A DNA stretch of 63,908 nt, filler included, from Basidioascus undulatus (lineage: Eukaryota), in the NCBI GenBank assembly GCA_000826855.1. It is 19 parts of 19 records of this genome, joined end to end, with 100 filler letters (N's around TTAATTAATTAA, not from the genome) between each part and the next. Parts side by side here need not be neighbours in the genome. Positions count along the whole stretch, not along the records: positions 57,189 to 59,362 come from JTLS01002887.1; 18 more parts are not named here. The stretch is one strand, 5' to 3'. The translations under genes and the position numbers were made by a program. Of the stretch, positions 1-63,908 are shown one piece after another. The number at the start of each line of letters is the position of its first letter. Positions within the stretch are counted from its first letter, which is position 1. The notes beneath the pieces are model-generated. The model searched no databases, was not told the origin of the DNA, and was given only the letters and a program-made list of their open reading frames with translations.

Positions 1-520
1 AGGGCGTCATGGCGCGCGTGGCCTTCAGAGTGGGTGTGGGGGTGCGGGTGGGGGTGTTTTGGGCCCCGCGGCAGCTGGAGCAGCCGGTCGGGCCGGTCGT
101 TGTTGGGCAACTTGATGGACGGCGTGGAAGGCGTGGAAGACTTGCGGCGCTCTCGAAAGCCTGATGACAGGGAATGGCTGCTGCTGGCCGAAGTCAGTCA
201 GTATCCATCCTCCCATTTCAGAACAAGCCGACAAAGACGCACCCGCAAAGAAACTTGTGTGCAGCCATCGCCATATTCCCGACCCACGGCAGCCCGCACC
301 CCAGATGTCCGTCCGCCCCGTCGTCGCAGTCTCCATTGCTATTACTATTGCTCCTGTTGCCCGACCTTGTCGTGCGCCGCGACAAACCCTTGCGTTGCGC
401 GAGCGCGACGGTATCGGTCGGGACGAGCGGGATGTGGTGTTCCTTCCGCTCTGCGAACGACGCCGGATCAGCGCGAGGGTAGGCCTTCAGGGACGGCTGC
501 TCTCGACACGGCGGAGAGCG
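1..520 (-). CDS. Possible fragment of a spliced hypothetical protein, running off the window edge
   Basis: Coding-like frame ...DCDDGADGHLGCGLPW, then a candidate GT..CTGAC..CAG intron (about 283-163), then FRERRKSSTPSTPSIKLP...; no family recognised. Confidence 0.25.
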
Positions 521-1177
521 GGGGTGCGAGTGATGTAGGGCCCTTTCGAGCGCGGCGAACCTGTTGCGTCGACCTATCAGTAACAGCTCGAAGGATAGGG
601 GAGATCTTGCGCGCACGCATGAAAGTGCGCGCCATGGTGGGATGCCGCTGGCGACGGCGCAGTCGACGTGCCCATGAGGAGAGCGATAATGGCAGGCAGG
701 TTTGATCGATGACTGCGCAAAGAAGAGCGACGAACGCATGTCGAAAAGAAAATGAACGTAAACGTCACAGGTACGAGTGACGAAGCGAGCGCGAAAAGGG
801 CCGCATCACAGCGAAAGTAAAGTCAGCGAACCGATGAGCGCACACGCGCCCTGAACTCTACCAGAAGCCTGGCGAGGCTCAAACGCAAGGCAATGTGATG
901 TCTAGCGGTGCTCGAAACTCGAAACTTGAAATTCGAAAAAGAAGAAGGCAGGAAGTGCTACAACGAACCCGGACGATCGAAAAGCGGAAAGCGCGGGAGT
1001 ATAGAAATGCGATGCAGGACAAGACGGGATGGGAGTACAGACAGGCCGAAAGATGAAATGCGGACGAAGACGATGCCGAAGTCGAGCGAAGACGGGAAGG
1101 GCGAGATGCGGGTCAGGTGAATGGTGGATTGGGAGCGGTGAAGGGATGGTGAGGACGCGAGACGAGGGTGGAGGGGC

Positions 1178-2147
1178 TCAGTCAAGGCGGGGGATCGTGA
1201 CTGCGCCGGCGGAAACAGAAAGAGTCAGCACAACACCATGGGGAACGCGGCATTCTGCAGGGGAAATTAAATGAAACGCACTCCAGTCCACGTACGTCCA
1301 CCGCCCCTCCTGGTGGCCGGACAGCGTGTCGTCCATGACGATCGCGTTGCGGTTCTCGACGTAGTCTGTTCCGCGCGCATATCAGCATCGTCTCCTCTCT
1401 CCAGCAAGAGTCCTGCAGGGAGGAACGCACTGGTCGCGTCGAGGACCTGTTGCCGCAGCTGAGGGATGGTCTCCGCTAAAAATTGCGAGGTGTCAGATCT
1501 TCGCATCCCGCGCTTAGATGATGCAGATCGGCAGGACTCACGCTCAATCGGCTTCTCCAGCAGCTCGGAGAGCTGCTCGACCGCGCGCTCGAGGTCGCGC
1601 TGGTTGTCCTGTTGACACGAAAACACGAGACACCATGTCAGCTTGCGTGCGTTTAGCGTGCAACGCGGGAGGATGTCGCACCTCGAAGAGCTCAGTCATA
1701 GAGTTACGCTCGAGGTAGAACGCCATGGCGTACGTCCACTTGAGCGTCATCCGGCACTTGGTCACCGCCTCGACAGCCTTCTTCGCGAACTGGACCTCGA
1801 TCCAAGTCAAGCTGCGCGCATCGCATCCCACACCAATCAGCCTCGCGCCCTGCATCCCTGCATCCCTAAATAGACAAAAAAAAAAAAGGGATAACGCACC
1901 TCGACGACCGCTGCATCTCCTCCATCTTCTTCTCCGTCTTTGCGTACAGCTCGCGGTCGAGCTTGGCCGACTGCTCGTGGTTCGCAAAGCGGTTGTAGTA
2001 CTACAAATCCGGCGCAAAAAATGTCAGCCAGGCAGACTATGAGACTATGAGAAAGTTATGGACGGAGAGGGAGGGGGGAGGGCGGGTCTTTGAAGAGGTT
2101 GGAAGAGACGGACTGGTACTGAGGTGATCTTCCTCTCACTGACGCGC
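1178..2147 (-). CDS. ARI1: Ariadne-family RBR E3 ubiquitin ligase (ARI1/HEL1-like), C-terminal Ariadne domain, 5'-truncated, multi-exon
   Basis: Spliced exons read YYNRFANHEQSAKLDRELY..., LTWIEVQFAKKAVEAVTKCRMTLKWTYAMAFYL, DNQRDLERAVEQLSELLEKPI; stop TGA at 1178-1180. Confidence 0.88.
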
Positions 2148-2247
2148 NNNNNNNNNNNNNNNNNNNNNNNNNNNNNNNNNNNNNNNNNNNNTTAATTAAT
2201 TAANNNNNNNNNNNNNNNNNNNNNNNNNNNNNNNNNNNNNNNNNNNN
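2148..2247. other. Artificial contig spacer N44-TTAATTAATTAA-N44 (first of 18; others start at 4462, 6772, 9076, 11380, 13681, 15981, 38828, 41098, 43392, 45681, 47969, 50254, 52538, 54814, 57089, 59363, 61637)
   Basis: Identical 100-nt block with stops in all six frames; genes are cut at it; flanking contigs mostly decrease in length from about 2214 to 2172 nt. Confidence 0.98.
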
Positions 2248-2801
2248 TACGTCCCCGCGGGTGGGGCGGCGTAGGAGGCTGGTGGGGGAGGAGGGGACGT
2301 GTACAGGCCGGGCGGGGGCTGCATTGTGCGTGTGTCGCTGCATGGGTTGTGTAACTCGCGTGAGTTATCCCAGAGAACGCCATGTTACACAGATTTACGC
2401 ACATGGATTCTCAATATTCTCAGCTGCGGTTTCAACGCACAAGTCGGAGAGCGAGAACGCGCCGAGCATGAGACGCGTCGGCTCGGCCAGTTCCAGTTCG
2501 TCTGTGCACGCACCGCTACGCAGCAGTACAGCGTCAGAGCATCAATAGTCGTGTATCCCCTCCAGCGCTGTTCGCTGTTCGCTGTTCGATGTGCTCGAAA
2601 CGCTATCGGAATAAGTTGTGAGCCAGACGATACAGATGAAGGGTGCGAGGAGGTCATCTTGAGTTGCTCACACGCGCTATCGCGGGCGTCCAGCCGCGGA
2701 TGATCCGGACACACCCCGGTTCATCCGCCCCCTCGCCTTTGGCTCGCGACCTACTTCCATCGCCCCCCACCTTCGCCACGACCACGACCACCCACATTAT
2801 C

Positions 2802-4461
2802 ATGCCCCGCGACCGCTCACGTTCCAGAGACCGCGAACGCGACCGCGATTACGACCGTGACCGTGACCGCGATCGCCGCTACCGGGACAGCTCACGCGAC
2901 AGGGACCGCGAGCGCGAGCGGCGGTCCCCGCCGCGGTCGCGCTCGCGCAGCCCGGACAGGAAGCGGCGGCGCGATAGGGATCGGGACGATTCGGACGATG
3001 AGCGGCGGGCGCGCCGCAAGCGGGAGGAGAAGGAGGCGAAGCGGTGCGCTGCTTGGCCCAGTGGTCTCCATCCCAGAGTGGCTGAGCCTGAAGCTGAATT
3101 GCAGGGTGGGTGGAAAACAGGGCCGAGAAGGAGCGCCGGAGGGAGGAGAAGCGCAAGGCCGCGGAGGAGGAGGCGAGGGAGATCGCCGAGCTCAGCATGT
3201 ACTCTGCTACCGACAACCCGTGCGTCCCATATCTCCCTCTTTCATTTCGGGCTGTGGGCTGACGCGCCCGCTGCAAAGGTTCAACGACGCGAATCTCAAT
3301 TCGCAGTTCAAGTGGGCCAAGAAGGCCGAGAAGGAGCGCAAGCAGGGGCTTTCCTCTGCCGAAGCTGCGCGTCGAGACGCGGAGCGGCGAGCAGAGGCGA
3401 AGGTGCGCTTCTCTCTTCCCTCTTCCCTTCCCTCTCCCTCCCGCTCCTAACGCTCACCCCCATCTCCACCCACACACAGGAGGAGCTCGATCGCCTAAAC
3501 AAGCGGCGCGCCGAGCGCGAGGTGGAGCTGGCCCTCCGTGAACAAGAAGAAGCGCGGATGCAGCGCTTGTCGGAGTCCGCGCAGATGGCGGAGTGGATCG
3601 CGAAGGAGGACGACTTCCACCTCGAGCAGGCGCGCAAGCGCGCGGCGATCCGCTCGCGCGAGAACCGCGCAAAGCCCATCGACTTCCTCGCGCTCAACTT
3701 GAAGTTCGCGAACCCGCCGCCTGAGGGTCAGGAGGACGACGAGGAGCTCGAGAAGGCGGGGCTGGAGGTGGATTTGGATGAGCCGCACAAGATCCTGGAG
3801 GTGCGTTTGGGAGACGGTCTCTTTCGAGGCTGTGGGAGGTGCTGATGAGGTGGTGGTGGATCAGAACATCACGCTGGAGGAGACGGAGGAGCTTCACGCC
3901 GACATCCGGATGTATCTCGACCTCGAGAAGAACGAGTCGAACCTCGACTTCTGGCGGGTGTGTATCTCTCCCCTTCTCCCCCTCACCTTTCCCCCTTTTC
4001 ATCTCCACACCACCCTCCCTCCCACAGGCAATGCTCGTAGTCTGCGAGGACAAGCTGGACACGCAACGGGCGCAGCGCCGGGGCGGGTACACCGCGGCGG
4101 AGGCGTCCGTCCAGGCGGAGATCAACGCGCTCCTCGGGGGCAAGAACTACGCGCAGCTCGTCGCGCTCCAGCAGAACGTGCAGGCCAAGCTCGGCAGCGG
4201 CGAGCCCGTCGACGTCGACTACTGGGAGGGGCTACTGAGGAGCTTGCTGGTTTGGAAGGCGAGGGTATGTGTTTCTTCCTCCCACCCCTCTTCTCTTTCG
4301 CGTCCACAGCCCATCGGAGAGAGAGAGAGAGAGAGGCTGACGTTCCCCGCCCACCCAGGCCAAGCTCTCCGATATGCACGCCGTCGTGCTCCAGAACCGG
4401 CTGGAGCAGCTCCGGCGGCGGCAGCGGGACGAGGCGCTGCGTGCGCAAGCCGAGCTCGAGG
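2802..4461 (+). CDS. CACTIN: Cactin (spliceosome-associated protein), 3'-truncated, about 7 exons
   Basis: RD/RS-rich N-terminus, YSATDNPFNDANL, WIAKEDDFHLEQARKRAAIRSRENRAKPIDFLALNL, SGEPVDVDYWEGLLRSL; canonical introns. Confidence 0.92.
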
Positions 4462-4561
4462 NNNNNNNNNNNNNNNNNNNNNNNNNNNNNNNNNNNNNNN
4501 NNNNNTTAATTAATTAANNNNNNNNNNNNNNNNNNNNNNNNNNNNNNNNNNNNNNNNNNNN

Positions 4562-5749
4562 AGAGGGGGTGTGAGCGGATGAGAGGAGGATATCCAGTTC
4601 GCCGGTTGTGAGGACGCAGTCGACGTCGCGCGTTTGGTAGACCGAAGAGTAGAAGTCGGACCGAGATGCTTCGAGCTTCTTGTCGTAGCAGGGCATGATC
4701 GTGACGTGGTAGATCTCATCAGGGCTGGCGGGACGAGGGGATGAGTCAGCGTGCGAAAGGGCAAGGTACGCGGGAAAGGAAGGAGGGGAGGGAAGGAGAG
4801 AAGAACGCACCTCTTCCCCAACTGCTTCGCGTACCACTCCTTCACCAGCACGCCCATCACCTGCTGCGGGCTCTTCGCCCTGCTCACGAAGGGCAAAAGC
4901 TCCCCATGCGTCTTCTCGGCATAGCACACCCACCCCGGGCAGGCGCTCGCCAACATAGGCAGCTGCTCCCTCCCCCCCTTCTGCACCCGCTCCTCGTACT
5001 CCTTCTCCACCTCCCGCAAGGCAAGATGGCGCGCGAACGTCGTATCGAACACGGCGTCGAAGCCGAGCGCGCGGAGGTGGTGCGCTACCCGTCTGAAGAG
5101 GATGGGGAGCGGGGGGGGCGAGAGGAGGGAGGCGGAGAGGGAGGAGAGCGATTGGGGGGAGAGGGAGGCGACGGCAGTTTTACGGGGGGTGGGCGAGGAG
5201 GAGGTGGGGGAGAGGTGCGACAGGACTTCGAGGTGCGATTGCATGGTGATGAGCACGGATTCGGCAGAAGTGATGCAGCCGCTGGCAGGTGGGAGAGATG
5301 AGATATATGCTGGATGGGAAGGGAAGGGGGAGGGAGGAAGACGCACGAGCAAGCCAAACAATCATTCAGCGTGATCTCCGCCTTCTGCAACTTCTGCTTC
5401 TCGCCCACCCCCCGTCCATCCTGCCCCTTCACACGCGCATAGTACTCCCCCGTCTCATCGATGCTGATCTCCGTCTTTCCTCCGCCGACCACACCATTAG
5501 TTCCCATGCCCACGAACGGAAGATGAGAGGGGAAGGGGACGAACGGCAGCCCCGCCCGGGATCGGCGTGGCTGACGGGTCGGAGGCAGGGGCGGCCTGCT
5601 CGACGGGCTTGATGCACTCTTGCGCGGGGGTGATGAAGTCGTTGAGGTCTGCGAGGGTCTGTCCCGCCCCGCCCCCACGCACACGATCAGCACCCTACAC
5701 CTGCCTCGGAGCGGGTGGCGCAGCGCACGAGAGCTCCGGAGAACGCCAT
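4562..5749 (-). CDS. NAR1: Cytosolic Fe-S cluster assembly factor Nar1 (iron-only hydrogenase-like), 3'-truncated
   Basis: [85 protein letters not shown]. Confidence 0.95.
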
Positions 5750-6083
5750 TGCGGATTTGGAGAGCGCGGATGGGGGTGCAGACGCCCGCCTGGTTTTGCG
5801 TGTGTCTATGTGTGAGATGTGCGGAGTGTAGAGAGGGGTGTGTGAAACGTGGCGATGGTGGAATGGGAAAGAGAAGACGAGCGAGAGGGAGGAGATTGAT
5901 AACGTGAGCCATTGCTGTCAGTGTCAGCTTGCAGTTGACATTTGACAGCGACGGCCACCCCGGGGGTCGCGTTCCTCCTTTCTCCTTCCTCCCTTCTCCC
6001 GCTTGCTTTTCTTCCGTCCACAACAACCCATTGCCCCAGACGCCCACAGGGTCTTCCTGCTCTGCATCTTGGATCGACCAACC

Positions 6084-6771
6084 ATGGACCCCGAACCAAC
6101 GGAAACCCTCACCTCGACGCGTGCGTCGTCGGATCTTATCCCCATCCCTCTCACCCCGCTCACACGCCCGCGCCACAGCATCGCGAGTGGACTATGAGCG
6201 CCTCCAGGTTTGTCCTCACCTCTATCTCCATTCACCGATCAACGTATCTGACCCTCACTCTGTGCATCGAAGCGCGAGTCCCTCGCCCAGACACACAAAC
6301 TCGACACCCTCCTCCAGCGCGTACAGGCGCTCGACGCAGAGAACCGGCGGCGCTCGCTGTCCCTGTGCGCCTCCCTCTCCCTTTCGCTCACCCCTTCTTA
6401 CCCCACTCACACCCCTTATTCTGCATTCCCCCCCTAGGACCCCCCTTCCCTCCCGCCCGCCGGAGATCGGCGTCGACTCAGACGCGTCGATGGACCTCGA
6501 CATGGACACGACATCCGAGTAAGCCCCTCTCCCTTCCCCTCTCTTCATTCCCTCACCCCCTACCCACAGCTTCTCATTCGCCGACACGTCCGTCTCCAGC
6601 GTCTCCTCCCACAACCCGAGCACGCCCCTGCGCGTGCGTCCCTCCCCTCTCCCCTTCTTCCTCCTCCCATCTCTCCCCTCCCCTCCCTCCGTCCTCCGAA
6701 ATCTCACCATCCTCCTCCGCACAGTCGAACTACACCATGGCGACCACTGACAAGATCTCTGTCCTCCTCAA
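6084..6771 (+). CDS. Hypothetical spliced protein with a coiled-coil segment, 3'-truncated, divergent from NAR1
   Basis: ATG at 6084; exons MDPEPTETLTST|..VDYERLQ|RESLAQTHKLDTLLQRVQALDAENRRR separated by GT-AG introns. Confidence 0.45.
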
Positions 6772-6871
6772 NNNNNNNNNNNNNNNNNNNNNNNNNNNNN
6801 NNNNNNNNNNNNNNNTTAATTAATTAANNNNNNNNNNNNNNNNNNNNNNNNNNNNNNNNNNNNNNNNNNNN

Positions 6872-8506
6872 CCCATCTCCCTCTCCTCTACCTCCTCCCG
6901 CGCCGCTCTCCCCGTTCTCCGGCCGGCGCTTCGCCATCATCATAGACGCCGGCTCGTCGGGCTCGCGCGCCCAGATCTACTCCTGGCCCGCCAACGCCGG
7001 CAGGCACGGCAAGGGCCTGCCCCGGATCGAGCTGGGGCTCGGGCGCGAACTCGGCGAGGTCGCGGATGCGGAGGGGGAGGTCAAGACTGGCTGGAAGGTC
7101 GAGCCTGGTGAGTGTAGGGTGCTTGGGTGCGTGGGGCGTGGGCTGGGATGCTCAGGGGAGTCGATGGCACACACACAGGCATCTCTACGCTCGAGCCCAG
7201 GCAGGATGTGCTTGAAGAATACCTCGCGCAGCTGCTCAAGCCCGCGCTCGCGCTCCTCCCGCCGTCCGCGATCCCCTCAACGCCAATCCACATCCTCGCA
7301 ACAGCCGGCATGCGCCTCCTCCCCGACGCCCGCCGCTCCGCCCTCCTCCGCGCCGCGCGCTCCGCCGTGCGCGCCCTCGCGCCCCTCGCGCCCGCGTCCT
7401 CCGACGTCCGTGTTATCTCGGGCGAGGAGGAGGGCCTGTTCGGCTGGCTCGCCGTCAACTACCTCATGGATGGCTTTGAGGGCCCGCACGGGCGCGGGAC
7501 GTGGGGGTTCTTGGACATGGGCGGGGCGAGCACGCAGATTGCCTTTGAGCCCCGGCGGGGGTGGGGAGAGGGAAGGGAGAAAGACGGGGAGGGGATGGTT
7601 GAGGTGGGGTTGAGGATGCTTGACGGGCGGGTCAAGAAGCACAGGGTCTTCGTCACCACCTGGCTCGGGTACGGCACAAACCAAGCCCGGCAGCGGTACG
7701 TCGATGCGCGGGTCGCAGCAGACGGCAAAGAGGAGGAGTCCTCCGACCCGACGCACCCACTCTCGAACCCGCCGACGCTCCTCGATCCGTGTCTCCCGCC
7801 CTCGCTCGCGCTCGCCGAGCACTCGCCGTCCTCCTCCCCCGCGGCGCACACGCACACCTTTCTCGGCACGGGCTCGTTCGGCGCATGCCTGCAGTTCCTC
7901 CACCCGCTGCTCGAGAAGGAGTCGCAGCGGTGCGCGCACCCGCCGTGCCTCTTCGGCGGGCAGCGCGTGCCGCCCATTGACTTCACCCTCTCCCGCTTCG
8001 TCGGCGTGTCCGAGTACTGGTTCTCCTCCGAGCACATCTTCGGCCTCGGCGGCGCATGGGACCTCGTCCGCTTCGAGCGCGCCGCGGCGGACTTTTGCGC
8101 GCGCGGCTGGGACGAGACAGCGCGGGAGTACGAGGACGGGCGCGTCGCTGGCGTCGGGGGGCGGTGGGGCGACGAGGTCGACCTGGGACGACTGCAGATG
8201 CAGTGCTTCAAGGCGGCGTGGATCGTGGAGGTCCTGCATGAGGGGATTGGCCTGCCGAGGATCGTCGACCCCGGCGGGAACGTCACGGAGCCGGGGCGAA
8301 CGCCGGACGAGGAGGGCCGCGAGAAGGCGGAGGACAAGGGCCTCGCGCCGCCGCACGACGCACACGAGCCGGCGTTCCAGTCCCTCAACACGATCAACAG
8401 CGTCCCCATATCCTGGACGCTCGGCGCCGTCCTCCTCGCCGCGAGCGACTCCCCCTCCCCTTTCGTCTCGTCCTCCTCAACGAGCCGAATGGAATGCACG
8501 AGCTAA
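6872..8506 (+). CDS. YND1: Golgi apyrase, GDA1/CD39 nucleoside phosphatase family (Ynd1-like); 5'-truncated, expected C-terminal TM/tail not seen
   Basis: Apyrase conserved regions IIIDAGSSGSR, LATAGMRLL, ISGEEEGLFGWLAVNYL, FLDMGGASTQIAF, SWTLG; also FVGVSEYWFS and QCFKAAW. Confidence 0.92.
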
Positions 8507-8525
8507 ACGGCTTGGTCCCGCCCAG

Positions 8526-9075
8526 ACCCCTACCGCAAAGACACTTCCTTCCTCGCAATCAACCCGAAGGGGCTTGTCCCAGCCTTTGCGATCGACGGGA
8601 AGCCGCTTTACGAGTCGCTGATCAGTTCGTCTTCTTCCTCCCTCTCTCCACCCCACCTATCCCCTGCCTTCCCTTCCCTTCCTTTCCCTCTTCCCTCTTC
8701 CCTCCTTCTCCCCTTCCCCTCCGCCTTCCTCTCCCTCCCTGCCCTCTGTCCTCTCTTCCCCCTCCGTCCTTCATTTTCCTCAAAAACTGACCCCTCCCCC
8801 CTTAGTGCTGGAGTACCTCGAAGACGCCTACCCCACCTCCCGCCCCCTTCTCCCCACCAACCCCCTGTCGAAAGCGCACACGCGCCTCTGGATCGACCAC
8901 GCCTCCAAGCGGCTCATCCCGACCTTCTTCCGGCTCATCCAGACGCAGTCCCCTGCCGCGCGAACCGCCGAGCGCGCAGCGCTGGTGCAAGCGCTGGAGG
9001 CGCTTACGGGGGCGAGCCCTGGGCGGGTCGGAAGGGAGGGCGGGAGCAGGTTTTGGGAGGAGGAGAGGGACGAGA
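8526..9075 (+). CDS. Glutathione S-transferase, internal exons only
   Basis: Exon 8526-8624 PYRKDTSFLAINPKGLVPAFAIDGKPLYESLI spliced to LEYLEDAYPTSRPLLPTNPLSKAHTRLWIDH. Confidence 0.88.
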
Positions 9076-9400
9076 NNNNNNNNNNNNNNNNNNNNNNNNN
9101 NNNNNNNNNNNNNNNNNNNTTAATTAATTAANNNNNNNNNNNNNNNNNNNNNNNNNNNNNNNNNNNNNNNNNNNNCCCCCCTCTGCGCCCCGGAGGCGCA
9201 GGTTACCGTATGCTCCGTAGTAGAGGCCGACAGTGCCACGGTCAATTACCTTCATGTATTCATTCTTCCTTCTCAAATTCTCAAGACTGTTCCACCAAAT
9301 CAACAAGATATCTGGAATAAGCAATCCAAAAGACGTGAGCACGGTGAAAGGATATCAAACATTATGAAAAAGACATACGGCATGAAATTGCCACGATAAT

Positions 9401-9996
9401 CTAGCACTCGAAGGCGCACTAGTAAGTCGTCTGCTCGGTCGTCGAGAGGCCGTTCCAGGCCGACCCGCCATTTGTTCGGGTGCAAGACGGGTCCCTGGTC
9501 ATGTCGACCTCCGGTTCCGAAGCGTATTTGAAGTGGACGTAGTCGCACAGAGCGCCATCGCCTGCGGACCCAGAGCATCGGTGTGCGTCAGTCTCGCTTC
9601 TCCCTCTTGCTCCGCAAAATCGTAGGCGGAGTCTCCCACTTACCACTCGGACCACACTTGCTGGGGTTGCTCAAAACGGCGTACGGGAACTCAGAGTAAA
9701 TGGGAGCGTTCTGGTTGTTCTTGAGGTAGCCTTCGCCGATCTGCTTGCGGTACGCGTCGATGACCCGGGCCATGACGCTGATGTTGGAGCCGTTGCTGAA
9801 CTGATGCGCATGCTTGCACGAGGCGCAGTTGTCCCGGGTTGGCAGAACCAACAAATGAACTATTGACTGGTTCACAGATCCACACTGTGTCAGTAAGCCT
9901 CAACCAGCATCGGAAAGCTGAAGGGGCGCACCCTCAAAGGTGCAGGGGGAGGAGGAGAGCGGCGAGGGAGGTGGTGGTGAAGTGCATGACGACCAT
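9401..9996 (-). pseudogene. Small secreted cysteine-rich protein gene, disrupted
   Basis: Signal-peptide-like MHFTTTSLAALLLP; two GT-AG introns; DNCASCKHAH...SKCGPS|GDGALCDYVHF...DPSCTR...TTY*CAFEC*; reconstruction needs two 1-nt frameshifts and passes an in-frame TAG. Confidence 0.55.
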
Positions 9997-11298
9997 GGGA
10001 GGTAAGGGATATGGGAGACTTTAGAGGGTAGTTAGTAAAGAGTGAGAGGCGATTCAGGTGGGTAGGGATGGGGAAACGGGATGGACGCCGTGTCGCAACT
10101 CGCCAGTTCTTATAATGCCTCGCTTGCTTCGGAATATGGATCTTGAGTACAGTCTCCAAGCCGCTATAACGGTTCCTTTTGTGGCAGTGCTTGGGGAATA
10201 AAGAAACACAGCCGTACAACATCACAAAGCAGCCAATGCAGTGCAGTCTGCAGCGTAGTAATCGAAACGCGATCACTGCCGCTTCAACATCTACCTACGC
10301 ACCCAAGCACACGTGCTAATGATATACGGCCAAATACGATGCCCGCAAGAACGCCAAGTCCGAGGCCCAGTGGTCGTCTCATGAGAGTAGGTAGGATAAA
10401 GGTGGACCGGATGGAGCGGACCGACTCCGAGAGACGATTCACATTGACCTCACAGCACATTATTCACTACTATATCACAGTACTATAACCGCAGTGGATG
10501 TTCATAAATATATGTTCATTGGCGGTAGTGGCTTGGACCAAGCTGCCGTGAGGGGAAAGGTAGCCACACGCTATCTGTGGCGCCTTAGGACTGCAGAGGG
10601 GAGACAACCGGCGAGAGTGTCGAAACGAGGGCATTTCCCCATCAACATTGAAGTACTGAAGCTCTTCCACACAACATGTTGTTTACTATAGAAGCACTGA
10701 GGTGCCAGTTCCCAATCAGGCCAAATACATCAAGACTGGATATCGATGTTCACCAGCGTACCAAGGCTCTTGTGAAGTTACGCCCCCGACGTGTTGGAAT
10801 TGCGCGTGCGATCTTAAGCTTAGAGCAGCTTGTCACGAGTGTTACACATTGTAAAGCCTTTATAGTCTGGGTTTCAGTAAATTGTTCAAAGGATGCTTTG
10901 GAATGACTCTGTGATGTGCTGCACAACGCACTTGAGCAGGAGCGGCATTGTCGTTGGACTGCTACTGTGGTACTTCGTGGTACGGGACTTCATGTGGTGT
11001 GCATGAAAGCTTCAAAAGAGTGTAGTACGGACTGAATCTTCAAACCACAAAGCCTTTCAGGCACTTGTAAGTCCTGAACTGATAGCGTGGGCAAACGCAG
11101 TCTGTGCTAGTACTCCCGATATAATTTTGGTGCTTCAAGCACAGAGCTGCAAAATAAATCGATCATGAAGTTCCAAGGCATGACACATATCCAAAGGAAG
11201 AATTTTCTAGCAAGCACGTTCTTGTACAAGTCCGCTCGGTCACTCTTCGAAGAAAAGAAGCTTGACCCTCGCACTCCTCCTAGTTCCCGTTTCCTCCA

Positions 11299-11379
11299 CC
11301 ATTGCCCCCATTGCCGCCGTTTCGGCCCCCATCGCCTCCATTGCCCCCCCTCCTGCCCCCATTGCCGCCCCCATTGCCA
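11299..11379. repeat. Degenerate tandem repeat of CCCCATTGCC(G) at contig end
   Basis: Five to six imperfect copies of CCATTGCC/CCATCGCC. Confidence 0.6.
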
Positions 11380-11572
11380 NNNNNNNNNNNNNNNNNNNNN
11401 NNNNNNNNNNNNNNNNNNNNNNNTTAATTAATTAANNNNNNNNNNNNNNNNNNNNNNNNNNNNNNNNNNNNNNNNNNNNCTTCCGCCCCCATCCTCATAC
11501 CCCCATCTCTCGCCTCCTACCCATCCCCCCCTCTTTCTTCCCTGCGATGCTAACCCGCTCCTCCGCGGCCAG

Positions 11573-13392
11573 TAACGCCGTCGGCGCCTACGCTGGGTCC
11601 TACTCGATCTACCGTGCCCTCTCCATCGCGTCGGGCCAGCTCTCGCCAGACCACAGGCCCGACTTCACCAACACCGAGCCGCCTGTGCCGTTCCCTCCGC
11701 AGGCGGGGTGGTTTGCTTCCCCCGCTGGGGATCCCTGGGGGAAGCACAAGATCGTCGCGCTCGACCCGTGGGGGCATCTTGCGCCGCAGGTGGGTCTCCC
11801 TTCCTCCCTTCCCTCTTCTTCCTCTTCTTCCGTTATTGTGTTTATGGCTCTGTTTACTTATGGGGGATGAGGGGAGCAGCTCTTCAAGGAAAGTCATTTT
11901 GACAAGGGCCTCGACATCCGCCCTACGATCGCTATCACCCGCGCGCATATCGCGATGGGCGAGCTGGACGTGTCCGCCTCGCTGGGCAACCTGCCCATGT
12001 GCGCACCTCCCCCTTCCCCTCTCCCTGTTCCGCTTCCCCTTCCTGCGTTTCCCTCTCTCCTTCTTCCAGATCGAATTAGCCATGCTGATGGTTGGGCTTG
12101 CAATTCCACAGCGACGGCACCGTCGTCCAGCGCGCCCCGCACGGCGGGGGGGTCGAGCTGAATGTGACGAAGGCGGCCGTCGAGCCGGTGTGGTACCTCC
12201 CCGGCGTGGCCGAGCGGTTCAACATCTCCGAGGGCACGCTGCGTCGCGCGCTGTTTGAGGACACGGGGGGGATGTAGTGCGTTCTTTGCCCCTCCTCTCC
12301 AAGAAGAGGGTGTTGATAAGATGGGTGGATGGGTGGTCCAACAGCCCCGAGCTCCTCACCCGCCCGGACCTCAAGACGTTCCTCCCCCCCATCGGCGGTC
12401 TGACTGTCTACATCTTTGGGCCACCCGGTACGTCTTTGCCCCCTCCCCCTCTCCGTCCTTCCCTTGTCCCCTTCCCCTTCTTCCTTTCTGACGGAAAACG
12501 TGGGGACCGACAGAGTACATCCGCGATCCCACAAAGGAGCTCACCCTCCGCGTGCACGACGAGTGCAACGGCTCCGACGTGTTCGGCTCCGACATCTGCA
12601 CGTGCAGGCCTTACCTCATGTGCGTCTTCCCCCTTCCTCTTCCCCACCCTCCCCATCCCTCTTCGCTTTTAAGATACTCCCGGGGTTTGAGCTGATTGGG
12701 TACGGAGGATGGGGCGGCAGTTATGGGATTGAGGAGGCTGTGCGGTGCGCGCAGCGCGGGGGGGTCGGCGTTGTTGTGTACTTTAGGAAGGAGGGAAGGG
12801 CGCTGGGAGAAGGTGCGTCGTAACCTTTATCTCAACATGAGGAAGGTGTATGCTGACAAGGGAGGGATGCCGCGCAGTCACCAAGTACCTCGTCTACAAC
12901 GCGCGCAAGCGCGGGGGCGACTCGTGCGTCCCCCTTCCCTATCCTTTCCTTTCTGTCTCTTTGCTGTTGTGAAGGGGTGAAAGGAAGTGAGATGCTGATT
13001 CGAGGGTATCCGAATAAAACAGCGCCGACATGTACTTCCGCCGCACGGAGCTGATCGCAGGTGTGAAGGACATGCGGATGCAAGGTCCACTCTCCCTCCC
13101 TCTCTCCCTCCCTCTCCCTCTCTCTCTCTCTCCCTTCCTCCCTTTCTCTCCCTTCCTCCCTTTCTCCTTTCCTTCCACATACTGACGTCTTCTTCCATTC
13201 CAGCTCTGATGCCCGACGTTCTCCACTGTACGTTCTAAACAGAGGAACGGAGAGTGCGAGATGAGGGTGCGGGATCGCTGAGAGATGAGGGATGGGGGGA
13301 CAGGGCTGGGGATTACAAAAATCGACAACATGATATCGATGAGCGATATGAAGTACGACGCGATCGTCAAGTCGGGGATTCCTATCCAAAAG
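11573..13392 (+). CDS. urg1: Uracil-regulated protein 1 / GTP cyclohydrolase II-like protein, internal part, many exons
   Basis: NAVGAYAGSYSIYRAL, AAVEPVWYLPGVAERF, LRVHDECNGSDVFGSDICTCRPYL, YFRKEGRALGEVTKYLVYNARKR, LMPDVLHWLGITKIDNMISMSDMKYDAIV. Confidence 0.93.
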
Positions 13393-13780
13393 GTGCGCGT
13401 TCTTCTTCTTTCTTCCTCTCCCTCCCCTACCCCCCAGCTCCCCCTCCCCCTCACGGGCGTCCACGCTCCCCGGACTCCCCGCTGTGGGTGTCGAGCCCGT
13501 CGAGAAGAGGCTGAGGAGCGCTGAGAGGCCGTGCGCGCTCTGGTTTGGGTCGGAGGAGGGCGAGGAGGCGGAGGAGGCGAGGAACGCGAGGGGCCCGGGG
13601 GCGGGTCGGCGGTTCGCTTTGCGCGTTGACTGTGGGTGGGGGGTAAGCTCGAGATAATCGAAGAACCGGGGAAAAAGGAANNNNNNNNNNNNNNNNNNNN
13701 NNNNNNNNNNNNNNNNNNNNNNNNTTAATTAATTAANNNNNNNNNNNNNNNNNNNNNNNNNNNNNNNNNNNNNNNNNNNN

Positions 13781-15485
13781 GGGGAGCGGGACGGGGGCGG
13801 GCATGGAGGATGACGAGGGGCGCTTGTACTTGTACGGCGTCGCGCGCACGTACGCGCCTACCATTCCCTCGAACTTCCAGTGCCCCTGTACGGGGCTTGG
13901 GTGGGCAGCTCGGCACGCGCGCTCGACGAGCGCGAGGCGCTCGCCCCATGTCGCGGAGCCGTATGCGTCCCTCGCGCTGCGGAGGAGGGCTGCGGAGAGG
14001 TGGAGGAGTCCGTGGTCGGCGAGGAGGGAAGAGAGACGCGCAATGTGCGCGGGGGGGACGGGGAGGGAGGCGTGCAGGAGTGCATACATGGAGAGCGTTG
14101 GGAGTGGCGGGGTTGTGAGGGAGAAGGAACGCGCGGGAGGGGGTGGGCGCGTGAGGAGGGAGGTGAGTGCTTGGAGGGCAGGGATGTGGTGCGTTATGGA
14201 AGAGGGAGAGGAGGAGGAGAAGTCGAAAGCCCGCGCGGTGAGGACGAGCGCGACGCCCGCCCACCCTACCCAGCTGTCCATCACCCGCGCGCCCACCTCC
14301 TCCGCGAGCCTGGCGATCTCTGTGCGCGCCTCGCCGACCTCCTCGCCCTCCCAGCTGAACCTGATCAGCCCGCCCTCCTGCGCGCCGACCCACTCGAGTG
14401 CCCGCGCAGGCGGGCAGGGTGCCTGGAGCGCCCCGCGGATCTGTGCGGCGCGGAGCGCGACGGAGGGGGTGAGGGCATCGACTGCGCGGCTGGCGGAGAG
14501 CTCGGGCTCGAAGTGCGGGAGGAGGCGGGCGGTGCAGTGGGCTATGAGGGACGAGGGCGCAGGGAGGCGCAGAAGGTAGTCTGCAGGGGGCAGCGTCGGC
14601 CGCGAGAAGGACGAGAGGAGCACGTGGTGTAGCGTGTCGAGTAGTTGGAGCGGGCGCGGGGACGTGGGTGCCAGGAGGAAGGAGAGGAGCGGGTGGTAGG
14701 CGCTTAGGGTCGGGGAGGAGAGGATGAGCGAAAGTGCGTGGGTGGGGAGGATGTGTCTGTGAGCGGGAGGAGAGCGGTCTGTTCAGCTTGAAAGCGACGA
14801 GCATGGATGGGGTCAGGGAATGAACGCACCTTCGCATATGCGGCCAGACCGCCTCATACCACTCATCAATGAGCTCGACCTCCTCCTCCCCCGGATGCTC
14901 CTCCCCCGGATCGCGGCTCTCGACCATGTACCCGACCCTCCTCGCAGCGAGGACCGCCAGGCTGGGCACGCCGCCGCCCCCACCCCCGCCTGGGTTGCCC
15001 TCGTTCCCGCACGCCTCAAGCACATTCCTGTACGCGTCCCGCACGGCGTGCACCCGGGGCACAAGCAGCGCGAGCTGCACGCCGTGGAGGGTCTTGCCCG
15101 CCCAGCTGGCGGGGTTCACGTCGCCGGAGAACCTAGCCGCGGAGGAGGGGAGGAGCGCGAATGGGTGGACGACGGTCGAGGACGAGGTTGAAGCGCCCGT
15201 GTTGTCGTGTCGGCGGCGGTAGGTGATGCTCGCCTTCCTGCGCAGCTGCGGCCCGGGGAAGACGGGCGAGCCGTCGGCGTAGTGCGGGGGCGGGGGGAGC
15301 GGGGAAGACGAGCCCGGGTATTGTTGTTGAGGTGTGTGATGGTGGTCAAGTGTAGATGAGGAGGAGATGAGTGCCTCGAGCGCTGCGAGCTTGGTGCGGA
15401 AGGGGCGAAGGAGGCGGTGGATCTTGGGCAGCTCGAGCGGGGCAAGGTCGTCCTGCGGCTGCGATGCGCCCGTCCGGCGGGCCAT
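13781..15485 (-). CDS. Hypothetical protein, two exons (about 15485-14831 and 14759-13781), 3'-truncated
   Basis: Long GC3-rich frames, MARRTGASQPQDDLAPLELPKIHRLLRPFRTKLAAL...DEWYEAVWPHMRR, joined by a GTGCGT..CAG intron to the next exon. Confidence 0.7.
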
Positions 15486-16161
15486 CGTGCAAGCGGGTAT
15501 AGTGGGATTACAGGGCAGGGCAATGGGCAGGCAATGAGATGATGGGAGGAGAGAAAGACGCTGTGAATGCCGTTGGCTGCTGTTGCAGTCGAGACGACGC
15601 GACTGGGACAACGCGCGCGCCTTGCCCCTTCGCGTCGCCTGAGTCAGGCGCACGAAGGAGAACCAGCAAAGTAAAGCATCATACGGTAAAACACCCACAA
15701 AGCTGTTCCTTTGTGATCCTCCTCCGAAATTAAAAGAAAGGGTTTGCACAGTAATCAGGCAGCTGAGTGCTGTTCAAAAGTCATAGAGAGACGTGACCAC
15801 GATTCATGATTCGACTGTTCTCCAACCCTCATGCCCAAAAAAGCTAGCAATATGACACACAACAACAACAGCAACAACACCCAAGAACCCGAGAAAGAAA
15901 GAACCACCCCTACAGTATCCTCCAGTACCCACCCACGCGTACTCGTCGCGCGTGCCTCGGAAAGTGAAGGGCCAGGTCAGNNNNNNNNNNNNNNNNNNNN
16001 NNNNNNNNNNNNNNNNNNNNNNNNTTAATTAATTAANNNNNNNNNNNNNNNNNNNNNNNNNNNNNNNNNNNNNNNNNNNNTCCTCGTAGTGCGCGTAGAC
16101 GACGTCGAGCGCCGCGCGCGTGCGGAAGGCGGCGAAGGAGGGAAAGGGAGAAAAGGACGCA

Positions 16162-16664
16162 CGACCATAATCACATGCGTATCGGCGTACGAGAGCGAGC
16201 GGAGGCGGGAGAAGTCTTCCTGCCCTGCGGTATCCCACAGGGAAAGCTCGACGAGGTGGTCGTCGATCCAAATGTCCTGGTTCCCCACCCACCATTCAGC
16301 ACAGCCCGCGGACATGCAAGATGGGGGGGGGAACAGGGGACGGACATGGACATAGTTCTCAAACACCGTCGGCTCGTACACCTGCGGGAAGTAGCCGCGC
16401 GTGTAGACGCTGTCCTCCCACCACACTCACCAACTCATGAGCTGCGCGTGCGACCGTGGGGAGGGGGACAGGGAGGGGAAGGACGGACTTGAGCAAGCTC
16501 GTCTTTCCGCAGGCGCCATCCCCCACAACGACGAGTTTGCGCTGGAGCTGTGTCCCACACCCCATCAGTCAGCTTGGGGAGATAGGAAGGATGGTGGGGG
16601 GACGTGCGGGTCGTGAGCGGGACGAGAGGGAGAGCTGGTTCGAGGAGCTGCCGCAGAGGGGCAT
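16162..16664 (-). CDS. RHO3: Rho-family GTPase Rho3, 5' half
   Basis: MPLCG N-terminus; [66 protein letters not shown]; first intron 16607-16548 has a GCACGT donor. Confidence 0.92.
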
Positions 16665-17031
16665 CGTTTCGTTCGTTCGTCCGTTCGTCGGGGGGAGCAG
16701 TCGTACGCAGCCTTACACTGAGATGTGAAGCTAGATGAGAGAGATGGGAGCTGTGTTGGATTGTGTGTTGGATTGTTGATTGTTGACTGGGAGACGGACG
16801 GAGAGCGCGGCGAGGACGCGAGCGGTACACGGTGGAGAGCCAGGAGGCTGGAGTTTTGAAGTGCACGCGACAGTCCGTCAAGTGTCTACTGTGCGGTCGC
16901 ACTAGATATACATAGTCGGTGGAATATGTCTCAGCAATAACTTGACTTGCATGCGGCGGTCCTCTGCGGACGGGAGGTCCTCGCTCTTGATAGCGCACCA
17001 CCCACCTTTCCGTTGCAGTTAGAGGAGCAAC

Positions 17032-17516
17032 ATGCCCAGCGCGACGTACATCGATGCCAATGGGCGCCTGACCAAGCGCCTGCCGTGGCACAAGCAGGCA
17101 CTCAACTTCGTCCTCTCACTCTGGGCGCTCCTTGTGTTGCTCGTGTCGACTTTCTTCTCCGTGCGTACCCCTCCCTCTTCACCTGACCCCTCGCCCTCCT
17201 TCTCCCCCTTCCTCTTCCCGCCTGTTTCCGCTGCGTCCTGAAGACAGCTGATCTGCTTGGTGGAACCAGCCTGCAAAGCAGCAGCGCGTCCTAGACGGGC
17301 GCGAGCGCCGCCGCGGCGCAGGCGCGGGCGCAGGGGCAGCAGGCGGTGGCGGGGGGAGGCCTAGGGAGATGCGGATTAGCGATTTGACGCAGGGGCGGCC
17401 TAGTGAGTTGTTTTGTTTGAGGATGCTGGAAGTGCTGGAGGCGGGAGGTGGAGTGTTGACGCTACGGTGGGGTGCGGCGTGTAGCGGTGGATGGCTGCAG
17501 GAGCTGCTGTGGCTGA
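17032..17516 (+). CDS. Selenoprotein K (SelK/SelG)-like small ER membrane protein, Cys-type, 97 aa; exons 17032-17160, 17270-17402, 17485-17516
   Basis: Spliced: MPSATYIDANGRLTKRLPWHKQALNFVLSLWALLVLLVSTFFS-PAKQQ...G-rich...REMRISDLTQGRPTVDGCRSCCG*; YI-x2-NG, PW, single TM, Gly/Arg tail and terminal Cys cluster fit the SelK architecture. Confidence 0.72.
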
Positions 17517-17906
17517 GGCTGGGGTGGGGGTCGCCACATTGGAGGGTAGTAGTGGGTGTGGGAGGCGGGGTTGGATGGGGATCGCCGCAGGTGGGGTGGA
17601 GATGTGGGAGTAGGCCGTGGCGACCAGTGCAGTTCCCCCTTCGCTTTTCTCGACAGAACACCGTCCTTTCTGTCGTTCTTCTTACGTATATTGTCCGAAT
17701 TTGATACCTCTTACAAACCAATAGAGACCTTAAGCAGTCTTCCCGTTCCCTCGTAGAGCTGCGCACAAACCCCACTTGCAGGCTCCATGTTGCGTTGAGC
17801 TTTCTTTGCTGGCTGGACTTCCGGACTTCCATAGCACCTGAGGCTTCCACACGAGCAGCTAATCAAATGCTCATTTTGTCTTCCAACGCCCAACCACCCA
17901 CCCATC

Positions 17907-19673
17907 TTAGGCGTGCACCGCACTGCGCAGTCCCTCATTTCCCCCCTCCTGCTCCTGCTCCAGCACCCACCTCGCAACGAGCTCGTTCGTTTCCTGTGCA
18001 CCCAACCCATGCCCGAACCCCCACAAAGTATCAGCAATCCACCTTTTCGCCGAAACACGGTACAAGCAGAGGCGGTAGAGAAAGAAGAGGGACGCAGCGC
18101 ACCTTCGGGTGGCTCACGCTCAAAAAATGTTGGCCGCCCTCGATGAACTCGACCTTGACTGAGCGGGCGTTGACGAGCTGCTTTGCATATCTGAGTGGTG
18201 TCGACATGCATACCCAACAACTTCAGTCAGTGACAGGAGAGGGCAGAGGGGAAACATGTTTGGAGTCGATAGTAGCGGGACACACCGCTTGGCGATAGCG
18301 GGCGAGTAGACGAGATCCTTCGTGCCGTGCTGTTTTCAAAATTCATTTAGATTGTGTTTGGGCTTAGTTTATGGAGAGTTGGAATAGGGGTCGATGGAGA
18401 TGGAGAAGGGGTGAACGCACAGCAACCAGCACCGGGCAGATGATTTCCGGCAGGCGGTGCTCGAGCGAGTCGCGCTCGCCTAGGCAGACGGTGCCTATCC
18501 ATCCGCATAACCATCATTACCAATTGTACTGGATAAACCGAGCAGTGGAGGAGAAAAGGAAGGGGAGAAACCCCTCACACATCAAGATCTTCTTCCGCCC
18601 CTCGTCGCCCGGGTACGTCTTCTTGATGCTCTCGCTCCAGTACGCGTGCTCTATCGTCCCGTTCCCCCGTCACATCCCATCTCACAATCTTTCTCTTTTC
18701 AGGAAGAAAAGTCAGGCGGGGCTCACGCTCCGGCGTCACAGCATCCCCAAACCCGACATGGATAAGATCGTCGCAGAACGACTGGGGCACGACAAACTCG
18801 GGCGTGGGCTTGTCGGACGCGAAGGATTCGTACCACTTCCCTCCCACGCCCAGCGGTAAGTATCTCAAAATCTGTTTGGGAGTTGAGAGGGGGACAGGCG
18901 CACAGACTTGAACACCTCATCCACATTCCAGCACCCAAGCTCGCGCGTCCAGGGGGACTCGCCGTACATTGAGGAGCCGATGGGGATGATGCCTTTAATC
19001 TGGTTTCCACACCACAACTCAACCATGAATCATGAAGACAGTTTATTGAAGAAAGGGTACGACGCACCTTGTCAGGCCGCAAAATCGCCATGCGCGCGAC
19101 GATGAACCCGCCCTGCGACGTGCCAAGGGCGTAGACGGTGTTGATTCCTAGCTCATCCTTCCCCGCCGCACATAGCCCATACTTTCAGTAAGGCAGAAAG
19201 AAAAGAAAGAGAAGGGATAAGTGAGAGCAGAGAGGGTTAAGGGGGAAGCAACGCACGAGCAGGTCGAGCACCATCTTGGCTGTCTCCCAGTACGACCACC
19301 CGAGCGGGCCTTGGGTACGGCCGTGGCCCTTTTTTCCCCAGGCATAAAAATTTCAGAACGAGCGATTCGAAATAGCAATGGTTGGGAGGGCGGAGGGAAG
19401 GGGCGCACCAGCTCGTCGACCGCCAGCAAGTTGAGCTTGGACGTCAGTTCCTGGTCGCTGTACTGTGGTCTGCCCCCCCGGTTCCCAGAAACAAGAATCA
19501 GAGGGGGAATAAAAGAAGGGTTGGGAGAGGGGATAGGCGGACCCATGAAGTTCCAAGTGCGTTGTGAAGCTGTGCAAAAGAACAAGCGTCGGGTGCGCGA
19601 GGTCGGGGACGGCGGGGACGAGCCGGTAGACGGGGCGCGCGCCGGAAGGGAGGGGGGTCGCCCGGGTCTCCAT
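17907..19673 (-). CDS. Alpha/beta fold hydrolase, complete, about 11 exons
   Basis: PTLVLLHSF, LLAVDEL|GHGRT, nucleophile elbow ALGTSQGGFIV, HGTKDLVY, IEGGQHFLS; stop TAA at 17907. Confidence 0.85.
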
Positions 19674-20375
19674 TTAGAACTTTGGAATGGGTGAAAGGGG
19701 AAAGTGGGGGTGAGTGGAGGAGGGATGTGGAGAGAGGAGGGGAAAGAGAGGGTGAGGGCATTCATTCTCGCTAGGCACGCCTGACTGTTGCCCTGCTGCG
19801 TCGGATAGTATAGAAGTCAAGGGACTTCTGGGAAGGAACTCAACATGGTAGCCCACTCGGTGTGTTGTAGGCTGCGCGAACCGGTATTGTGAAATGCGAC
19901 TGTGACATGTGGGAGCGTGAACAATAGGCACATTCACGCCTTCACCCCCTCCTCACTTCAAGGCTGCTTTGCCCTATTATGAACCGGTCCCAAGATATCA
20001 TAGAATGTTCCCATACGGCTTCCGGAGCCCCTGTCAAAACACTGTTCGTAAAGATGTGTGCTCAGGCAAGGACGGCAGCCAGGACGATGTGGTGAGCGAC
20101 GTTGACGCAATGCCTCCAGCGTTGGATGCATCCCTACCTGTGAGAATGTACAAGAAATAATTGAAATCTGAGTAGTCTAGGGCATGAAGGGGGTTTGCCC
20201 TCCTGGAAGCCAAGGAGCAGCGGTGCAAGACTGAGTGGCGACCTCGTGTAGGCGGTGGATGGAACACAGATCGCTCCGATGCACGAAAGTGGTTTATCAA
20301 TCCGATCCAGAACAGTAGCGGACACACAACGCAAGGTACAGAAATTTGACCTCCTGTTCCCCACCCAAAGCCTCT

Positions 20376-21191
20376 TCACTTCACTGCAGTTGCCCCCCTA
20401 CGCGTCGCAGCGCCCTTCCCCCCGCCCTCCTGCTCCTCCCCCTCTCCAATAAACACCACCACCTCCCTCGCCCTCTTATCGCTCTCCACAGCCTCCCGCA
20501 TCAGCTCCCTAACCAGCGCGGACCTCGCCTCCGTGCACTCCACCTCGATCCTCTCCACGCCCTCCCTCCCCGCTAGCTTAACAAGCAGCTCCGCCTCGAC
20601 AGCATGCCTCAGGGGTGCGAGCCGAATCCGCTTGAGCGTTGGGGGGAAGTGGTGCGCGAGCGCCGGCCACGGCGCAAAGTCCATCTGGAGCTCCTCGAAG
20701 CGGGTCCAGCGCCAGTCGTCCCCGCACAGGGCGGTCGTGAGCGCGAGGGAGAAGCCCTTGGCCGTGGAGAGCGGGAGGGACGGCGCGGATGAGAAGAGGT
20801 GTGCGGAGCGTGGGTTAAGCGCGCGGAAGAGCATCGTGAATGTGTGGGAGGCGGTTGAGGTTAGGGCGTGGAACTCGTCGATCGTCCGGTGCTGCTGTCG
20901 CCCTTGGGCCCCGTGCGCGGAGACGTCGAGCGCGAGGTGCGCGGTGTGGGAACGTGGGAGATCGGAGCAGGAGGTGGTGGTGAGGTAGGAGAGGAAGGAA
21001 TGGAGCTGGTGTGGTGTGCGGAGGGAGACGGTGTGCAGCGACGCGGGAACGCTCAGACGGTGGAGGGTCCGCGAGGCGAGGAGGAGCGCGAGGAACGGGG
21101 ACGAGATGGAGGGATCGGGGAGGGTGAAGATGAGGATGCGGTACTGCTCGATAATGAACTCCAGGAGCTCCTCGGGCAGTTCAGATACCAT
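20376..21191 (-). CDS. Intronless hypothetical protein with an F-box-like N-terminus
   Basis: Open frame of 271 codons from ATG 21191; ELPEELLEFII...LLLASRTLHRLSVPASLHTVSL pattern. Confidence 0.65.
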   Translation of the reverse strand: MVSELPEELLEFIIEQYRILIFTLPDPSISSPFLALLLASRTLHRLSVPASLHTVSLRTPHQLHSFLSYLTTTSCSDLPRSHTAHLALDVSAHGAQGRQQHRTIDEFHALTSTASHTFTMLFRALNPRSAHLFSSAPSLPLSTAKGFSLALTTALCGDDWRWTRFEELQMDFAPWPALAHHFPPTLKRIRLAPLRHAVEAELLVKLAGREGVERIEVECTEARSALVRELMREAVESDKRAREVVVFIGEGEEQEGGGKGAATRRGATAVK

Positions 21192-21489
21192 GATGGTGGT
21201 GGCGAGGGCGGAAGAAGACGATGGGCCTCGCGCTCGGGTACCAAGGCGGTTCATTGCCGATCATAGACCGTGCGTTGCCAAAGTATTAACTTCTTCCAGT
21301 TCAGCAGCATCGCTCGCTCTGTACTATTCGTGATTTTCCTCTTGAGGTTCAGGGTTGGAATCCTAGCTCTGATTCAACTCCAAACTCTCGTTCTTGCCTT
21401 GATCACCATCGCACAGCCAGCCGTGAAACCCAGCCGATCACAATATTAATTAATGTGCGCTCGTCCATTCGCGCCTTCCTTTTCTTCAC

Positions 21490-23097
21490 CTAATATTCGT
21501 AAAAGCCGCGCCCAGCCTTCTTCCCCAGCCACCCTGCATCCACCATCCGCCCAAGCAAGACGGACGGGCGGTACTTGGAGTCCGCAGTCTCGGTGTACAG
21601 CGTCTCCATGATCGCGTGGCAGGTGTCAAGGCCAATGCTGTGTGTGCAATCGAACGAACAGGTGGATTAGCGGGATTGCCAACGAAGGATCGGAGGCCGG
21701 AAGAGGCGAGAGGATGGGTAGGTGAGAGGGGAGAGAACGTACAAGTCGGCTGTGTGAGTTGGATGGCGAGAACAACGGAAGCGTTAGCGAGATGGCAGCA
21801 GATGAAGGCGTGTGGGGACGTGCCGAGCGCAAGAGGTCCCATCGGGTGGTTCATGCCTGTGGGAAGACAAATGATGAGAAAATGTGGCATAACGCAGTTC
21901 CGTGGAAGGGGACACTTACCGAGGCGGAGCGTCTTGTCGATGTCCTCCCGCGTAGCGACGCCCTGTCGTAGAGACGCAGTTTCAGCGTGAAGTCCGTAAT
22001 ATCCTCCCTTATCAAGAGGAGAAGAAATAGTGGTCAGCCCGTCCTACCTTCTCGAGCGCCATCACAGCCTCGTTGATAAACGGCATAAGCAGCGCGTTCG
22101 AAACAAACCCAGGAACGTCCTTGCTCGTCGTAACCTCTGCACAATCCCCCACATAATTAGACATTAGATCTTTCCAGCGCGACCGGCCTCGTGAGATGGA
22201 AAGGAATGAGACGTACCCTTTCCACATGCGACTGCGAAAGACCGAGCGCGATCGAGCACCTCCGGGCGCGTCTGAAGACCTGCGATGAGCTCGACGAGAG
22301 GCATCACCGGCACGGGATTGAAGAAGTGGACACCTGGTCATCGCAAAAACCACAGTTTCAGTTTCACCTCCCGGGAGGGGCCTGGCAGTTAAGAGACGGC
22401 TGATGATATTCCAACGCACCGCACACCCGGCCCGGGCTGGGGCTCTTCGCGAGCTCCTCAGCGGTCGGAGAGTCGGACGGGATAGCAGAAGCGGCGATCT
22501 TGGAGATGGAGATGCTGGACGTGTTGGATGCGAGGATCGCGTCGTCCCGGACGTGCTTCGCGAGCGCGCGGAAGATGTCCTGCTTCAGTCCGAGCTTCTC
22601 GCTAACGGCCTAGTCGTACAATGCCCAGTTCCCACGCAGACTATTGAGCCCTACAAGTTCCTCTCCCGATCCACACACTCGGCGAGGGGTACGCACCTCA
22701 ATGACCAGGTCCGCGTCCGTCAGGTCCTGCACCCCATTCCCGACCTTCACCCGGGCCCGCGCCTCATCCGCGTCCCTCTGCTGGATCTTCCCCTTCGACA
22801 CATCCTTCTTAAGCAGCGAGTCGAAGAACGACAGCCCCTTCTCGAGCTGCGTCGGCGAGTTGTCGAGCAGCGTCACGGGCACGCGCGCGCGCAGCACGGA
22901 GACGTAGGTTATGCCGAGGCCCATCTGGCCGGCGCCTGAGGTTCAAGTTCCAGAAAATGAGGAATAGGACGCGCTTCAATCAGCACTGGAAGGACGTAAT
23001 AGGCAAGGTCGGGGAGGAGGACTGGGTACGAAGGGGGAATCGACTCACCGATGACGCCGAGCCGCTTGACACTGTGCGCGACAGCAGAGGAAGACAT
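21490..23097 (-). CDS. 3-hydroxybutyryl-CoA / 3-hydroxyacyl-CoA dehydrogenase, complete, multi-exon
   Basis: [13 protein letters not shown] Rossmann motif, [68 protein letters not shown]. Confidence 0.95.
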
Positions 23098-23957
23098 TTC
23101 TCGAGCTTGTATGAATGTCGTGCAGTTGTAGAGCGTGATGATGAATGAAGAATTTATACGGTGAGAGTTGAAGGAGGAAGGGAAGCACACAGAAGTGACG
23201 GCATCGGGACGTCCGGCTCGTATGTGTGCCGGGCCGTCCCGCCGTCCTTCTTGCTTTGCCAAACTGCGAGCAGGGACGACAAGCAGCACTAAACATTATA
23301 ACTCTTTGGGATCAGGTAAAGGATGTATACTGTGGGTGTTTGAGAATTCACGTACCTCACATACCCTCCAGAGTGCAGGGCTGTCCAGCAACCGTCACAA
23401 CGAAAGCCCAGCTTCGACTTGACGAAAGACTGAAATCGGGTGCGTGTTGACCAAGCAAGAGTGGACATTACATTTGAAAAGGGACTGATTTGTCCTTGAT
23501 AGAAAAGGAGATGAGTTGAAAGACTCAGGATGCGAGTGAAGTACGTTGATTGGACACAGGACTGCCTCTCGATTGTGTTGCCACCGGCTAGCTTCAATGT
23601 GGCCAAAAGACGAGTTGACAATAGGGAAAATATTAAGATAATCTCTTTCAAAAATCACTTTGAGTGTATGGCCAGGCCCAGCGAGTCTAGCCGCAATGCG
23701 CCATGCCCGCAGGAGTTCTTCGAAAGGCTCCTTCACGTCTCAACCGCTTTAGATGCACGAACAGAACATATGGACTCTTACTTGAATGACATATAAAAAG
23801 AAACCTTCCGTAAAGTCTCAGGCGTTCTCCCACTCCTTTCACCTCAAGCGATGCGCTTTGCACCACTGCAAGATCGCCTGTTTCAGCTGGGACCTCAGGG
23901 AAGCTTGGAAGTGGAATGGGTCTGATAACTAGACGAACCTCGTTCTGGATCGGCCAG

Positions 23958-24852
23958 TCATGCTTCTAGTGCGGAGTCAAGCAGTACGTAGCGCCCTTGC
24001 AGCCTGGTGGCAGAGTCCGCTGGCCCACGACTGAAGCTCTCTTTTCTTCCCAAGCGATATTTTCGCGTTGTTGCGCATGGCCATGCGGGCGGAGCGGGGC
24101 ACGCCGAGGCGGGCACTGCACACGAGGGCGCGGGCGGAGCTGCTCGGTGTCTGAGGCGGGGAGGTTTGCCTGCCGTCGAACTGGATCCAGGGTTTCGAAG
24201 GCTTCCCGTCAACGATAATCGAAACGGTGGAGAGCCAGCCAGCATAGCGCGCGTCAACCGGGGGGACAGCGAACAACTGCCGTGCTTCGAGAGACGCAGG
24301 TGGTGCGAAGCCTTTTTGGGTCAGAGGACCGTCACGGTACCGTCTAGGTCTACCATAACCGGGAAGTTCATCTGAACGCGCTCGTCCTGCCCGAGGTTCA
24401 AGGCGACGGGGACCTGACCGCCAGCCTCTCGCAAAAGAGCCTTGTGCGCTGAAAGAGCATATCTGCCTCGTCAGTCGGCCGATTCGCATCGCAGCTGGCC
24501 AGTAATTTGAGCTCTTCTGTCTCTCCGAAGAGCCAGTGGTACGGGAAGATGTCGCCGAAGTCAAGCACCTCTGCGCTGAACGATTGCCGGAGGAGAAGCG
24601 TTCGATCGAGATACCGCCCGATGACGACCATCTCGTCCTTCTGAATAATCTCAGCGAGCAGGCGCTTGAAGTTGCCTTGCTGGAGGAGCAGCACACCGCA
24701 GTACGTGGTCACTCTGAAGGCGTCGGGGATGGAGAGCGCCAGATCGGTGCCGCCTGCAGGGGAAGCTGTGGACTCAGGATTCGACGTCGGGACCACGCAG
24801 ATGGCGCACTGGTCCGCTCGCTGACGACTTCGACATTGAACCTGAGAGGCAT
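23958..24852 (-). pseudogene. Decayed intronless gene, paralogue of the MYND-finger pseudogene at 36368-37463
   Basis: Starts MPLRF; frameshifted; IPDAFRVTTYCGVLL...RLLAEIIQKDEMVVIGRYLDRTLLLRQ aligns by eye with the 37354-37160 peptide. Confidence 0.55.
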
Positions 24853-25975
24853 TGTGAATGTCCGGATATGCGGTTTGAGCGATGGGATAGGAGTGAGAGG
24901 CTGGTCTGGCGATGATGATGGCAGGAGAAGAGCACGGGAAGAGCTGTCGCCGCGCTTTGACGTGCGTGGCTTCGGTGTATTTTCGACCGAGCTTTGGACC
25001 CATCGACTCGGTTTAAATGTTCCATAGCATTGCAAGAGCTACTTCGGACATAGACTGCCTATTTTGTTGCACACGGTCAGTACCCACCCGGCCGCCCCCA
25101 CCAAAGGCAAGATTGGGCTGGGATTATACTGTCTAGGACGCTATGTCATACAGCTAACGAACCCCGGCTCAACCCAGCGATATATGACGACGACGCACAG
25201 TGCACGAATAGGACAGAATCCAGCCATCCGTCGACGCATCGCCACTGTCCTGCAACCTAACAGAGCCACTGCTCTGCAGAGCTCCAGCGAGCCCTCGTAT
25301 AGTCCGAAGACAATGGATATCTCACAATTGTTTCATGCGCCGAATCATAAAACTATAGGGTAACTTGGGCAGGACTTCAATCCGAGAGGCACAGATTATG
25401 CCGAGAACTCGAGACTCGCGCAGGAGGCACACAAGCCTTTCGTTCGGCTTTCGGTCCCTGAGACGAACAGACCCTCTCCCGATAACCTCCCGCGAGTGTG
25501 TACGATGCTTCATCATGTTCATTTTGTGTCGTTACTTTAAAATGCAAGTAATTATGAGGTAGAAGGAAACTTGAAAAATGCGAGGCGTGACGAAGACGAG
25601 GATCAAAATGAGAGAGGGTGGGGTATTCACAAGAACGGCAAAGCCGCTGAAAGGTGGTGAAAAAGATATCATGCAGGTGAATAATGAAAGTCGAGAAGTA
25701 ATGTATGCTTTCATGATCTGAATCCGCACGCAAGCGGCAGACATGAGCATTGGCACTGTCGAAGGCAGGTGTTGAAAAGGCTTTCTTACCGAACGAGCGT
25801 AACGCTGACTTCCCCACCTTCGAGTCAGTGTACACGTTCTCGTGCGCACTGAAAGAGTGGATAATGCCTGTCTTCTCACATTGCCGAAGCCCAGCTGTTC
25901 AATTTTCGGGCCGACTACGTCCTAGGACCTACCGTGCAATCAGCCTGAAGTGCGCACATCGGGACCAATGAGGAC

Positions 25976-26500
25976 TTACAGTAGCGAGAGCGTCACATCA
26001 CCGTGGATACGGGCTTGAAGCTCGAGCTTGATGTCGACGTCGAGGTTCAAGTCGAGTCGGAGACGGACGGCGTTGCCCTCGTCGTCATCGTCCCCTCCGC
26101 CCGCGACTTGCTGCGCTGCGCCGCCCACCGCGTCCGTCGCGCCCTGGACGGCCTCCTGCGGCTTCTGCAATGCGTCGTTTGCCAACTCACCACCCGGAAC
26201 CCCACCACCGCCCTGCTTCTGACCCCCGCCCTGATTGGCCTGCCTCCTCTGCTTCTCCCTCTCTGCCCTCTCCCTCTCCTGCTTCTCCTTGTCCGCCCCC
26301 TCCTGCTTCCCCTGCTGCGCATCGCCGTCGCCCTCCGAGCTGGTGCTCGGGCTCGACGGACGAGAAGACCCGGCGTCGGAGCGCCCGTCTTCACCGCCCT
26401 GCTCGGCGTTCTGCGAGGCTTCCGGCCCGCGCTGCTCCTGCGACTCCTGGGGGGTCGACTGCTGCTGCTCGCGCTCCTGTGTGGGCGTGGAGGTGGACAT
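25976..26500 (-). CDS. Hydrophilic Q/E/G-rich protein with conserved fungal C-terminal LRLDLNLD...ARIHGD motif, 174 aa
   Basis: Clean ATG-TAA ORF; low-complexity N-terminus; C-terminus AVRLRLDLNLDVDIKLELQARIHGDVTLSLL. Confidence 0.8.
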   Translation of the reverse strand: MSTSTPTQEREQQQSTPQESQEQRGPEASQNAEQGGEDGRSDAGSSRPSSPSTSSEGDGDAQQGKQEGADKEKQERERAEREKQRRQANQGGGQKQGGGGVPGGELANDALQKPQEAVQGATDAVGGAAQQVAGGGDDDDEGNAVRLRLDLNLDVDIKLELQARIHGDVTLSLL

Positions 26501-27488
26501 GGTGGGTGTGTGGGTATGCGAGCGTTAAACAGGATACGATGAGTGTGTGGGTTTTTTTGGCGTGCAATGGGGAAGATGCGGGTTTGGTGAAGAGAACGCA
26601 AAGGCTTTCGGAGGGGGTTTACATCGCTCGCGGGGGAGGATCTCTGTCAGCTCGGCAGCGCAGCAATGCTCTCATGTTCTCACAGCTCCACTCGGCGGCC
26701 CGCAAACTGAGAGAAGTATGTACGGGGTAGAGTTTCATACCCATCAGGGCCTTGAAAAGAGAAGCGGAGTCAACGCAACCTCGTTCATCATCTGGAGTGC
26801 TGCTGTGCATGAGCCCTGACGGCGCGCCGACGGCTTTCGCATACCTGCCGCTGAAGTTGCATGTCTACCTATTGGCCTGTCGTCCTTCCTTTTCCTTGTA
26901 TTTTCAGGCAATTGTATTTTAAAACATACGTCCTGTTCTTCCCAGGCAACAGCTGAATCATGTTAACAATCTATGATACAATCCTGTCGGAGCTGCGAAA
27001 GTCAGGGAAAAGCCACCCGCTGCGCAGCGCGCGTACGTCGTCGACCCTCCTCCCTTCGCTCCTCTGTACCCTCTCGAGTCACCATCACACGCTCAACTTG
27101 GCACTTGAACGCTCCGCACAGCTTCTTTCGAATTCGTTGCAATCACTAACACTTATCTCATCTTCCTGGGAATGACGTCATGTTCTCATGCACATTCTTA
27201 TCACGGACAACGGTGCGCGGCCTGAAGCGGTTGCCGTGGCGGACTCGTCGTCACAACCCATCGCAATGTTCACAGTTCTATTCCAAATAATACGGACCCT
27301 ACGTGAACTTCGAACCCCGAGGCGACGCATGATCGTTCTGTGTACCTGACTCCACGGCTCCTTGTCGGGTGTAAATCGCGGGCTGGTTGCCACGTTGGAT
27401 GAATGCTATTACTCGGTTGATGCACTCACTTTACCAACATATTCTCAAACTGATCAATAATCAATCGAAGTTGCTGCTTCAAATCAAC

Positions 27489-29590
27489 ATGACCGACGCA
27501 CTCAAGAAACGCTCGAGCATTCAGAAGCCCCTCCAGCAGCAGGCTGAGTCGTCACCGTTCGCGACGGGATCGGGTCGCTTCTCGGCCAGATCAAGGAGGT
27601 AGGTTAGACGCCCGGCCAGGAGGGCCTTCCTCTAATCTCTCGGTGATTTTGTTGTCCGGCGCTACACCCACAGGCTCGACAAGGCCGGCGAGACGGACGA
27701 CGAGGAGGCGCTCTGGAAGACGCTCGTAGACGCCCAGCCGCTCTTCCAGAAGACGACCGCCATCGTCGAGCAGGCTCCCGACATCGAGTCGGACCGTCTG
27801 AAGGATCTCCTTAGCTACGCTACTCAAGTACGTGCATGCGACTGGCAGTTCCCAACATTGGCTGACCTCCTCTTGTCTCCGTCGTTTGTTCCCAGGCCGT
27901 CGGCAAGGCGGAAGGCGCGGACGGACGTTGGCGAAATCTTCGGCAAGGTTCGGCCGCTCGTCGACGAAGTGAGCTCGATCGTCAACAAGGCGTCGCCAGA
28001 TGCGCTCGCCGCCGAGCTGGCGCCGGCGGACGGCCAGAAGACGCCCGCGTCCGAGGCGGCGACCGCGGCCGCTAGCGAGGCGAGGACAAGGCGAAGGCGC
28101 CTGAGTTCGCCTAGTCGAGCCCCCCCACCGAGGCAGCGGAGACCGACAAGTCGCTGCTCGACGGCGACGCTCCGCCCGACGACGAAGCGGCGAAGGCCGC
28201 TCAGGAGCAAGAGGCCAACTTCGCGGAAGAGGCGAAGGGAAAGGCCGAGATGCTCAACGAGCTTTCCAAGCTCGTCTCCCCCGCGCTGGACCGCCTCAAG
28301 CCCGTGAACGATCTGTTGAGCGCGGTGCGTAAACCCTTTCTGCCCGGTCTCTTTCTCCAACATACCCGTCCATGGCCTCACTCGGTTGCTGACCAGATTC
28401 CGTTTCTTTCCTTCTCCGTCTGCAGGCCATCGAAGACGCCGACAAGACGGACAAGTACGACGAGAAGGCCCTTCGCGACAAGCTTCAGCCCCTCCGACAA
28501 TGCGTCCAACATCCTCGCCGATACGCAGCAACAGCTCGAACACGTCGATCCCGAAGGCTCGCTTACGGAGGAGGCGCGGGATCACGCGGACGATGGCTCG
28601 GTGAGGCCCGAAGGGCAGCGTTTTGCTGACGCTTATCTCCTCAGTCACCCATGTGGTAATCACATTCCGCTTCCTCTACAGCTTACGGAGGACATCCCGC
28701 GGACGATCGAGCGGCGAAGAGCCGATCGAGGACGCCACTCGCGCGCGGGAAGACGCGGAAAAGGCGTCGAAGGACGACGCGGAGAAGACTGCTCAACTTG
28801 CTCAGAAGTTGGCCGACCTCGCTGATCATAGCCTCGATAACGTCAAGCCGCTCGTGGGCATGATCAACGAGGTTCGTTTGAGATCTTCGCTGCTTCCCGC
28901 GTATTGGGCACACCGATTCTGATCCCGAGCCACCCCTGCATCCTTTCACCCTCAGGCTATCGACAAAGCGGACAACACGCCAAAGGAGAAGCTCGACACG
29001 CAAACCTTCATATAATCTCACCTCGCTCGTCAGCAAGGCGTCGCCGATCGTGGACGAGACGCCCGAGAAGCTTAAGGACCCGGACCCGGGCCTTCCAATA
29101 CTTCAATTTATTTCATATCCAATCATCATGCCTCTCACCACTCTCCACGCCCTCCCCCTTCTCTTCCTAGTCGCCGGGATGGGGAGACCGTCCACCTCGC
29201 GCAGCACAACACGCACAGCCGCACCGCGACGCCCGAGCAGTCGCATCTCTCCAAGAGCTTCGACAACGTGCGTTTGCCGCCCCTCTCGCTCTCATCTGAT
29301 CACCGTACTTCGCACGGGCTGTCTCTGACCCTCAATTTCATTCCTTGCGTCCCAAGCTCAAGAAGGACGTCCCCGCCGCGATCGACCGGGCCAAGAGCAA
29401 GATCGCGGAGGTGAAGAAACGACGGGAGGACGCCGAGGCGGCGACCAAGGCCGACGCGGACAAGCTCGCGCAAGATGCGAAGGCGCTCGGTGCCAGCGAA
29501 CGGGGCGAAGATGAAGTCGCTCCAAGTCGCTGGCACTGTTGCAGTGTAAAGGGAAGGTGGCCCAGAGGGAGCTGCATAAACATAGATTAA
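27489..29590 (+). pseudogene. LEA-like/DUF6987-like helical repeat protein gene with multiple frameshifts
   Basis: Exonic peptides ALDRLKPVNDLLSA|AIEDADKTDKYDEKAL, ILADTQQQLEHVDPEG, SLDNVKPLVGMINE|AIDKADNTPKEKLD, DVPAAIDRAKSKIAE; frame switches within exons near 27915, 28090 and 28495. Confidence 0.6.
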
Positions 29591-29621
29591 GGCAAATAGT
29601 CTATCAGCCACGAACTCTTCC

Positions 29622-30030
29622 TTATTGCATGATACAGAGAGCGACCCACGCAAGCGCGCGGGAGAGAGCTCCATGACTTGATGAGGTCGTCAGCTCCGCG
29701 AGCGCGCCTTCCAGTTCCTCTACTGGGACCTCATCCGGTGAGTGAACGAAAGCAACCATCCGGGTCCATCTCATCCAGCGTCCAGGGAACTTGCAGATCT
29801 TGCGCTCGAGCTGCTCGACCTTGGACCCTGCATTTACGTAAACGCATGCCCGGCCGTTATTCGAGCACTCTTGGCAGCTTGGCTTGATTCCATCGCATTC
29901 TGTTCCAGTGCCTGGCCCCGACTCCAGTAAAGTAGCCGAAAGCGCTTTGGTCAGAGCACCCACTGATCTTGCGATACCGACACTCTTGGCAGGCAGCGCC
30001 TTGATGGAGTATGGTCACACGGCGAGGCAT
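29622..30030 (-). CDS. Truncated Zn(II)2Cys6 zinc-cluster protein (about 90 aa; possibly a pseudogene)
   Basis: GAACQECRYRKI|KCDGIKPSCQECSNNGRACVY followed by KVEQLERKI|LEELEGALAEL coiled coil and an early stop; second intron has a GCAAGT donor. Confidence 0.75.
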
Positions 30031-30722
30031 GAGAGAGATATACTGGACGTTGCATTGCAAGAGGCTGGGGCTGGTAAAGACCTAGGAAATCCACAGAAAG
30101 CACTGATCCCGTGCGAGGACGAGGGCAGTTAATGTCGCCTTGCTCGGGAATCGGAGCAGACTGAGGCTTCCAGGTGTCGTCAGCAGCGCTGCTTTCTCCG
30201 AGATGTTTCCAGAAGTATGGGCTTTACTGAGAACAGTTTCTGACGTAAGAGGCATACTCCGGCTGCGGCTCAAGTCGGGGATCGCGTTGGGAGCCTGTGC
30301 GGTGGAAGCAGTAGTCGTGTTGGGGCCGTCACTGTGCGCTAATGATGTTGCCGTCTCTCTTCATGCACTATCAGGGGCAGAAGAGAAGGACTCCGCTGCA
30401 TGTAGTATGCTCATTTGAGCCTTGAAACCTGCCAAGTCGATTCAGTGAGTAAGAACCGCTGCAAAGCGAACCAGCTGACCCAAGACCCATCGAAGCATGG
30501 CAAGCCGACATCTCAGTGCGAAAGAACAAAACGACATAAACAAAAATAGGTAACAAATCAAGGTAATGTCAACCCGTCTCCGCATGATCAAGCAGCCGGC
30601 CTCACCACCTTCCCGTTCGCCTCATCCCTCAGGCGCCTTCCCAGCTCTCCGTGGCCAGGCGACTTCACCGACGAAAAGTGCGCTGCGAGGCCGTTCGTGT
30701 CTGGTAGTAATAACAACCGATG

Positions 30723-31866
30723 TCAGAATCGATTTCGTACGAGCTTTGGTGAGTTGTGAGAGTCGACATGTACGTACTCTTGTATGCCTTGCCGCAGCCC
30801 GGCACAAGGCAGACGTACGGCCGCGGTACGTCGTCCTCCATGAACGCGTTGCGCCGCCTGAACAGCTGATACGTGCCGTCCTGCGAGTTGGACGACGTTG
30901 GCGAGCCCTAAGAAATACCATCCATCAGCATGAAGCGCTGCGCGCGGCAGGATGGAGGGAGACGAACCGGTGCTGCTGCTCCCACGGCGCCGCCCGAAGC
31001 GAGGTTGGCGACGAGCGAGCTCGATTGAGCCGATGCCGGTGCGCTGGCAAGGGTCAACAGGGTTGGTTTCGGGGGCGGTGTAGGCTCTGTTCGAGTGAGA
31101 GTATGCATGAGCGACATGCAGATGCAGCGAGAACGAACGATAGGGCAGATGCGCACTGGTTGGTAGAGGGGCGCCTGTACACCTGCCACGGTTCTTGTGG
31201 TTGTACTGAAGGAAATAAAACGTCAGACATAGTTCCAGATTGGCTTGTGAATAATGAATAACGCACGATGCTCGTCTTGTACCCGTATCGCTTGCCACAG
31301 TCGCAGACATACGGCTTGGACGCCTCGTCGCCCGAATCCTCGTCCTCGTCATCCTTTGCTTCCGGCGACCCACTGGGGCGCTCCTTCTCCTGGACTGCTT
31401 CCTTTTTGCCGAGGCCAGCCGGGGCTGCTGGGAGCTTTTCGGAGCGCGACGGACCGGCGACATCCGGGTGGACGTCCATGCCTGTGATGATGAACGGTCA
31501 TTGACTACTGCTGGCCGATGAGTGAGGGGGGTTCAAGGGAGTGGACGAACCTGGCGGAGGAGGAACGCCCGGACACCGGCCGCTCTTCTTGTGATTGTAC
31601 TGCTCCGGAGGCACAAAGTCAGAATTGCGGTCGCACGATCGAGGGGACTATATAAAGCAGCAGCTACGTACGACGCTCTCCTTGTACGCATAGCGCTTCC
31701 CACAGATGCAAGCGAACGGCTTGGACTCGCGGTCGATCGCGGCGCCACGCCCTGTGCGGGCAGGCGCAGGCGCAGGCTGGTCATAGTCGGACGCGGAGTC
31801 TTCGGGCTGTGGCGATTGCGACGCGGCGGCGGAAGTCACGCGTCGGGTCGCGCGCTGTACAGGCAT
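30723..31866 (-). CDS. Protein with two CxC-x12-H-x5-C zinc-finger-like modules; 3' end uncertain
   Basis: Exons 31866-31672, 31599-31551, 31481-31267, 31205 onward; KPFACICGKRYAYKESV|YNHKKSGRC and KPYVCDCGKRYGYKTSI|YNHKNRGRC. Confidence 0.7.
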
Positions 31867-32287
31867 GATCGTTTGAGTATACAGTCTCACAAGTCGAAGA
31901 GGCGCTGAGAGAACCTACAGGTGTTGGCGGCTTAACGTCGATGTGGACAGACGAGAGTGGGATCGGCGCTGCGGCGGCGCACGAAAGTGTCAGCGATGCT
32001 TGCGATGCCACAGAACAGATTGTAAGTGCCTCACAGTAGTCGTACTTGACTCCGCATGGCTGGTTGAGTTTATGGCTTTCCTGTGAGTGGCAAGAAGGCA
32101 GTCAGCGCTATGCGAACAGGAGCGCGTGCGCGCCAGTCTGATGGGGATGGCCGCGTCACACCAAGTTGCGCTCAAAGAGGTAGCGCTTGCCGCAAGTCCG
32201 GCAGACGAACGGGTAGACTGCAGGTTTCCTCCACTTCGGAAACTGAAGGACAGGCGCCGGTACGAGAAAGTCAGTACGTTGGGTCCC

Positions 32288-32596
32288 TCAAAAGGGGTGA
32301 CAGACCCGCGCGATAAGGAAAAGCTGTACAGGTTCAACCGCAGCTGCTGCCTGTGCGGACAGCCTCGCACGCTTGGCAGCTGGCTGGTCGTTCAGAACGC
32401 TATCCTGTGTGATATTGTGGGTTAGAAGGCGACGAGGGCAGCAAACAACAGACATGCAACAAACCATCGATTGCTGGTCGCCGTCGCTGCTGGCTGATGC
32501 CCTGTCGGACGATTCCCGCAGCCGACGCAACTGCACCTCGACGTCCATCGGCGGAATGAGGGGCACATCAGCTTGAATTGGCGTAGGGTCTTCCAT
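32288..32596 (-). other. Possible gene fragment of unknown function
   Basis: MEDPTPIQADVPLIPPMDVEVQLRRLRES... with a candidate intron and QPAAKRARL (NLS-like); early stop. Confidence 0.25.
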
Positions 32597-33759
32597 GTTG
32601 ATTCGAGTGGCGTGCGAAGTGCAAAGACGAAAGGACAGGCAGCCGCAGTTGCTGTAAAGAGGAGAGGGGCGTGGCTAAAGGCAAAGTTCGGAACAAGCGC
32701 AGCACACTGATGACGGTAGCCGAGACAATAAACTTCCGGCCAATCACAGTGGCTGCCATCGCGCATTCAGTCACCTTCACACGACATACACGTTAACCAA
32801 AATACCTTGTTTGGGTATATTATTCGTTATTCGTTGGCATGAGAGAAAGAGCATCGAGAACAGTCAGTCGTATAGAGCTTTGATTCAGGGCCGGTCCCTC
32901 TCCGACGCAGCGTGTGTGTTCCAACTTTCAACATACAGATCTGTGTTCACTAATACGAAATTGTGCAGAAAAATATCTTCTCCAAATATCGGAAATTTCA
33001 GACGTCTTTCCTTCAGAACGCGACGTTCTTGTGGGTTCGCGATGGGGGCATGCTGAGCATTGCGGCCGCTGATGCCTGCTTGCTGCTCATAGGGGCGGGT
33101 CTGTCTAGATGTCATTGTAAATTATAGAAATTAACGCCACAAAGAATTCTCAGTCTCCTTGTGTTTCCCGAAGTGTTGGCGGTGCCACGGCAGCAGTACA
33201 AGTGCCCCGTAATGCTATGGCTCTTCGCGTTTCAGTGTTTCATGCGAGGCTCCGTTGCCGGCTTTGGTACTGGGTGCGGGTTTTGGATGTCATTAGAATT
33301 TACATCAGGCGGGGGTAAAAACTGTGGGAAAGTTCCGGAGCTGCTCAAACGCTTGAGTGGACATCATGATGAATGCACCTGCTTGAAGCCCGTCGAGGAG
33401 CAAGCATGAACTTTGCACTGCAGCCAATAACTCACTTTCAGTCTCTCCCGGAATTGCTTTGATTCCTCTTTTTACGACCAGCTTGTGTTCATCACTGTAG
33501 GCTGAATCTGCTTGAAAGCTCACTGATTGTACATATTGCGTAGCAGCGCTGCCTTTGCAGTCCTTTCTGACTAATGATTGTCCGCGCACTCCTCGGAATC
33601 TTTCCTCCTTGCTGCTGCTTGCCTTCCCAGTTCACGATCACCCATATTTCACATAATTTACCAATCTATCGCCATTTTGCGTCGCTCATCTATACCGAGG
33701 CACACTGCTCTGTTCCAACACCCACGCTTCACCCTGTCACCCTCTCTCGAGCTGCCCCG

Positions 33760-35251
33760 ATGCCTCTCGCCGCCTCGCTCTCGACTACACGCGCAGGCCC
33801 AGATGAGCCGGTGAAGACGCAGAGGGACCGAGTCCTGATGGACGAGAAGGAGGTCTTCAACCACAACGCATGGTACGCACAATCTTCCCGAGCCGACCTA
33901 CTGCGAGGCGTCTGAGCAGGGTGTGCGGCTTAGGGATGATGTCCCAGCACCTGAGGACGAGGACCAGCTGGTAGCGCCCTACTTGGAGCTACAGCACGCG
34001 TTCCCGGCTTCTGATGAGAAACGGGGTCTGTCATAGTCTCTCCATGTTCACCAGCTTGCCCCCCACCCGACCGCATCACCCTAACTTGTCCCGCGTGGAA
34101 TAGATGAGCTGAACGCCGATCCTGCCGCACACTGGGACGCCTTCTATCGACTCCACTCGTCTTCCTTCTTTAAGGACCGCAAATGGCTAGGCCTCGAGTT
34201 TCCGCAGCTACTTCCTTTCCTCGAACCCACTGTACGCCTCGTCGGCCATCCCCGTCCCGACACCCCCGCGTGCTTCGCCTCGACTCCGAGTTCTTCTCAT
34301 CTGACTCTTTCGCTTTTCTCCCTTCCCTATTTTGCTCAGGCCGGCCCCGCCTCCATCCTCGAAGTCGGCTGCGGCGCCGGGAACGCCTTCTTCCCTTTAG
34401 TCGAGTCGAACCAGAACCCGCAACTCACGCTGGGCGCGTGCGACTACTCTTCCGAAGCCGTCTCCGTCGTTCGCTCTAACCCGCTCTTCCTCAACCCTCC
34501 TACCGGCCATGTTCACGCATCGGTGTTCGATCTGGCGTCCGCGGGAGAGACCGACCCGCTGCCCGCGCCTGAGGGAAGCGTGGACGTCCTCCTCCTTATC
34601 TTCGTCTTTTCTGCGCTGCATCCGGACCAGTGGGCGCAGGCGGTTAAAAACATTGCGAGGGTGCGTTGTTTTCTCTGCATTTGGCTCCCTCTTGTGTGTC
34701 CACCGCATTTATGTTGAAACGTGTTCGCCCAATCCTGCCGCACACAGCTCCTCAAACCTCAAACAGGCCTCCTCCTCCTACGCGACTACGGCCGACACGA
34801 CTTGGCGCAGCTGCGGATGAAGAAGAACCGACTTCTGGGTGAAAACTTCTACTGCCGAGGCGACGGCACTCGCGTCTACTTCTTCACGCTCGGTAAGTCG
34901 TTCCATCCCTTCACATGTTCCTCATGTTCCGCCGCCCTTGCCTCCTACCCCGCATTTCCCGGCTTCGGAGACTGACTCATGGGGCCGCGCACAGACGAAG
35001 TCCGCTCAACATTCACCGACGCAGGGCTGTTCGAAGTCCAGGATCTGAGCACGGACCGGAGGCTGCTCGTGAACCGCAAGCTGGAGCTGAAGATGTACAG
35101 AGTGTGGCAGCAGGGCGTGCTTAGAAGGAGCGGAGCGGCGGTGGTGGGCGCCGGCTCGGGCGCAGGAGTGCAGGAGGTAGTTGCGGAGAAGGAGGATGCG
35201 GAGGAGAAGCGGGAAGCTGAAGACGCGGCGCAGACAGAGCGGACACCTTAA
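33760..35251 (+). CDS. TRM140: tRNA 3-methylcytidine methyltransferase (Trm140/METTL2 family), complete, multi-exon
   Basis: [105 protein letters not shown]. Confidence 0.93.
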
Positions 35252-35625
35252 ATTCATGTTCGCTGCGTATACTTGGGCTTGCTTTGTCTGTGCCTGCAGG
35301 GAGATGCGCTAGGTCCAGTTCGGGCGCTGATGACCGGTAGATGATCTGGAACGGCTGACTTCTTCCTGTCCTCTTTCGGTACTCTGCTTTTCCGCCGAGA
35401 CTGGATCGACTCCGGTACATTACACGCAACATCTTTCAATCGTGCAACCTCACTAATCGTTGCCCCGCCCGCACCTTACGTGTGACGCATCCAACAAGAC
35501 GTTACGCCGACAAGACGAGGAAAACAGCAGCGTAGCGCCACACTTCTCGGCTGGGGAATTGTCCTCGCATTCATCGGCACTACCTATCCTGCGCATGCGC
35601 CCAACCCTTCCGATTCCCAAGCGTC

Positions 35626-36020
35626 CTAGACGCGCCCATCCACCACAAACCGCCTACACAGCCAGCACTTTGAAGACCTCGCCCAGCGCGGTCGCGCCCG
35701 AGACGAGTGCGTTTTGCCGCGCTTCTCTGACAGCATACGACTCTGCTTCAAGCGCTTCGAGCGCCTCGATGTCCTCTCGAGAAGTTTGGAGAGAGCCTTC
35801 TCTCGGCGGTATCGCCAGCTGTCGGCACCGATGTCCGCTTGTCCGTTGCGGCGACCGTCAGCTGGAATGTCCCCATCACGCATGCGAGGACTCCTGCGGA
35901 AAGGACGGCCATGTGCGGAGTGTGGGTACTTGTAGGGATTAACGCGCGTAGAGAGGAAGAAAGCGCTTGGAGAGGGGAAGTAGGCGATGGGGGTGTGCCG
36001 GCAAGGTGTTGGGTCGCCAT
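35626..36020 (-). pseudogene. Possible decayed small gene with a BAG-like helical remnant
   Basis: YRREKALSKLLE (frameshift) DIEALEALEAESYAVREARQNALVSG. Confidence 0.25.
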
Positions 36021-36367
36021 GCGGAGCGCCTGTCACTTCGTGTCACTCAAGACGAGCGGTTCCAGCGGTTCCTTCTTGTGCGTTCGTGGTTTGTTGGGGC
36101 TCGGCTGAGATCTGGAACTGGGGCCGTAGTTTTTCTAAAGAAAAGCGGAATTGGGGCTGGAGCATTGTATGGGTGAACTTACTGGGACAGCAAGCGACCG
36201 TGAGTCGCCCGGCTGTGCCGGCCGACAAGCAGTCGCACTGAAGTTCGATATGGGCCAGGCGTGAATTTCAATCCTCTCGAGAGTTTAACCTTTAACAATT
36301 AAAAGTGCAAGCTTGATCTATTCTTCGAGTCTGTACCCCACCCATCCACGACGTCCGGCCGACACGT

Positions 36368-37463
36368 TCAGCTCGAGCTCACAGGAAGGGGTTCGCTTTT
36401 CACCACTGCTGGCCGGCCATCAGCCCACTCTAAGTTCACCATGATCATTCGACGCACCTTCTTGTGTTTTAGCCAGTCCTCGCGCTGATGTGCCACTGAG
36501 CAATACGCTGCACCCGCGCAACGCTGGCACATCGAGTTGCAATGTGCACCGCAAACCTCGCACCACCGCGGTTGATGGATCCTCATATCGTCCAACTCAT
36601 CGCACATCCTCTCCTGACTCCTTCAAAAGAGGGCGGTAATACTTTGGGACTGCCCGGGGCGAGTGGAATGGCACGTCTGAGAAGCTCAAGATGTGAGGCG
36701 CGTGGCTTGCGCAAGCGGGCACTGCGGACCAGCGCACGCAAAAGATCGTCAGGAGGCGGAGGAGACGTGAGCCGATTGCGACTGAACGTGAGCCATGTTT
36801 CATCCGACGAGCCTGTCCAGAAAATCATGAAACGACGCATGCGAGCGTCGAAGGTGAGGGAGGCCCATGCTGATAGCGATGCGGTTCTGATCGGGATTGT
36901 AAGGTTGCAGACGGCCCTCGGTGGGCATAGCGCCGTAATGGTCCCATCTGCTGAAATCAAGCACGTAGTACGCGGGATTCACCTGCGAGATCCGATGTCG
37001 AGGATCAGGGGGGAGGCGGAAGTGATCGTGCCCAGCTCAGTTAGCGATGTCCTCCTCAATCGCGGGCAACAGCGCTCTCCATCGATTCATCTACAGGAGC
37101 TTCGATATTTCTCACTGCCAGAGTACGAGCATCTCGGGCCGCTGCTGCGACGGATTGTCGTTCTGAGAGAAGAGGCCGTCAAACTCGAACAGGTCCATGG
37201 TGGTTGCCTGTCGAACGACGAGTACTTGATCGAGCCAGTGAATGATGATGATGATCTCGTCCAACTCAAGATCCTGCAAAAGCAGCCGAAGGACACCTTC
37301 CGAACGGTCGAGCAGCGCAGCGCAGCACTGGTCTACCTCAAAGCTATCGGGCACCGGGAATTATGCCTACGGCGCCATCCATGTCGTGCGGAATGGCGAG
37401 GAAAGGTTCACCGGTGAGCGGGTCGCTCTTGTCGATGGTCTGACGAGCAAAGCGAAGAGGCAT
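36368..37463 (-). pseudogene. MYND zinc-finger protein pseudogene
   Basis: C-terminal CEVCGAHCNSMCQRCAGAAYCSVAHQREDWLKHKKVR (last Cys replaced by Arg); upstream frames from MPLRF at 37463 are broken by frameshifts and stops. Confidence 0.75.
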
Positions 37464-37780
37464 GGCAGGGTTTGAAGAGGCGGTGACGAAGATAAGCTGG
37501 GAGGTGATGATCGTGCTGGGAAGAGCAGGGGAAGAATGTAAAGTAGCCGCAGTGCCCTGCCCGGTTTTCTTGGCAAAGTAATACCCCAAAAGGCCAACTC
37601 GTACGGAGGAAATTTATAACGGAATTTATTTCTGAAAATCCCCCATTCATATTGGGGGAGTCTCCATACACACAACCGTGTCCCAAAATCTTGAGGCTCG
37701 TATCGAGCGACGGTTCAGACGTGACTGGCCGCAGACAGACACAAGCAAATAAAGCCATATCGCACAGCAACCCATTCCCA

Positions 37781-38827
37781 CTAGCGATGTCCGTGCCCGT
37801 GCTCGTCCTCGTCCTCATCCCTGAGAGTGACGAGGATCGCGCGCGCGAGCTCGCCATCGGGCCCAACCTCCGCCGCGAACACCGGGCCGAGCACATCGTC
37901 AAGGTCGATATCGGCGGGGGAGAGCGTCGGGTCCGGCATGGGCAGGAGGGAGCGCACGTTATCCTTAAAAGGCCGTCCCATCAGATTGAAAGAGAGTCAG
38001 TTTGGCGCATGCGCAACATGTGAGATGTGAGCATAGACGGGAGGTAGGAAGAAGGACGCACGAGTACGACGTCGATGACTTCCCTCCTCGCTTCCTCGTT
38101 CTCCAGGCCTTCCACCGCCTCCCCGACGCTCCGCACGCCCGTATCCCGGATGAGCGCCTTGAGCGCCGCGCCGCGTCCAACCGCCACGAGACCCAGCACC
38201 GCGCCGACGCGTGTGCCCGCCGTCTCGCCCGGCGCGCCGCCTGCCCCACCGCCACGAAGCGCTTTGAGCAGCGTCTTGGTGACGCGCCCAGCGAGGGACG
38301 GGTAGCTGTCCCGGAATTGTTGAAGGAGGGAGGAGAGGAGGGAGGCGGAGTGGGTGCGGAGGGAAAGGGACGCGGGGGACGGGGGCGCGGGGAGAGAGGA
38401 GGTCAGGAGAGTTGTGAGGAGGAGAGGGAGCAGTTGGTGTAGCTGCAGAGACAAAACCAGATCAGTTTGAAGACAAAAAGAGGATGGACCGCGCGGGGCA
38501 ACAGCGGGACGCACGTAAGGTTCCACGAAGAGCGTTTCGTTCTGCACGAGCGCTCCGACGACGCCCACCATCCCTTCGAGAACGTTCAAGTCTCGCAGGT
38601 TCGCCGCAACCTGCTCTCCCGCGAAGCGGACAAGATACGGCACAAGCCCTCCAAGGCCCGGATCGCCGCGGAGGGACGCAAGCGCCGCGTCGCGCGCACC
38701 GGGTGCGGAGGAGAGTAGCGCGGACGTGAGGCGGGTGTAGTAGAGCTGCAGCTCGTGCGAGAGGAGATGCTTCACTGGCGGGTGAAGCGTCGGCGCGCCC
38801 GCCGCCGCGGAAGTCGCGGATGCGGCC
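37781..38827 (-). CDS. TAF6: TFIID/SAGA subunit Taf6, C-terminal HEAT region, 5'-truncated
   Basis: PVKHLLSHELQLYYTRL, AALASLRGDPGLGGLVPYLVRF, NETLFVEPY|LHQLLP, SYPSLAGRVTKTLLKAL. Confidence 0.92.
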
Positions 38828-39016
38828 NNNNNNNNNNNNNNNNNNNNNNNNNNNNNNNNNNNNNNNNNNNNTTAATTAATTAANNNNNNNNNNNNNNNNN
38901 NNNNNNNNNNNNNNNNNNNNNNNNNNNGGGGAAGAGTCGTCGTCGGAGTGGGGAGGAAGATGGTGTGGTGGGTTAACAGCTGTCCCTAGGGGAGTGGGGA
39001 TGGGAATGAAGGCTTA

Positions 39017-39312
39017 CCACGAGCAATGAGCTCCTGCACGACCTCAAAGTGGCTGCCCTTTGCCGCAACACCCAGCACAGTCACACCCGCGTCGTCTGTG
39101 CGTCCCAATCCCAGCCAATCCGTCCCGGCATCAGCACACTCTCTCCTTCTCCCTCTCTCCTTCCTCGCCTCCCCTCCTCATCCTTCTCCCCTGTCCTCCG
39201 ACTGACCTCTGTCTTCCGCCCACGCCTCCGCAACATTCCCCTCCTCAAACGCCTTGAGCACGCGGCCGACGTCCCCCTCGGCCGCAGCACTCCACAGTTC
39301 AGAGACCACCAT
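39017..39312 (-). CDS. Ankyrin-repeat protein, N-terminal exons, 3'-truncated
   Basis: MVVSELWSAAAEGDVGRVLKAF...|DDAGVTVLGVAAKGSHFEVVQELIAR. Confidence 0.7.
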
Positions 39313-40164
39313 AAGTATGAGCGTCTTCTGCGTCAGCGTCTGCGTCTGCTTCTGCACGCGTGTCGGGGCGAGGTGTGTAAGCTGAGCAAGGCACGAGTGA
39401 ACGAGCCGCACAGCGAGGGCGAGCGAGCAAGCGAGACGAGGAGAGCGAGCAAGAGAGCAAGGCAGGCAAGCCGGTTTGCAGTCACGAGGAAATGAAAATG
39501 CGTGCAACTTGCCCGACAGCAGGTTTTTTCCAGCGCGCGCGCGTCCCCGCCCGAAGGCCGTCGAAGGCTCGCTCGCGTCTTTGCTTCCGCACCTCGCTCG
39601 GTGCCTGCTCACCCAGTTTCTGCGCTGGTTCCCCACAGCTCATTTCAATGCTTCATGGCACTAAGCATAAAATACAGATCAAATAATTGTAGGAGAGTTG
39701 AGGAGCGGTATGGCTAGCAAAGCTCAAAGCCTCTGCAGACGGCCGTCATCGTCATCACACTGCTCCGAGCAAACTGGCGGCCGGAAGTTGGCCCCAGTCG
39801 GGTGCCCGTTGCGAACCCGGCGCAGTGAACATGCAGTGCTGAGCAGAAAAACCGCATTGCGGAGTTCGGCTCGGCCTAACACTTCCTCATCCGCAACGCC
39901 CAAGCAAAGCCAGCGTAAAGTCAAAGCAGAGTCGAGTCCAAGTGAATGCAGCGCCTACCAAACACCGCGCGGGAAATCTAAGCATCGCTACCTCGGATGT
40001 AATTATGCGGCGACAGGGGGGGAGAGGTATACAGCTCCGTCCGTGAATGGATGGGTGTGGGCCGCCCAAGTGAGGCAGTTGGAGGACGACGTTGGCGGAA
40101 GGCGGAAGGGCGGGAAGAGAGGAAGGGAAGGAAGGCAGAAGGGTAGGAGGGGAAGAGGGAGCGT

Positions 40165-41097
40165 TTAAGTGACGAGGATGAAGAGGAGGAACTGTGGCCG
40201 CGGTGCCGTCAGCCAAAAAATCCAGCACGAAATGAATTTCAAACTCACGAAGATAATCAACACCCCGAAAATCTATCGTCCCCAACGCACACCCGCACAG
40301 TCCCAACCCGACCGTCAGCTCTCTCATCCCCTCCTCTTCCCCCACCCCTCGCACGCACCTTGAGCATCAACCACCTGTTACTTGACACGCTGGCATAGTA
40401 CTTGAGCAGTTCCCTCTGCGCGCCCGAGACGTTGTCTGCGATGTCGTGCACGTCGGCGTCGATGCGCTGCACCGTCTCGCCCTGCTGCGCGACCATCGTG
40501 GCCAGCTGCTGGAAGATCCCGCCGAGCTCGGCGATCGTGCTCTCAATGGACTCGATCGCGGTGGAGCGGGAGGCGATGTAGGAGTCCTGAGGGGGAGCAG
40601 GGACACCCGGGGGGTGTTCGTCAGTCCGGTTAGGGGGAGAGAAGGCGGGATGGAAGAAGGTGGTAGGTGGAGGGAGGAGGGACGGAGGGAAGGAGATGGC
40701 AGCAGGGAGCAAGCGAAGGAGGAACGAAGTGTGGAATGCGAAAGGGGAGGGGGCAAAGGAAAGAATCGGAAACCCGACGCACATGCTGCTCAACCAACTC
40801 CATCTGCATCATTGCCCCTCCCCCTCCGCCATTCGCCATCCCGCCCCCCACACTCCCACTCTCCAGATCCAGCGCAAGGAAGTCGTTCCCCCCTCCCCCC
40901 GCTCCTGCCCCCGCGCCCATTCCCGCGCGGCCCTTGCCCTTCCCGGAGCCGTCGGGCGCGGCGGAGTGGGGCCGTTGCGGGGCGTAGAGGGGATTATCTG
41001 GTGGGAGGGGGTGTGAGACTGGGGGAAGAAGAAGGTTGGGGGAAGGGGAGAGAAGGGGGGAGAAGAAGAGCTTGCGGATAGAAGGATGACTGTCGAG
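40165..41097 (-). CDS. SED5: cis-Golgi t-SNARE syntaxin Sed5, C-terminal part
   Basis: QMELVEQH|DSYIASRSTAIESIESTIAELGGIFQQLATMVAQQGETVQRID...SSNRWLMLK|IFGVLIIF|FLLFILVT*. Confidence 0.94.
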
Positions 41098-41219
41098 NNN
41101 NNNNNNNNNNNNNNNNNNNNNNNNNNNNNNNNNNNNNNNNNTTAATTAATTAANNNNNNNNNNNNNNNNNNNNNNNNNNNNNNNNNNNNNNNNNNNNGGG
41201 TGGGGGGGCCGGAGGGAGG

Positions 41220-42454
41220 GGAGCGAAGACGGAAGGACGGACCGGAAGTGATTCCATCCTAGGATGCTTCAGTGCGAGAGAAAACGCGATGTCAGCTACC
41301 CGCACAGCACTATCGCGCTCATTGAGGATAAGGACTCACGTTTCCTGACAAGACCCCAAGTACTCTATTCACCCGCCATCTCCCCAATCAGTACCCCACC
41401 TTTCCTCCACCCAACACGCCCATAACAAAGACGTACGATCCCCATAGTTATACCGCATCACAGCCGTCTGGTTTACTGTCCCACCCAACGCCCAGCGCAC
41501 CCCGATCAGCCACCCCCCGAGCGAGCAGGCAAGGAAAGGAATGGAAGGAGGGAAACGCACCCTGCCCCCGCCCGTCTCCTAGGTTTGCAGCGTGCTTCTG
41601 CCCGCTGCTCTGTCCCAAGCACTCTCCAGAAACTACCACCACCCCACATCAGTCCTGCTTGTTCTGCGAGTCTGGGCCGGGGAGGAGAACGACGGACAAT
41701 TGATAGACCTGCGGGTTGGGCAAGGCGTGAGTTCCGAGGGTAGGAAGAGGGCAAGGCAGAGGAAGGACGGGTGAAGCGGCAGGAGGAAGAACGGAGGGGA
41801 GGGTGATGGAGGGAAGGAGTATGGGGATGGGGATGGGGATGGGTATGGGTATGGGTATGGGTATGGGAAGACGGGAACAGAGACGGACCACCAGAAGTTC
41901 TGCATCCCGCCCTTGAGCTCCGAGTCCTTGAGGACGTCCGGGTCCGAATTGCCAGAGATGATCACGTTGAGAGGTTCGCCGAGCCTTTATCCCACCACCC
42001 ACCATCCTCCATCAGCGCGTGCTAGCCCACCACTTAGTCTCCGAGGTGGCTTCCACTGACCCTCGCGGATACGTCCCCGGTACGAACTACCATCCGACGG
42101 CGAGGGCAGGTCAGCGATGGGGACGCATTCGGTGACCGGCGGGGGTGGCATGATGCGTCGGGGAAGGGGCACAGGGAAGGGAGGAAGACAACGCACATCA
42201 AGCATCCTCCCACCCGCATCCGCAGGGTTCTTAAATCCCAGATAATCCCAGCGGTTGCCTGCCGTCGTATCATAGCTGTACGTCGTCGTCTCCACCTGCT
42301 CCTCCTGCCTCCTGTGTAGCGCGGGGGTGGACCGCGGATTGGGTGCGGGGGTGATGGATGGTGGTGACGCTGGTGACGGTGCGTTGGGGGAGGGGGGGGA
42401 GAGCGCGACCAGCGAGGGCGCGAGGAAGGGGAGGAGGAGGAGCGGGCGGGGCAT
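41220..42454 (-). CDS. Conserved fungal secreted protein of unknown function, 3'-truncated, multi-exon
   Basis: Signal peptide MPRPLLLLPFLAPSLVA, Kex2-like HRR, GGRMLD, GLGEPLNVIISGNSDPDVL, GECLGQ...AANLGDGRG, VNQTAVMRYNYGD, LGSCQET. Confidence 0.78.
41820..41866. repeat. Hexanucleotide microsatellite (GGGGAT/GGGTAT)n in an intron
   Basis: About 8 tandem units visible. Confidence 0.85.
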
Positions 42455-43491
42455 TGAGGAAGATCGGGGAGGAGCAGCGCCGGGCTGGCGGGATGGGGAG
42501 GCGCGCGTGCGGGATGGGGAGGATGGCAAGGATAACGGGGAGTGCGCTGATACTGATGAGAGAGTGCTCAAGAACGGTACGGCGAGGAGGAGGAGTTGAT
42601 GAGGATGATAAGGATGAGAGAGCGAGGAGCAGGAGGAGCAAGCCCAAGGCCAAGGCTCTAGGCCCGAGCCCTACACAAGTCGCCCAGCCACCAACGACAG
42701 CCTTGCCGCCTGCCGCGCTCTTTCTCTTTGTCTTGTCCTCTTGCCTCGCAAATACTGCGCTTCTCCCATTTCCCATTGTCTGCTCAAATCACTCATGAGA
42801 AACTTTGTATTGGTGCATTGAAAGGGGACGAGCGGGGAGAAATGGATTGAGTTTGCCGAGGGTGTAGAAAATGCGTCGATCGGCGATGAGGCTCAGGGAA
42901 ACAAGCTGCTGCTAGTTGTTCAGCTGGTCATCGAAGTATAAGAGGCTGCTCGGACTGGGCTGTGAAAGTGCTCGGCCACAGTTTAGGCTACGTGGATGTT
43001 GAAGAGATTTGGATTCTGCGATCTTGCGCGTAGGTGCCAAGGCCGGGCAAGAATGTGTGAGTGAGGGAGGTACATTCAACGTGAGAGTGCCCTCAGCTTG
43101 GCGACCTGCGCGAGCCTGCGCAGACTGTGCATTACGTCTGACGATGAACTAAAGAGCTACCTCACACCGCTATCATACGCTCCTGTTGAAGCAAGGGCGG
43201 CAGCGAGGCACAGGGGACTCGGTGATCTCGCAACCGTACCCTGTGCTGCTGCACCTTGAAAAGTTCTGCGGCTTGATGATCGCCGAAGAGTCTGGCTTTC
43301 CACAACTGTCCAACCATGTCCAACCACTTTCCTTTCGGGCCCGTGTAGAGGCAGAGGGAGGAGGATGGCTACCAAGGCTCAGATGGAGCGCNNNNNNNNN
43401 NNNNNNNNNNNNNNNNNNNNNNNNNNNNNNNNNNNTTAATTAATTAANNNNNNNNNNNNNNNNNNNNNNNNNNNNNNNNNNNNNNNNNNNN

Positions 43492-45680
<2,189 letters not shown>

Positions 45681-45831
45681 NNNNNNNNNNNNNNNNNNNN
45701 NNNNNNNNNNNNNNNNNNNNNNNNTTAATTAATTAANNNNNNNNNNNNNNNNNNNNNNNNNNNNNNNNNNNNNNNNNNNNCTCTAACCCCCCCTGCGGCG
45801 TACCTCTTGCAGACTGCATCTTCTCTAACTT

Positions 45832-47968
45832 ATTAGTCGGTACTCCCCCTACCGGCTCCTCCGAACCAAAGCTCGTCATCCTCGACCTCAACGGCACGCT
45901 CGTCCGTCGCGCCGCGTACTCCGCCGCGAGTGCGCGGACGCGCTCGCACGCGCCGACGCCGCGTCCTGGGCTTGGGGCGTTTGTGCGGTACCTGCTGGAG
46001 GGCGGGCGGTGGGATACTATGGGTGCGTTGAGGGGGAGCTGAGAGGAGAGGAAGCGGAGGAGTGGTGCTGAGATGGTTGGGTGCGGGTTCAGTGTACAGC
46101 TCGGCCACGCCGAACAATGTGCATGCTATGCTTGACGCGATTCTTTCGCCAAGGCAGAAGGAGAGCCTCCTTGCTGTGTGGGCGCGGGACAGGCTCAACC
46201 TCCCTCCGTCGCAGTATCGTGCGTCTTCCTCGTTCCCCTCCCTCTCACCTGCTCTCCCCTCCTCCTCGCATTCTTTCCCTCCCTTCCTCGCTTGTCCTGA
46301 CAATCCCCGTCCATCATGCATGAACACAACCAGACGCCAAAGTCCTAACGCTCAAAGACCTCGCACCAATCTGGCGGACCTTCCCCGCGCACTCCGCGCA
46401 GAGCACAATCCTTCTCGACGATTCCCCCGCGAAAGCCGCCCTGCATCCCTGGAACCACCTCGTCCTCTCCGAGTTCACCCCTCCTGGTCCTCCATTCACC
46501 TCACCCACCTCCGCCCCCGCCCCCTCCGCCACCGACAGCGTCCTCTTCGCAGCCATCGGCGTGCTCGACCGCCTTCGCGCGGAATCCAGCGTGCCAGGTT
46601 GGTTCGCGGCGGGGGGTCTAACGCGCGAGCCGGAGGAGGGGGAGGGGTGGGACCGCGCTGCCGCTCCCTCCCCTCCGACAGACACTCACACTCCCGAGCC
46701 GCCCACCCTGCCGCCGCAGCCGTGGTACGACCACCCCGGAGCGCTCGAGTACTGGACCGCCCGCGGGCGGACGGTCCTCCGCGAGCTTGGGATACCGGAG
46801 GACGAGCCTGCCCCCCCGCTGAGGGGGAAGAAACGCAAGCGCGCGGAGGCAGGGCAGAAGGCCGCGGCGCTAGCGCTTGTGGGGGTTGGAGCGGCTGCGG
46901 CGGACGGGGAGGAGGAGGAGAAGGCGGCCGCGCCCGCTGAGGAGGAGCGCCCGAAGAAGAAGTTGAAGAAGAAGCAGCTCCGCGCCCTCGCGGCCGCTGC
47001 GGCCGAGGCCTCCGGGTTGCCCGCGCCCGTGCCGCTCGACGCCCTGCAGGTTCCGCCGAGGGAGAAGAAGCTCCGGAAGAAGGAGAGGGCTCGCGCCGCA
47101 GCCGCTGCCGACCCGGACCCGCCGAAGAAGGAGCACAAGACGAAGAAGGCCTGCGTCCTCGCTGCCGAGGCGCCCGCTCCCCCGCCCGCACCTCCACCTG
47201 CGGCGGAGGAGCCCCCAAAAAAGAAGCGCAAACCTCGCCACTCGCGCGCAAAAACCGAAGCCGAAGCCGCCGCTGCCCAGGACGGCGACGACTCCGGTCC
47301 CGCACCCGCACCCTGTTCCCTCGCCACCTCCGGCCCCGCCGAAGCCGATGCGCCCCCGCCCAAGAAGCTCAAGAAGAAGCATCTCCGCGCCCTCGCAGCC
47401 GCCGCCGAGGCTCAGGCGGACCCCACCTCTTGCCTTTCCGCCTCGACCGCCGCTCCCGCCGTCGCCGACGCACCGCCCCCTCCGAGGGAAAAGAAGAAGC
47501 ACAAGCAGAAGGAGCTCGCGCAGGCTGCCGCCGGAGCGGGCGCGTCTTCCTCTGCTCCTGCTCCGGTGGGCCCCGACGTCCCCGCCGAGCTGAAGGCTCT
47601 GAAGAAGGAGAGGAAGCGCAAGAAGAGGCAGGCCGCTGCCGCCGCTGCTCCTCTCCCCGCGAAGCGCCCCCGCTCCGCCTCCCTCACCTCCACCACCGCC
47701 TCCGTCCCCGAGCCAGCCTCCAAAAAGCCCAAGCGCGCCTCTCCTCCTCCCCCCGCGCGCCCCCCCAAGGTCGTCTGGCGTAACGGCAAGCGGCTCGACC
47801 GCCCAACGGGGGATATCGTCCTCCGGTTCCGGCCCCCTTCCTCCTCCCATCCCAGCGCAGCGAACCCGGGCGAAGAGGGGAGGGAGCCGGTGCTCGGGTC
47901 GGACGGGAAGCTGACGCGTGCGGGGGTGAGGAGGCTGTGGGAGGGGGTGATGAGGAGCGAGGGCGGGG
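45832..47968 (+). CDS. FCP1/NIF-like HAD-fold protein with a long Lys/Ala/Pro-rich tail, truncated at both ends
   Basis: PKLVILDLNGTLV, RPGLGAFVRYL, VYSSATPNNVHAML, AVWARDRL, KDLAPIW, TILLDDSPAKAALHPWNH. Confidence 0.82.
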
Positions 47969-48068
47969 NNNNNNNNNNNNNNNNNNNNNNNNNNNNNNNN
48001 NNNNNNNNNNNNTTAATTAATTAANNNNNNNNNNNNNNNNNNNNNNNNNNNNNNNNNNNNNNNNNNNN

Positions 48069-50253
48069 CCCGCATCTGCGATCTTTCCCCGCCCCACGTC
48101 GCAAAGCTCATCACCGCCCTCGCCCTCACCGCCCGCATCTCGCTCCGCGCCTCGGCGCTCTTCATCGAGGCCATCCTCGAGACCGCAAAATACTCGACTT
48201 CGACCGGGCTGGGACTCACGCGCAGAGCGCTCATCAGCGCCGTCGGCACGGCGAGGGGGATGTACTATGCGAAGGAGGGGCTGGATTGGCATGGCCATGG
48301 CGGCGAGGCGACGAGGTGAGTAGGGAAACTGTCCCGGGCCTCGGATTGTGGCACGAGGGTGGTGGTTTGTCCGAAATGCGAAACTGAACGACGGGCTTGC
48401 TTGACAGTGATGCTTTCCTGCGCGTCCTGGACAAATATACCAATCTTGGTGCGTGCCTGTTTTCCGTCTGCTCAACGCTGCAGCTGACCTTTCAACTACC
48501 CGATCCAGGCATCTATGTGCGTCCGCACACCGGGTTGCGGCTGGACTAGCCCGCGGACGAGATGCTGACTCCACGCCGCCCCCCCAGATGATTCACCACA
48601 CCTTCACCCTCGCCGAGCTCTTCTCCCAGGCCGGCTTCTACCTCACCTCCACCTCCATTTCGTCCTCGCTCGGTGCTGCCGAGGAGTCCGTTCGCATCCT
48701 GGATGGGATTTTCGGCTCCAACGAGGTCAGCTTCCTCTGCAACATGTCCTCCTGTCCGTCACTTACTGAGGCTCATACACACGCATCTCCTCCTTCCTCC
48801 AGACCTCCCGCGCCCTCTCGGCCATCATCACCCTCATTTCCTCCGAAATCGCGCCTCCGTCCGGCGCCGGCCGCATCGGCTGGGCCGCAGCGCTGACGAA
48901 AGCGCTCACGGCATTCGCGTGCTTGCAGAACGCGACGCACCGGCGCACGGTCGAGGGACAGGGCATGAACGTCGTCTGGGACTGCGTGGTCGTCGCTGAG
49001 GAGGTCCGCGAGGAGGTCCGCGCGCGCAGGAGCAAGAACAACCACCACCACAACCATCACCGGAGCAGCGATGACGCGACGAACGGCTTCCTGCTCACGG
49101 ACATCCGCTCGGCGCTCGAGCACAAGCAGAGTCAGCAGCACCACCAGCACGACGACGCGCACGGGCACGGCCCCGGTCCGAGCAACGGCAGGCCGGCCTC
49201 GACCCACACTGTCCGCCCTTGCAGCATGGCCGAGACCGTTGCGGGCGACTCGCGCTCCTCCACGCCTACGCCGGAGGAGGAGCGCGACCTCCTCCAGGAG
49301 CTGTCGGACCTGGTCGGGCCGTCCGATTCGGGCTCCGAGTCGTCGGCCGACGACCTGCCGGAGGAGGTGCGCCGTGCGCTCGCGGGCGAGACGGTCTGGG
49401 AGATCACGACGGAGACGACTGAAACGACGACGATCCACGAGGAGACGACGCGGCCTGCGCTCGACCGCGCGCGGACGCGCTCCGCCCACGGGCTTCTACA
49501 GCGCGCGGCGCTCCAGCGCGAGCCGCATCTTGGCCCGTTGCCGCCCCCGACGATGCTGCAGAAGCCACAGCGGGAGCGTGAAGTGGTGGAGCAGCAGCTG
49601 TTGCCCGCGGACGCGGCAGCGGACTCGGGCGAATGGGTCGAGATCTCGCCGGAGGACTCGCCGCCACGGCTGTCCATCGCCTCGCAGACGTACGCCGACG
49701 CGCTCTACCACCCGCATGAGAACAAGGCCAAGCTCCAGACCGTCCTGCGCACCGTCACGAAGCGTCTCACGCAGCGCCGGATGGTCCGCAAACTCGAGGC
49801 GACGACGTCGACCATCTCCACCTCGTCCACTGCGAAGGGTGCATTACTTGGGATTGCCGGTCCGTCGACCCGCCCGGACGTGCGGGACGTCGTGTGGGGA
49901 GCAGCGGCAGCGTTGGAGGCGGTGGATGACCAAGCGCCGGCGCGCGCAGGCGGACGGAGGTCGACCTCGCGCAGGAGACCGTCATTCGGCGTGAGCACCA
50001 AGGTTCGCGCCGAGCGCTCGGTCAGCCCTGTCCCGTCCGGCAATGGTTTCAAGGGCGTGATGAGTCGGATGGGGCGGACGCTCACGCCCAAGGCGTCCCC
50101 CGACGGGAAGGGCAAGCGCAAGATCCGCTCGCAGCAGGCTTCACCGGCATCGGCGCCGCCGCCCCCGCCCGCGCTGCCTATACCGACCATCGAGGTCGAC
50201 CCCGCTTCGCCCGTCAAGCAGCAGCGCATGCTCCTCCCCATCAAGCCTCTCCC
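48069..50253 (+). CDS. N-terminal region of a large fungal lipase class 3-type protein (catalytic domain not in contig)
   Basis: LFIEAILETAKYSTSTGLGLTRRAL, LDKYTNLG|IY, IHHTFTLAELF, AAEESVRILDGIFGSNE|TSRALSAIITLI; family assignment from recall only. Confidence 0.6.
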
Positions 50254-50639
50254 NNNNNNNNNNNNNNNNNNNNNNNNNNNNNNNNNNNNNNNNNNNNTTA
50301 ATTAATTAANNNNNNNNNNNNNNNNNNNNNNNNNNNNNNNNNNNNNNNNNNNNCCCCCCCAGACTCGAACCCCAAATTCCTCACCCCCGCCCCCCCCCCC
50401 CCCCCCTCCCTTTCGTTCCCCACACACAATCACAAACAACCAGCCACACCAGAGGCGCTCCCTCACACAGTTCTAGAGCGAAAAGCGAAAAAGCGAAATG
50501 ATTGTTTTGCCCCAAATTTTTGTGCGCTAAGCCTTCCACCCCTCTCTCATGCGCCAAACCCCTCCCTCCTATCCAACATCCACCATCCCCAACTCTCCCC
50601 TCCCATCCCTCGTCCCTGATCCCAACCCCTAACCTCAAA

Positions 50640-52500
50640 TCACCCCAACAGATCCCCCACCGCCATCGCCTCAGGCCCCATCTGCTCCCGCATCCCCATC
50701 TCAAAGTAGCTGTAAATAATGGTCGTCGCGAGCAAAATGCCGGTCCCACTCCCAAAAGCACCAATAAGGTCCGCGACGACCGAGAGCGCGCCGATGGTCG
50801 CGCCGCCGAAGGCCGCGGCGGTCGGGATGACGCGCTTGAGTTCCTTGTACATCGACCCTTCGCGGTGCCCCGCCATCACCATCTGCTGGTCCTTCAGCTG
50901 GCGCGCGACGTCCCGCGGGCCCGAGCCGGAGACTTCGATCCATGTCTTGGAGAAGAGGGCGCAGACCTGGTGGGAGGCGGAGGATTAGAGACCGACGCGG
51001 ACGGGAACGAGGAGAGAAGTGACCCGGAGGGAAGAGGGTGGAGGGAGGCGAGAGTAGGGAGAAGGGGAGAGAAGGGGAGGACGGAAGGGAGGACGGAGGA
51101 CGCACAGAGAGCATGAACGTGACGTAAATCGCCGTATGGACGGGGTCGAGGATCGCAGCGGAGAGAGTGCGCGGCGGGGACATGTAGTACGCAATGCCGG
51201 ACGTCGCAAAGAGCTGGGGCGAGTCCTCGAGGGGCTGCGGGGAACGAAATGAGCGAGCGATGGAGGGAGAAGGAAGAAGGGGAGCAGGGAGGGTGAACGC
51301 ACCTCCCAAACGCCGAGGAGCTTGATAAAGAGGTTCTCGGGGAAGCGCGAGAAGAGCATCTGGGAGACGATGAAGACCTGGTTTCCCGCAGTCGCAAATC
51401 AGAACGCGTCTGAGAGACCGGGACAGTGGGAGGGTAAAGAAGAGGCCACGCACGTTGCTCGTCAACGCGCTCTCGAGCATAATAGGCATGTTGCTGGTGT
51501 AAAACAGCTTGACGGGGTACGTCCCGCGCTGGCCGCGGAAACGGTTGCTCTTGACGGGGATCTCGATGCGGAAGCCCTGGAGGTAGATGACGACGGCGAA
51601 GACGGCGACGGTGGCGATGAGGTTCGAGACGTTGGGCAGGCGGTCGCGATAGAGGGCCTCCTTGAGAGCGCGCGCCTTGTCGTTACGGGTGAAGAAGAGG
51701 TGCACGAGCGCGATGAGTGCGCCCTCGAACTGCGGGCCGCGGCCGACGTCGACGGTGGTCGGCGAGAACGCCTTCCACACGATGGACTCGCAGATGTTGG
51801 TGGCTGCGCGAGTCCCCAGCGAAACAGGGTATCAGCTTTTGTCCGTTCACGAAGAGAAGGAACGAGGGCAGGGAAGGACGCCGGACCCACCGATGAAGAG
51901 CGAGATGCCCGAGCCGAGACCGTACCCCTTCTGGAGGAGCTCGTCGAGGAGGATGACGATGAGGGCTGCGGCGACGAGTTGGACGACGAGGAGGAGGCAG
52001 ATGCCCGCGCCGAGGTCGGAGGGCTGGCCGTAGAGGCCGGTAAGGACGTAGACGGTCGCCTGGCCGAGGGAGATGATGAGGGCGAAGACTGTGTGGGGCG
52101 GAAGTCGTCAGCTCATGGCTCGAAGGGATCTCGGAAGACGTCCAGGGAGGGATATGGGGAGGAAAGAGAAGGAAAAGAAGGCGAAAGAGAGGGAGGAGAA
52201 GGAGACGGAGGAGAACGCACGCTTCTGCGCTGCCCCAAAAAGCGCGCGGTCCTCTTTGAGGCTAAAGTCGACATCGATGAGGTTCGCGCCCGCGAGGAGC
52301 TGCATGATCATGCCAGAGGTGACGATGGGGGAGATGCCGAGCTCCATGAGGGTGCCGCGGTTGGAGGCGAGGATGACGCGCATCCAGTAGAGCGGGTCGG
52401 ACGAGTCGGACGAGACGATGCCGTACAGCGGCACTTGCGAGCACACCAGGAAGATCAGCAGCGTCACAGCCGTCCAGGCGATCTTTTGCTGGAAGGGGAC
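50640..52500 (-). CDS. SEC61: Sec61 translocon alpha subunit, lacking only the first exon(s)
   Basis: [90 protein letters not shown]. Confidence 0.98.
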
Positions 52501-52637
52501 TGTGGGCAAGGTTCAGCGGGAGGAGGAGGGGAGGGGGNNNNNNNNNNNNNNNNNNNNNNNNNNNNNNNNNNNNNNNNNNNNTTAATTAATTAANNNNNNN
52601 NNNNNNNNNNNNNNNNNNNNNNNNNNNNNNNNNNNNN

Positions 52638-52998
52638 TCGCACTCGCCCCGCCTCCACCCCCTCCAAGGCGGGCACGATCCCCTTCATCCACCCCTCCCG
52701 CTCGGGCAAACCCGTGCCCGTCCCCAAAGGTGACCCCGCGCTCGGCGAGCGCCTCGCGGGCCTGTCGAAGGACGAGCGCAAGGCGGCCAAGGCGTCCGAT
52801 GCGGAGCGCTTGGCGAGACGGTTGGCGAAGAAGAAGGCGCGGATGGGGATGGAGAAGGAGCAGGGGAAGGAGGGAAGGGTGAGGGAGAGGAAGAGGAAGG
52901 AGGTTGGGGGGAAGAGTGCGGGTGCGCCGGGGAAGGCCAAGAAGGCGCGCGTGAGGAGTGCGAAGCAGGCGGACAAGAAGAATGGAAGGAAGGCGTAG
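52638..52998 (+). CDS. NOP12: Nucleolar protein Nop12-like basic C-terminus, 5'-truncated
   Basis: VPKGDPALGERLAGLSKDERKAAKASDAERLARRLAKKKARM...KKARVRSAK; RRMs not in contig, assignment from recall. Confidence 0.6.
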
Positions 52999-53875
52999 AT
53001 TCAGGCATTCAGAGGGTTCTTTGCTTTTTATTCAGATGTGCGAGAGCTCTGGTTTAGGATCCGGAAGGCCGATGCTGTCTGACTGTCTCGTCTTCGTATC
53101 GTCCTGGGCCTGACCTCCTGATACAATAGGTGGGAGGGGACGGACGTTTTGCCGACCTCATTCGGAGCTGTCGATACCCCATTGTGGTGACGATGGTGGT
53201 GATTTTCTTCAAGTTCAAAATTTAGGCTCAATGAGGTCAGTTAATCGTTTGTGGCTCAACATGACATAGCTGGACCTGCCGGAAACGCAGAACGGTAGCG
53301 TTGGTCGCTTCTTTGCCGGAAGCATTCCGGGGCACCCCTCTTCTCAAATAAAAGTTGCTCCGCGTCCTGATCCAGTGTGCTCCAGTGCACATTGAATGCA
53401 ACTATAGGTGGTCCCCGTCAGGGAGACGTTGCTGGCTGCAGGGCACACAGCATACCCAACGCGTTGTGATGAACGCGGGTGGCGTAGAGGCACATAAGTG
53501 AGGAAATGGATTGTATGGTAAACGATACCTGCCGTGAATGAACGAATGAAAGAAACAGGAGAGCACTCGCAGCGCTGCGTCTTGGCTATCTAACTTTTGG
53601 AGGTTCCTCCATCCTCCGGTGAACTAAACGCTTCCTGTTAAATTTGTGTTTACCGAACTATGGAGAGTCCCCATCCTTACGGGCAATCGAATGGCCCACT
53701 GCAACCCGCGAGACGGCACGTCTACCTGGCTCACAGCTTTCATCTGAGAGCTCTGCTCACCAAGGCGCCATGTTGATTTGCTCTGCGCTCATCCCAACAT
53801 CCATCATGCGCCCAATGTCACCGTTCTGCTTTCTCTCTCCGTGACCCCTCTCGCCACCCCCTAGCCATACTGAAC

Positions 53876-54139
53876 ATGTACCTACTCATCCACGTCCTCG
53901 CCGCCACGATCACTATCACTTTTGTCCTCCTTTGCGTGGGTGTCGATGTGCTCCCAGCAGGCATGATCGTCTACTACAAAGGCGTCCACAATCTCATGAC
54001 AATGTTGTGGCTGTTTATGAGCCTGGTTCCCGGCATCGGCCTTCAGTTGGCGCTGAAGCGAGTCCGTACCTTGCATGCTCTCAGGACGGTTACTGTAACA
54101 ATATGGACTCCTTGTCCGTTCTTGCGGCTACTGTCTTGA
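53876..54139 (+). other. Hydrophobic ORF fragment, possible decayed membrane-protein exon
   Basis: Two hydrophobic stretches in an 87-codon frame; no family recognised. Confidence 0.25.
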
Positions 54140-55156
54140 CCTTTCACTTTCCCTTTGGGACGAACACAGCGCAGCTTCCGACTCACGACTCGCAATTTTA
54201 CCGTACGGTACTGCGTGACGCCTTCCCTCCTCCCTGCCGCCCAGTCCTTTGCACGAAGTGATCTCAACAGCGCCCTAGCCCTGCCGATGCCGTGCACCCC
54301 TGAGTGTATGCGCTCGCAACGCGCTCACATCCCTACTGCGCGAACGTCAGTCCTCCCTTGCCCGCCGTCCGCTGCCCCCGGCGCCCCAAAAATGAAAAGC
54401 CACTGTCGTTATCGCGCGTGAGGTCATTCACGTGCAAACGAGCGGCGGACTGGGCCCATCGCCGGCAAGCTTCGTGTCTTCACTCCGTCTTCCGCTGCAC
54501 TCCTTGCCTTCTTCCGCTCTTGTTGTGAGTTCGACGAGTTCAAACGACGAGCGTAAGCGTACAAACGACGAGGACGAGGGTACGCCCGTTGTGTGTACAA
54601 AGGCCTGGCTTCGAAGGTGAGTGGGGTCGTAACGGGTTTGGATGTGCTGGGCGTTGTGCAAGGCGGTCGTGGTCGTGTGCCATGGGACGCACTGGCGTAT
54701 GGTACCAGAGCATGCAGAGGGTCAACCAGTACCATGAACAGTGTCCATGTGCTCAACGCATATCCCCATGCACGCATACACCCCTGAGGCATCCGCAACT
54801 GACCTCCCCCTCCNNNNNNNNNNNNNNNNNNNNNNNNNNNNNNNNNNNNNNNNNNNNTTAATTAATTAANNNNNNNNNNNNNNNNNNNNNNNNNNNNNNN
54901 NNNNNNNNNNNNNAGGAGGAAGAGGATGATGCGAGAGATGGCGGATATGCGGGTGTGGATGGGGGAGGAAGGAAGTTAAATAATAATGTAGTGAGCAGAG
55001 TGCTAATCAGTTGGTGACAAGACGGGGGAGGAGGGCTAGTAATATATGCGCTGGAGAACGGAAATGAGGTCGAGAGGGGAAAATGCTGTAATGCGATGCG
55101 GTGGAAGAGAAAAAGAAACAGAAGAAAGAACCGCGCGCGAGTGCGGCAGGGGCCGC

Positions 55157-56847
55157 TCATCGCCTGTTGGCGTCCCAGTCGACGGTGTTGAGCGCCACGC
55201 GCTGCTGCTGCGCCGAGAGCGCGGAGACCGGCACGGGCGCGCCCTTCGCGTTGCCGAGAGCGCCGGCCGCGGGCGGCAGGCGGTTCTCCTTGCCGCCGGC
55301 GGGGCCGGTGGCGGCGGGCGCGAACAGGTTGGCGACGGTCGGGAGCGGCGTGATGGGTGTGACGGGCATGGACGAGTCGTCGTCGGTGTAGTCCGAGCGG
55401 GCGGAGGGCGACGAGCCTGCGACCAGGTCCGGTAGCGTCCAGGATGCGAGGCGCCCCGTCGGCTCCTGCTGCTGCTGGTGCGTCGGCGTGGAGAAGCGCG
55501 GGGGAGGCGCGAGGTAGAAGAAGCGCCGGCCGGACTGGTACCATTCGCGGACGACGGAAGACGCGCGAGAGAAGAAGGCGTAGGAGTACTGTGGGGAGGG
55601 TTCAATTTCAGTATCGTTTAGGAAGGACGCGGATGGAAGGAGGAAGGAGACACACCTTGCGGATAAGGATCTCGGACAGGGCTTCGGAGCGAGTCAGCAT
55701 GATGCTGTCGATCATTGACGCGACGCGGACGGCCTCGGGGGTCTCGTCGGCGTACTGTTGCTCACACGGAAGTCCGTCAGTGCCAGCGCAATAAGGACAA
55801 GAATTCGAGGGAAAGGAAGTACGCACGCGTCTCGGGCGGCAGCAGATGAAGCGAGCGAGGAGAAGCGCACCGGCGGCGACTTGGCTTGAGGGGATGTCGA
55901 TGAACTCGCGGTGGAAGAGGGTCGCCTCGAGGAGGAAGCGCGCGCAGTGCTGGGTGCGAATCTCCTCGAAGCGCGTGCCGAGGCAGAGGAGACGCAGCCA
56001 GGCCTCGGCGGTCGGGTGGCCGAGCATCCAGCCGATCGTCGAGAGGACGTGTCCCTCCATCTGGATGAACGCGGACTCGTCGTACGCGCGGCAGCACATC
56101 TGCGTGAGGTCCTGGACGGTCGGGAGGCGGTCCTGCGCGCGGCCGAGTCGAGCATTAGCGTAAGGCGCGGGGAGAGGAGGGGGGGCTGAGGACGAACCTT
56201 GGCGTCCTCGAACTTGGCAGCGATCCAGAGCGCGGCGCAGCCGACAAGCTGATAGTGTTTCTTAAAGACGACGCGCTTGGAAACGTAGCGGTCGACGATG
56301 TTGATGGCGAGGTAGAGCGTCTCGGGGCGGAGGCGGAACTGCTGGTGGATCTCGATGAGGAAGTCGATGAGGTACGGGCGCATGTGCCATTCGAGTTCGG
56401 GCTGGAGGTCGATGAGCGCGGATGAGGGCTGGGTAGCGGCCTGCATGGGATGGGGAGCACAACGCGTCAGCTTGTCTGTCGTTTCTGGAGAATATCAAGC
56501 AGCTCGTCGTTTGTTGCTCCCAATTACGTGATCCAACCCCTCCAGCTCGCGCATGCGACCCAATCTTGAGTGAAAGCGATAGCAATGCTCACCTCCATCT
56601 CGTGCATGTACTCGTTGACCCCGTCCGCGTAGTCTGGCTCGCAGAGCTTGTCCAGGCCGGCCTGCTGTGCTGCCCACTGGCGATGCGCCTCGGCCGCCAG
56701 GGCCTCAGCGCTCTGTGGGCTGGTGGTGCTGCGTCGGGGTGAGGCGCGCTTTCCGATCGAGGCTGGGGAGCAGCCCTTGAGGGACGCGGAGGAGATGGAC
56801 ATGGTGTAGGAGGATGCGATCGAGCAGGACGACGTCGAGGCGCGCAT
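55157..56847 (-). CDS. CLN1: G1/S cyclin (Cln1/Puc1-like), complete, 5 exons
   Basis: [86 protein letters not shown]-like tail. Confidence 0.92.
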
Positions 56848-57188
56848 GGTGGTGATGAGCGGTGTACGAGGTGTGCGAAGCGCGGGGGTCGGTCGGGGAA
56901 GAGGAGGCTGGTGTGGGCCGGTCGATTAAAGATTAGTGGTGTAATGGCGGAAGGTGGAGCGAGCGAGTGTGGCTGGGGGCTGGGGGCGGTGGTGGAACCG
57001 AAGAGAGGGAAACGAAGGTAGAAAGGGCTCCGTCCAGGAGGATAGCAAACGAGCGACGAGGAGGGCGATCTTAGGGCGGGGGGGGGGGNNNNNNNNNNNN
57101 NNNNNNNNNNNNNNNNNNNNNNNNNNNNNNNNTTAATTAATTAANNNNNNNNNNNNNNNNNNNNNNNNNNNNNNNNNNNNNNNNNNNN

Positions 57189-57295
57189 GGCGGGAGAGTG
57201 AGCGAGAGGAATGAGAGGGTCGTTGGAATAATGAGCGGTGCGAGTGCGAGGTGGGGTCGGAGATCTCCGAGAGAAATTGGTATATTGAACTGCAT
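57189..57295 (-). CDS. Possible N-terminal fragment of a hypothetical protein
   Basis: MQFNIPISLGDLRPHLALAPLIIPTTLSFLSLTLP running into the spacer. Confidence 0.3.
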
Positions 57296-58313
57296 GGTCT
57301 CGATGAGTGAGTGCGATGCACGGAGACCAGTGTGAGCGCGAAAGAAGGCTGATGAGGGCAAGAAGGAAAGAAGACGCGCTGGCATTTTGCTTTCCGTGTC
57401 TCGGCGCTGCGTTAGCACGGCCTTGGCGGCCTTCCCTCAGCTCTGCCTTCGTTCTTCCTCGGAAGTATTGCTGGTTAGGAAGAAACCCGATGTTTCTCGA
57501 AAGTTTCATCTTAAGATACACTACCGGTGACCAGGGATGTCAGTCCAGTGCGTGTAGCACCAGCAGCGACGTCCGTCTAGCAAACGCCGTGCATTAAGAG
57601 TCAAGCGGAGTTCGCGAAACATAGAGCATTCCACCAAAAGGCACTTGGGAAAATTCATAATTTTTGACGGTATGAAGCCTACACGATGCCGTTCGGCCCG
57701 TTTGGCTGGTGTCTTCGGCGAGCGTTGTCGGTAAGCAGATGATAACCGGGTCCGACTGCCCAGCCTGTAGGGAAGAATCCGCCCGGAAGTCGGGTACTTG
57801 TTAGTGTCCTGAGTTCCCGTTCAAACCTCAGCAAATAAAACTTACCAACTGACAGGCAGCAGCGCACGTTGACCTCGTGGACTGATGCAAACGCGATTAA
57901 TGACACCAATTCTGTAATGGACCAAGATACTCGGACGCATAGAAACTAACAACGGCCTAAGAAGGCAGCTTTGGTGGTGTTTCCAAGAATGTAGACAGCT
58001 CGCACGGGAGCGACCTCTCACCGGCTTGCAGTGCTGTGCCAGTAGCTTTACCCCTCCTCTTCATTCGATTACAGATACGGGTCTCGAGGAAAATACCCGA
58101 GGGAGAAGATATTGCAAGAACGACTGGTCCAGCTATTGTGCTCCACTCATTCGGTTTTCGGCGAACGGGAATGCAGGCAGGCTCAGGCTTCCCTTGCACT
58201 CGCCTCAATTTGTGTGGCCGCGTCGCCCAGACTCATGCCGGCAGAATATAAGTGGTTTTCCCCCGACTTTCTGTATGGGCCCATCCTTCACCTGACCCCA
58301 TACATACACCACC

Positions 58314-58394
58314 ATGTCCCTCTCTCCTCGCCGCCAGCTCATCGAAGCTTACTTCGCCGGCGTCAGCGCCAACGACTTCGACGCCGCCTGCTAA
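58314..58394 (+). pseudogene. Interrupted 5' end of a SnoaL/NTF2-like gene
   Basis: TATAAG at about 58247, CT-rich leader, CACCACCATG start context, C3-rich codons MSLSPRRQLIEAYFAGVSANDFDAAC*; stop coincides with an abrupt change of sequence style. Confidence 0.55.
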
Positions 58395-58472
58395 AGGGAG
58401 AGTGCGGTTGACTCTCCCTGCGAAGCCCTTTTCTCTTCGCATCCCCCGCATCAAAATGCAGGGAAGGGAGAG

Positions 58473-58555
58473 CTCGCCATACTAGATACTGACAACTAGA
58501 CTTACGGGGAGGAGGCACGTGTTTTTTTAACTCGAATAACAACCTCCTGTCAACG
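58473..58555. repeat. Bipartite structured repeat, copy 1
   Basis: CTCGCCATACTAGATACTGACAACTAGAC (58473-58501), 42-nt spacer, CTCCTGTCAACG (58544-58555). Confidence 0.9.
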
Positions 58556-58558
58556 CTT

Positions 58559-59119
58559 GTGGCCTGGATCACTACTGTGCCGTCTTACGGTTACCTTGCT
58601 CTGGGCCTAATCTCATTGTTTGTGGCCCTGACCGCTTCGGATTCTTGGCGTTCATTCATTAGCTACACGTGGCAGAAATTTCTAACTACCGCTTCGGAGG
58701 TAGCGGCAATCAGTCTTGTTGGGGCCTGTGCAAGCATCGTCGCCCTGCTTTCTCTAAATAAAAAAAGCAATGGTGGCCTGTCAGGATCTGGAAACAATGG
58801 CCCAGGATCACAGTCTAACACTGGGCCCGGTTCCGCATCCTTTTTCCTTCCTTTCGGTCTAGAACCAGACTTCTCAACATACGGCGGGAACCTGATTCTG
58901 GTCACACTTATTGCACTGTACTGCCTGTCCAGTGTTTTCGGTTACTTCCTGGTCAACCACGTTATCGACTTGACCCAACTGGACAGTCGGTTTCCTCGCC
59001 TTTACCGGTGGATCGCTCGCTACCGATACCTATCGACAGCATACGTAACTGTACAGCTTCTGCTCCTCCTTTCGGCGCTACTGCTGATTCTTTATATCAG
59101 TGTTAGTCTGCGTGTGTAA
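58559..59119 (+). CDS. Multi-pass membrane ORF (about 4 TM, Gly/Ser/Asn linker), no in-frame ATG
   Basis: 186-codon open frame from GTG; C-terminal LYCLSSVFGYFLVNHVIDLTQLDSRFPRLYRWIARYRYLS plus TM helix. Confidence 0.6.
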   Translation: MAWITTVPSYGYLALGLISLFVALTASDSWRSFISYTWQKFLTTASEVAAISLVGACASIVALLSLNKKSNGGLSGSGNNGPGSQSNTGPGSASFFLPFGLEPDFSTYGGNLILVTLIALYCLSSVFGYFLVNHVIDLTQLDSRFPRLYRWIARYRYLSTAYVTVQLLLLLSALLLILYISVSLRV

Positions 59120-59284
59120 CCAGACTTATAGCCTCTCCCTTCCCCTCCGCATCTTCTTCCCCTTCCCCTCTGCTTCTTCTAAGTAAAAGCGTGGGGAGAG
59201 GGGAGAGGTGCGCTCTCCCCTCCGGGGAAGTAATTCCCCTTCGTTTTTAATCTCTCACTATAGGAAGAGCACGGCGAGCTCGGA

Positions 59285-59357
59285 CTCGCCGTACTAGATA
59301 CTGACAACTAGACCTGTGCGCACCAGACAGCCGATGACTCGTTGGCTCCTGTCAACG
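59285..59357. repeat. Bipartite structured repeat, copy 2
   Basis: CTCGCCGTACTAGATACTGACAACTAGAC (59285-59313, 28/29 identical to copy 1), unrelated 32-nt spacer, CTCCTGTCAACG (59346-59357). Confidence 0.9.
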
Positions 59358-59462
59358 AACGCNNNNNNNNNNNNNNNNNNNNNNNNNNNNNNNNNNNNNN
59401 NNNNNNTTAATTAATTAANNNNNNNNNNNNNNNNNNNNNNNNNNNNNNNNNNNNNNNNNNNN

Positions 59463-59816
59463 ACCCCCCTGCGTCCAAGTACACTCCTCTTCACCCCCCT
59501 CCAGGAGTACAAGACCCGCCAGGCCTTCGCCCAGCCCTTCCTGGCTCTCACGCACTACGTCGACCTCTCCGCCCCGCCGCACGAGCTCGTGCTCATGAAG
59601 GGGGACATCACGTCGCTGTCGGCGGACCCCGAGCGCGGCGTGCTCGACGCGAAGGACGCGCAGCTCTTGCTGCTCGCGATGCAGAGGTTCTACTTGGCCG
59701 AGGAGGAGGGACATGGGAAGGAGGCGCAGGAGAGGGCGAGGTTGCTCAGGAGCTTCCATGAGCGCCCGGAGAGCTTCGATTTCGGGAGGCTCTGCGAGGT
59801 CGCGTATGAGCTGTAG
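59463..59816 (+). CDS. ATP11: F1-ATPase assembly factor Atp11, C-terminal part
   Basis: LFTPLQEYKTRQAFAQPFLALTHYVDL, LVLMKGDIT, DAQLLLLAMQRFY, LLRSFHERPESFDF. Confidence 0.88.
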   Translation, partial: TPLRPSTLLFTPLQEYKTRQAFAQPFLALTHYVDLSAPPHELVLMKGDITSLSADPERGVLDAKDAQLLLLAMQRFYLAEEEGHGKEAQERARLLRSFHERPESFDFGRLCEVAYEL

Positions 59817-60617
59817 AGGGGAGAAGCATGGATGGACCGGATCGGATGCAGGGGAGGTGAGTGCGTGCGCGCGTGTGTGGGCGGAAGTGCGATAGCGGAT
59901 TGGTGGTCGTGCATGCGGGGTCGGGCGCGCTCACTCTTCGCACTCGCACACTCACTGCTGCTCACCTCAATTGTTGCTCCTCGATCACGTCGGACGTAGT
60001 CTTAGCATCGCACTCCATCCATAGTCGGACGCACCGTGTCAGCAAGCACTCGATTCATCGCCGGCTTGGCCGAGCCTACTTTCTCACGCGTTTCACCGCT
60101 CAACACTTCCCGTCATGTCCCCTCAGACATCTATTCAAACACTGTTTGATCGTTCATATCTCTCCGTATCCAACTCTCCATAGAGGTCGTACGCATACTA
60201 CCGCGTACATACAACGGGCAGTCGTTCTCGACGATGAGCGCACGCCTTCGCTTATGGACGATCGCAGTCCACCGTCCACCGGCCCCTGGACCGGCGTTCT
60301 GGGTCCGTCGCCCCTTCACTCTTCCTTCCCCTTGCTGACTATATCACATGCAACACAACGTTCGCAACTCACTCTGACGCCATCGCACCATGGCGCAATC
60401 GCAAACTCTCTGCGCGCCCTCGCCCCGGTCTTCTCGCTTCGCCTCGCGTCGGAGGACGAAACGCTTCTCCTTCGCTTCTCGCTTCTCGCCCCCGTCCTTT
60501 TCGCTCTCAGTCTCGTCTCTCCCTCGCCAGCGTACTATCGTTAACGGTCATTTTCCTCGTGCTATCTCCCCATCCGCGCACCTAGAAGTTCCACCTCGAC
60601 ACTCGCTTGTGCCCGCC

Positions 60618-61636
60618 ATGCCCGGCGTCCTCGTCCTCTCCCCTCCCCCGCCGCGCGCCCTGCCCCTCGGGCGCTCGCCGCCCACCTCCCCGACCTCCCC
60701 TCGCCGGCGCTCCTCCACGTCCAAGCCCTCCCGGATCGGGCCTCTCCTTCCCGACCTGCTCCCCTCCATCCTCTCGCACCCGACCCTGACCCCCCCGCAC
60801 CTCTCCACCCTCTCGCGCACCTCGCGCGCCTTCGCGCACGCCTCCGCGCCCTACCTCTACCAGCACATCGCCCTCTCCTCCAACGCGTCCTCCCACAGCC
60901 CCTCGGCGTTCGAGCTCCTCCTCGACTCGCTCCTCCTCAACCCTACCAACGGGGCGCGGGTACGCGCGCTCGAAGCACAGCTGGGCGGCCGCGCGCTCAA
61001 CGAGGAGGCCGTCGCGCTCGCGTTCGTCCTCTCCCACTGCCCGAACCTCGAGCGCTTCGAGCTCGCCCTCGGCACGCGGCCGAGCCACAAGGCGCTTCAC
61101 ATGCTGCTCCACCGTCTGTCGAGCACCTGCACGCGCCTCACGCACCTCACGCTCGACTTCTCGTCGTTCCCGCCCGCGGAGGACAGGAACACGACGCCGT
61201 ACAGGACGGACGGGCTGCCCGGCTTTGCGCACCTCACGCACCTCGTCCTCGTCGGCCGGAGCCTGTTCCTCAACCCGCTTGTGCCCCTCGTGCAGAGGAC
61301 GCTGGAAGCCAGCAGGGGGCTCACGACGCTCCGCCTTGTGAGCGGGGAGAACCCCGGCCCGCGCATGCCTGATTTAAGGGCGATCATCGACCAGGCGCTG
61401 ATCGGCGAGCAGTGGCCGAAGTTGGAGCACCTCGAGCTGGGGGGGTTCACGCACCCTTTGTCCATCGACCTGTGCGCCCCGCGCCCCCCCATCCCCCTTC
61501 CCTTCTCACCCTTTCCCTTTCACCCCTCAGGCACTTCCCCTCCGCCCCCACTTCGCCCCTCCGCACCCTAACCCTCAAATCCACGCTCCTCCCGCACCCC
61601 TCTCCTCCCCCACGCACCGCGCCCTCCCCGCCCGCC
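60618..61636 (+). CDS. F-box/LRR-like protein, 3'-truncated (start uncertain)
   Basis: LLPDLLPSILSH...LSTLSRTSRAFAHASAPYLYQHIAL, followed by LRR-like CPNLERFEL, LTHLTL, LTHLVL, WPKLEHLEL. Confidence 0.75.
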
Positions 61637-61736
61637 NNNNNNNNNNNNNNNNNNNNNNNNNNNNNNNNNNNNNNNNNNNNTTAATTAATTAANNNNNNNN
61701 NNNNNNNNNNNNNNNNNNNNNNNNNNNNNNNNNNNN

Positions 61737-63038
61737 GGGCGTGAGGGAGGGGAGGAGGAGGAGCAGGAGGAGTAGGAGGAAGAGGGGGAGGAACCGGAAA
61801 ATCTGTCGGTCGAAGACCGCCGCTGGCGGTGCGGACGCAACAGTCTTGTCGCCGTCCCAGCGCAGCGCGGAAAGCCCCAGGAGCGGCGCGCGCTCGTTGT
61901 GGGCCGCCGAAGCGATGGGAGCGGGCGAGGCCGAGCGATCGCGCGACTTCCCGCCGCCCCCGGAGAGATGCTGCTCGAAGAACGAGCGGCCCGCCACGGT
62001 CTCCTGCCCTGTCGAATCCTTCCCGCCATGCAGCTTGCCCGCGACGCGTTCGCCGAGCTTCCCAAGGCGATCAAGCACCCCAGCCGGTGGGGACGGAGAC
62101 GCGCCCGCGCTTGTGCTCGCCTGCGCCTCGGCGGGCGGGCGGCCGGAGGAGGGACGGCTCAGGCGAGGGGATGCGGTCAAGCGTGTGTTGGAGGCGCTCG
62201 AAGAAGCTCGCGCGGAAGCCGCCATGCGCGGCTGCGGGCTCGATGAGGGCGTCGGGTCCGGGAGAGGGACCGCGGATGGGTTCGGGGACGAGGGCGAGCC
62301 GTCGAGGTGGTCGATGACTTCGTCGATTGGTCCGAGATGCGCGCGCGGAGGGACGCTTGCGGAGCGGGGGCGTGGAGGAGGGCGGGGCTGCCGTGCTCGT
62401 CGTCCTCGGCGGAAGACGAGGAGGAAAAGCTGCTCACCGCGTCGTACTCGAGCTTGTCCGCCCCGTCGACGATCCACCACCCGAGGAGCTGCGCGCCTAC
62501 CGCTCCCCAGGCCGCGACGAGCCAGTCCCTTCCGAGCAGGCCGAACCACGGGGCGGTCCACTGCCCGGGGTCGCCCTCGAGTGGCGTCCAGTCCCTGCCG
62601 CCCGATCCCGCTCCAGCGGCCATAGAGCAACCACGTCGTCGACCAGAGGAGTGGGAAGGTCGCGAAGCGGAGCCAGGCGGAGCGGGTCGGGTTGAGGGCT
62701 GGGTGGAGGGAGGCGTGGACGGGGAAGAGCGCGATATGAGAGAGGAGCGCCGAGAGAGAGAGAAGGACGAGGACGCTTAGTGTGCTCGGGGGGCCGTATA
62801 AGGCTGTGGAGAGCGAGGAGAGGTACGCCGCCGCTGTGCTCAGCGCGAGGACGAGCACGGCGGGTGCGAGTGCGCCGCTGGAGCGGGCGAAGGCGCTCCA
62901 TGAGAAGGAGCGCGAGCAAGACCGGCACACCGCTGGGTGCGGGTTCGGCCCCATTGCGGCTATGGCGAGGACGAGAGTGGGAAGGGCGAGGGTGAGGTGC
63001 GGATGGGCGACGAGTGTGCGCCGCGCCAGGGGGGACAT
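61737..63038 (-). CDS. Apolipoprotein N-acyltransferase (Lnt)-like membrane protein, N-terminal TM region, with frameshifts, 3'-truncated
   Basis: FATFPLLWSTTWLLYGRWSGIGRQG (frameshift near 62594) DWTPLEG...WTAPWFGLLGRDWLVAAWGAV; nitrilase domain not in contig. Confidence 0.6.
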
Positions 63039-63557
63039 GTTCAGCTGGAGGAGCAGGCGCAGGGACCGCCCCGTGTTGAGCGCCGACTATGCGCGCGCGT
63101 ACATCTGATAGAGCGACGACATTGCGATCGAGGTCAATGGGAAGGGTCAAGCGAAAGAGCGAACGATGAGCTTGAGGGCTGGTCAAGCAAGTGGGTGGCA
63201 GGCCTGCGGCGAGGCCAGGGCGGAGAACAGCAGGGACCGAGCGGACGGAAGACACTGAACGCTGGAAGCCTGCCCATACTAGGTCAGTAGTGGAGAGAAT
63301 GATACTTGATAGCGGATGAATAAATCGGAAGAAGGGCGCGGATCCGGACGGCAGAGAGTTTGCGATCGGCGATGATGAGCGGAGAGGTAAGGGGCTGAGC
63401 GAGCCCGCCAGCGCTGCCAGCGAGCAGTCATGGCGAAGTCCAAGGCGGTGAAATCCACGATGCCCAATCCATGGAACCGGCACCCACTCCATGATGATAC
63501 TATTTCAATAATGTCGTAATGTATCGCAACTTTCGTGCGTCGAACTCGAATTGTACA

Positions 63558-63834
63558 TTACAAAACCTCACCCAAAAGCTCACCCACGTCCCCGGGCCCC
63601 TTGCTCTCAAACGGCACCAGCATCGTAAACTGTGTCGTAACGCACATCGACTTCTTCCACTTCTCGAGCGTCTTCCCCGCAGCATGCTTGGGCGGCCAAT
63701 CGACGAACCCAAACTTCCCGCGGAAGGCGAATCACTTCTGCTCGGGGTTCAGCGGCACGGGCGGCATGTCGCTCCGCGCGAGAGCCGCGCGCCCGGCGTC
63801 GTCCCCTTCGCGACCGTGTGGATGACGTGCACCG
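63558..63834 (-). pseudogene. Last exon of an unidentified gene with a frameshift and an in-frame TGA
   Basis: After CACAG acceptor: VHVIHTVAKGTTPGAR (shift) RSDMPPVPLNPEQK*FAFRGKFGFVDWPPKH...EVL*. Confidence 0.45.
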
Positions 63835-63908
63835 CTGTGAAGGTGAGCGGGTCGGAGGACCGGTGCGGTGGATGTCAGAGGCGGGGGGAGGGGCGAGCTC
63901 GGCTTCGG

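Follow-up and report, generated by a model that had tools for sequence, protein, structure and literature searches.

Two copies of a short bipartite motif stand on either side of a membrane-protein reading frame in this Basidioascus undulatus DNA. What are they, and where did the sequence between them come from? The window analysed here is a stretch of 63,908 bases that joins 19 contigs (one of 22.7 kb, the other 18 about 2.2 kb each) through artificial linkers of the form N44-TTAATTAATTAA-N44. One contig bears both motif copies, and a linker lies directly 3' of it (Table 1).

Table 1. Features of the contig that carries both motif copies; positions count along the whole window.
Feature	Position	Strand	Remarks
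Contig bearing both motif copies	57189..59362	.	2174 nt, GC 0.53, artificial linkers at both ends
Fungal-type intron, 81 nt	57765..57845	-	GTAAGT...CTAAC...CAG; skipped by a contig of run X4, CT..AC on the plus strand
26-codon ORF	58314..58394	+	GC3 0.85; its TAA falls exactly where foreign-looking sequence starts
Hairpin cluster 1	58395..58472	+	MFE -31.6 kcal/mol, z -2.05, 8 of 200 shuffles as stable
Block A (21 nt), in hairpin cluster 1	58447-58467		also upstream of the motif in the soil-metagenome relative
Motif copy 1	58473..58555	+	block B 58473-58501, 42-nt spacer 58502-58543, block C 58544-58555; single-copy depth
186-codon ORF	58559..59119	+	GTG start, four hydrophobic segments
ORF segment with a second genomic copy	58587..58890	+	other copy about 3% different, at the end of a 26,384-nt contig
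Hairpin cluster 2	59120..59244	+	long imperfect palindrome and GGGGAAG/CUUCCCC-type hairpins; single-copy depth
Stretch common to the high-copy sequence	59245..59362	+	resembles the high-copy path and the soil-metagenome contig from 59245 on; exact merge at 59273
Motif copy 2	59285..59357	+	block B 59285-59313, 32-nt spacer 59314-59345, block C 59346-59357; within the high-copy sequence

Near-identical blocks in unrelated surroundings

Alignment of the two copies bore out the repeat as it had been described from the sequence alone. Block B (29 nt) is identical at 28 of 29 positions and block C, CTCCTGTCAACG, at all 12, with start-to-start distances of 812 nt for block B and 802 nt for block C. 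A 22-nt core occurs twice in the window, against no occurrence in 100 shuffles, and none of the other 18 contigs contains it. The sequences around the blocks share no such likeness: the spacers, 42 and 32 nt long, are unrelated (an alignment score reached by 552 of 1000 shuffles), and the flanks upstream of the blocks resemble each other at chance level (130 of 1000). These shuffle tests agree with the earlier view that the repeat is not a plain duplication, being made of short near-identical blocks embedded in unrelated sequence. MAFFT nonetheless aligns some hairpin-forming letters in the upstream flanks of both copies.

Both copies share a layout in which a hairpin cluster leads into the motif, followed in copy 1 by the start of the ORF. 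The segment 59120-59250 folds at -44.8 kcal/mol (z -2.59, 4 of 200 shuffles as stable); together with cluster 1, this makes the upstream stretches of both copies stabler than their shuffles, so a hairpin cluster precedes each motif copy. The hairpins that the sequence-only reading had drawn at copy 2 are there, one of 8 bp (ACGGCGAG/CTCGCCGT, 59271-59292) before the copy and GCCGAUG/CGUUGGC in the spacer. Copy 1 is without the 8-bp hairpin. It also lacks a T7-promoter-like sequence, CTCACTATAGG, which occurs once, at 59254-59264. This agrees at 11 of 11 positions with the T7 core and, by hand count, at 16 of 23 with the 23-nt consensus around the T7-group start site. Phage and viral collections gave no matches.

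Searches beyond the window returned little. The bipartite motif had no match in 185,579 prokaryote genomes or in scans of viral contigs, and phage and plasmid collections gave no blastn or tblastn match. A scan of 241 million metagenome records found one exact 21-mer match, on a 1668-nt phage-like contig (L001; PHROG E 2.4e-7). By a rough estimate for a single 21-mer in 241 million records, the exact match of 21-24 nt may be due to chance. The same contig shows a weak second likeness, CAACCTC..CTGT, 113 nt downstream, which is excluded from our reading. In the literature, the motif strings appeared in T7-primer texts only. Three candidate identities were rejected: block B as an intron branch point and acceptor, for which no matching donor or frame was found; the B-spacer-C unit as a tRNA-sized gene, of which ARAGORN found none; and an A/B-box SINE, to which there is no likeness by eye. 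ARAGORN found no tRNA genes anywhere in the window, and the Rfam scan no match to rRNA models.

A membrane-protein frame of foreign-looking composition

The reading frame between the copies is neither of nuclear type nor an accident. It begins 3 nt past block C of copy 1, within an open frame of 208 codons that contains no ATG/Met codon; the first common start is the GTG at 58559, and the ordinary ATG start seen in relatives is missing. A frame of 208 codons was reached by 5 of 2000 shuffles of the region and 28 of 1000 shuffles of the contig. The ORF has a GC content of 50% (about 52% for module and ORF together) and a GC3 of 0.52, against 0.8-0.88 for the long nuclear-type ORFs elsewhere in the window. 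Its length beyond chance (5 of 2000) and its GC3 thus speak against both a nuclear-type and a chance frame.

Profile searches placed the ORF in a family. Against 1.84 billion representative proteins, phmmer gave four matches (E 3.5e-6 to 5.5e-4), and a profile search gave 18 related proteins of 93-277 aa. A profile of these 18 relatives, built without the ORF, recovers it at E 1.2e-14 (50.3 bits, 76 profile positions), and among 1224 six-frame ORFs of the window it matches this frame alone, the next best reaching E 0.49. The C-terminal 76 residues are the part that matches this small membrane-protein family, and the conserved part is a two-helix domain (..LVAL.CL.NI.GY.. / ..KYPRL.K.I.RYK..). 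A structure model predicts a helical hairpin with a mean pLDDT of 68.8, rising to 81-88 in the two long helices, a shape for which fold matches would be meaningless. Pfam and PHROG hold no family for the ORF, and a word-based protein search was also blank. A PDB profile search with the ORF family gave a best E of 0.15, on a transmembrane helix, and a look for longer fused forms found none (weak evidence). The related-locus search met no ORF-family match in viral contigs, and we took its one weak match, in a bacterial MAG (L002, E 5e-4 among candidates), to be spurious. On these profile matches, the ORF is judged to be a real, divergent member of an uncharacterised small membrane-protein family.

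The relatives of the ORF point to an organelle. Their composition is of an extreme AT type, with a mean FYMINK of 0.46 and GARP of 0.10; the ORF has 0.23 for both, and for two nuclear ORFs of the window the values are 0.12-0.13 and 0.35-0.36, respectively. Three relatives lie on contigs of 86,368, 68,494 and 40,026 nt. The nearest Atlas clusters are commonest in Basidiomycota and have no useful names, which makes them a lead only. We read the family as mitochondrial because the relatives are AT-biased and some sit on these 40-86 kb contigs: it is probably an unnamed family of basidiomycete mitochondrial or mitochondrial-plasmid ORFs. One by-product of the analysis is therefore a conserved unnamed small membrane-protein family, apparently of basidiomycete mitochondria.

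A precedent for such frames exists in Agaricomycete mitogenomes, in which one report describes transmembrane non-conserved ORFs that are possibly plasmid-derived (PMC4201751). Like the ORFs described there, the window ORF is small, hydrophobic and without an assigned function, and its relatives are mitochondrial-type in composition and lie on contigs of mitogenome size. Unlike them, it is part of a conserved family that spans at least 18 clusters (90% identity), and it is itself 50% GC, lacks an ATG and lies in nuclear DNA.

A segment of the ORF has a second copy in the genome, from which it differs by nine substitutions (four silent, five replacing), a 9-nt gap and a 1-nt gap. Five amino-acid changes against four silent ones would give little sign of selection on the ORF. 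The paralogous fragment has unrelated sequence on both sides and lacks the motifs. Since it ends inside the ORF without them, the motif-bounded unit is not what was copied.

A nuclear locus that merges into high-copy sequence

Sequencing depth shows that the two motif copies lie in different kinds of DNA. Two sequencing runs, X1 and X2, hold 0.85 and 0.83 of the sampled words of the stretch; X1 may be the source data of the assembly, and only X2 is clearly independent. In both runs, positions 57236-58616 lie in one 1381-nt contig, at a depth of 18 in X1 and 41.4 in X2. A 26-kb reference contig stands at 18.1 and 48.2 in the same runs, so the junction at 58394/58395 and copy 1 are single-copy and continuous. 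To the left of this junction, the 1381-nt contig carries an intron and a nuclear-type gene start, giving nuclear single-copy continuity across it. The intron is spliced, which marks the contig's left half as nuclear and transcribed. The 26-codon ORF that stops at the junction is probably the cut-off start of a nuclear gene. Run X4, RNA-like by its spliced joint, has no contig over 57992-59362, which is not evidence of silence.

Copy 2 is the edge at which this nuclear locus merges into high-copy sequence. Positions 58800-59302 have a depth of 40.7 in X2, and a 302-nt X2 unitig that starts at 59273 and reaches 212 nt past the contig end has a depth of 4668, about 114 times single copy. X1 gives an 800-nt contig that runs from 58800 through 59362 and 237 nt further, at a mean depth of 192. 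The summed X2 depth at 59282 is 9349.2; subtracting 4668 and 40.7 leaves about 4640 for another incoming path, which ends in ...GAAGAAGAAGC before 59245. One upstream sequence is therefore common to almost every high-copy copy, with the window locus as the exception. The shared stretch begins TTTTAATC. Identity with the high-copy sequence holds from 59273 only, over the last 90 nt, and 58395-59272 has no high-depth words in common with it. The ratio of high-copy to single-copy depth differs about fourfold between X1 and X2.

This merge explains why the contig ends where it does: at copy 2, the nuclear path becomes identical to the high-copy sequence. The motif stops 5 nt short of the contig end (59357 against 59362), and the linker follows, so the sequence 3' of copy 2 is absent from the window. 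Repeats at contig ends in linker-joined assemblies may mimic bracketing signals.

A soil-metagenome relative shows a shorter arrangement. This contig (X3 record 18, 234 nt, depth 3.5) matches 58447-58467 with one difference (20 of 21), continues with 31 other letters and then matches 59245-59353 with four differences. Where the window has 777 nt, made up of exactly one motif copy, the ORF and hairpin cluster 2, the soil contig has 31. This joint rests on one low-depth contig with a 21-nt anchor, and metagenome joints with a side under 30 letters are often unreliable. A similar upstream sequence, of 30 nt, occurs on the organism's own high-copy path.

Proposed replicon DNA in the nucleus and competing explanations

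That the motif is a structured or self-cleaving RNA, and that the pair frees a unit-length RNA of about 0.8 kb, now seems very improbable. The idea, put forward by the sequence-only reading, drew on a variable insert enclosed by conserved blocks. The CTAG/CTAG stem does appear in three of four plus-strand minimum-energy folds, and on the minus strand UUGACAG/UUGUCAG could form seven pairs, as in the fold of copy 2. The fold energies tell against it: those of the motif units have z-scores of -0.37 (73 of 200 dinucleotide shuffles as stable) and -0.11 (92 of 200), and for 100-nt versions they are +1.11 and -0.81 (plus strand) and +0.47 and -0.72 (minus strand). All four plus-strand and both minus-strand energies thus lie within the shuffle range. 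There are only two copies, in which the CTAG stem and the TGACA/TGTCA pairing consist of the same letters and so carry no covariation; the 8-bp hairpin of copy 2 is missing from copy 1, and the paralogous ORF fragment is without the motifs. Rfam gave no match at gathering score in the whole window. The search on both strands that the earlier reading had called for, run at E up to 10 over 57800-59900 and 59120-59362, placed no family on block B or C. At this threshold there were weak microRNA-like matches on the hairpin cluster (59123-59267); further weak, unrelated matches lay clear of the motif, at 57855-57888 and at 59507-59837, which belongs to the contig that follows. Ribozyme-bounded unit-length RNAs do exist, in the Varkud satellite RNA and in retrozymes, and as there, direct repeats about 0.8 kb apart flank a unit here. 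Unlike those systems, this locus shows no ribozyme model match and no excess fold stability, and its copy 2 is no more than a portion of a longer high-copy sequence. Still harder to credit is that the likeness is chance or the contig an assembly chimera of unrelated pieces. A short unplaced contig ending in a repeat invites that suspicion; against it, the 22-mer never arose in 100 shuffles, one single-copy 1381-nt contig holds both the junction and copy 1 in two runs, and the 800-nt X1 contig runs through 59273.

Two further explanations accept the depth step and read it differently. The high-copy sequence could be nuclear, an rDNA intergenic spacer at the edge of its array, another tandem array or a young transposon family, with copy 1 a degenerate orphan piece in the flank; we regard this as a serious rival, if an unlikely one. 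A depth of 26-114x would also suit rDNA, and one upstream path for nearly all copies is what a tandem array with a single edge unit would give. The GC of 0.53 resembles that of a spacer in a GC-rich nuclear genome more than that of typical fungal mtDNA, and TATAGG-type start sites occur in the RNA polymerase I promoters of several eukaryotes. This account leaves the mitochondrial-type ORF between the copies unexplained, has no rRNA model match in the window, and makes the fourfold difference in ratio between X1 and X2 harder to explain than an organelle does. Among transposons, an LTR-type element is improbable, since about 99% of the depth, not about half, lies on the shared upstream path; we rejected an LTR retrotransposon or solo LTR on the 4640 of 4668 depth units on one path and on a shared stretch that starts TTTTAATC where TG..CA ends are expected. 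Somewhat more doubtful is the explanation that motif, ORF and hairpins make up a small cassette, mobile or recombining, of the high-copy replicon; the cassette would bring its own B-spacer-C leader and insert, or be lost, beside a resident B-spacer-C copy. In its favour, the 777 nt absent from the soil contig comprise just a single motif copy, the ORF and hairpin cluster 2; the similar 30-nt upstream sequence occurs on the organism's high-copy path; and near-identical blocks enclose unrelated spacers. Against it, the support comes from one metagenome contig of low depth, anchored by 21 nt; the paralogous fragment of 58587-58890 stops within the ORF without motifs; and the unit has no terminal inverted repeats, target duplications, recombinase or endonuclease. 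The cassette that the sequence-only reading had also suggested therefore gains from the replacement of 777 nt by 31 in the soil contig and loses by the paralogue without motifs. A MITE, an integron cassette or another inverted-repeat-bounded element was rejected: six inverted-repeat pairs were found, none bounding the unit, and the motif occurs in none of the 185,579 prokaryote genomes. The cassette is compatible with an origin in a replicon, not opposed to it.

We favour, at about an even chance, the reading that 58395-59362 derives from a high-copy, probably mitochondrial replicon and now lies in the nucleus. On this view, the motif copies would represent two versions of one short intergenic module of a very high-copy replicon, in which a hairpin cluster is followed by block B, a free spacer and block C, with a gene start directly after. 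The replicon would most likely be the fungus's mitochondrial DNA or a mitochondrial plasmid. A stretch of it, with its mitochondrial-type membrane ORF, would have come to lie in a single-copy nuclear locus, where the start of a nuclear gene is truncated at 58394/58395. The module's role in its home replicon would most plausibly be that of a gene-leading signal (promoter, 5' leader or processing site), not of a catalytic RNA. The repeat, the step in depth, the unbroken path at nuclear depth, the ORF's place in its family and the absence of a ribozyme or structure signal are shown directly. We infer the mitochondrial nature of the high-copy sequence, which is read only up to 59362, from its depth and from the relatives of the ORF. 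The earlier suspicion of fungal mitochondrial DNA is thus probably right about the origin and misplaces the locus itself, which stands at nuclear single-copy depth.

Several observations count against a mitochondrial origin. Module and ORF have about 52% GC, which is high for fungal mtDNA; the FYMINK of the ORF, 0.23, is far from the 0.46 of its relatives; and the ORF part has no high-copy counterpart in X1 or X2. The lack of high-depth words in 58395-59272 does not agree with a simple, recent transfer in one contiguous piece, so one must suppose either that the insertion is older or a mosaic, or that the replicon has since lost the ORF. The missing ATG and the scant sign of selection in the ORF also weigh against the favoured reading.

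The replicon reading has partial parallels in known systems. As in NUMTs, organelle-type sequence stands here at single-copy depth between nuclear flanks (a spliced intron and a gene start), and the locus merges into sequence of about 114x depth. It differs in that only its last 90 nt are identical to the high-copy sequence, itself putative mtDNA, and in that nothing high-copy in these runs corresponds to the ORF part. Fungal mitochondria also have intergenic signals of their own, among them the yeast nonanucleotide promoter, the 3' dodecamer, GC clusters and double-hairpin elements. Like these, the motif is short, near-identical and recurs before genes beside GC-rich hairpins; unlike them, it is bipartite with a free spacer and is present in two copies only.

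A bolder extension, which we consider quite unlikely, would take B-spacer-C, the hairpins and the CTCACTATAGG next to the resident copy together as an expression or recombination signal of an unusual GC-rich (about 50%), high-copy basidiomycete extrachromosomal replicon, either a mitochondrial plasmid or an atypical mitogenome, with units of motif and ORF moving or recombining within it as cassettes and pieces repeatedly entering the nucleus. As it stands, the locus is an ordinary one, organelle-type or repeat DNA that ends a short unplaced contig, and a candidate intergenic signal is its second by-product.

Contig make-up and transcription left of the ORF

The window (1–63908) joins 19 unrelated short contigs, 18 of them 2147–2214 nt long and one of 22,747 nt, through linkers of the form N44-TTAATTAATTAA-N44; apparent features across any linker are artefacts. 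In the left part of the contig that holds the motif and its membrane-protein ORF, a contig from sequencing run X4 shows the splicing of an intron (GTAAGT..CTAAC..CAG). Its absence there indicates that X4 is probably RNA, and its splicing that a minus-strand transcript crosses this region. The contig's left end stands at twice single-copy depth in runs X1 and X2, with a branch at 57265. In run X4, a contig 1350 nt long covers this end at depth 121, which suggests that a well-expressed gene extends past it.

Further right in the contig, a 26-codon ORF (MSLSPRRQLIEAYFAGVSANDFDAAC) of nuclear-type composition (GC3 0.85) ends exactly where the foreign-looking DNA starts, and looks like a gene start truncated by insertion or rearrangement.

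Coordinates of features in the window and in L001, a metagenome contig
Feature	Sequence	Position	Strand
Left end at raised depth	window	57189–57265	
Stretch covered by 1350-nt X4 contig	window	57189–57409	
Stretch crossed by transcript	window	57667–57940	-
Intron, 81 nt	window	57765–57845	-
26-codon ORF	window	58314–58394	
ORF segment with second copy	window	58587–58890	
CTCACTATAGG (context 59246–59270)	window	59254–59264	
Block B core, 21 nt	L001	1477–1497	
Inverted copy of last 12 nt of core	L001	1636–1647	

Relatives and second copy of the membrane-protein ORF

Protein relatives of the ORF (P0001–P0020) form an unnamed membrane-protein family of 93–277 aa with a conserved two-helix domain, for which there is no Pfam model. 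Because their composition is strongly AT-biased and some members lie on 40–86 kb contigs, they are probably basidiomycete mitochondrial ORFs. In runs X1 and X2, one end of a 26,384-nt contig carries another copy of part of the ORF, differing from the window by 9 substitutions, one 9-nt gap and one 1-nt gap; its surroundings are unrelated.

Sequences beside and resembling the motif

Within the high-copy stretch, CTCACTATAGG lies between TTTTAAT and AAGAG, and motif copy 2 starts 25 nt downstream. It occurs once and matches, at 11 of 11 positions, the T7-group promoter core; this match may be chance.

The 21-nt core of block B, the motif's 29-nt part, appears in L001, a phage-like groundwater contig; some 140 nt downstream, the last 12 nt of this core recur in inverted orientation (GTCTAGTTGTCA). 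The 390-nt stretch of L001 holding both matches contains no convincing ORFs. These matches reflect either chance or a putative protein-binding site in common.
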